NCBI GenBank assembly: GCA_031835245.2
Contig: JAVKOQ020000041.1
Span: 62,001 to 126,000 of the forward strand
Source of the DNA: Balamuthia mandrillaris
Lineage: Eukaryota
Length of the DNA: 64,000 nucleotides
Direction of reading: 5' to 3'
Numbering within the stretch: position 1 is the first letter of the stretch; the number at the start of each line of letters is the position of its first letter. The notes under the pieces are model-generated. The model did not search any database and was not told the origin of the DNA. It saw only the letters and a program-made list of their open reading frames with translations. Position numbers and translations under genes: made by a program. Positions 1 through 64,000 of the stretch are shown here, in pieces.

Positions 1-25
1 GTGGAGTGGAGTGGAGTGGAGTGGA
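1..25 (+). repeat. (GTGGA)n pentanucleotide repeat, truncated by window edge
   Basis: Five tandem GTGGA units at the window start. Confidence 0.9.
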
Positions 26-139
26 TAGCATATTATAATACCGTTTTTATTTTGTTATAATAATTTCTTATTTTTTCGATTTGTCGGCAGAAAGAAGGAA
101 GGAAATAAATAAACGCGTCTCTTTGGCAAACTGGCCACC

Positions 140-1347
140 ATGCGCCGCTTCAGCAGGACGGGCATGATGCTCAGCGTGCTGCTGTCCGTTGCTGCCATTG
201 TATGGATGAGCCATCTCGTAGACCGGCTCCATCGGCAGCAGGCGCAAGGACGGGAACGAAGAACCCTGGAGCAGTTTTCGCTCCAGGAGCTTGCGAAGGA
301 TCCCTCAGCAGCAACGAGGGAGCACAAACGGGAAGAGGAAGCGAACAAACGGCCTGGTACCGCAACCCCCATTGCTCGGTTTGCCCTTTTTGCGCTGTAC
401 AGAAGCGGGAGCCATTGGCTACAACGAGTATGTTATTTATTCTTTTTTTGAAACCCTGCATTGCGCAACCTGCAACCTGCGTGCTCCTTATACTTGCCTC
501 CCACTTAGCTTTTGGAAAGTCATCCTGTCGGACTAAAACTGGACCGACTGCCGCTTCAGAAACGCGAGATTGCACCAGAAAAGCTCGCTGTGGAAGCTGC
601 TCTCGATAATCTCTTCGGTCCTCTGGGGTTTGACGGTTTCGTACTTCTCGTAAGTTTCCCTCTCTTTCTGTTGTCTCTCTTTTCTCCTTTTCTGATGAGC
701 GCGCTCTCACTCTTGCTTGCTTTGCATCCAAGAACGAGTACAGAGGCTTTCCCGACCTGTTTCCAATCCTGAAAGCAAAAGACATTTCCGTCATCTTCCT
801 CCGAAGAGAAGATCACTTGGCCTCCTTCATCTCCCTCCACTCCCAACTGGAACTTCTGAGCAGGGACCCAACCATCCGTTGGACGTGCGAGGAGGAGGCT
901 TGCAAAGAGAGAGCAAACAGCGTTCTGCTGAGGAACCACAACCCGCAACAAGTTTTCAAGTGGTGTAAGCAGCGGGAGTTGGAGCAGAAACGACAGCGTA
1001 GGCTGCTGCAAAGGGTACCGTTGTTGTTTTGTTCTGTGGCGCCCTGCGCGTTGTCCTCTCTGTGCACGTCCCGCTTAACAGCTGTTTTCAAGGAGAATCT
1101 CAGGTACATCGAAGTTACTTACGATGAGCTGATGAGCAACACCAAAGCGACACTCTGCGAGGTGTTCCGGTTTCTCGGCCTGCAGGAATGTTGGTTCGAT
1201 CATGATGGGGTGCGAGAGAGGAAGGTCCACGACAAGCCCAAGTCTGAATACTTTGATAACTGGCCGGAGATTGTGGAGGCGTTTCGAGACACGTCCTTTG
1301 GTTGGATGGTCGGCGTGGAGGAAGCGCCTAATAAAAAAAAGAAATAA
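140..1347 (+). CDS. Stf0-like sulfotransferase, type II membrane protein, ~4 exons
   Basis: N-terminal TM anchor; PAPS-binding motif FALYRSGSHWL; after splicing IFLRREDHLASFIS and VTYDEL...VFRFLG; GT-AG introns at ~428-508, ~650-732 and ~1015-1092. Confidence 0.75.
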
Positions 1348-1402
1348 CTTGCAACCAACAAAACATGTTGACCGTTACAACAAAATAGCAGGAGGAGAAG
1401 AT

Positions 1403-3328
1403 TCATGGCCGTTGTTCTGTTTTCGGTTTCCATACTCTTTCTCTGCCTCTTCCACCAACAACTGATGAAGACGAGAAAGGAGGAACACTATTGGTTGAGG
1501 CAGAGGATGTTGACGAAGGGACAGGGCGAGGTTTTCGATGTTGTTGCTGGCGGTGATTCACAAAAGAGCGAGGGGAGGAAGAAGCAAACGGAGGAGGGCG
1601 AGGATGAGAATGAATGGGATGATGAGGAGGATGATGAAGAGGGATATAAGGATGACGAGGAGAACGCAGTCGTGACGACATAGCCCTTCCTCTCCCTCGT
1701 ACTGGAGGAGCGAGATGAGGCTGAGGAGGAGGGCGAGGATAAACCTGATACGATCGAGGGTGATAAGATGACGGTCGACCTGGTGTTGAAATTGATTTCA
1801 TAACAGTTGCTCTTCCTCTTCCCTTTCCTCTTCCTGTTTCTCTTCCTGCAGTAATTTTTCCTCCTTTGTCTTCTTCTTTGTTCTTTCGAGAATGCTCAGT
1901 TGTTTGCGGCCTTCTGTGCAGCAATAACACACCAGAATCCTCTTCATCATCATCTAAAGCTTCTTCATCGCAGTCTTCTTCCCCATCTTCAGATTCCTCT
2001 TCTACAAACGCATTTTCTTCATACTCCTCTTCTAGTTCATTCCCTTGTTCCCCACCGTCTTCGTTGTTTTGCTGTTCTTTCTCCTCTTCATCGAGGTCCA
2101 CTTTTTGCTGCTCTTCCTCTGTCGTGTTGCCCGTGTCTTCGTCCTGTTGTCCCTCTGTAACATTATCACCTTGCGCTGTTTTATCTCCCTCTGCATCAAT
2201 GCCATTCGTCATCTCTTTGACTCTCCATTGTCTTCTTCTTGTTCTTGTTTCTGCTGTTTCCTGAAGACGACCAACAGCATGGTTTTTGCTGTTCAGAAGA
2301 ACCGATCGATGTTGAATGTTTTGCTTGAGGTTAACCTGACGCAAGATGTTGTGCTGATGGAGTTGAGGTTGGCGAAAGCGGTGGGGGCGAGGAAGGGCAT
2401 GAGGACGATACAAAGGATGAGGAGGGCGAGAAGGATGAAAACGACGACCTCCTCGAAAAGCAGAAGCAGAAGAAAACGGTATGGGCGTTCCTCCTCCTCT
2501 CCCTCGTCCTGCCCCATGCATGGTTGCTCCTCCTTGAACAACACTGTTGCCACCAGAAGAGAAAGTCGCAGGGCGAAACATAAGAGTAGGTTTCGCTCTT
2601 CTCCTTCTGGTTCGATAGTTGTTGTTGTACTTTTTGGTGCCATGCGGTGCGGTGCTCTCTTTATTCTCATTCTCGGCTGCTTTCTCCTTCTCCTTCTCTT
2701 TCTCCTCTTTGACGATGGACGTTTCTTCATCCGCGGCAGCTTTGGCTTTGGCCCTCTCTTCTTCTCTTTCTTTCCCTTCTTCGTCTCCATCTTCTGCTGT
2801 TGCTGCTGCTTCCCCTATCTCCGCTTGTTCATTTTCTGCTGTTTGTTTTTGTGCTTCTGCTTTTCGTTCTTCGTTTTGTGGTCCCTTTTCTAGCGTCTCT
2901 TCTGCGCCCCCTTGCGTTGGCAGTGGTCTAGTGGCAGAAGAAAAAGAAACGTTTGGTGGAGAGCTACGCTGATGGGGATGATGATGAGACAAAGGCAAAC
3001 CTTGAGGGTGAAGAGGCGGAGGAATGTGGCGAGGAGGACGAGAGTGCGGATGTGGATGCGGAGAAGAACGCCAGAAAGCGTGAGGGGGCGTATGGTGAGG
3101 AGGACGCGGATGCGGAGGCATAAAATCGTGGCGGTTGCGAGGGCGAGTGTTGTGAGGCGGATGGTGATGATGAGGGTGATAGTGTTGACGCTGGGGGTGA
3201 GCGCGAGCAAGGTGTGACGGAGGGGGAGGATGAGCAGGAGCTACTGGAAACGAGCGTGAAGAGGAGGAATAGGCAGAAGCGTGCCCGCGAGGACCGTTCC
3301 CGTGGGAGGCGAAGGATGAGTTCCGCAT
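1403..3328 (-). CDS. Low-complexity His/Pro-rich and acidic hypothetical protein with RGRGR motifs
   Basis: 641-aa uninterrupted ORF with ATG start; no recognisable folded domain. Confidence 0.6.
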   Translation of the reverse strand: MRNSSFASHGNGPRGHASAYSSSSRSFPVAPAHPPPPSHLARAHPQRQHYHPHHHHPPHNTRPRNRHDFMPPHPRPPHHTPPHAFWRSSPHPHPHSRPPRHIPPPLHPQGLPLSHHHPHQRSSPPNVSFSSATRPLPTQGGAEETLEKGPQNEERKAEAQKQTAENEQAEIGEAAATAEDGDEEGKEREEERAKAKAAADEETSIVKEEKEKEKEKAAENENKESTAPHGTKKYNNNYRTRRRRAKPTLMFRPATFSSGGNSVVQGGATMHGAGRGRGGGTPIPFSSASAFRGGRRFHPSRPPHPLYRPHALPRPHRFRQPQLHQHNILRQVNLKQNIQHRSVLLNSKNHAVGRLQETAETRTRRRQWRVKEMTNGIDAEGDKTAQGDNVTEGQQDEDTGNTTEEEQQKVDLDEEEKEQQNNEDGGEQGNELEEEYEENAFVEEESEDGEEDCDEEALDDDEEDSGVLLLHRRPQTTEHSRKNKEEDKGGKITAGRETGRGKGRGRATVMKSISTPGRPSSYHPRSYQVYPRPPPQPHLAPPVRGRGRAMSSRLRSPRHPYIPLHHPPHHPIHSHPRPPPFASSSPRSFVNHRQQQHRKPRPVPSSTSSASTNSVPPFSSSSVVGGRGRERVWKPKTEQRP

Positions 3329-3851
3329 GCGTGTTGATCTTTTCTTCTTTTATTTTATTTTTTTTTCTCGGCTTTGATTTTTCATTGGTCCATTTATTTA
3401 CCATATATTGTCGACAGGGCATAATCATGACGACGTGATGATGTTTGTAATGTTGTCGACATGATTGTTGTGACGACACGAGGAAGATACACTATGAGAG
3501 GAAGCAGGGAGGAGGCAGCACGGGATGAGAGCCGACGGAGCGCATTTTTTCGGTTGACAAGGGATGTAGAACGGCTGCGGCAGAGCTCAAACAGCCAAAA
3601 GCTCAAAAGACGAAGAAGAAGAAGATGAAGCGGAGGTTTGGGAGGGTCCCCATACTGTAGTATTGTTGCTCTGTATGACGGTCCCCATCTATGTAAACAA
3701 AGTACCTACAGAACGAAAAAAAGATGAGAATGATGATTCCAAAAAAAAAAAAAAAAAAGAGTGTTTGACAGAAGAGAAATCAAGTAGCCAAAAAAAAAAA
3801 ACAAAAAAACAAAAAGGTGCATGGTACCAAGGAGCAGCCACTTCCACTCTC

Positions 3852-3852
<1 letters not shown>

Positions 3853-3882
<30 letters not shown>

Positions 3883-4141
3883 AAGAAGAAGAAGAAGAAG
3901 AAGAAGAAGAAGAAGAAGAAGAAAAGAAGAAGAAGAAGAAGAAGAAGAAGAAGAAGAAGAACAAGAAGAACAAGAAGAACAAGAACAAGAAGAACAAGAA
4001 CAAGAACAAGAACAAGAACAAGAAGAAGAAGAAGAAGAACAAGAAGAAGAAGAAGAAGAACAAGAACAAGAACAAGAACAAGAACAAGAAGAAGAAGAAG
4101 AACAAGAACAAGAACAAGAACAAGAACAAGAAGAAGAAGAA
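3853..4141. repeat. (GAA)n/(GAACAA)n microsatellite
   Basis: ~290 bp of direct tandem repeats just past the 3' end of the minus-strand gene at 4158-5006. Confidence 0.95.
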
Positions 4142-4157
4142 CTAGTATTATTATTAT

Positions 4158-5006
4158 TCAACAACCACAGATTCCTCCTCCTCCACCGTCACAGCTCAAA
4201 ACGACAGAACAAGCGCTGTAGGCAGCGACTGATGAACCGCCATCGCTTGACGATGAACTGGTGCTGTCACTCGTTTCGTTGTACGAAGCGCTCACTCTAC
4301 GGAGCCAGTCGATGAGAGAGCACAGCACAAGCACCAGACCCAGGTGCTCTCCTTGCTTGGCGAACACCTCGTACGTTCTTCTCCCGGTGAAGGAGCTGCA
4401 TTTCTTCAGGGTGAGCCTAGCCACTTTGTTGCCCGTCCTCTTGAAGAAAAAGGTTTGGCTGTAGCATGAAACCTTTTCCACATACGTGATGCCATCTTTG
4501 AAGTCCTCCGCGAGCTCAACTTGTACATTGTAGGCTAAGGGGGAAAAGCGGCTTGCTCTCTTTGCCTTTTTGTTTTATCAAAACGTTAACAACAACACCT
4601 TCAAAGCAAAAACGGCAGACTAGTCAAAACCTTGATGGTGGCACAGCACAGGCCGTTCTTTTTCCCAGCCGTTACCTTCCATTCGAATGAGGTCTTTGCT
4701 TTGTTGCCCTTTGCATAGAGCAGGCATTGCTTCCCTTTGGTGGCTGCCAACAGCTGAAAGTCCGGGGTCGAGCCCAGAAAGCTGTGGGCCTTGATGGTGC
4801 AGAGTTTGGTATCGCCACAGTAGACAACTTTGGAGGTATGGAAAGGGTTTTTATCCCTGAAACACAAACCCTTTTGTTAGTTTGAAAGGAAGCAGAAGAA
4901 ACATCAAACGACGAAAAAAAACAAAAGCGTACTTGAGACAAAGCGTTATAGCCTCAGCAGGCTTGAGGCCCAGCCCTTTTGTTGTGGTGAACCCTTCAAT
5001 GTCCAT
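4158..5006 (-). CDS. LURP-one/Tubby-C/scramblase-like beta-barrel protein, spliced
   Basis: Exons MDIEGFTTTKGLG..., KLCTIKAHSFLGSTPDFQL..., KVARLTLKKCSSFTGRRTYEVFAKQGEHLGLVLVLCSLID; the C-terminal 'TY.V....G.D.....alc..iD' pattern is typical of LURP-one-like proteins. Confidence 0.5.
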
Positions 5007-5429
5007 AGCTATAAGGATGTATGTTGTTTTATTATTATTATTATTTTTTTTCGTTTGCTTTTCTGCGTTTGAATGTTTCTTTTTCAAGTTGCCAACAAAA
5101 AAGTAAGAAAAGTCAGCAAACCGACTTAGAATATCAGGTGGGAAGGTAGAAGTGATAGGAATAAGCACAGTAACCAACTGCTTCAAGGCATTTCCTGGAA
5201 TTTCTCAAAAGATGTTGGTGTTGCGTTCGTTGTCCTCGTTCCTCCTCGTTCTTTATGAGAGTCCGAGATAATGTGAGCCCGCATGAGTAGACAAAACCAT
5301 GATTACACACTCACGCTTTTCCCCTTTGTCTCTGTGGGAAAAGTACATGGCTCCGCAATACTTATGTCTACCCTGCGGCAGGAATAATAATGAACCACCA
5401 ATCAAATATCAAAAATTTATTCTTATGTT

Positions 5430-5966
5430 TGTCGTCTTTTTGGTAATTGGGAAGGCCCAAGCATACTTTGAGAATATATCAATTACAGTCAAAATATACT
5501 AATGATGCGTGTTAAAGCCATGTAGTTGTGACAGGTCAATAAGATCTGCCTGAATCCACTCATGTGGCTTTCTTGCTCTAATTGGCTTCTTTACCTTGAT
5601 TTTGTGAATGGGCTGATGTAGCTGATTAGTGTGATTGCATTGCAAATACACCACCACATCGCACCTGCTTATTCCAATAAACACTTCTGCAGCTCTTTTA
5701 AACAACTTATCTCTGCCAAAAGCCATAGTATTTGGGGCCTCCATGAGCTCGCCTAGGACTCTGTCAATTGCGCCAGTTGGCACAACAATCCTCCCATCAT
5801 ATTTGGCCACTATAGTATCATCTGTGCCATCTTGTAGCTTAAAATGCTGCCATTTGTCTTTAAACCGCTTCGCCTGGGCTACATTCTCAAGCAATTGCCC
5901 ACTGCTTAGAAACTCAAGCCCAGCATCATAAGTCTCATCTGTAAACTTGTACTTTGAATAATTCAT
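5430..5966 (-). pseudogene. Retroviral-type (rve) integrase, N-terminal half, disrupted
   Basis: Integrase zinc-binding-like region (GRDKLFKR...GISRCDVVVYLQC...Q) then WIQADLIDLSQL; reading through the TAG at 5499-5501 gives YILTVIDIFSKYAWAFPITKK, the canonical rve core strand; similarity ends at ~5430. Confidence 0.85.
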
Positions 5967-6218
5967 TATCTTATATTAAGGAAACTAAATAAGTTTTGTA
6001 TCAACTAGATACAGGTTTAACAACAATAGGCAAGGAGTGTTAAACTTATATAACAAATGGTAACATCCTATAGGGCGGCATAACGGTGTGGCAATAGGCT
6101 GGCCAAAAAAAGTAGTATTTGGGTCACACCTTGTTAATAATTGTAAAATACGTTTAGCAAGTAAATAGAAATAATGACAAACCCCATTGTTTAGATGAAG
6201 ACCAAATCCAAGCCCATC

Positions 6219-6485
6219 TCATCTCTTTTGATATCTCTGTCCGAAAATATTCCATGGGTTGGGAGTTCTCCGAGGTGGAGATGGTTTACATCTCCTATCA
6301 AACTTAGCTTGATATTCAGGCCAGATATGGTTTATACACATGAATGTGCTTTTCATATTCTTCTTATGTTCTGCTTTATATTCTTCCATATCAGCCTTCC
6401 TAAGCTCATTGCTGATCATAACTTGCAATTCCGGTGGCAAAGGCAAGTTCAGCAAAGCTACCCTCTCATCTATGTTCCAATTCAT
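6219..6485 (-). CDS. Small orphan ORF of the viral element
   Basis: 88-aa intronless ATG ORF (MNWNIDERVALLNLPLPPELQVMI...) within the island; function unknown. Confidence 0.4.
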   Translation of the reverse strand: MNWNIDERVALLNLPLPPELQVMISNELRKADMEEYKAEHKKNMKSTFMCINHIWPEYQAKFDRRCKPSPPRRTPNPWNIFGQRYQKR

Positions 6486-6594
6486 GAGTGTAAGTTGAGA
6501 TAAGTGCTATATAAGTAGCAGAGATAATTTTTTAATGACAAAAAAGAAAGGATATAGCACGTCATATAGTCAAGAAAAGTAACAGGAGAGAAGA

Positions 6595-6894
6595 TCAGGA
6601 AGCCGGATGGGCCGCAAGCCACGTCTTTGCATGCTCTATCACCACTGCTTGTGGCAACTCAGAATGCAAAGTGTTGATAAAAAGGTCAATATATTGGCTG
6701 ATTAGCTCTTTTACTCTAGGCCGCATAGGCTTATCAAGAATGAAGCCTATTTTAAAAGCTGCAACTGTGTGGTTGGCAAGTGGTATAAAGTGGACGGTTT
6801 GCTTAAGAAAGCGCTGCTTTATATATTTGTTAACTGCAGGGCACTCTCTAAGGCGCAAATAATAAAAATAAACAATATGACAAAAGAAATTCAA
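6595..6894 (-). CDS. Small orphan ORF (possibly decayed) of the viral element
   Basis: ~99-codon open frame, protein-like C-terminal half; non-ATG start in the ORF track. Confidence 0.3.
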   Translation of the reverse strand: MNFFCHIVYFYYLRLRECPAVNKYIKQRFLKQTVHFIPLANHTVAAFKIGFILDKPMRPRVKELISQYIDLFINTLHSELPQAVVIEHAKTWLAAHPAS

Positions 6895-7504
6895 GCCAAG
6901 CCTAACTGCAATAATTTTAACGTTTGTCTCTGAAATTAATATTAGCTCCTATGGCAAAACAACTGTTTATTTTTTTGTTAAGCAAATAATATACTTTGAT
7001 AACAGAAATGTCGCAATCTGGTGGGCTTAAGTCGCCTGAAAGTGCAAAGGATTGGTATTATGAAGGCTTTGTTTGCAAAAAGAGGTGAATGAGAGTACTT
7101 GCTAAAAGATGGTTTGCGTTGATTAACATCATTTATCTTAAGTGTTAATCTGTTTAACCTTTGATTAACATTGCCACTTGGTTTATGTCTTAGCTTATAT
7201 TCAAACTACAGAGTGATTGGCTTTGTTTTTTGTATTAGCCCTAGTGGTGTTAACATTATTTATTTTTTACTAGTTATACTAATATAACAATTATTAACAG
7301 TGCCTAACATTTTATAAAAATTTTCTGGCTTGACCCTCCTATCTCTGTATAAAATCTCACACACTGTTAACAATTGTAAAATAAGTATAACACCCATTAC
7401 TAAATAATGTTAATCACCTATCAGATTATATCTTGCTAAGTAATGCTAGGCCTTGTAAGCTAAATAAAAGCCCATTCCAGTTTGTTGCTCTTTGTGATTA
7501 ACAA

Positions 7505-8191
7505 TCAAAAAAAAATGATGTTAAACAGGGTCAAACAGTGTTGCTCATTCCAAAACAATGCTACCTTGAGAGAGATATCTTTGATTCCAAGTAACTCATT
7601 AAAGGCCATACTGTGCTCTTCAGCTGTTAACACACCTTTCTTCCTCAGCATATCAAAACCACTATCTATTTCCTTCCATAATTTCTTACTATGATTGCCA
7701 TTCTTCCAAGTAGCACCAAGCCTCTGCAATTGCTTAATTACATTATCTACACTAAAATCATACTGCAAAGATGGCTTAGTTTTGCCAAGCATGGGTTTCG
7801 CCTCATAGCCACCTCTTTGTTTTCTCTGTTGTGGCTTTTTGCCCCCAAGAAGTACCATCATGTTGTGTGCGAGACCAGTGCCAGTTTGAGCACGAGGATC
7901 AAATTTCTTGACTATTTCACAACCCTTGGTTATACGAGACCTTGCATTGGCAGTCAAATTGCCAGGAATGGGATTTGCATCAATGCCAGCCAACACAAAG
8001 TAAGTGGCCCAATCCTTAGCGTATTTATCCTTATAAATCTCTTCTTCTTGTTGGGCATTTGCACCATGTAACATAAGATACTTCAATGCTGGAGTTAAGT
8101 CAAGTTCACCACTCCTGGATTCATTCCCAAGCTGATGAAACCTAGCCTTATCCGCATTTGCCAATGAGTTGCCATCTGGCACTATGACCAT
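7505..8191 (-). CDS. Polinton-like conserved hypothetical protein, C-terminal part
   Basis: Motifs DLTPALKYLML...EEEIYKD and NVIKQLQRLGATWKNGNHSKKLWKEIDSGFDMLRKKGVLT resemble from memory the 'TPGL..Ll' and 'L..L.as..aGN.....EI..i.d.L...G.I' motifs of uncharacterised Polinton/Maverick ORFs. Confidence 0.5.
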   Translation of the reverse strand: MVIVPDGNSLANADKARFHQLGNESRSGELDLTPALKYLMLHGANAQQEEEIYKDKYAKDWATYFVLAGIDANPIPGNLTANARSRITKGCEIVKKFDPRAQTGTGLAHNMMVLLGGKKPQQRKQRGGYEAKPMLGKTKPSLQYDFSVDNVIKQLQRLGATWKNGNHSKKLWKEIDSGFDMLRKKGVLTAEEHSMAFNELLGIKDISLKVALFWNEQHCLTLFNIIFF

Positions 8192-8213
8192 ATTTCACAA
8201 CACATAACTGTTT

Positions 8214-8999
8214 TTAAGGTAGTTCTTTCAGTTGCTGCAGTTGATCTTCCCTTGCATTAACATTCACTTCCAGATTATATCTCTTTCCGCCTTCTTCCAT
8301 CTGCACTAATTTCTTACCATCTGCTTTGATTTCCCACTTCACATTCCTCATAAAATAATCAACAGGAATAGCATTAAGAGGCTTAGAAAGATGACTGCCT
8401 GGGCTTCCCTTTGCAAACAAATCAACCTGTTTACCATAAGACCTCATGCTTGGCATAAATGGCTCATCTGGCTTCTGAGGAGTTAATGGTTGTGCGGCTC
8501 CTGATGGCCGAGGTGCAAATTTTGGCAATTCTGGTGTCACAGGGAGTGGTGATTCAACTACTTTGTCTTTGCCTTTGGACTTGCTAGGTGTGCTAGCTTT
8601 GCTGCTAGATCCTGCTTCACTGCTAGTTCCGGCTTTGCTACTAGGGCCTGCTTTTGAGCTTCCAGGGCCGTACACTAGCACAAGATTGCCATCTTCATCA
8701 ACATCATAAATGTTCTTAATCCTATCATCTTCATAATCTACACTTTTTGGTATTTTGTCTTCATCAATTGCCTTAGTAGGCTCATCCTGAAGGCCATGTC
8801 TGTGTCTTGCAGCAGCATCACTTCTTACGCCTTTTATCTCATCTGTGATAGGGCCAGTGAATTTGCCTATCTCGGCCAGCTCCATTTGGTGACCCATTGC
8901 TCTGGCGTGGCTGCAATTGCGCAAATCCACCTGTTGACTTGCCACAAGCTTAGTCAGCTTGATCAAATCGGCTGGTATTTTAATAGGTATGTATTGCAT
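8214..8999 (-). CDS. Viral-element hypothetical protein, probably the N-terminal part of the 7505-8191 protein
   Basis: ATG at 8999 (MQYIPIKIPADL...), GKFTGPITDEIK motif, short SS(K/E)AG repeats; only 22 nt from the next same-strand ORF. Confidence 0.55.
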   Translation of the reverse strand: MQYIPIKIPADLIKLTKLVASQQVDLRNCSHARAMGHQMELAEIGKFTGPITDEIKGVRSDAAARHRHGLQDEPTKAIDEDKIPKSVDYEDDRIKNIYDVDEDGNLVLVYGPGSSKAGPSSKAGTSSEAGSSSKASTPSKSKGKDKVVESPLPVTPELPKFAPRPSGAAQPLTPQKPDEPFMPSMRSYGKQVDLFAKGSPGSHLSKPLNAIPVDYFMRNVKWEIKADGKKLVQMEEGGKRYNLEVNVNAREDQLQQLKELP

Positions 9000-9025
9000 A
9001 GTATATTTTAGTAATAAAAAAAAAA

Positions 9026-9483
9026 ATGTGCAAAAAAAAAAAAGCCAGCTAAAAGAGCGAGAAGAATTGCAAAGAAAGCTCCACCAAAGGAGCCAGAAGA
9101 TGGCGAATTCAAGTACCATAACATGGATGATTTTATTGATGATGAGGAGAAACTTGTCACTTTGCCACCCAAGCACTTTCTTGCACCAAAATTGCATTTC
9201 TGGATGCTTGTGCTTGGGTGGCAGAACAGATTGTGGCAAGACCAATCACATTGTAGATTTACTGTTTCATATACTGAGGTTTGACAGACTATTCCTCTTT
9301 GCAGCCAATCTTACAGAGTCGAAATATAAGCTAATTATAGAGTGGATGAGGGAATGGAAGCAAGAAACAGGCATACAAAAGCTCTGGGTTGCTGATAAAG
9401 TAGAAAATATTGTGCCACTTGATAAAATCGACAAGAATTACCACAATATTGTGTTGTTTGACGACTTTGTAAACGTAAAGCAG
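9026..9483 (+). pseudogene. A32/FtsK-HerA-type DNA packaging ATPase, frameshifted and 3'-truncated
   Basis: Walker A GGRTDCGKTN, then LLFHILRFDRLFLFAANL.ESKY, Walker B NIVLFDDF; an alternate upstream frame gives KHFLAPKLHFWMLVLG (cf. P..pFRmli.G of Polinton ATPases); similarity stops just after Walker B. Confidence 0.8.
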
Positions 9484-9559
9484 GTCAGATTGTGTACAAA
9501 ACGGTGTTCTTGAGGGGTCAACTTGGTGGGCTTTTTTTTGATTAATTGGCCGGAAACAG

Positions 9560-9914
9560 GTACTGTCTATTGGACGGCCTCAAGGTGGAACGGCTCTTGT
9601 CTTTCGCTCTGCGACAACGATCGCCAGAACCGGAAACGGGACGCGCAGCACGGAGAGCAACAAAGGAGCGTGTTGGGTGTGTTCTTTGTTTGGCGGATGC
9701 AGAAGAGGAAGACGAGTCTCCGCTTCAACGTGTCGTCTTTTTGCCTTGCGGCCACCTTTGTTGTTGTTTGGTTCGTTGGTTCTTTTTTCTTTTTTCTTTT
9801 TTCTTTTTTTCTGATATTTTTTTTAAACAAAAAAAGGGTTGTGGCGAAAAGTTGAGACGATGTCCTCTGTGAAGAGCCGCGATAGAGCAACAAGTTCTCG
9901 TCTTTCTGCCTTAG
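9560..9914 (+). pseudogene. 3' remnant of a C3HC4 RING finger gene
   Basis: CVLC...VVFLPCGHLCCC, intron, then GCGEKLRRCPL*RAAIEQQVLVFLP*; TGA at 9870-9872 replaces the last Zn-ligand Cys; no 5' exons visible, since the viral island lies upstream. Confidence 0.65.
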
Positions 9915-9928
9915 CTTTCATCGCAAAC

Positions 9929-10005
<77 letters not shown>

Positions 10006-10086
10006 AAGAAGCAAGAAGCGCATAACGAAGAGAAAGATGTAAACTGTTATTCTTTGTACAGTGTTTGTTATTGTTGTATAAAAAGT

Positions 10087-13000
10087 TTATGAAGCAGTAA
10101 CGATTGTGGCGGCAGCCAGGGGAGAGGGGGTGTTGTTGTCGTTATCGTTGCTTTCACTTGCTTTCACTGATGGTGGTTGCTGTTGTTGTCTTTTCTCTCT
10201 TTCCAAGCGCTTCTGTCGTTCGCTTTTCATTATTTCTTTCCGTTTATCAAGAGCAGATGGTGTCGTTGTCTTGTTGCGAGTTGCTGCAGTCGTTGTTGTT
10301 GCTTTTGGTGTTGTTGTCGGTGTTGTGGAAGATGTTCTGGTTGCTGGCATTGTTGGCGTTGTTGGCGTTCCTCTTCTCGTTAGCGCTGTTCTTCTTGTTG
10401 CTGCTGCGGAAGAGGGAGTAGAGGAAGAAGAGGGGGATGGAGTGGAAGAAGAAGGACGGGTAAGCCGACCTCTTGTTGGTGGTAGTGTTGAAGTTGGACT
10501 TCGTTGCTGCGAAGATGAAGCAGATACTGCATTTCGAGTGGGGGACGAAGGAGATACAGAAGAAACACCACGTGGTGTTGGTGGAGAAAGCCTTCTCGCT
10601 GCGGTTGCTGTATTGGTGGCGGATGCTTTGTTCGTTGGTGCAACAGAACGGGGTGGTGGCGCTGTTCTTCTTGTTGTTGCTGTCGTTGTTCTTGAGGAAG
10701 AAGCAGCAGTAAGTCTATTTGGAGAAGCGCTGCGATTGGAAGGAACGGAAGAGACAGGGGCAGAATGAGGCGGAGAAGGAGCCCTTTGAGGGGCTGTCTT
10801 TCCAAAGCGAGTTGGCGAAGAGAGCTTTTGAGTGGAATTGTTTGTTGATATCGTTGTCCTTGTTGGAGAACGAGTTGTGCTTAAAGAAGAAGAAGCAGAA
10901 GAAGTGGTAGAAGAACGGGAAGGAGAAGAAGATCGCGGGGGAGTGGAAGCTTTTCTTCTTCCTAACACGGGAGAAGCTGCTCTTTTTGTCGTTGTCGTTG
11001 TTGTTGTTGAAACGGAGGAACGTTGTGGTGAAGCGGAGCGTTGTTGCACAGAGGTAGAAGCAGCAGAAGCAGAGCTTCGTGAAGTGGGGTTCAAACTTTG
11101 TGTTCTCCGTCTTCTTTCTGGCACTCGCTTCGTCTCTTTTCCATCTGTAGTTGTGGCTGTGGGAGTTCCACGACTATTGGATGTGGGCACCACGTTTGGC
11201 CTTTCTTGAATTTTAGCTGAGGCTTGTTTTCCTCGTCTTTCTTCCTTTGGAGGTGATGAAGGAGCAGTTGGAGCGTTGTTGTCTTCTTCAGTTCTGTTTT
11301 GTTGTGGGGCACTTTGTTGAGTTTGTACGGTCTCGTTTTGCTTATCTCCGTCCGCGTTATTGTTACTGACTTTCTCTTTCTCTTTCTCTTTCTCTTTCTC
11401 TTTCTCTTTCTCTTTCTCTTTCTCTTTCTCTTTCTCTTTCTCTTTCTCTTTCTCTTTCTCTTTCTCTTTCTCTTTCTCTTTCTCTTTCTCCGCCTTTTCT
11501 TGTTCCTCCTTCTCTTTCTCATCTTGCTTTGCTTTCTCCACTATCTTGCTTTCTCCTTCGTCAACTGTATCAGAAGAAGTTATGGTCGAAGATGCAGCGG
11601 TGAGCAATGAAATATCATCTGGAGTGATAGTATCGCTTTTGCTGCGTCGATGACCATATTGTTGTTGCTGTTGTTGTTCCACGACAACTGAAGAAGAGTC
11701 GCTTTGCTGTTGTTTTTGTGGGTTGTGAGAAGCGTCCAAGCTTCTGAAAAAGGAAGAAGGAAAGGAATAAGAAAGCGATCTTCCTTTCTTCTTCTTCACT
11801 CTTCGTTCCTCTTCTTTTCCATCTTCCATGGCTTGTTGTATGTTTTTCTCTTTCTTTTCTTTGTTGAAGCTTCGAAACTTGCTGCGAAGAGTGGTTGCGC
11901 TGAGAACTTTCCTCAGCACAGGAGAAGGGAGCGGAGGTGACGTACTCCTGTTACCTCCAATTTCCTCCGCTCCTCCTTCTTCCTTCTCTCGTTCGTCTTC
12001 AAGTTTATGTTCTGGCAAAGCAGATGAAGAGTGAAACTTTCGAGGAGCAAAAAACTTTCTCGGAGACTTCGAAGAAGCGGAGCCTCTTCGCTCAGGACGC
12101 GGAGATGACGTTGTAGTTGTCGTCGCTTTAGTAGACTTCGTGATTGGAGTGTCGTGCGATGAAGCAATTGAAGAAGTAGAAGGAGAAGGAAGAGGCGGAG
12201 AAGAAAAGCTGTTACGGCGACGAGAAGGAGCAATGGGAGAACTCGGACCGAACGTCTTTAACACTAGCTCCATCTCTCTTTGCTCCTTTGTGCTATTGTT
12301 GTTACTGGAACTGTTCTTTCCTCGCTCCTTCTCGATTGCACTCTGTATCTTTCTTTCTAACGCTTCCTTTCTTCTCCTCATCATCACTTCTTCATCCTCT
12401 CCCTCTTTGCCATTTCCGTTTCCATCTTCTTGTTCCGTCTCTGGCGTTCCGTCTTTCTTCATTCTTCTCTCCTCTCTCTCTTGGCTCTCCGCTTTGACTT
12501 TGTGCTTCAACTCGTGAATGCGAGCAAGAACGGCCTCTCGCTTGGCCAAGCCCTCCACAAGCTTGCTGCGCCTCTCCTCCCGCTGCTTCTCCACTTTGCG
12601 GCGCTGCTCCTCCTCAAGGCGGCGTCGCTGCCGCTCTCTCTCCAAGGAGCGCAGCCGCACGTTCTCCTTCCAGTCCGAAAGGCTCTTTTGGACGTGAGCA
12701 AGCCAGACCTTCATCCCTGCGTTCACTCTCCTTCTTCTTATCTTCCTTTTCGTTTGTACGTCGTCTTCCTTTCGACTTTGTTCTCTTTTTGTGTGTTCTT
12801 CTTCTCGCTTGTCGTTGGAAGAAGAAAGAGAAGAAAGAGAAGAAGAAGAAGAAGAAGAAGAAGAAGAAGAAGAAGAAAGAGAAGTAGGAAAGAAAGCAGA
12901 AGTAACTTGACGACGAGAGGAGAGGTGAGGCAGAGTGGGAGGACGGGGAGTGGGAGAGAGGCGACGCGACTCGATCAGCGCCTTTTCTATGAGAATGCGG

Positions 13001-13254
13001 AGCGGCGGGAGCAAGTGCCCGGCATTGCCACAGTCCAGAACCGTCGCCAGCGGCACGCAGCTCGTTGGGGTCGTCGTTGCAGCCGCTAAACTGCTGTTAT
13101 GATTGCTATGGTCCCCATTTCCCTTCATAAAGGCCTTTTTGTTAAGCGGTTGGTGTTCGTTTTGAGGAGGAGGATGGTTGTTGTTGCTGTTGCTGTTGGT
13201 AGAGGCAGTTGGGGAGGACGGCTTTTGTTGTTCCTCTCCTGAAACGCCCATCAT
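10087..13254 (-). CDS. Large low-complexity coiled-coil, Ser/Thr/Arg-rich hypothetical protein
   Basis: 1055-aa uninterrupted ORF; (EK)n tract encoded by a (TTTCTC)n repeat at ~11371-11490; many SP motifs. Confidence 0.7.
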   Translation of the reverse strand: MMGVSGEEQQKPSSPTASTNSNSNNNHPPPQNEHQPLNKKAFMKGNGDHSNHNSSLAAATTTPTSCVPLATVLDCGNAGHLLPPLRILIEKALIESRRLSPTPRPPTLPHLSSRRQVTSAFFPTSLSSSSSSSSSSSSSLSSLSSSNDKREEEHTKREQSRKEDDVQTKRKIRRRRVNAGMKVWLAHVQKSLSDWKENVRLRSLERERQRRRLEEEQRRKVEKQREERRSKLVEGLAKREAVLARIHELKHKVKAESQEREERRMKKDGTPETEQEDGNGNGKEGEDEEVMMRRRKEALERKIQSAIEKERGKNSSSNNNSTKEQREMELVLKTFGPSSPIAPSRRRNSFSSPPLPSPSTSSIASSHDTPITKSTKATTTTTSSPRPERRGSASSKSPRKFFAPRKFHSSSALPEHKLEDEREKEEGGAEEIGGNRSTSPPLPSPVLRKVLSATTLRSKFRSFNKEKKEKNIQQAMEDGKEEERRVKKKKGRSLSYSFPSSFFRSLDASHNPQKQQQSDSSSVVVEQQQQQQYGHRRSKSDTITPDDISLLTAASSTITSSDTVDEGESKIVEKAKQDEKEKEEQEKAEKEKEKEKEKEKEKEKEKEKEKEKEKEKEKEKEKEKEKEKVSNNNADGDKQNETVQTQQSAPQQNRTEEDNNAPTAPSSPPKEERRGKQASAKIQERPNVVPTSNSRGTPTATTTDGKETKRVPERRRRTQSLNPTSRSSASAASTSVQQRSASPQRSSVSTTTTTTTKRAASPVLGRRKASTPPRSSSPSRSSTTSSASSSLSTTRSPTRTTISTNNSTQKLSSPTRFGKTAPQRAPSPPHSAPVSSVPSNRSASPNRLTAASSSRTTTATTRRTAPPPRSVAPTNKASATNTATAARRLSPPTPRGVSSVSPSSPTRNAVSASSSQQRSPTSTLPPTRGRLTRPSSSTPSPSSSSTPSSAAATRRTALTRRGTPTTPTMPATRTSSTTPTTTPKATTTTAATRNKTTTPSALDKRKEIMKSERQKRLEREKRQQQQPPSVKASESNDNDNNTPSPLAAATIVTAS

Positions 13255-13500
13255 GGGTCAAAGACCTAATGCTATTTTTTTTTTTTTAAAACAAAGAGGA
13301 AACACCGACGTTCCTTTCCTTTCTTCTTTGTCAAATTTTTCTGCTTTTGGGATTTCATGAGATTTTGGCCGTTACGATGTTAAACTTTCCCATATATAGA
13401 TATATTTAATGATTAACCTTACGTCAACTACCCTTTTTATGGTTAAATTTAATGAAAATTTAATTAGTATTTCTTAAAATTATACAGGAAACCTACCGCT

Positions 13501-14712
13501 ATGACAGACCAAAAAGAAAGGAGGCCAGGGGACGACGCGCCGATGAATAGCAAACATGAACTCCGTTTCGTATTGTACGAAATCTTGTTACGTTCGGGCT
13601 ACGCCAAAGCGGCCTCCTTCCTGCTATCCGCTGAAGAAGAAGCCTCCTCCTCCTCGTTCTCCTCTTCGGCTTCTCCCAAGCTGCACCTCCCATTGCCTCA
13701 AACCGTAGACGAATGGGTTCACGTTCTCTCCGTTGGACCTCCCGCTTCTTCCTCTACCCCTTCTGCACCTTTCTTGACGATCAACAATAACAACAAACCC
13801 ACCGGCAACAGCCCACGTTCCAAAAGCTGCTTTGCGCTTCGCTCTGGCAGCAAGGTGTGCGCTGGCTTGCTTCCCAATCCCTTCAAGCCTGACCTTTGTG
13901 CGCGATGCCAAAGACCCAAAGCCGCTCATCCGCCGGTGGAAGAAGCAACACCTGCTGCTTCCACCTCTTCTTCTTCCCTAACTACTCTGCAAGTCAATGC
14001 ACCCAAGGCTGAGCCGGTGGTTCAACCTCCCAAACAACCTACCTCTCCTCGCTCTTCTTCTTTTCCTTCATTTTCTGTTTCATCTTCTGCTCCAAGTTCT
14101 TCTTCTTCCTCATCTTCATCTTCATCATCATTTGCAACTTTTCCGCAAAGACTTGCACCCACAACCAGCACAAGGATCAAAAACCTCTCAATGATTTGGG
14201 AAGCTCCCGCTTCTTCTACCTCTGCTCATCCAGTCACAACAACTTCTTCCTCCTCCTCTTCTTCTTCCTCATCTTCCTCCTCTTCAGCAAAAAGCAACTC
14301 GAAGCAAAAGAGGATCATTTGGTGTCCAGCTGCAGATTGTGTTGTTCCGCTTTCAGTTGACGAAAGCTCCGTTGACGTCGTTCAATGTTTCCATTGCGAT
14401 GCTCTTGTTTGTGTTAAACACGAAGAAGTTCGGCGAAAAGCAATGAAAAAAGAAAAAGAAGCAGAAGCAAACGAAAAAACACAAGAGGAAGAAAAAGCAG
14501 ATCGAAAGTTTTGTTGCGTCGGTGAGGAACGAGCGTGGGGTGAGACAAACATCACCACCAAACCTTGTCCTAGCTGTAACGCTACTATGGAGAACAACGG
14601 AGGGTGCAGGCACATGACATGTTCTGGCTGTGGCCATGAGTTCTTCTGGTGCTGTTTGAGAGCTTATAGAGATAGAGATGAAGCGCGTGCGCATATGCGT
14701 GAATGTCACTGA
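13501..14712 (+). CDS. IBR/Rcat (RBR-type) zinc-finger protein, putative E3 ligase-like
   Basis: WCPAADC...VQCFHCDALVCVKH (IBR-like) and TKPCPSCNATMENNGGCRHMTCSGCGHEFFWCCL (Rcat/RING2 with GGC.HM motif); N-terminal C..L.PNPFKPDLCARC...H finger. Confidence 0.75.
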   Translation: MTDQKERRPGDDAPMNSKHELRFVLYEILLRSGYAKAASFLLSAEEEASSSSFSSSASPKLHLPLPQTVDEWVHVLSVGPPASSSTPSAPFLTINNNNKPTGNSPRSKSCFALRSGSKVCAGLLPNPFKPDLCARCQRPKAAHPPVEEATPAASTSSSSLTTLQVNAPKAEPVVQPPKQPTSPRSSSFPSFSVSSSAPSSSSSSSSSSSSFATFPQRLAPTTSTRIKNLSMIWEAPASSTSAHPVTTTSSSSSSSSSSSSSSAKSNSKQKRIIWCPAADCVVPLSVDESSVDVVQCFHCDALVCVKHEEVRRKAMKKEKEAEANEKTQEEEKADRKFCCVGEERAWGETNITTKPCPSCNATMENNGGCRHMTCSGCGHEFFWCCLRAYRDRDEARAHMRECH

Positions 14713-14781
14713 CAACAACAAAGGTGGGGATGAATAAAAACAAATGAAAATGAATTTTAAAAACAAAAACTTACAAAAGGA

Positions 14782-15748
14782 TCAGTCAAGGTTCGCTTCG
14801 CACTCTTTGTCGTAGTCTGAAGGGATCATTCGCTCCGCTCGTGCTTTGTACTCGTCAAACGGGCTCAGCACCATTCGTTCCGTCACTATCGTCAGCATGT
14901 CGTTATCATTACCATCTTGCTTTTTCTTCTCTTCCTGTTCTACGATCACTTGGGCCAACACATATTTTCCACGAGTTGGAATGCGAGTAGCTTTCTCTTG
15001 TTTGCGAATGGTCTCTCGTTCGAGTTGTTGTTCGTGAGCTTTTGCTTCTTGCTTCCGTTTTTTCTTTTCTTTCTTTTCTCGCTTCGTCATTTGTTCTTCT
15101 GTCTCTACTTCCTCTTCTTTCTTATGCTCTGCATTCTGTTCTTGTTGTTCTACCTTCTCCGTTTCCTGTTCTTCTTTCTTTGCTTCTTTTCCATTTTCTC
15201 CATATTGTTGATGAGCAGAAGAGGAAGCATGATAACTGTCTATCAAGTATTCGTCTGGTTCGTTTCCTCCAAGCAACATATCCTTTCCGTTGTACACAAA
15301 ACGCACCCAGTACTTTCCTTTGGCATCCACAAAAGTCTCAATAACAATGGCAGAAGCCATAGGAGGCTGTCTTCCATCAAACACTCGAAACGCGCTCAAA
15401 AACGGACTGAGAGTGTTGTCATGCCCCGAATAAAGCAAAAACTTCTTCTGTCTTTCAGTTGCTCCTTCTTCAGCAGTTTCTGGTTCAACAACGCGTTGTG
15501 CATGATGGAGAACGTCCTGAACGAAACGACCGATGCCCAAACGACAAACTCGTTCTTGTTCGAATTTGAGAAGAGTGTGCCAATCAGCTTCTTCGCGCAC
15601 GCGTTGTGCCATTTCCAACGTTAATCCTGGTGGAAATTCATGCCCGTGTGCTTGCATGCTTTGGAGCGTGCTGTTGAGTGCTGACCACGAGTTCACCGTT
15701 TTGTCTAACGCAGCCTCCAATTGTTTCTAATGAAACACAGAATGAGAT

Positions 15749-15790
<42 letters not shown>

Positions 15791-17045
15791 AGAGAAGAGA
15801 ACAATGAAGAGAAGAGAACAATGAAGAGAAGAGAACGATGAAGAGAAGAGAACGATGAAGAGAAGAGAACAATGCCTTCCAGGTGACATGCTCGACAGAG
15901 CGCTGGACAGAAGCTTTGCTCTCTCTAGTCTGTTTAATCCACTTAGTGAGATTGGCACAGCCAGAGCGAGGATACATATTCTCCATCCTACTTTCAATCA
16001 TATGGATAGTCATCATGCCTCCCTTTCAAACAAAATGAACGTCAAAATACCGTAACACAATCGAAAGAGATAGGAGCAAAGAAAACATCGAAGCCTGCGA
16101 AAAGACAACGAAGCGAACGAAAGCAAGAAAGGAGGAAATACTTTGCCAGATGGACGAGTCCATGGAGGATAAAGACCCCAAAGAAGGCTCTGGGCAGATT
16201 CGAACGTGCGGTTGGTTGCTGTGCTGCGCAGGTAGAGGTCTTTCTTGTGTAACTGTGGCGACAAGAACCGCAACCGCTCCACGTATCGCTCCCTCATCTT
16301 TTCTCCTGATAAGAGAAAGACACGGTAAGTTGAACGCTGCTCTTGGGAGGATGACAGAGAAACAGAGAGAAAGAAAGAAAGAGCGAGAAAGAGGGTTGCT
16401 AGAGAGCAGAGCAAGAGAGAGGAGAGTTGAAAAGCACGATGAGCACAAACCAAGTTCTTTCATTTGCAAGAGGCCCTCCGAGGTGAGTTGTCCCATGTGA
16501 CAGTTGCCGCGCAGCTTCTGTCTTCCCTCCTCGTACTTCCTCCTGTAGAGGTGGTGCAAAGGGACAACGTCCTCCAAAAACGCATTCTTCTCTCTGTTGT
16601 GCAGCAGTTCCAGTCGCGGCTCCTCCTGCTCTTCTTCTTCCTTCTTCTTCTCTCCTTCTGTCGCTTGTGGAGCAGAAGCAGCAGAGGTGTTGAGAGTCAA
16701 GACCGAAAGTTGCTCATGAGGACAACGCCAAACAGAAGTTTTGTCAGCGGGGATGGTGGAGATGGGCGTGCGAAGGCCATGCCTGGTGATGACTTGCACC
16801 AGCTCAAGGCGCAGGGGCATCGTTGGCCCATCTTCTCCTTCCTCTTGTTTGTGGCTGCTGCTGACATGTTCATCACTTTCATGCGGGGAGGTAGGGGCAG
16901 CGGCACAGAAAAACGTAGCAGAAGGACCTCTGAGGAGAGAGAACGGCTGTTCTCTGGTGTCTGTTGTTGACCGCCACCACTCGCCAGCAACGCACGCCGT
17001 TGTGCCGGCACAAAGGCTTGCCTGCAGAAACACCCAGCGCTTCAT
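14782..17045 (-). CDS. Histidine acid phosphatase (His_Phos_2), ACP6/lysophosphatidic acid phosphatase-like, spliced
   Basis: RHGLRTP catalytic motif, GQLT..G..QM..LG, LRST...RT.ESAQSLL.GLYP, LYSGHDNTL, PPMAS.IVIE; introns at ~16307-16450, ~16020-16138 and ~15727-15874. Confidence 0.9.
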
Positions 17046-17225
17046 TCTTCTGTCTTCTCGTTTCTGGCAGCTTCTTTCACTGAACAAAAGGTGCTTAAAA
17101 GTTGAACAAATTGAGCACCTTTACACACGAATATATTTCAAAGCGCCAATCAAAAATCAAAAATATTTATGTCGACGTTTAGACATTTCATGACGTCTTG
17201 AGAAGTAGGGTTTATTGTCGACATT

Positions 17226-18804
17226 TCATAACCCTTCTTCTGTTTCTTGATCGCTCAGCTGTAGAAGAGGTTTCTCGTCGTCCTCGTTTCTTTGTGCTGA
17301 GTCGTTCTTTCCTATCCGGTCGTCACCCTTTCTTTGTTGTTCAAGCCCAAGCCCCACAGACTCCTCATCTCTCCCTTCCAGTTCATCCATAACCACCACA
17401 CTGGTCATCTCCAATGCAGCATTCTCCAACAAAGTTTCTCCTTCCATCTTTGTTGTTGTCGTTATGTCCGCCGTTGTCATCGTTGTCGCTTTGCTGGCCG
17501 CTGCTTCTCTCATCTTTGCCCAAGTGACCACAAACAAGCCCACCAAAATGATCACCGCGCCGAAACCCTGTCTCAAACCAAAGCTCTCTCCCAACCAAAA
17601 TCCAGCCATCACTGCCGTCATCAACAGCTCCAAAGGAATGTACACCGCTAGCGTCACCGGTGAGGCGTACTGCAACACCCAAATCATGAGCAGGTAAGGC
17701 ATCGCCGTGCCCAACAGTATTGCCACCACCAACATCACCCACAGTTGCACTCGCTCCTCCCGATTGTCGCCTTCGAACAGAGTGGAGAAGAGGTCGCTCC
17801 ATTCCTGTTGAAGGAAAGGAACGGAGGGAAGAACGAAGAGGCCGGTCAAGAAGAACATCCAAAAGGTAACGCCGCAGGAGGGTAAGTCCTTGGTCATGGG
17901 TTTGACCCAGATGAGGTAGATGGAGAAGATGAAGGTCTGGAGAAGAATGATCGCATCGCCGATGAGAGTGCTGCCGGAGAGAGTGTACTGCTCCACACGA
18001 AGCATGATGAGGGCGCCGATGATGGCAGTGCCTACTCCAAGAAACTTGAGTAACGTCTTTGGCTCTCCACGAAACAAACAGCAAATTACGGTTGTCCAAA
18101 TCTGTTGGTGAAGCGCAGAGAAAGAAAGAGTGAGCATCAGCATCAGCATCAGCAGAGGAGCAAGAAGAAGAAGAAGAAGAAGAAGAAGAAGAAGAAGAAG
18201 AAGAAGAAGAAAAAAGGCAGAGGAGCAAGCACAAGAAGAAGAACAGGTAAGCACATGCACAAGAACCAAAGGAACGGAGAAGAAAAAAAATAAAGCATAC
18301 CGGAATGGAGAGATAAATAGTGGCAGCATTGGTGGCGGTGGTGTTCTGCAGGCCCCAAACGTAGGTCGACTGGTTGAGGAACATGCCAAAGAAACTGACC
18401 ACCAGCATGGTCACCACGTTGCGTCTCTCCAAAAAGACCGCCATGCTCCTTGCCCCGCTCCCCTCAAGGAAGAAGAAGGCCAGGAGCATGAGCGGCAAGG
18501 GCAGCCACATGCGCAGCAGCATGAAGACCATCGGGTGGAAGGAGGAGAGGCTCAGCTTGCCGCTGACGTTCATCACCGCAAAGCCCAGCTGGACGAGCAC
18601 GATGGAGAGGTTGACCAGGAGGGGGCGCGCACGGAGGCAGAGCTGCTGCCAAGGGAGGGACGGAGAGGGCGAGGAGAGGTCATGGGTGGAGTGGAGTTGT
18701 TTGGAGTAGGCAGAGGAGGCAGAGAAGCAACTCCGCAAGAAGCGGGTGGGAGCGGAGAAGGAGCGGGAGGTGGTGGAGGTGTGCGTCAAGCCCTCCTCCT
18801 CCAT
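17226..18804 (-). CDS. EamA/DMT (WAT1-like) transporter, 2 exons
   Basis: About 10 hydrophobic helices, NQSTYVWGLQNTTATNAATI and GE.FG.RQ.FGA.IIL.GL motifs; intron ~18104-18300 contains a TTC microsatellite. Confidence 0.85.
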
Positions 18805-19297
18805 TTTTTTTTTGGTTGTGCTGTAACGTTTTTTTTTTGTGGGTGTTATAGCACCTTAAAGATTGGGCGACATCCTAAAAATCAGATTCGATTTTAAGGT
18901 GCCTCCATCTGTTTTTTGCCGTTCTACCAATTTAAGGTGGATGTTTGAAAAAGGAATGATTTCTACACGTGAAGAAAGAAATTTCACAAACAGAAAGAGA
19001 AAGCTGACGTCAGTATATCACATTTAAAGAAAAAATGATATCAGCGTTTCGCTTTAAAAGGAAAGCGGGAATTTACGGGTAATTATGGTGGATTATAAAA
19101 TTAACAGCAGAAAAAAGAAAAAGAAGGTAATGACAGGAGACGAAAGTGAAGCACGTTCCGCAATACGTATTCATCCGTTTCATTTCTCACCGGTCACTTG
19201 GTCCTCGCGACAAAGAAGAGCTTCTCTTTGCGCGCAGATGCAAAGATTGAACGTACGCAACACACCTTGCAAATTTTGGCCATCTGTTTAAGAGGAA

Positions 19298-20658
19298 ATG
19301 AGAGCGTCATCATCCATCAGCCATCGGTCTTCCGCGTTGGGGTGCTTCTTCTTGTTCTTCCTTCTGCTTCAACACGACCCCAACCTCTCCGTGGCTGCGC
19401 AAGAAGTGCAAGTAGAAAGCGGACAAGTCATCAACGGCACCGTCGGAGATGGGATCAGTTATTCGCTTACCGCTCAAGGTTTATTCTTTATTTTGTTTGT
19501 GGGCTTTTTTCCAACTCAAAAACTAAAACATTCCACACAGATGGTTTGTTGTTGGATGTTGTGCTGGAAGTGGCCGATCCAACGACATTTGTTCAGGCTC
19601 ACATCACGGACCAAAACTTTCGCTACATCTTTGACGTTGCCGCTCCGCCAGTGTAAATCCCTCTCTGCGCTTCGTCTCTTCTCTCGTTCACTGCTTCTCT
19701 GCTTCTCCGCTTCTCTTCTCTACTTCACTTCTCCTCTCTTCTTCTCGCTCTCCTCGCTCTCTTTTCTCTCTTTTGCTCATATGTCTCAACAACACAACAG
19801 CGTGGAGGACGCTCCGCCCAATATAACGGTCTCGGAGGTGTCGTTGTGCAGCCATGCTGGTTCACCGATCACCCTCTACCGGTTCCAGTTTTTCGGAACG
19901 CCGTCAGCGAGTTACACGTTCTACCCTCAGCTTTTGGACGTCTCTTTGCAGGAAGGCGAGAAGCGGATAGGCTATGCCTCCGCACTCAACACCAGCTTCT
20001 TCTATTTCGATGTGACGAGGACGGACGCTCCTCTCCAGGTCACTGTCAGCTCGGACAGCGATGAGCCGGCCATCTTGGAGGCTCAGTTTGAGGGATGCCC
20101 TGAACAGCTTTACTCACCACTTGGTTAGTGGCTCTTCTGAATTCTTCTTCTTCTTCTTCTTCCTCTGCTTCTTCTTCTTCTTCTATCTCTTCGTATCTCA
20201 TGCTTTCTCCCTCTTCAGACTTGGACGAAAAACCAGACAAAGGAGATGCTTATCTCACTTTCTCCACTCAGGCTCGGCTCACGGTTGCCAAGTTCAGACC
20301 GGAACTCAAAAAGGGGCGTTGGTTCTTCGGCGTAACTAAACAGTCCTCTTCCTCCTCCCCAACAACTGCCAAATCTTTTTCCATCCAAGTGGAATATGGC
20401 TTGGATTACAGTTCGTACTATTCACGAACGTTGGTCCTTCTTTTCATCTTTCCTGTTGCATGCGTGCTGCTCTGCTCTGTCTCGTTGGCTTTGGTCATCT
20501 TTCTTAACAAAAGTGGATGGTTGGACAAATGGTCGAAGAAGTATCACTCGAAGCTAAAAGAGCTTCCCTTGAACCCGCCAGAGTGGAACTATGTGCCCTA
20601 TATCATTCTGTGTGGATGCTTTTATGTCATTCCAGCCGTTCAAGTTGTCTCAAGGTTT

Positions 20659-20697
<39 letters not shown>

Positions 20698-22613
20698 CGC
20701 TCTCTTGCGCATGTTCTCTTCTTCTGCTTCTGTTTCTCAACTCTCTTGCTTTTCTCGTGTTACCTACATAAAACAACAGAGAGGCAGAAGTTCTTCGAGA
20801 TGAAGGCGACAGGGATGTTTGCTTCTATAATGAATTATGCTTAAAACCAGATGAAGAAGTTCACTCTTCCAACAGCATTTGGTCAAACGTTGGTTACTTG
20901 TGGGCGGGTCTTACTCTCATTCTGTACTTGGTTTTATTACGTGTACATTGCTTTCTTTTCTCTTCTATCGCTATTCGCTTCTTTATATTTGCTGACCCAA
21001 CTGCAATATGCTATCTTTTCAGGTATTGAGATTGAGATACCTTGTCCCATCCGATCTTTATGTTATGTTCAGTATTGCAGTAGCGATTATCTTTGTTGGA
21101 ATTCTTTCTGCTATATATCACATTTGTCCCACGAGACAGATCTTCCAGTTTGACACTGCGTTCATGTTCATTGCTACAGGTACTCCTCTCTTCTTCTCTG
21201 CTTCTCGCTACGCATCTCTGCTTCTCTATGTTCGTTCTATTCTAGACAAACGGTTTTCTTTCATGTCTCAGTATTAATACTTTTTGCATAAAAAGGGATT
21301 GTTATAGTGGAAATATACCGCAAATACTTTCATACTACATTTCCACCATGGATGCCCTTCAGTTTCTTCGCCGTCTTGCTGCTACTCAATTACATCGGCT
21401 CTTTGATCGACACCGAAGAGGACTTAGAGGATAAAGCTGTCCCTCGCTATATCTTCAAAGCCATCCTCACAGTGTTTGCCTTCATCATCCTCAATATCTA
21501 CATTTGGTTTGTCTATACGAAAGAGGTTAGCACTGCGCTCAAATCAACCGAACCGCATCGAAAGAAGAAGTCTTTGCTACGATTATGTGCTAGCCGGTGG
21601 GAACGTATTTGGCACAGTCCTTGGCACCCTTATCGTCTCATCGCCGGTGCTATTTGGTTTATAACTCCTCTCGTTCTTTCTCTCGTCTTCTCTGCTTTCC
21701 TCCTTTCCTCTTATCTTCTCTGCTTTCTTCTTCTCGATTTTTCTTCTCGTGCTAACATTACTTGACTTCATATCAGGTACATCATTGTTCTCGCCATAAT
21801 TTGGTATCAGCCGAACTCGGATCTCTCCAAGACGTTATTAGCTTTAATGGTGGGCAGCTCTCTCTATTGGGTGGCTTACTACATCCTCAAAAAGATCATT
21901 CGTGGGGCCAAAGGATGTTTTTCCAGCAAAACGGATCCTCGTACTCGAGGCGCTTATGATCTTACCGTTGCTGCTGGTTCGTCGTTCTTTAATCTCTTTC
22001 AACGTTGTTCTCTCTCGTTTTACCTGACTGTTCTATGAAAGGGTTTCGATACAAGTGGTTGGTGTATGTATTGTGGATATATTTGGTGGTGTGTACTTTG
22101 GCCATATGGGTGGCTGCATTGGTCTTTTTCTCCGTCTTGTCTACCTCCGACAAAGAACTTCGGTATTTTCTTCTTCCTTTTTGTTTTGTTTTTGTTTTTG
22201 TTTTTGTTTTTGTTTTTGTTTTTGTTTTTGTTTTTGTTTTTGTTTTTGTTTTTGTTTGTTTTTGTTTTTGTTTTTGTTTTTGTTTTTGTTTTGGGGCTAA
22301 CTTTGTTAAACAAAATAGACCCGAAGAGTCGAGAGAACTGAACAGCAACTGCCTCATCGATGACTTTTGGGATGCTCACGACATTTGGCACATTCTCAGC
22401 GCTTTGGCGTTGATGGTGCAGGCTTTGCTCATTCTTCATATGGACATAGACGAGAGATACACAACCAAGTTGATGCACATAACACAAAAACAAGAGGAGG
22501 ACGCGGCAAAGAAGAGAGAAGCGGATGAAGAAGAGGATGAAGAAGAGATGCAACGAATAGAAGACAGAAAGAACAACTCGGAAAGTAGCTCAGATGACGA
22601 AGAAAGTGTTTAA
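19298..22613 (+). CDS. SID-1 transmembrane family protein (SID-1/SIDT/ChUP), multi-exon
   Basis: Signal peptide; spliced motifs CFYNELC...FNSIWSNVGY, SAIYHICPTRQIFQFDTAFM, PEESRELNSNC...FWDAHDIWHILSA, which are diagnostic SID-1 family motifs. Confidence 0.9.
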
Positions 22614-22675
22614 GCGCAACACAAAAGGAATAAAGTTGGATGTTTTTTGTACATACTTTTAAAAAAAGGGTTGAA

Positions 22676-22803
22676 TTACTTTTGTTTTGAAGCTTTGTAC
22701 TGTTCCGAAAGCACAGCCATCAGTTGTTTGTGCGGCGTCCCTGGCGGTTGTGCGCTCTTCACTTTTGCAAAGTTTTCCTATTTTTTTCCATTCTTTGTTA
22801 GAC

Positions 22804-22866
<63 letters not shown>

Positions 22867-24411
22867 CTTGACAAAAGAAGTAAAAGCGTTGCCTTGACGT
22901 GGAGCAGCAGGAGTGCCATCCTTCTTCATGCGAGGCAAGAGCCGCAGCTTGAAAGCGCAGCGATTGCAGCGATCGTTCTCCAGGTCAACCGATTTGGAGT
23001 GGCGACCAAATATCTTGCCACATTTGAGGTTGGTGCATTGGTACTTGTACTTGTGTTGGATGTTGTAGTTGTGATACTTTGTGACGGAGATGGAGGGACA
23101 TCCTTGTTCCACTTTTCTAGCCCTGTTTATCGTTCATTGTTTATTAGAGAAGCATAGAAAGGGCTAGAGAGCTAGAGAAGCAAAAAAAGAGAAGAAAAAG
23201 AGAAACATAAGAGCAAGGAATATGAACCATTTCCAGAAGGTGGGGCCGTGAGAAGACTCGGAGGATTCCGTAATGCCATCTAGCAACCAAACGGCAGCAT
23301 GACACATCTCATGAGCAAGTGTGTCACGCAGACGTGGATAGCTCGTCAACACTTTGACCGACAATTCGATGTAGGCCGATCGTTTGCCATTCGTCCTCTG
23401 TTGTTTTTCAGGTTAGAATGATGAAAGGAAACAGTGTTGAGGAGAGAGAGAAAAAACGAGAATGGGAGAAAGAGAAGCGAGAATAGAAAAGAAAGAGGAG
23501 AAGAGGCACACCAAAAGCTGGGTGCGACCAGCAGTTGTCAACAGTCGAATGGCCCATTCGAGCTTCATGTCGGCTGGCAGTTTGTTATCAAAACACTTTT
23601 TGTTTAGCTCACAATAAAGCTGCTCCGCCAACTCTTTGCGATACTTGGAAAACAAACGAGGAGTGTATCCTCCTCCTTCTACCATTTTCGTTGTCTTTGT
23701 TGTCGTTCTCTGCGACACTGCAGATGATGGTTTGATGGATGAAGCAGAAGATGAGGAGGAAGAAGGCACAACATTTGTCTTTGTAGTCTTTGTCGCTATA
23801 GTTGTTTTTGGAGTGAAAGCGGCTATATTTGTGGTTGTTGGAGTGAAAAGCGTGCGAATGCTTCGAGCAGGGATGCCCGAATGTGTTGTTGTGGTTGTTG
23901 GTGTTGCAAAGTCACCAACCACAGTTGAAGGGACACGTTTGTTTGGTGTAGCCATAGTAGCTAGTTGTTGTGGAGGTAAAGGTGTGGAGAGAATTGGAGG
24001 TAATGCTTGTTTTGGTGGTTGCTGTTCCCCTTCGCAAGAAGAAAAAGGAGAAGAGTCGGGAGAAGGACAGAAAGAAATGAGACGAGGCCCGTTTTCTTCT
24101 TCTCTTTTGTTTGTTTTGTCGTTCTTTGATACGTTTTCTTTGTCGTTGTCTTTTGTTTGATGAGTGCTGATCCGTTTCTTGTTTGAAGGGGGAGAAGGTG
24201 AAACAGAGAGCAACAACGACTTGAGACGATTGATGCTGTGCCTTGGCTTTGTTGACTTTTCTGGTGTCGGGAGAATGAACACAGAAGGAGTGGTTGGTTG
24301 TTGACGCTCTTCCCGTTGCTGTTTGTCCTTGCGAAAGTTCTTCATTCTCTCGTTCATTCTTTCCGTTCTTCTCTTCCCATCATTCTTTTGTACTATGACC
24401 ACTTCTTCTTC

Positions 24412-24456
<45 letters not shown>

Positions 24457-27439
24457 TTCATCTTCGTCTGCCTCAATAACTTCGTCGTCCTCTTCATCAT
24501 CATCTACCACCTCTTCTTCTCTTTCATTTTCGTCATCAAGTTCTTCGCTTTCGTCGTTGATGAAAGAATCATCCAATTGGTATTCATCGTCTTCTGCTGC
24601 GTCTTCGTCGGCAACATCCTCCAATAAGTCGTCCACACCACCAATCACTTGCTCTTCTTCGTCGTCCTCTTCATCATCATCATCTTCTACGTCGTTCACT
24701 TCTTCAGCTTCCTCATCCCAATCTCCAACAATAATTCTTGTCGTTACATCTTCCTGTTCTTCTTCTTCTTCTTCTTCTTCTTGTTCTTCTTCTTCTTCTT
24801 CTTCTTCTTGTTCTTCTTCTTCTTCTTCTTGTTCTTCTTCTTCTTCTTCTTGTTGTTGTTCTTCTTCTTCATCTTCATCTTCTTCTTCTTGTTCTTCTTC
24901 TTCTTCTTCTTCTTCTTCTTCTTCTTCTTCTTCACTTGTTGCATCTGCATCTTCATCGTCATCAAAAACGTGTGTTTCGGGTTCCTCTTGGTCTTTCAGA
25001 CTCGCTGAGTTGTCTCTTGGCCTAATAGAGCGTTCGTCCTCATCTACGTCACCTTCATCTTCGGATTCGCTCTCTATGACGATCTTCTTCAACCTTCTTC
25101 GTGGCTTGTTGGCAACACTAGTTGGTGTAAGCAATTTCAGTTCTTCATCTTCTTCCTCTTCCTTTTCCTCATAGTTCTCTTCCTTTTCATCACTCTCTCC
25201 TTCTATATCTTTCTGCTGTTCTGCATCCTCTTCCTCTGCATCTCCTTCTTCCTCCTTGTATTGTTCTTCTCCCAACTTTACTTCTTCGTCGCGCTCTTGT
25301 TGTTCAGTGGATGCGTTGTTGATTGCAGGTAAGAGGAATGCATCTTCCTCTTCGGAAAGATCGTCCCCTTCCACAACCACTCCCCACATATCTTCATCCT
25401 CAGCCTGTTCGTCTTCTTCAGGTTCTTCTTCTTCGTCCCCTTCAATTTCGTCTTCCTCGCCCACTTCTTCTGCTTCTTTGTTTACATCATCTTCATCTTC
25501 TTCCACAATCAGTGCTTTACATGTTTCATGCTGATTTGGTTCTTGCCGTTCTGTTAATGATTCACGCACTTTCATCACCTGTAATTCCTCCGCTTCTTCT
25601 TCTTCCTCTTCTTCCTCTTCTTCCTCTTCTTCCTCATCTTCCTCATCTTCCTCGTACTCGTTCTCGTAATTTTCCTCATCATTTTCTTCGGCTTCATCTT
25701 CATCTTCATCTTCGTATTCCTCTTCTTCATCAAGTTCATATTCAAGTTCCTCTTGTGATGTCTCAGAGGTCACATCTTTGGTAGGCGGTTGATCTTGCTC
25801 CTCATCTTCATCTTCTTGGTTATTGTCGAAAATGTTTAGTTGCTCCAACTGCTGTAAAATAAGTTGTTGTTCATCGATTTCTTCTTCCTCTTCTTCCTCT
25901 TCTTCGCTTTCCTTTGGTTCTTCCAAGTTGTGGTCCTCTTCTGCGTCCTCTTCATAGTCGTCTTCGGCTTCTGTAGTTGTGAATTCTTGTTCCGTTTCTG
26001 TTTGTCTTTCATCTTCCTCCTCACCACAAGTTGTAATTTCCTCAGCATTAGTGTCTGTTTCTTCCTCCGCTTCGTCTTCACTCTGGTAGTGTTCTTCCTC
26101 CAGTACGCCTACTTTCTCTTCTCCGATGAGTTTTTCTTCTTCTGCAGCCTCCTCCGCTTCTTCAAGAACTTCCTCTTCCTCTGATCCAACCAATTCTTCA
26201 TTTTGTTCATCTGCCGTTAGGGGAAGTTCTTCGTTCTCTTCGGTATCCACTTCTTCCACTTCGTTTCCTGTCTGCTCATTCTCCGTCTCCTGTTCTGCTT
26301 CTTGTTCCCCTTCATCCTCCATAAGCTTACGTTCTTCTTGATCATCATCATCTTCTGTTCCTTCCGTCCCTTCTTCATATTCCTCGCTGGTTATTTCCTC
26401 TTGGTGCAATTCATCCGCCACAACCCTGTTATCTTCGAACGTTTGTACCTCTTCCTCCTTCCCCTCTTCTCCATATTCCTCTTCCTTTGTATCCTTCGTT
26501 GTCACTTCCTTTTCCTTCGTGTCTACTTCCATTGCTGGTTTGTCTTCTCCCTCTTCGCTGACTTCTGACAAAGAGCCCAGTTGCAATTGTTCCAACTTAA
26601 TGGCCAAGGATGTTCTTTCGTCATGTTCAACATTTTCTTTCTCCACCAGCTCTATATCCTCCTCATCCTCTACTTCCGCTGCTTTCTCATTCTCTTCATC
26701 TGTCTCTTCAGGTGCTTGTTGTTCCAACTCGTGTCTCTCTTCCATTTCTTCTTGTTCACGTCCTACTTTACTTGTTTCTCCCTCACCAAAGCCTTTTTCA
26801 TCAACCACGTCTTCCTCTGCTTCTGCAACTGCTTGTTCTCCAACCTCCACTGGGTTGTCATTTTCTTCTTTTGACTCAACCACCGCATCCTCTTCTCTAT
26901 GTGCTTCGTGCGCGTCATCCTCCTCTTCCTGCTTTTCATCCTCGTTTTTGTTGTCGTTAGTCTCTGCGTCCGAAGAAGCAACCCCATCCTCATCAACCAC
27001 ATCGACCTCAAGAGGAGCATGCTGAGTGTCAACTTCCACGCAACATTCTTCTTTGCCATCGAGCAAAGAGGTTGGGAGTGGCTCCACGACATACTTGGCA
27101 CGAAGCAACTTTTTTTTTGGTGTACAAACGAAGATAAGATGGTTAGCATGAAAGAGAGATGCAAAAAGGAAGTGAATGCAACAACAAGGAAAGAGTGAAA
27201 AATGAGAGAAGAGGTACCTTGTTGAACCAAGGGGCTTTGCTGATGGCAGCTACGTCGCCAGAGCCGTCCATCCAGCCACGAAACCGAGCCGCCGCCTCAA
27301 AACACTCCTTGACCTCCCTCCACAGCGCCGCCCTGTCCTGCTGTTGCATCGGCTCCTCTTCTCCCGCTACCTGTGGACGGCGTCCCCGTTCCTCCTTCTG
27401 GTCCGTCTCCTCCTCCTCCCAACATGCGTGTCCCTCCAT
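22676..27439 (-). CDS. GCNA/ACRC-like SprT-family metalloprotease (acidic IDR + SprT + Zn ribbon + HMG-like box)
   Basis: ~900-aa D/E-rich region; LN..CFDNKLP....W..RL.TTAG; IELSVKV...RLRDTLAHEMCHAA (HExxH); HGPTFW; YKYQC...C...GRHSKS....RC..C; NAFTSFVKENFAKVK HMG-like tail. Confidence 0.85.
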
Positions 27440-28166
27440 AACGTTATCGTTTGTTTGTTTTTTCAACAAAAAGCCTCCCCTCCCCGCCTTGCGCTCGCTT
27501 CTCCCCCAAAGAGACTGCTCCCTGTTATGTTTTTGTTTTTTTTTTTTTTTTTTTTTTGTGCGTTGCAGCGCGGATTACTCCATCCGTTGGCACAAAACTT
27601 TTTCGGCGGGAAAGTGTTATTATTATTTGTAGACATTCATGAATTATCTCCAATCAAAAATCAAACAGACGTACGTCGACAAAAATAGAAAAAGTACCTT
27701 GGAAAAAAGTTCAGGACGTCGCGACGGAGAGCAAGGCCTCTGCTACTTTTTTTCTCTACTTGGTGCCAGCATGCTTCAGCACCGGGCAAAAATGGTAGAT
27801 ATCCCCCCACGACCATAAACTTCACACCCACCGATAAAAAATTCACCCTCAGGTAAAAGTCCCAACCTATTAGGGTGACATGAATTATGAGTAACTCTAT
27901 CGTTACATTGCTACTGTGTTTCTCTTTGCTTGGCGAGAGGATTAACCGTTGTAAAAGAAACTGTCAGGAATTGAAAGCATGCTGTATCCTTGGTCAACGG
28001 TTATTCCTCTCACCATTCTTGCCCGCCATACTTTTCTATTTGTTCCCGCCTTTTTTTTTCAATAACGTTACCGTTACTTTTTCTTGGGTTGTAACAAGGT
28101 CTTCTTCTTTAACTTTTTTCTTTCAACTAGAACCAGCTACACACAACCATCACACACCTTTTTTGT

Positions 28167-30560
28167 TTGTTTGGCTTTTTGTTTTTTCCTTTTTTTTTTT
28201 CTCATTATGGAAGCGAAGAAAAGAATTTGCCGGATACGGGTGGATTTTTGAACAGAAAGGTTCCATTGCAGCAGCTTTCAAGGTTGTACAATGGAGGAGA
28301 GGATGCTCCGACCTTCTATCGAGTCCAATGGAGATCAACTCGTGGGCTTACAAAGCGAACAGGAGTGAAGGTGCTTAGTAATCCTCGCACCACCCTTGAA
28401 GGAGTGAAAGTGTTGGTGGCACCAACAGTCAAGAAGGCGAAGAATGGAGTCCTTGAGGTTGCACTCAGCGAGAATCTTCACGGCTCTGGCGGCTTTGCCT
28501 GTGCTCCTCCAAGCAGAAAGAAAAACAAAAAAATAAAGGACTGTGGAGTGCAAAGCCGTTGGGTGGTGTTTAGAGACGAGCTAAACACTGCCTACATCTA
28601 CATCCAGAAGGAAGCCCAAAGCCACGGACCTGGGTTTTGTGCGCCTTCTGCAATGCCTATGACGCCTGCGCTTCGACAGTGGCTCCGCCAGATGGATGGG
28701 CAAGGAGCAAAAGAAGACGGGATGAAAGGGAGGGGAGGAGCAATGACGGCGCATGAGCTGCAACAACTGTTGCTGGGGGGCGCTTGCGAGCTGGTCAAGG
28801 ATGCTCGTGATGTACCAACTGTGCAGGAGATTGCCACCGTAATCCACAACGGAAGGAAAAAACTGCGAATCGGCAAGAAAGGCCAAACCAGAGCAGAAGC
28901 CCTCCAAGAGGCCTTGAATCGACCCGAGCTGGCTTCCACTATCCTTTTTCCACCTTTGGAGAGCCGTGAAACGTACATCCTTGATCGCACTGCAGCCCAT
29001 CGGCCATGGATGATTTTTCTGATCGCGCCTTATGCAGTCACTGTGCTTCAGCGATGGGGTAAGGATGTAGTCGGCCTGGACAGCATCTACAAGCTATCCA
29101 AGTCACATCATCCTGTTTGGGCACTGGTGGTGCAAGATGACTTGGGACGGAGCTGGCCTGTTGCCTTCGCTGTTGCTAGCAAGGAACGAGCTGCAGTTGT
29201 GCGCTTTTTTCTTTCGTCCGTTCGTCACTTTTTTGAGACACAGACCACAACGATCTACTCCCCGAACACTACGTGGCAACCCTTTGTAATGATCGACAAA
29301 GACAAGGTGGAGCGCAACGGGGCGACAAGCGCTGGCTTTCAGGTGTTGTTGTGCGACTTTCATACGCAACAACTGTGGAGAAAAAAAGTTGCACAGTATG
29401 GTTTGTTCTCTCTTTCATGCATGCATCTGCTCTCTTGCTCTCATTGTTCATACAAGTAGAAACTAACAATAATACCAAACAACAAGGGAAGGATGATGGA
29501 AGTGTGTTGGGTTTATTAAAAAGACTGCAACACGCCATGACAGAAGAAGCAGAGGAAGAAGCAACCAAGGTGTTGCAGAACTATTGCCAAAAAAAGAGGA
29601 TTACCCGTTTCTGGAAGTACTTTGACAAGAACTGGCTTTCTCCTCCATGGGCATCAACGTGGAAAAGCATTGGTCGTCCGGGGCACCGAGAGGGCTTGTG
29701 GAATACCAACAATGCAACAGAGACTATCTTTCGGAGTGTTCTCCGTGATTTCCACTGCAAGGGCACCAAAGGGGACCACAACTTGGTCTTAACGTTAGCA
29801 GACAATGTGTTTCGGCGCTACAATGTAGAGCTCAACCGCATCAACGTGCAACAGCAACGCCCAAGCCGTGGTGTTCGCCGGCTGTGGAGGAGATATCAAG
29901 AGGGATTGCGGCTGGCACAGCACCAACAGAGTGAGAAACAGAAAAAAAAAAAAAGCAGAAACAGAGAAAGACAGCAATAGCGATGATGACAACAATGACA
30001 GAGAGGAAAAAGAGGCAGAAGGAGAAGGATTGAACGCACATTTTGTGGAGCTTGCTGACGGCGTTTTCAAATGGAACGAGTACGATGTGAGTATAGAATC
30101 GCCTTCATGCACCTGTCCTTACTTTCGGTATTATGGTAGGAGGTGCAAACATGTTTTTGGACTTGCTGCTCATCTACAGAAAACATTTTCAGATCAGAAC
30201 CTTTTAGAGCTTGGACTGAAAAGACAAACAAGACGCACCAACAGCAGCACCTCAAAAGTGGCAAGAATGGTTGAAGACGAGATTGTTGAAGCAGATGATG
30301 CTGACTTGCTGGAGCAACGTGTAGCGCCTGTTACCCTTGATGATGAAGATGAGGAAGGAGAGGAGGGCCATGAACAGGAAGAGGAAAGGCCGACCCTGCT
30401 ACTGTTGGAGGAGCCATCGATGGATGAACTTGGTGAGGACGACGGCGGAGATCTTGAGGAAGAAACTTCTGAAGGAGATGAACACAACAATAAGAAAGAA
30501 GAGAAGGAGGAGAAGGAGGAGAAGGAGGAGAGGAGAAGGAAAAGGAGAAAGACAAACTGA
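28167..30560 (+). CDS. MULE transposase with SWIM zinc finger (intron-containing, apparent frameshifts)
   Basis: DDE-type residues GLDSIYK / MIDKD / NTNNATE, CxxH (CDFH), YFDKNW; SWIM CTCPYFRYYGRRCKH; frame change at the A13 run 29942-29954. True start codon uncertain. Confidence 0.85.
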
Positions 30561-31409
30561 ATGCAAACAAAAATCAAGGAACAAAGCATCAACATCCAGT
30601 GGAGCCAAAAATCGAGTACTCTAGCAAGCAAGAAGCAGAACAAGCAATCGCATATGCTACAGGGAAGTCATCACCTGGGAGGCCGCGAAATACAACAAAG
30701 AGGCCGAAAGTAGCAACCAACCTGCGACTCACAGAAGAATGTTTGCTTGAATTAAGTTAGTATCTCTTTTTTTTAAACAAAATCTCTCCCTCCTTTCCTT
30801 CTTTTAGCTAACACCTCACACAAACACCAGAAACCGAACGTACCTTTCAATCAAATTTAACAAAACCTGAAACAACAAAGAAAAAGGCAGCGGCGGTGGC
30901 GGCGGCTGCACCAAAAAAACAACAAAATCAAAAAACAAAAACGCAAAGTCGTATGTTTGTCACTTTTTGTATCAAGCAGATTCTTTTTCTGAAGTTGATT
31001 TTTGTCATTTTTGAAGAGTGCAAAGCAAAGCGTACCTCTCAATGGCAAAAGAACTGTAAAACGGAAGAGATCTATGGCGTCGCACCCGTGGTGAACTACC
31101 AGGATCCCCGAGTGGACATAAGGAAGCCTCTCTCTCCAAAACGACAACTGAAGCCCAACCCACGGTACCAGAAAACACAGGTCGTGAAGCTCCTCTCTCC
31201 TCAAAAAAAAGAACAGAACGAAGAAAGAAAAGGTGCCCAGCGTGACAAAGAAAAGACTGGCCAAAAGAACAAAACGAAAAAAAAAAGCCCCCTAAAAAAT
31301 AAATTTTTGATTTTTCTGAACCCTTTTCTCCACTCTCTAAAATAATGGCCAGCGCACGCTTTGGTGGCAAAATAGCACAAAAATAATAGGTTGTTATAAA
31401 TACATATTA

Positions 31410-31495
31410 GGGTGGGTAAATTACCTGAGGGGTGGGACGTTTACCGAAGGGGTGGGACTTTTAGCGTTGTGGGGTGGGACGTTTACCCGATTCGC
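31410..31495. repeat. Right TIR made of four ~20-22-bp GGGTGGGAC(G/T)TTTA-type subrepeats
   Basis: Units start at ~31410, 31430, 31450 and 31472; a degenerate inverted counterpart lies at 27786-27872. Confidence 0.8.
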
Positions 31496-33355
31496 CAGCA
31501 CCGGCAACCAACCCCAACACCAGAGGAACCCGAAGAAGGGGAGATAGTTGAACAACAACGACAACGACCAGGAGACGAGGAAGCGGAGGAAGAAGAGGAA
31601 GAAGAGCAGTGTGTATACCACAGCGGAAGCGGTCTTTACCTCCACAAGCCGTCCAACTTGTACCTCCGCTTCCATGCCAAAGGAAGCCTTGCCTTCCACT
31701 GGAGTGCCAAACACTGGGCCTTTCTGGAGGTGGTGGAGCAGGGAGAAGTGTTTGGGCAAGCAACCAGCACGCTCGTGGGAGAGGAGAAGAAAGAAGAAGA
31801 AGCACCATGCTCGTTCTGCTACGATGAAACCAGTGGCACTTATTATGACCAGAAGACTGGCCTCTACTACGACCCTTCCTCTGGTTTGTCCCTTTTATCA
31901 TTGCCATAAAAGAGCTGAAAGAAGAGGAGAAGGAGGATAGAGTGAAGTAAAGAATCAACTAGAAAGAGCAGTAGAGCAGCAAGAACCAGAGAAGCAAATG
32001 CACAGAGAGAGAGAGAGAGAGACAGAGAGTTTATGTTGTAAAGAACCAACTGACAAGAGTACCGCTAGATCTGTATCAGGACTTGTCCAAGTATCCAATA
32101 CTGGAATACCACTACAATGCAGCCACTCGCACATATCACAAGATAAAACAGAGACAGCACGGTGAAGGCGGCACCGCCAACCACGATGGCAACAATGTGT
32201 TGCTGTTGTTTCGCATCGGCGAAGAGGACAACCCTCCGCTTGCACGTTTTCCGCTCTCTTCTTCCTTGTCGGACCCATCTGCGGTCACTGGAGAAGAAGG
32301 GCTAGAAGAGAACAAGAAAGGGAGAAAGAGAAAGCAACGCTCTTCGTCTTGTGCATGGCGAAGCCCAACCGAAAATACAGCATCAGCAACTGCACCGCTC
32401 CACCAGCTTAGTATAGGCAGGTCTCGAGCCAACAACGTAGTTTTGGCAGACGATGAAGAGGTCAGCAAACATCATGCTGTCCTTCAATGGCAACAAATGT
32501 ATTGGCAAACATTCTTCTGGATAACTGACTTGAGAAGGTTTGTTTCATCTTTGCTTTCACCTTGGTTTTTGTTAAGTGCTCAGTTGAAAAACTTTTTACA
32601 ACAGTAAAAATGGAACATACTTGAATGGAGTTCGATTGCAACCACAAGCTGAAAGCGAAACCACCAACCATGGTGGAGATCTGGGCGTTGAAGAAACCAA
32701 ACAGTATCTCAAACGAGGAGATGACATTCTTATCGGCGGATACCGCATCGTCGTTTCTGTTGCCGAAAGCAACGAACAAGAAGCAGAAGCTGAAAAGAAG
32801 GGAACCAACGAAGAAGGCGTGACAGACGAGCTTGCGTCACCTCAACCCTCCGTTCTCGAAAAACAGTTTAAACCAAACTTGGAACATCCGGTCTTTCAAC
32901 CTTTGGTTCGATGGAAAGAGCAACAACTGCAACACAAACGACGAAGACAGCTTACTGCCCTTACCAAGGAAGAAAAACTGGAACGAAGAAAAACGCTAAA
33001 ACAACTGCAACAGAAAGAAACGCAAAAGAAGAGTACCCTGCGTTTTGACAAGAGCGAAGCAAAAGAGTTCAACCAGTATATCGCCAACCAAAGCAAGAAC
33101 GACGACGATGCACAACATCAACTACCAGAAGAGTACTTGAGATACGTTCCTCGGACGCCTCATCTTCACGGCACAGAAAAGCGAGACAAGGGCTCTGCCT
33201 TAACGAAGGAGGAAAGCAAAGGCTATGCCATGTTGGAACGGATGGGGTGGAAGGCGGGGGAGGGGCTCGGAAAGAGCAAGAGCGGCATCAAGACACCATT
33301 GGACCCGGATGCCACTTCTTCCAGGGCTGGTCTGGGCTTCTTTTCTTCTTCGTAA
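31496..33355 (+). CDS. AGGF1-like OCRE + FHA + G-patch protein; first codons (ATG 27771) separated by the MULE
   Basis: OCRE FCYDETSGTYYDQKTGLYYDPSS; FHA SIGRSRANNVVL..EEVSKHHA...DL.S.NGT.LNG; G-patch SKGYAMLERMGWKAGEGLGKSKSGIKTP...RAGLG. Confidence 0.85.
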
Positions 33356-33450
33356 CCTCCTCAACGTAAGAACAAAACTCCTCACTTTCTTTTCTCTTTC
33401 TTACGTGCTTTGCTGTCGACAATAGAACCAAGAAAGCAAGAAAGAAAGGG

Positions 33451-34612
33451 ATGGAAGACGAAGATCTTTTCTCTTTATTGCCAGATGAAATCATGTTGAA
33501 CGTCTTGTGCTACTTGCAAGAGAAGGACCTATGCAACTTGGCCTGCATGAACAGACGTTTTCTCGATCTTACGACGGAAGGTACACACAATCCAAGACAT
33601 TTGATTGATTGATTGATTTTTAACTTTTTTCTTTTCTTGTGGCCCAAAAAAAAGATTCTTTGTGGGAAAAGTTTGTGATGAAGCGGTGGAAAGGAGACGT
33701 TGTGGTGAAGTCTCACTGGAAAGCGGCCTACAAGAACGTAATCTTCTCCGAGAGACGACCCGTTGGCTGCTGCACCAACTACTGTCGTCACGCTCTGAAA
33801 GTGGCCATCGTGGGGCCGCCTTCCTCTGGCAAGTCCACTGTGATTGCTGCCTTGGAAACCAACAGCTTTGTTTCTCGCATCCGTCCTGTGCTCTCTCCCA
33901 GGATATTCAAGGTGGAGCCTCGCCGTTCTTTTCTCTTTCTCTCCTTCTCTCTGCTTCTCTCTTCTCAACTTTGCATTTAAAGATAGTCGCAAACGGACAC
34001 TTTTTTAGCTTGCAGCTTATAGATACAAATGGTTTCTTTATTTCTCTTTGTTTTATTTTGTTTTCGGTTCGTTTCATTGTTTAACCCTTATTTAACGCTA
34101 TAGGAAGCGCATCAAGAGAGCAGCGAGCGAAGAGTTACAGTCTTGTTGATGTGTTTCTGCTTTGTTTGTCCATCGATCAGCCTTTAGACGAGAAGACTTC
34201 CAAGGATTGGCTGGAAGAACTGACGACATGTGCTGCATTGGATGAAGAAAAGAACAAGCGGCCCATTTTGGTGCTCGGTACTAAACGAGACCTGAGAGAA
34301 CAGCCAGAACCACTTGCCTCGTTGACTTATCAAGATGTATACTTTCAATCTTTCTACCATTTCTGTGTTGTTTCTTTCATTCGTGTTTATTGACACAAAA
34401 ACTAACAACCAAACAATAAATAACAGGGATGGCGTTATGTAGAACAACTTAGAGGTCACAAGTATCAAGAATGTTCTTGCAAGCAATACCCTCGCTTATT
34501 GCATTACGTCTTTCAAGATGTAGCCGCTGCCTCCTTGCCTGCTTCGTCTTCTTCTACTTCCTCGTCCTCTTCCTCTTCTTCTACAACCTCTTCCTTCTCA
34601 TTCTTCTATTGA
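33451..34612 (+). CDS. F-box + Rho/Ras-like small GTPase domain protein, spliced
   Basis: F-box FSLLPDEIMLNVLCYLQEKDLCNLACMNRRF; G1 GPPSSGKS; G3 LIDTNG; VDVFLLCLSID; G4 VLGTKRDL; YQECS; no CAAX. Confidence 0.8.
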
Positions 34613-34664
34613 CGGAGGAGACGGTCTACGTTTTTCTTCTTCGCTTTCTTCAACTTCAACACTT

Positions 34665-35345
34665 TCATTCTTTTATTGGCGAAGGAGAAAGAAACGTTTG
34701 CAAGTCACGAATGATATCAGCAAAAGAAGGACGATCGGCCGGATCAGCAGCCCAACATCTTTGCATCAATCCACCTAGAAACCGACGGATTATCATATCC
34801 TCCTGTTCTTCTTCTTTCTCGTTGCATGAGAACGAAGGCAATGGTGGCCTTTCTCCTTTGAGAACGGCATCTAATAGCAGGTACTTTTTGTCAAACTGTG
34901 GAAATGGGTTGTTCTCTCTGGTAGCCAGTTCCCAAAGTACTATTCCATAACTTTTTCAAAACAAAAACAGGATGAGAGAAGAGTTTACAAAAAACGGTGG
35001 AGAACAAAACTAAATACCTGTAAACATCGCATGCTTTGGTAAACGGCTTGTGTTGCCAAACTTCTGGTGCCATCCAATATCCCGAACCTGGTTGAGCGAT
35101 ATAAGAGAAAAGGAAGAAAGAGGAGAAAGAAGAAAGAAATAACAAGAGTACCGATGATGCCTTCAGTCAAAGGGCTGGTTTGGTCCTGAGACACGTCTTT
35201 TGCGGATCCAAAGTCTATCAACTTTACATGAGTAGCGTCGTTCCGCTCCAAAGAGACAACAACCACATTTCGTGACTTCAAGTCTCTGTGATACACTTCT
35301 TGCTGTTTGTGTTTATTTGTTAAGTGAACTGAAAACTTAAAGAAA

Positions 35346-35399
<54 letters not shown>

Positions 35400-35573
35400 A
35401 CACAAACCCGATGAAGATAGTCAACACCCAGAGCTATTTCAAGAGCGATCCTCAGCCGTAGCGGCCATGGCAGATGCACCTCATTGTCTTGCAACACATC
35501 ATACAAACTTCCCTTCGGCGGTTGGAAAAAATATGGGAGTCAATAACAGGGCAGAGGAGAAGGAAGAGCGCGA

Positions 35574-35627
<54 letters not shown>

Positions 35628-35913
35628 AAAAGGAGAATCAAGAGAGAAGCATTTGAGCAAACCAAAGAGTAAAACGGTTCAAGAATACATATGTAAGGCC
35701 AATCGAAGCAAGCACCATACAATGATACTATATTCTCATGTTTCAACTTGCTGGTTTTCAGATGTTTTATAAGACCCAAAAGCTCTATGACAAGCAAAGA
35801 GGAACAGAAAATGTACCCGAGAATGGTGCATTCGCGATAAAAGTTTTTCATGTAGTATTCCTTCTGTATCAACAAGGCAATGTTACTTCCATTCATGTTC
35901 GGACACTTGATAG

Positions 35914-35944
<31 letters not shown>

Positions 35945-37793
35945 TTAAAATCAGAAGAGAAAGCAGATGGAAGGGAGAGAAAAACCTTCATGGCCAACTC
36001 TTGTTGCTCCAACTCGATCAATTGGACCGAACCTTGCCCACCATGAAAGACTCTTTGTACACCACCAGAATGAACGGTCCGTTTTCTGGCGTTGATGATT
36101 TGGCCGGCTTCGATGCATTTCACTCCCTCAGGAGGGTTGCTCTGCGCCTCAATGCGCATGAAATAGTGTTGTCCCATTTGCTTGTCTTTATCATCTGTTG
36201 TGCCTTATGTTGGTGTTTTGTTTTGATGTGGTGTGTGTCAGGTACCTGTTAAAGTAAGAACCAAGACGGTGTCCACTATTCCAGGCTTCATCAGCAACAA
36301 ATGTACGTTGACTTTGAAAGAGTATCTTCCGTTCGGGCAAGTCTCCGTCTGAGAAGAAAACCACCCTGAAAACGGAGACATGAAGGCTTGAATTCCAACT
36401 TGTTGTGAGGGTATCGTCGACGTATTATTGTTTGTTCCGCTGATGAAGTCGTTGTTGTTTGGTTGTTCCCATTGTTCCCATTTCCAACGAAAGCTGCGCT
36501 GTAGTTTGTGTCCTTGTTGATGGTAGAGCTCCTCGGGAATGGTGATGCTGACTTCCTGTTGATATTCTTTGAAAAGACGAACGAGGCCAAAGTTCAACTT
36601 CCAGGTTGAAAGCTGAATAACATGATAAAGATGAAAGGTTCAGAAAAAAGAACTGTAAATAAACAGTTACAAACCTTCATTTCTGGCCAAAGGACAGGAT
36701 CGATGATGCTGCCTTTGTTGCCATCCTTTTGGTATTGAACGATGGAGTTGATGCGTGCAACTCAGTGCAGACGTGCTATTTCTTCAGCTTTGCTGTCCCT
36801 AAGGATCTCTGATAGGTCTTGTATCGGTAATGCATTGGTGGATGATAGGTAGCAAGCTCTGCATTGCCGTAAAAAACTAAAGTGTGAGCGAGAGAACGGA
36901 GAATAGAGAGGAAGCGTGAGAGAGAGAGTGTAGTCGTACTCCACGAACACGTTCTCTCTGGCCGTCAATAATAGCTGCTTCTCTTTGTCCTCTTCGCCCG
37001 CATTATTCTTAGCTTCAGCTTTCTCTTCGGACCGAAGAGACAGGACCGAAGAGACAAGAAACAACATCACCGGCACAGGTGTACTGTTTTCCACAGTTGC
37101 TCCGTTCAGCGTTATAGTGTTTGCTTTGTAGTCGTTCCAACGCTCTTTGGCGCAGTCAAAAGTCCGATGGTCTGTTACCTCGTAGACAATAACGACCGCT
37201 GCCGCTCGAGGATAGTACGAGCGAATGATAGGCAGAAAACGATCGTGTCCAGCTTTTTGTCGGCGTTGTTGTTGGCCCAATTGTTAGTGTTGAAGAGAGA
37301 AGCGGCAAAAGAAGAAGAGAAGGGAGAAGAGGGAAGAGAGCAAAGAGAAGAAAGGGCCAGAAGAAGCGAGAAGAAAGGAAGAGACAAGCGAACCGGTTGT
37401 CAACAAACGAAAGAGTTGGTCCTTGTATGTCTTATGCCAAAGGTTTCTGCCCACATCTGAATAGCCCGCTATAAACTCTCCTCTCTTTTGTTACCAACTC
37501 CAAATTGTTACAAGTGAGGCACACAAGAGAGGAGAGAGAGGAGAGAGGATAAAAACCACAAAACGCTCGCACAAACATGTTTTGCCAGGAGCACACCCTC
37601 CAAGAACAACCACTAGAAACCTTGTTTTACAGGCGATAGAGTAAGGACTAGAAAAAAGAAATGGACAGCGCAAAAAAACAAAAGAAACAAACACTTGGGG
37701 CTTAGGCTTAGGCTTGGTAACCGCTTGGCGGAATGCGCCGTTATCTACTTCCTTCCCTGCACTTTTACGGGAGCGACGCCATCGTGATAACAT
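34665..37793 (-). CDS. Rab/Ras-like GTPase domain + TKL protein kinase, with in-frame TGA at 36762-36764
   Basis: N-terminal VVVLGGCAPGKTCLCERF and AGHDRF..I.RSYY..A.AV.IVY; C-terminal GGQGSV, LAMK, HRDLKSRN, DFG, WMAPE, CDVYSYGIVLWEL, W..DP..RPSF; many introns. Confidence 0.8.
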
Positions 37794-37904
37794 TGTCCTT
37801 CCTTCTTCTGCTTTAACGACACTTTATTCGGGGTGCTGCAATGCAAGCATTACACACCCCAAAAAAAAAAAAACATGAGTGGTAGGCAGTGTTTTTTCTT
37901 CGCT

Positions 37905-40177
37905 TCATAACCAGACAGCCGCCAGACGCTCGGCGGAAGAGTCGCCTCCATCCCCCTGCTCGGAGCTCTCCTCACTTGCGCTGGATTGGAGAGAGGATGA
38001 TGAAGTGCCGTGGACGCATTGACCATACACCTCACGCTCGACCAGTGAGTAGTTCTCGGGACATTCCTCACAAACGCCGACAAAGGCGGAGGCACATTGT
38101 TGGAAGTTCAGGTTGGCATCATACAGCTCCATTTCATCCATGCCACATGCCACTTTTGTTTGGTGAACCACCCGAAGAACGTAGGAAAGATGGTGGGTGT
38201 TGAATAAAAAACAAAGTCGAACGAGCAGAGAGAACTCCTAACGTGGCAGGTAAACAGTGCCGTTAACGTTTTCGCTTTCGTGGCGCTCCATGTGGAAGAG
38301 GCACTAGGAGAACGTGTGCGGAGAGACTATAGCATCCATGTAGTAGAGGAGCTCCAACTCAGGCATTCCTGTTGCCATCACTTCCACCCCCTCAAACACA
38401 AAGCTGAGGTTGAGGCTGTTGGCTGATTCTGGTTGCAAACTGAACTCCACAGGACAGACCGTCAAGTCACAACCAGCGCCATTACTCTCATCCATCTCGC
38501 TCTCCGTAAGGTTTGCTGGGGGACAAAGTTGGGAGAGGCCACCTGGTCGCTTCGGGCTTCTATGAACAGCACCGCATCGTCATCCGAGGTTTTCCGTAAG
38601 AAGATAGGGTTGTCGGTGGCCTCCTGGGCACGTTGCATACTTGTGAGAAGGAGGTTAATAACAGCGAACAATATTTCTAATAAAAAAAATTCAGAAGCAG
38701 AGGAGGGGAACAACACCTGTGAGTCCGTGCAGTCACCGTCACCGGGAGCAGCAACAGTGTTTACGATCGAAAGTTCGACTGAGAATTGTTCATTTCTGAG
38801 CACGCTTTGCTTGGTGCTGCCACAAACTTAGTATACAAAATAACAACAAACCCGACAAAACAGCGCTGACGGTGAGTGCAACAATAATGTTTCCCATTGT
38901 ATTTTGTTTCTTCTTTTCAAGAAATGAACTCCTCGGCAGCAACACTGAGGCCAAAAGTAATTAACAGTTCACCTTTTTGTCTTTATTCATTTATGAGATA
39001 ACGGCATCCATTCATCAGATAACGCACGAGAGAGAGATCACGATGGGAAGAGGCTGAGTCATCGAAAGATGACCACGATGAAGATGACGAGGATGGCGAA
39101 GACCACGAAGTGGAGGCATCGTTGGAGGCCAAGGGATCCAGGGCGAAGGATGAAGATGATGCCGACATGGAATCAGCAGAAAACGATTCTTCTGCTATTC
39201 CTGGGCATTTGTCTGTTAAAAAACTTATTAGTGACTAACCAAACAGGAGGATAATGGAGAAGAAGAAGAAGAAGACCCAGAAGAATAGGAGATGGAGAAG
39301 AAGCAAAAAACGAACAGCTTTGATCGAATTGTATTGACACACGCGAATTCGTTGACCGTGTATGTCGACGGAAGGACCTGCTGCTCTCTGGCTTAACGTC
39401 ACGATGGGCAGCGAAAATAACTTTGGAGGATCAAACGAAAGAATAAGGAATGGGATACAAGCATAAGCCAAAGAGAAACGAGACAAACGCTCACCAAACG
39501 TTTCAACGGAGGGATCTATGACACGGTCTGCCACAGTGTCCCCCGTATCCAACGCTCTATCCCACTCGAAGCTGGTCATGCCATCCGACTCCTCAGCAGC
39601 TACCAGAAGTAGGTCGGCTCGCCCCCCTTCTCCCCATTGCTCATCCATCCTCACCGGTGGAGTAGGAAACTTTCTCTCCACCCAATAATCATGCAAACAA
39701 CCGGAGGAACAGTCCTCTTCCGCCTCCTGTCGTCTTGCTGGCCCTTCGGGGGAGGTCTCGCCTTCCTCCCTGACGACAGGATCGCTGATCCAACCCAACA
39801 TGATATCGGAACCTCTGCCTGAGCTGGTCATGGTGCCGTCGGTAGAGAGGCCTATGGCAGACCAGCCCGTAGCAGAGGATTCCAAGGCGAGTTCGATGGT
39901 CCTGTTGTCCGAGCCCCCGTTACCGCTGTTACCGCCGTCTTCTTCTCGAATAGTCCAGTGAAGCCTCATCGTCATTCCATGCTCTTCTTCCTGCCTCAGT
40001 TCAATGCAATTTTGATAGGACCTGGTGAGCGCTTTTTAAGTTTTTTGTTTGAGTGAGGCAATAAATTCCAAAAAAAAAAAAGGAAGAAGTGCGTGCAGTT
40101 GGACCATGACAAAAAGGAACCATCGCAACCACCAGGTAGAGAAGCAATAGCCAAACCAACCGCCACCTACGGTCCAT
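37905..40177 (-). CDS. Secreted DOMON-domain protein with Cys-rich C-terminus, multi-exon
   Basis: Signal peptide MDRRWRLVWLLLLYLV; DOMON motifs LHW...GWSAIGLS.DG.M.GSDIMLGW...DYW...R.LDTGD..D; linkage of the downstream exons is inferred. Confidence 0.65.
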
Positions 40178-40371
40178 CCTTTCTCTGACTGTTGCGTTTG
40201 CTTTCTCTCTCACTCTCTCTCACACACTTAGCCGCCTTTCTTCTTAGTCTGACAGCCAACCACAAAACGAAACACATTTTTTTTGTGAGTTCAAATGCTT
40301 TCTGTTCCATTCTTTCTTCTTGGACTCCTCCCATCGTTTTTCCTCCGAATTTTTATTGCAACAATAATGCG

Positions 40372-40491
40372 ATTGGTCGGTTTGCCAATCGGCAACTACC
40401 CTTTTTAGGTTAAGTTTTTTCGTTTTGATTTTTGATTGGCGCTTTTTACGTGATCGCGATCAAAACATTCGTTGGCGATTTGTGTGATTGG
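40372..40491. promoter_or_regulatory. Cluster of four CCAAT/ATTGG boxes upstream of the DOMON gene
   Basis: ATTGG at 40372, 40435 and 40487; CCAAT at 40385. Confidence 0.35.
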
Positions 40492-40724
40492 ACGTTAGTT
40501 GGGCGTCTCTTGTTGCTCATTCGTTCCGCTGAAAGTCCGCCCCGTCCTGGTGTTGTGCGGGAGAAACGTAAGACGGAGATGCTCCTCATAGCAGAAGAAC
40601 GTGCTTGAACCCGTTTTTCCTCTTTCAGAAGGACTCTTCCGAACATCGCCATAACACAATGATCAACCAAAACATGCCTCCACCATCAAAAGATTTGTAC
40701 AATAAGAAAACTATAGCAGGAACT

Positions 40725-43260
40725 CTATCGGTGGATCAGTCCTGTTCCTTTCTCGCCGTGTCCGATTTTATCCTTCCTTTCCCCCCACTCCTCTTCCCCC
40801 AAAGAGATTCGCCCTGTTTCTTGTTGTTGACGCTGAAACAATCGTTGTAGCTGCAGGTGAGCTTCTCTGATCTCCCTCGCCTCCTGATCTTCCAACGTTA
40901 GAAGTAACTGTTCCTGTGATTTCGCATCTTGTAGTTGTGAATGTGCTTCTTGAATTTCTCCTTCTTCTTTTTCATTCTCTTTGTCGTCTACAGTCGTTCG
41001 TTCGTTTCTGTCCTGTCCCTCCGTCCGCGTCTCCCATTCCGTTTCAAATTCCTCCCACTTCATTTTGCCTTTGTGAGATTCTTTTCCTTCTCTGTCTTCG
41101 ACTTCATGTAGATATGGAGCGAGTTCTAGTTGTTCTGGAGAAAATCTTTCCTCTCCCCATTCTTCTTCACCTCCTGGTTGGGGTTCTTGTTCTCCTCCTT
41201 CTTTTTTCTCGTCTTTTAACTCCTTTTCTTCCTCCCCATGTAATTCTCCATGATCGGCTAGTGGAAATCTTTCCTCATTTCCTTGTTCTCCCTTTTCTTC
41301 ATGTTCATGTGTGTGTATATCGTCTTGTGGTGGTTCCCTTCCTTCCTGTTTAGGATCCGGTTCTCCTCCTTTTAACCCTTCTTGTTGGTAATGCTCATCT
41401 CTTGGTGCTGCACTCCAAAGGTTTGTCAAGCTGGTTTGTTCCCCTTGTCTGATTTTGTCGTCAGCGATTTCATTCTCCTGATACTGTACCTTGTGGTGGT
41501 TCTTGTTTGTATCATTCTCGTACCCGCTTTTCCCTGCTTCTTCCTCTACCCTCCGCTCTGTTTCTTTTCTTTCTTCTTCGTCAACGTGTTCCTCTTCGTC
41601 TTTTCCCATTTCGTCATCCTTCCCCCCCTTCTGCGCATCTGGCACCGGCTTCATTGAGTTCTCCAGTACAGAGACTCCTCCTTGCCCTTCCTGTTCATCT
41701 TTGTGAAGCTTGTATAATAGTTGTAGCCGCTCATCTACTTTATCCCACCCCTCCCTCTCCTTTTGTAGCCTCTCCCGTGGAGGCTGCCACATTCCTCTTG
41801 CCCTGAGTCCCCTTATGTTTCTCTCGAACAGGCAGCGGCCATACCGATAAAGGATCTCGTCGTACTTAATGAGAGGCTGCGCCTGCTCCCAAACGGCTTC
41901 CGGTTGGACGCCTTTCTGGTCCTGATGTTTTCCTATGGGCAGGAAAACGTATCACTGAGATGCGATAACTGATGTGCAATCACAAAAACATAGGAAGAAC
42001 AGGAGACACCGACACAATGGAGTCCAGAACGAAAGAAAAACGGCAGAGAGTGATTGATACCATTCAAGTTTTTAGGATCAAAAGCAAGATCGGTGGCTTT
42101 AGTCCAGCCAAAGTGTTGTGTCAGAAGTTGTATCGTGTCTTCAAAGCGTTCCACAATTCCCACCACCGAGTACTGTTCCCTCAAATGTTCCATGGCACAA
42201 AGAAGATGCCCGTAGGTAAGATTGCCGCGAGGGACAAAGTAGGCTTCTCTTCCACACAACACCCTTGTTTGGAGGTTGTCTTTGTGCCTTCTCTGGCCAT
42301 TTTGAAGTGGAAAAGATAAGTTATAAATAAGGACAAAGCGGTATATAATAAGAGAGAGGAGAGACGGAGAGTGAAAGAAAGAGAGTGAGAGAGGAAGATA
42401 GAGACAGAGACAGAGAGAGACAGAGATAACCTTGTTAGTGGAGTTGCTAAGAAAATCAAAAATATCACGACCATGTTTGTCCCCGTAAAGACGTTTCCAC
42501 CAGTCGAATTGCGAGATAAGGCGGTCAAAAGGGTTGCGCAGCACGGTGAAGTAAAGGAAAGGTCTCTCCGGGGTGATCTTGTGCACACCATGCACGTAAT
42601 GGCCAACTATCACTTTGTGTGAAGAAAATATGTGCTTTTTGAAGCAACAACGATGTTAAGGGCAGTGGACAAACAAAAACGGAGTGAACAGGATTGATGA
42701 GAAGACGGATAAAGCGGGGTAACCTGTGCTTGTTTCAACAGTTCGGGTCGTTCAGCAAGTGAAGCGGAGTCGTTCCATTTCAGCTCAAAACCTCCCAGCT
42801 GGTCCCCGAACCTCATGTTCACGGCGCTTTTCTGGTTGTTCCTCTTCACAAACTCCCACAAGGTGGATCCTCCACATTTTTCAATGTGCAGAAAGTAGAT
42901 AGCGGCATTCTGAAGAGCTATCGCTTCCACATCGGGAACGGTTTGTCGAAAGGCATCAGCAGTGTTGTTCATGGCCTTTTCGCACGTGGACAACATGTTC
43001 TCCACCTCCAGCTGCCAAAGCCGGTCATCGATGGAAGGTTTCATGTTTTGTAGAAACTGTTGAAGGTTGAGGTTGCGTTGGCTCAGCTCTTCCCAACTCA
43101 TCTTGTTGAGATTGAAGCTCCAAAACCGATTGGAAAGGTTAGGAAAGAAGCCAACCGGCGAGAGGAATAGATAGTACAACGTCAACCCGGAACCCAACAC
43201 CATTATGAAAGCAAAGTATAAGGCAAGGGCGTTGGACCGCCGACGCGTCCGCGCTGTCAT
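40725..43260 (-). CDS. Golgi-type sulfotransferase (Sulfotransfer_2 / Gal-3-O-ST-like), paralog A with long acidic C-tail
   Basis: TM anchor; 5'PSB IYFLHIEKCGGSTL; 3'PB YFTVLRNPFDRLISQF; DNLQTRVLCG; VVGIVERFED. Confidence 0.85.
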
Positions 43261-43491
43261 CGTTCAGACTTCCTTTCTTTGTTGTTGGGCCAACAGTCGC
43301 GATAATTTTTCTGAAATTCAGACCATTTTTGGTAATAATGTCGACGATAAATTATAATTTGGAAAAAGATTGCGGCATTTTTTCTTTCGTTCTTGTCCAA
43401 CTTTCCTGCCTTGTGACAGTTCTCACTCCGGCTCCCACGTTTCAGCATTGATCCTTTCCTTGGCGGAACTTGCGTCCGCTCGCTACCAGGA

Positions 43492-44817
43492 TCACAGGCC
43501 TCTTGCTTTCATCCCTCTGACCTGTCTTTCCATCAAGCATTCTCCGTAGCGATAGAGAATCTCATCATACCGAATGAGCGGTTGCGCCGCTCGCCAGACC
43601 GCTTCCGGTTGTATACTCTTCTGGCCTACATGAACCCCTGTTTGAGACATGATAGCCTCAGAAGCAGCTCCAGAAGCGAAGATAGGGAAGGAAAACAGAT
43701 GGTGTAGAGGGATATAGGATGGGTACCTGTTGGATTTCTTGGTTGATCCGCTAGTTCCAACCCCTTTTTCCACCCAAAATGAGCGGAGAGCAATTGTAAC
43801 GTTTCGGCATAGCGCTCCACGGTACCCACCACCGTGAAGTAATCCCTCAGATGGCGCATGGCACAGTGGAGGTGGTTATAAGTAAGGTTTCCACGAGGAA
43901 CCTGATAGGCCTCCCTGCCGCAGAGAACCCTGGTCTGAAGGTTATCTTTATGACGGGCCGACCGTAGTGTCGTGTTGGTCATAAAGTCCACAAGGTCCTT
44001 GCCATGTTTGTCCCCGTAGAGCTTCCTCCAAAAATTGTATTGAGAGATGAGCCGGTCAAAGGGATCGCGAAGGAGAGTGCAGTAGAAGTAGGGTCGCTGG
44101 GGAGTAACCTCGTGGATGCCAAAGACATAATGGCCCACAATGACGTTGTAAGAAGCAAATAGTTTCTATTTGACGGTGCGTTGTAGTTAGGTTCAGACTC
44201 ATTTTCTTTTAAAGTAAAGAGTATCGTCCAGTTACCTGAGCCTGTTCCAGCATACCTGGCTGTTGAGCTAAAGAAACGGCGTCGTTCCAGCCCATCCGAA
44301 ACCCTCCCGTTTGTTCCCTGAATCGCAGGTTCACGGAGACCGGCCTCATGTTCCTTCTAACGAACTCCCACACGGTGGAACCTCCACACTTTTCAATGTG
44401 CAGGAAGTAAACGGCTGCATCCAACCCAAGCACGGCTTTTGGAAAAGGGAGAGGTTGCTGAAATGCCTCCGCCGTGTTGTTCAGCTGCTCTTTACACGAC
44501 GACAGCATTTGCTCGACCCGCTCTTTCCAGTGTGTGTCTCTCACAGGGGGTGCCAGCACCTTCACTTGCTCTCGCAGCTCTTTGTTCCACCTTCGAAGTT
44601 CGCTCCAACTAAGGCGTGGCCAGGACCAACCGCCGTTCGCTTGGCCCCTTTGGGACATCGGCCAAGGCCCAAAGGACAGGGCTGTGAGATACAAAATCGC
44701 AAAGACCACAGCGCCCCACACGCAGGTCTTTGCCCACGCTTTCCGTCTGGCCCTGTGACGGCGGCCATTCTGGCAGCCGAAGAGGCTCCGTACCGAGGGC
44801 CGTTCGCCTGCCTCCAT
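43492..44817 (-). CDS. Golgi-type sulfotransferase, paralog B
   Basis: VYFLHIEKCGGSTV; LLRDPFDRLISQY; DNLQTRVLCG; strong similarity to paralog A. Confidence 0.85.
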
Positions 44818-45164
44818 TCCCCCTTGCTTTTTCTTCTTTCTCCAAAAGGCAGCATTTGTCTCATGACGACATGTAAATTTTCGGGTCGACATGAAATATT
44901 CTTAATAAGGCCAAAATTGAATTAAAACCTCTTTTTTTTTTACACCGGCTAGGGTGATTTTGGGTGTTCTTGTCGTCCAATTCATCGCCACACATCTTGC
45001 GTTCATTCTTCCTCTTCATTTCCGACAGGCGATTCTTGGAAGAAAGAAAAAAGTTTTTCTCTTTTTTTTTTGGTTGGCTCTCTCCGCGGATACGCTCCAC
45101 TGAACGGCAAAGTCAACAACAAGCATTTCACCACCAGCAGCAGTGCGCACACCCCACCATCACC

Positions 45165-57918: not shown

Positions 57919-60051
57919 TTACCACCAAAAGTCAGAGTCACCAAAGAAGCCACCTCTTCCTCCTCGTCCTCCCACTCCGCTCATCGGGAATCCAAACAAC
58001 GGGTGTTGCATTTGCGGTGCGGCTGCTCGATCTCTTGCTCCTCCCAACCTCTTTTCTCTCTTTCTCAGCTGTATCTTTGGAATAACGACCGTCAACATTC
58101 CTCCTTCATAGTTTGCTTGAATGTTGTCTGTATCGACTCCGGAGGAAGGCAACCGGAAGGTCTCCGCGAAGCTGCCGTAACGACCGGCTCCTAAGCGAAG
58201 AAGAAGAGCCTCCTCGCTGGCACCTTCGTCAGAGTAGGTTAAGAAGGAGCTTCGTTGCTGATTTTGGTAGAGTTGGACCTGCCGCCGCATGTTTTGCTCC
58301 TCTTTCTCTGTGGGGATGCGACAGCCCTTGATGGTTATGGTGTCGTCCTCGCTGAGGGAAACGGCAATGTCTTCCTTTCTCATGCCCGGGATGTAAGCCG
58401 CCACAACGTAGCTATCACGTTGCTCGCCCACCTCGAACTTGGGACGGAGACGCATCATCGCCCACCGATCCTTTCGTCCTTTGCTGCTCAACTCTTCCAT
58501 CGCTTGTCTTTCTGCAGCTGCTTCGGCTTCCATCCCCTTCGCTTTGTCTTCTTCTCGCTTTTCGGTTCCTTTCTGTTCTTTTGGCAGTTGTGGTTCTTCT
58601 TCTGAGGAAGCTTCAGAGGAAGGAGAGGGAGAGGGAGGTTCCTTGGCTTTTAGTTCCTGAGTGAGAGCTTTCAATCGAGAGTTGAGGGCATCAACGTCTT
58701 GAAGCAGCCTTTGAATCTTGGTGACCTGTTCCTTTCGCAGCGGCCGTTCTTCGGAGCTAAGTCCAACCAGCGCATCCAGTGAAAGAAGATCCTTCATTAG
58801 CGACTCGGAGTAGCCCAAACACTGCCTTTGCAGCTGTTCCACCACTTGTCTCGTGGCTGGAATGGAAGATGAAGTAGCATCAGCGGAAGAAGGAGAGGGC
58901 TCTCCGTTGCTGCCGACCAAACGAGCGAGTTGAGCTTCTGTATCGTGGGCGAATGCAGCGATTTGATCTTCCAGCTGCTTGACATCTTGTTTGACACGTT
59001 CAATCTTGAGCATGCCTTCGTTTTCGTCTTGCTTCTTTTCTGTTTCCATCTCTGAAGCTATTTCTTCTTTGTCGCTATCGTTTTTTTCTTCTGGTGAGGT
59101 TTGGCCCTCCTCTATTTCCGCTGACGCTCCCATTGGGCTGTGTCCCTCTTTGGCAGCGGATTCACTTGTGCTGCTGGATTCTGCAATCTCTTCAGAGGTA
59201 GTCGTTTCCATTGCGTTCTTTTCTTCTTCTGCCTTCTTCTCCTCTTGATCTGTTTCTGTTTGTTCCTCCTGCTTCTTCTGTCTCTCCTCTTCGGCTTCCG
59301 CAGCAGCCGCTGCTTCCTCTTCCTCCTGCCTCTTCTTTTGCTCCAAATATTCCTTTCTTCTCTGCAGGTTCTGCTCGCATCGTTTCTTCTCCTCCGCTAT
59401 CCGCTCCTCCATGTCTTCCAACTGCTTATTCACATTCTCCACTCCCTGAACTATGCCCTGCAACACCTTCACATACGACAGCATCACTCCTCCTCTACCG
59501 CTTCCTGCTTCCTCTCCTCCTTCCTTCTCTCCCTCCTGCTCCTCCTTCCCTTCCAATCGGTCCAACTGTCCCACCAGCTCGTTCATCCTTCGGACTTGCT
59601 GCCTCAACCTCTCCTCCAGCTCCTTGCACTGCTGCCGCGTTTCCCTGTCCCTCCGCTCCAGGTAGGCCTCCACCTCTTCTATGAGCGCGTCTAGCCTTTG
59701 CTCGTCCAGGCCCTCCACATAGCCTTTGCCATCGCAAAAGGTCTCGTGCACCATGTCCCTGACGAAACCCCGCGGGTCGGCCTGGGGGTGCCTCTCCAGC
59801 GTCCACAGGTACTCCCCCGTCCTGCCGGAGAGCATGCGCAGCTTGAAGCCCGGCTGCTCCTCGTCGAGATGGCAGCGGACCCGCACCACGATCTCGGCCA
59901 CGCGGTCCAGCAGGTCCTCCACCTCGGAGAGCGGGCAGGGCGGCTTGGCCCACCCTTTGGAGAACTTGAGGTGGTTCCAGAAGCTCTCGTAGGCTTCTTT
60001 GGTCTCTCGTTTTTTTCGCTCCTGCTCCGAAGTTAATGGCTCTAACTTCAT
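57919..60051 (-). CDS. BAG domain + HSP20/alpha-crystallin domain protein
   Basis: BAG-like SESLMKDLLSLDALVG....RPLRKEQVTKIQRLLQDVD; HSP20 YVVAAYIPGMRKEDIAV...RYGSFAETFRLP..VDTDNIQANYEGGMLTVVIPK; single 710-aa ORF. Confidence 0.85.
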   Translation of the reverse strand: MKLEPLTSEQERKKRETKEAYESFWNHLKFSKGWAKPPCPLSEVEDLLDRVAEIVVRVRCHLDEEQPGFKLRMLSGRTGEYLWTLERHPQADPRGFVRDMVHETFCDGKGYVEGLDEQRLDALIEEVEAYLERRDRETRQQCKELEERLRQQVRRMNELVGQLDRLEGKEEQEGEKEGGEEAGSGRGGVMLSYVKVLQGIVQGVENVNKQLEDMEERIAEEKKRCEQNLQRRKEYLEQKKRQEEEEAAAAAEAEEERQKKQEEQTETDQEEKKAEEEKNAMETTTSEEIAESSSTSESAAKEGHSPMGASAEIEEGQTSPEEKNDSDKEEIASEMETEKKQDENEGMLKIERVKQDVKQLEDQIAAFAHDTEAQLARLVGSNGEPSPSSADATSSSIPATRQVVEQLQRQCLGYSESLMKDLLSLDALVGLSSEERPLRKEQVTKIQRLLQDVDALNSRLKALTQELKAKEPPSPSPSSEASSEEEPQLPKEQKGTEKREEDKAKGMEAEAAAERQAMEELSSKGRKDRWAMMRLRPKFEVGEQRDSYVVAAYIPGMRKEDIAVSLSEDDTITIKGCRIPTEKEEQNMRRQVQLYQNQQRSSFLTYSDEGASEEALLLRLGAGRYGSFAETFRLPSSGVDTDNIQANYEGGMLTVVIPKIQLRKREKRLGGARDRAAAPQMQHPLFGFPMSGVGGRGGRGGFFGDSDFWW

Positions 60052-60355
60052 TCTTTGTCTCTCTGTCTAGTTGTGTTCGTTTGTTTGATTTTGAGAAGAA
60101 ACTTGCGAAAAAGGCGTTTTTTATACTGTCGTTGATGTTGTTGCCAAGAAAAAGTTTGCTGTTTTTTTTGAAAAAAAGAGATAGGGAAGAAGCGAACCTA
60201 TGTTCCCCTGTTTCTTGCTTTCTGTGTTGTCGTTCTCGTCGTCCTTTCTCCGCTTTCACTTTTTTCCCCGGTTTTCTTTCCATGTTTCTTCGAAATTTAA
60301 CCCGCTTTAATTCTCCTACATTCCGAAGAAATTTCAATTAACTCCGGTGTTTGGA

Positions 60356-60378
60356 TGACGTCACATTTAATGACGTCA
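60356..60378. promoter_or_regulatory. Two perfect TGACGTCA (CRE/bZIP-type) palindromes upstream of the BAG-HSP20 gene
   Basis: TGACGTCA at 60356-60363 and 60371-60378; another copy at 19005-19012. Confidence 0.4.
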
Positions 60379-60522
60379 GCCCTACAAAAAAAAGATCGCT
60401 TCAACAACAGAGACAGGAGAGAGAAGAGGAGACCCTGCCCGTTACAAACTCGAAAACTTCTTTCATTCAATTTGTTGGCGATGGGTACTTACGAACTTCC
60501 TTCAAGGGTTTGACGCGCTGCT

Positions 60523-63500
60523 TCAGAGTTTGGCGGACTGACCGCCCATGGGTCCCTGCTTGTACAGCTCCTGCAGCACCTCCTCGTAATGGCTCTTCAG
60601 GCCGGGCCTCTTCAGCTTGAAGGTCGGCGTGATCAGCCCGCTCTCCACGGAGAACTCCTGCGGCTCCAAGTGAATGGCCTTGATCTGCTCAAAGCCAGCC
60701 AGCTTCTCCTTTTCGGCCTGTTGCAGCAGTTCGCGCATGAAGTAGTCCCGCACCTGGGTGTTCTTGCAGAGGTTCTCGGGGCGCAACTGCTCCTCATCAG
60801 TGATGAGCAGCTGTTTCTTGGCAAAGGGGATCAAGAAGTCTACAAAGTTGGGGACGATGACGGCCACCAGGTAGCTTTGCAGAGAGTCTCCGTAGACAAA
60901 GATTTGGCCTACGCCTGGCACTCTGCCGTACACTCCTTCCAATTTTTCAGCCCTGTTTTTGTTCTTGGTTAAAACTGAAGGAGATACAGAAAGAAGAGGG
61001 AGGGAGGGAGGAGAGACGTACGCGACGTATTCGCCTTGAGAAAGTTTGAAAATGTTCTTCTTTCGGTCGATGATGGAGAGAGTGCCGTCAGGGTTCCATC
61101 TGCCAATGTCGCCTGTCCTGAAGTAACCATCCGGGGTGAACACTTCCATCCTATCCCAGCCAACAGATTTTTGTTAGGCAGAGAAGAAGGCAGAAAGAAG
61201 GATAAGACGAAAAAGAACAAACGTTTTTTCGGGATTCTTGTAGTAACCAGAGAAAACATTCAAGCCACGAATGCAAATCTCTCCTCGCGGGCATGGCCGT
61301 CCTTTATCATCCACGTCCTTTACGGTATAGTTCATGTCTGGCACGGATATTAATTTTATTTCTGCACAGGAGTGTCGTTCACATTGAGAACAAGTTAACA
61401 GAGGAAAGATAACCAAGAAACGACAAAAATGAAATATAAAGAATAAGCGAGGTACCATTGCAAACAGTAGGAGTGCCAACGTGACCTCCTTCAACACAAT
61501 CAGGAGAACTGACAGTGGCAGTTGCAACTGTTTCTGAAAGGCCATATCCTTGCATCAAAGGACAGCAGAAGCAGCTTCAAAGTTTTTTTAAACAAGGCAA
61601 AGTTAACAAGAAAGAAAAAAAGAGCAGAAAATGGAAACATACATTCTCAAAAAGTCGTTGAGAGTGGGAGAAAGAGGAGCAGATCCAGAGATGATCATTC
61701 GCACGCGTCCTCCCAACCTAGCTTGGATCTTCGAGAACACCAACCGGTCCAAATTGGGTGTTGGTTCGCCTTATCATAGGGCAAGAAAAAAGAATTTAAG
61801 AAACTTGAAGTTAGTAAAAGCGAAAGAGAAGCAAGACAGAAAAAGCGAAAGTACCTTTCTTCATGGCCTCCAGTTTGGTTGTGTAGGCGTAGTTGAAGAG
61901 CTTTCTTCTGTGCCAAAAAGAGTCGTTGACGGTTTGCATGACACGATCGTAAATGCGCTGGTAGACGCGAGGCACACCTGCAAAGATAGTTGGTCTACTC
62001 GCTTGCACATCATCAATCAACTTAGTGATGTCTCCTTGATAAAAGGCAACACATGCGCCAGCGTAAACGCTCACTGTTTGAAGCAAGCGCTCATACACAT
62101 GAGCCTATATGATAAAGATAACATTAACACGGAAACCAAAAAAGAAACTGAGCGGGAGGGAGAGCGAGAGTACCAAGGGTAAGTAGCTGAGATGAACATC
62201 ATTGGTGTATACAGGAGCAGCATGAGCGCAGCCAGCCAGACCCGCAATGAAGCTTTGGTGAGAAAGCATCACGCCCTTGGGGTCTCCAGTTGTGCCGCTG
62301 GTGTAAAGGATAGTGGCCAAGTCTTCCGGCTTTGGTGGAGTGTGCGGTGCCTTTCTGAGAGCTCCCTAATGCATAGAAGAAACAAGAATAAAGCAAAAGA
62401 TAAGGAGAACAGGAAACAAACAATCAATCAAAACAAAACAGGGTGTTTCGACGTACATCTTTCAATAAGTCTTCGTACTCCAACAGTTTGGTATTAGTGT
62501 CTTTCAATATAGAACGATCCTCCTTTTGTCTGTAACTCTCTGTATCACAATATCAAAAAACAAAAGAAAACAAAAACAAAAAAGAATGGTGTGTGAACAA
62601 ACAAGCAACCAAACAGGAGTAACATCAAATCAATAGTTACCGCCTTCCTTTGCCAACAGGGACCAATCCTCCATCTGAATAACAAAACGTAGACTCGGGC
62701 ATGCTTTGGAAATTTCCAACACCTGGAATAACGATTTAAATATACAAGATACAGCAGAAAAAGACAAGGAAACGTATTGGGAGGAAAAGAAAGCACAAAC
62801 CCTTGCAGCTTTGTCACGGCTGCAAACCACAGCAACCACCTCTGCGTGATTCAGGATGAACTCCGCCGATTCGTAGCCTGATGTGTATTCATGATGATCA
62901 TTGTGGTGAGAGAGCAACAAGGGCAGAAGAGAACGACACAACAGAACAAAAGAGAGAAGAGAGAGACCTAAAGTATCATAGAGTGAAACGGTGGGCAAAG
63001 CCTGCATCTGGCAGGCCAACTCTGTGATGGCGACTTCCTCCCTATTGATCGAGTAATAGGCCACATTGTTGCCCTGATAGTTTTTGTAAACTGTTTTGTC
63101 AACCACAAAACCCAGCAAAACGCAAAGAAATGGAAAAAAAGGAAAGGAGACAACGTACAGGACGAAGACCAAGATTATACAGAGCAGAGGCCAGGGCGTC
63201 GGCTCTCCTGTGTGCCTCCTCATAGGTGATAAACTGGTAGTCCCCTCGCGACACGCCATCCCTCAGATGCTTCCTCGTGCCGTAGCAAGGGTTCTTTGGG
63301 TAGAGCCTCACCGCCCGCTGAAAGTTGTGGTAGAGGGTGAGGACCTCCCCGTCGACGCACGTGATGAGGCGGTCGGGGGAGAGGGGGCTGCGGTGGGGGT
63401 AGCCCTCCTCCTCCCCCTCCGCGTTTTGGGTGATGCCGTCGCGGAAGCGGAGTTCCCTGCCGTCCGCTGGAGGCGGAGAAGCCGAGGGATCTTCTTCGGC

Positions 63501-63605
63501 GCTGTTTACGGCAGCGGGATAGAGCAGCGAGGAGGAAGAGGGAATGAAGAATTCCTCTGGTGGTTGTTGTTGGTGATCTCTCCTCCAATGGGCTTCCATG
63601 TTCAC
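60523..63605 (-). CDS. Long-chain fatty acyl-CoA synthetase, probably peroxisomal (C-terminal AKL)
   Basis: [68 protein letters not shown]1-type -AKL. Confidence 0.92.
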
Positions 63606-64000
63606 TGTGTAGCTGTTCTTGTTGGTTTTTTCTACATCATAACATCGACATTCATCAAAGAATCAGAATCAGATTTCAGATGCCAAAGGACGACGAAATG
63701 CAATCATCAGCCGTCGAAAAAAAAATACAGGCCGATGTGAATCACATTCATGCACACACAAAAATGAATAAGAGTGGAGAAAAAAAAGCAAACCTTTCCT
63801 TCCGAAAAACGCTGTTTTGCACTGGATAAAGTTAAGTGTGTGTCACGCTGCCAAAAGCTCACCAGCAGCAACAGCACTACCCTCTTCTTCTTCTTCCTCG
63901 TTGAATTTGCGTTTTTTTGTTGTCGGCGAACAAATCCCCCACCAATCGCCTTTCAGAAATTGAGATCGATTACACGCATTTTCCAGTAAAATTTCAAAGT

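What the first reader, a model, noticed from the sequence alone, without database searches (positions are those of the whole stretch)
5430..9483. Endogenous Polinton-like/virophage-like viral fragment (integrase + packaging ATPase) in a protist genome
Seen: a ~4 kb island that differs sharply from the host (AT-rich, no introns, no GA/GAA microsatellites, tightly packed ORFs). It carries an rve integrase (QADLIDL...YILTVIDIFSKYAWAFP) and an ATPase with Walker A GGRTDCGKTN and Walker B VLFDD. Established: rve integrase plus A32/FtsK-HerA packaging ATPase is the signature pairing of Polintons/Mavericks, Mavirus-type virophages and related integrating dsDNA viruses. Inference: this is a remnant of an integrating virus of an amoeba-like host, possibly of an undescribed lineage, since the intervening ORFs are orphans to my eye. 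No capsid, pPolB, protease, TIR or TSD is visible, so it is a fragment.
Basis: partly seen in the sequence, partly recalled or inferred. Interest (0 to 1): 0.88.

Follow-up and report, generated by a model that had tools for sequence, protein, structure and literature searches.

The report
Decayed Polinton-like virus in Balamuthia amoeba
This 4-kb stretch in the genome of an amoeba (matched to Balamuthia mandrillaris by one of its proteins) holds broken genes for a retrovirus-type integrase and a viral DNA-packaging motor, and is likely the dead remnant of a small integrating DNA virus, a kind of fossil that is common in protist genomes.

Summary
The island is real: GC 38.7% against 42.6-50% in the host, CpG o/e 0.31 against 0.66-0.89. 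It carries an rve integrase and an A32-type packaging ATPase (16 of 16 top homologues scanned pass Pfam Pox_A32). Both are pseudogenes: the integrase has an internal stop and ends after the first catalytic Asp; the ATPase has no start codon, is frameshifted and is cut after Walker B. A public contig repeats these lesions and bridges into host sequence on both sides, at about half the depth of the flank. One 'orphan' weakly matches a helical domain found beside or fused to ATPases in Polinton/PLV/virophage contigs. A second isolate holds several 88-97% identical, deleted and rearranged copies, and Balamuthia has a 48%-identical paralogue. Bellas et al. 2023 already list two capsid genes in this species. 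No capsid, polymerase, protease, TIR or TSD is present, so the class (Polinton, PLV or virophage) cannot be fixed. The integrase falls outside the canonical Maverick clade, and nothing known is above about 44% identical. Verdict: a degraded endogenous Polisuviricotina-type element of an unplaced lineage; ordinary in kind. A pair of related intergenic palindromes is the one unusual feature.

The parts
5426..9483 (.). Core of the endogenous viral fragment (left edge about 5416-5426; right edge between 9483 and about 9580)
   Evidence: Composition; one contig at half flank depth; joints at 5426 and 9482-9505 in copies from a second isolate
5426..5966 (-). rve (DDE) integrase pseudogene: extended N-terminus plus first third of the core; stop at 5501-5499; cut after YAWAFPITKK
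   Evidence: Pfam rve E=0.003, below cut-off; 28 homologues, all rve, best E=1.7e-26; own HMM 109 bits over 5783-5430
6035..6165 (.). Palindrome 1: degenerate paralogue of palindrome 2, between the integrase and the 95-codon ORF
   Evidence: Arms 81-83% identical to palindrome 2; does not fold better than shuffles, z -0.3 and -0.7
6219..6506 (-). 95-codon open frame with no family match
   Evidence: No meaningful hit in Pfam, NCBIfam or PHROGs or in fetched loci
6595..6948 (-). 117-codon open frame with no family match; may be a decayed gene or non-coding
   Evidence: No meaningful hit
7247..7418 (-). Palindrome 2: AT-rich hairpin of about 170 nt, starting about 90 nt downstream of the stop of the 7505-8185 gene
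   Evidence: z=-8.45 on the minus strand, -6.0 on plus; 63 pairs, -62.9 against -43.4 kcal/mol
7505..8185 (-). 226-aa ORF with a C-terminal three-helix 'GN' domain like that in Polinton/PLV/virophage proteins beside or fused to the ATPase
   Evidence: Best of 920 sequences against an 8-sequence HMM, E=4e-4; paralogue P0003 48% identical; three helices at pLDDT about 75
8214..8999 (-). 261-aa low-complexity ORF head-to-head with the ATPase; possibly the 5' part of the same gene as 7505-8185
   Evidence: Weak pairwise match to the N-terminal part of P0003, E=0.027; no family hit
9042..9483 (+). A32/FtsK-HerA packaging ATPase pseudogene: no ATG, frameshift at about 9216, Walker A and B present, arginine-finger half missing or decayed
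   Evidence: 194 homologues at E<=0.001; 16 of 16 scanned pass Pox_A32; own HMM 100.8 bits over 9211-9483
9484..9560 (+). Uncertain edge: possibly the decayed continuation of the ATPase in a shifted frame
   Evidence: Position-constrained score 8.0 bits, p=0.075 against 1500 random host places; follows integrase pieces in copies from the second isolate

Best explanation
The island is likely a dead, truncated remnant of a small integrating double-stranded DNA virus of the Polinton/Polinton-like/virophage group in the nuclear genome of Balamuthia; its integrase and packaging-ATPase genes are both broken. Shown: the two hallmark genes and their lesions, foreign composition, contiguity with host sequence, about half the depth of the flank in one sample, and several diverged, deleted and rearranged copies in a second isolate. 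Inferred: an intact parent would have inserted itself with the rve integrase and packaged its genome with the A32 ATPase into a double-jelly-roll capsid encoded elsewhere in the element; after insertion this copy would have been silenced (CpG loss fits cytosine methylation, as measured for viral inserts in Acanthamoeba), lost both ends and its capsid and replication genes, and decayed by stops, frameshifts, deletions and inversions. It is probably carried on only some chromosome copies and does nothing now.
For: ATPase fragment: 194 hits at E<=0.001, mostly 210-260 aa; 16 of 16 scanned (the top 16 of 150 listed) pass Pox_A32. 3 of 26 viral contigs found with the ATPase alignment also encode an rve integrase; these include the best match L052 (59.7 bits) and L069, which has a double-jelly-roll capsid gene. 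Integrase: 28 of 28 homologues are rve, 13 with a chromodomain, none with a reverse transcriptase domain although proteins up to 2000 aa were eligible; it scores 104-110 bits to its nearest kin, 39 to a virophage integrase and 21 to an LTR integrase. The GN-domain ORF is the best of 920 sequences, E=4e-4. Run X2 has one 4383-nt contig over 5362-9743 with 0 mismatches and 1 gap, at depth 87 against 143-170 for left-flank contigs; in X1 the island depth (23) equals that of the window-type flank allele (22, other allele 26). Runs X3/X4 (another sample and study) hold 88-97% identical pieces with 10 distinct joints that begin inside the island; one contig bridges 9105-9485 to 9559-9743. A paralogue lies on two other Balamuthia contigs. 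Two capsid genes are listed for this species in PMC10120064 Table S2.
Against: No capsid, penton, protease, polymerase or helicase gene matched anywhere in the 64 kb with 500 ORFs from viral loci; no TIR or TSD was found. The fragments alone score below Pfam cut-offs (rve 18.2 bits; Pox_A32 13 bits). The integrase lies outside the canonical Maverick clade (100/99), and its closest kin with context sit beside a primase-helicase-like gene (L003) or a telomere resolvase (L078), with no capsid in the DNA held. The ATPase tree is unresolved for this row. The GN-domain seeds were picked by a motif first seen in the query, so that E-value is optimistic. X1/X2 may be the sample the window came from, so they are not independent. 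No link between this family and the two listed capsid genes could be tested. C>T plus G>A changes are in excess in X3 (70 against 43 reverse changes, of 173) but not in X4 (54 against 50, of 175), so methylation-driven decay is not shown.
Confidence: 0.8

Rival explanations
1. A chimera: a Polinton-like morphogenetic piece (ATPase plus GN-domain gene) joined to the integrase of a separate capsid-less mobile element (transpoviron-like or Ginger2/Tdd-like).
For: The closest integrases form their own group (96*; unresolved) and lie beside an AEP/DUF5906 primase-helicase-like gene in eukaryote-like DNA (L003) or a telomere resolvase (L078), without capsid genes. In the second isolate the integrase segment 5981-5426 also occurs inverted at 9482/9484, inside or just after the ATPase. 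Module swapping is described for these viruses (10.64898/2026.10.13.758929, section 13 read).
Against: Most of those contigs are under 3 kb, too short to show a capsid. The moved segment ends inside the coding region and has no TIRs. Composition is uniform across the island. An AU test does not reject placing the integrase with Mavericks (p=0.117). The 5981/5982 adjacency also exists in the second isolate (contig over 5844-6238).
Confidence: 0.12
2. A fragment of a giant-virus (Nucleocytoviricota) genome, like the inserts described in Acanthamoeba, in which A32 and an rve integrase happen to lie close.
For: Pox_A32 covers NCLDV ATPases too; Acanthamoeba inserts are attributed to giant viruses (PMC12210455, passages); the two listed Balamuthia capsid genes have NCLDV-type HHpred top hits; the long AT-rich hairpin recalls mimivirus terminators.
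Against: The four contigs annotated among the 26 that share the ATPase are small-virus contigs (L052, L053, L054, L069), 5-26 kb long, none showing an NCLDV core gene; the GN domain came from the same small-virus loci. No NCLDV reference set was in the tree, so this was not tested directly.
Confidence: 0.06
3. An assembly chimera with contaminating viral DNA, the stops and frameshifts being sequencing errors in an intact virus.
For: PMC10120064 (passages) warns that many stops in protist EVEs are assembly artefacts; the island has about half the flank depth.
Against: An independently assembled contig reproduces 5362-9743 with 0 mismatches and only a poly-A gap at 9015; a second study holds related copies joined to the same right-hand sequence; sequence at 9638-9763 is matched exactly by a contig of another sample.
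Confidence: 0.02

Closest known systems
Polintons/Mavericks (Polintoviricetes); e.g. contigs L052 and L069 here
   Same: rve integrase plus A32-type ATPase in one element; an ATPase-divergent gene; the C-terminal GN domain (L069); L052 is the best ATPase match among viral contigs.
   Different: Integrase has an extended N-terminus and falls outside the chromodomain clade; no pPolB, protease, capsid, penton, TIR or TSD here; identities only 25-46%.
Virophages and PLVs with rve integrase (L001/L002 with Sputnik-type capsid genes; L053)
   Same: rve integrase at 34-36% identity; GN-domain gene next to the ATPase in L054-L066; AT-rich hairpins at gene ends are described for virophages and transpovirons (PMC7031253, passage).
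   Different: The ATPase of virophage L001 gave no match to the window ATPase; no virophage capsid or protease is present.
Balamuthia mandrillaris endogenous capsid loci in Bellas et al. 2023 (PMC10120064, Tables S1, S2, S4 rows seen)
   Same: Same host species, same broad virus group; two capsid ORFs of 466 and 459 aa whose counts fall under the table's 'Iterative HMM searches' columns rather than a named group.
   Different: Those loci have capsid genes; whether they are parents of this fragment is untested. The paper's main text was read only as passages.
Acanthamoeba viral insertions (PMC12210455; PMC11702301)
   Same: Strain-variable, degraded, methylated and poorly expressed viral DNA; some with TIRs, rve integrase and pseudogenised capsid genes (passages).
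   Different: PMC12210455 assigns its inserts to giant viruses, not PLVs; neither main text mentions Balamuthia (0 occurrences each).

Membership tests
Polinton/Maverick | rve (DDE) integrase | tested here: met
   rve fragment with first catalytic Asp; 28 of 28 homologues rve; pseudogene
Polinton/Maverick | Integrase within the Maverick chromodomain clade | tested here: inconclusive
   Outside the 100/99 clade, but AU p=0.117; clade labelled from session loci, not from reference genomes
Polinton/Maverick | Protein-primed DNA polymerase B | tested here: not met
   No match in the window to 500 ORFs of viral loci; could have been deleted
Polinton/Maverick | Terminal inverted repeats and 6-bp target-site duplication | tested here: not met
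   No inverted pair at the two edges in 4200-10200; both edges cut through genes
Polisuviricotina (Polinton, PLV, virophage) | A32/FtsK-HerA packaging ATPase | tested here: met
   16 of 16 top homologues pass Pox_A32; own HMM 100.8 bits; pseudogene
Polisuviricotina (Polinton, PLV, virophage) | Double-jelly-roll major capsid protein and penton | tested here: not met
   None in the window; capsid genes exist elsewhere in the species, link untested
Virophage (Virophaviricetes) | Virophage-type capsid, penton and cysteine protease | tested here: not met
   L001/L002 ORFs other than the integrase gave no match in the window
Virophage (Virophaviricetes) | Dependence on a giant virus for transcription and replication | not testable with these tools
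   Only a hint: hairpin downstream of a gene
LTR retrotransposon | Reverse transcriptase/RNase H and LTRs with the integrase | tested here: not met
   No RT among 28 homologues; the one LTR integrase sampled scores 21 bits and branches apart; no long direct repeats
Ginger/Tdd DNA transposon | Stand-alone integrase between TIRs, grouping with Ginger integrases | tested here: inconclusive
   No reference Ginger proteins were available; H2C2/PHD-bearing cellular integrases (my stand-ins) branch apart; no clear TIR pair around the L003 integrase
Nucleocytoviricota insert | NCLDV core genes; ATPase in an NCLDV clade | not tested

The most novel reading that the evidence does not exclude
The fragment marks an undescribed amoebozoan lineage of integrating virus that lives as a virophage: an atypical long-headed integrase, an unplaced ATPase, and repeated mimivirus-style hairpin terminators read by a giant virus of Balamuthia, with intact capsid-bearing parents still in the genome and copies rearranging differently in each isolate.
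Probability: 0.15. Interest if true: 0.62.

Novelty: new member of a known kind. Interest (0 to 1): 0.33.

Why it matters
If right, it adds an integrase/ATPase-bearing small DNA virus family to a human-pathogenic amoeba for which I found only two capsid genes listed in a survey table, shows that the family differs in copy and structure between isolates (a possible strain marker), and points to where an intact parent should be sought. Endogenous Polinton-like viruses are already known to be widespread in protists, so this copy is a modest addition. It would matter more if the parent proves to be a virophage, since that would imply a giant virus that infects Balamuthia.

Tried and rejected
No whole genome was held, so copies, capsid genes and the empty site could not be searched in the assembly. 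Direct scans of viral contigs with the ATPase fragment, the integrase and the GN-domain pair found no close relative; a word-based protein search with the ATPase fragment found none of 36 candidates. Expression: no RNA holder listed. Raw RNA runs X9 and X11 laid only 9 and 4 reads of 12.9 million each, one of them inside the island, so they say nothing. Contigs of X7 and X16 show the left-flank gene spliced and leave most of the island uncovered, apart from 9326-9542 in X7 at depth 2.6; contigs cannot show absence or level, so I draw no conclusion. Idea that the island is a simple inversion with gene continuations in the opposite flanks: tested with HMM scores; ATPase into the left flank p=0.20, integrase into the right flank p=0.51, integrase in place p=0.76, ATPase in place (shifted frame) p=0.075; none significant. 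A GRH-like motif match at 5375-5334 (3.9 bits, below the best null tiles) lies inside a multi-copy host repeat and was rejected. Fold of the GN-domain region (2-sequence alignment, mean pLDDT 59.6): no match at E<=0.001 in BFVD or PDB; Atlas search with P0002: nothing usable. PDB sequence search with the ATPase: nothing. Rfam on 4800-10000: 0 matches. NCBIfam gave only a weak IS481 match for the integrase, 26 bits against a cut-off of 224. The arm pattern matched 4 times against 0 in shuffles, but it was built from those arms, so the control is circular. In a window-wide scan palindrome 2 was only tied for first of 1597 minus-strand windows (z -2.8). Earlier-findings look-ups returned nothing. 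Literature: 'Balamuthia + polinton' gave 1 unrelated preprint; searches listed no paper on this element; subscription papers are not covered, the Bellas supplement file was cut when stored, and bioRxiv supplements are closed.
Full report
1. Observation. The stretch 5426-9483 differs from the rest of the window: GC 0.387 against 0.426-0.500 in 50 host windows of the same length, CpG o/e 0.31 against 0.66-0.89, TpA 0.80 against 0.31-0.60, and only two poly-A runs as simple repeats. Both genes are broken. The integrase (minus strand, ATG at 5966) has a TAG at 5501-5499 and its homology ends at about 5430, after the first catalytic Asp. The ATPase (plus strand) has no ATG, changes frame at about 9216 and loses clear homology after Walker B at 9483.

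2. Host and integration. The ORF at 7505-8185 is 100% identical over 97% of its length to a protein that NCBI labels Balamuthia mandrillaris, and 48% identical to a second one encoded on two contigs. In run X2 one 4383-nt contig covers 5362-9743 with 0 mismatches and one poly-A gap, so the stop and frameshift are not errors of this assembly. It begins inside a multi-copy host repeat on the left and runs 260 bases past the ATPase on the right. Its depth is 87 against 143-170 for left-flank contigs; in X1 the island (23) matches the window-type flank allele (22; other allele 26). I infer that the insert is on only some chromosome copies. X1/X2 are one sample and may be the window's source, so this is not independent.

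3. Other copies. X3 and X4 (one other sample, another study) hold pieces 88-97% identical, against about 97.6% for the flank allele, with joints 5475>5652, 5571>5719, 6238>7135, 6667>6961, 8084>8854, 9027>9105 and 9485>9559, and strand-switching joints 5426/9484, 5531/9505 and 5981/9482. That is at least three versions of the integrase segment, one of them lying inverted right after the ATPase piece. One contig bridges 9105-9485 to 9559-9743 with 189 bases on the shorter side, and this copy has an ATG where the window's ATPase lacks one. The family therefore predates the split of these isolates or inserted more than once, and has decayed by deletion and inversion. I could not tell alleles from separate loci.

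4. ATPase. The 89-residue fragment found 194 proteins at E<=0.001 among 1.84 billion, best 7.7e-12, 25-44% identical among the 150 listed. The top 16 all pass Pfam Pox_A32; none of the 15 ATPase hits looked up has an informative name. An alignment of 12 hits plus the query retrieved 26 viral contigs. Three also encode rve integrases; L069 has a double-jelly-roll capsid gene, and L052, the best match, has an rve-chromodomain integrase and a gene head-to-head with its ATPase, as here. A 50-row tree (hits beyond P0062 left out) leaves the window ATPase unplaced. No NCLDV references were included.

5. Integrase. All 28 homologues are rve proteins of 332-471 aa, 13 with a chromodomain and none with reverse transcriptase. 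Three (P0004-P0006, 38-41%) share its long N-terminal head. Loci fetched with these include virophages with Sputnik-type capsid genes (L001/L002), an LTR element (L013), H2C2/PHD-bearing cellular integrases, a eukaryote-like contig with a primase-helicase-like gene (L003) and a short contig with a telomere resolvase (L078). In a 52-row quick tree the window row groups with P0004-6, L003 and L004 (SH-aLRT 96). In a 29-row careful tree, with rows chosen by me, it lies on the virus side of a 94/94 split from the LTR and cellular rows, but outside the Maverick-type clade (100/99); holding it with that clade is not rejected (AU p=0.117). So it is Polinton/virophage-like but not a typical Maverick integrase.

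6. Middle region. The 226-aa ORF ends in a three-helix domain. An HMM from eight segments of proteins beside or fused to ATPases in the fetched viral loci, plus the Maverick-type L069, ranks it first of 920 sequences (E=4e-4) and P0003 second (E=0.02; next 0.7). The seeds were chosen by a motif seen in the query, so this is suggestive only. The 261-aa ORF may be the 5' half of the same gene, since P0003 weakly matches it as well (E=0.027). The short frames in 5980-7200 match nothing. Two related palindromes flank them, at 6035-6165 and 7247-7418. The second folds far better than shuffles, best on the strand of the upstream gene (z -8.45); the first does not. Flat depth in X1/X2 argues that they are not a high-copy host repeat. 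Hairpin terminators are described for mimiviruses, virophages and transpovirons (PMC4402537 abstract start; PMC7031253 passage), which is the basis of the novel case. Decayed internal transposon ends or replication-origin repeats are equally possible.

7. Mechanism. Shown: gene identities, lesions, integration in host DNA, variable copies. From established knowledge of Polintons and PLVs (PMC10120064 passages): the rve integrase inserts the genome and the A32 ATPase packages it. Inferred: insertion of a 15-30 kb parent, silencing by CpG methylation as measured in Acanthamoeba (PMC12210455 passages), then loss of ends and of capsid and replication genes. CpG depletion could instead be native to the virus, and the C>T/G>A excess is seen in X3 but not X4. 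Confidence 0.8 for a degraded Polisuviricotina-type element, 0.12 for a chimera with a separate integrase element, 0.06 for a giant-virus fragment, 0.02 for an artefact.

8. Novelty. Endogenous viruses of this group are common in protists, and Bellas et al. 2023 list two capsid genes in B. mandrillaris (supplement rows). My searches found no description of this locus or family. With capsid, polymerase and TIR tests not met, I file it as working like a Polinton/PLV remnant rather than as a member of a named class. New member of a known kind; interest 0.33.

Noticed in passing
window 5270-5391: Multi-copy dispersed host repeat of about 110 nt with inverted ends (MITE-like): depth several times the flank, many different loose ends at 5311 and 5379, folds at z -3.45 on the minus strand, one copy only in this window. 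It lies about 40 bases from the left edge of the insert.
   Followed up: partly
window 4381-5093, minus strand: Host gene with two GT-AG introns (4564-4630, 4855-4932) shown spliced in X7, X16 and raw reads of X9; it has paralogues and no Pfam match.
   Followed up: partly
window 5415: A contig in X2 follows the window to 5415 and then continues with 200 unrelated bases; it could be the empty allele or a paralogous site.
   Followed up: no
L003 3348-11347: Eukaryote-like metagenome contig with a 1278-aa primase-helicase-like gene (DUF5906), a partial inverted second copy of it, a close relative of the window integrase and an OLD-like TOPRIM/ATPase gene; possibly a capsid-less replicative element.
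   Followed up: partly
L078 74-2392: Telomere resolvase (ResT/TelK) gene directly followed by a relative of the window integrase on a 2.9-kb contig in a bacterial MAG; likely a mis-binned small eukaryotic virus or linear element.
   Followed up: partly
L001/L002: Virophage contigs with Sputnik-type major and minor capsid genes that also encode an rve integrase.
   Followed up: partly
window 48801-48930: Strongest GC-adjusted hairpin on the plus strand of the whole window (-51.6 kcal/mol, z -3.7); not examined.
   Followed up: no
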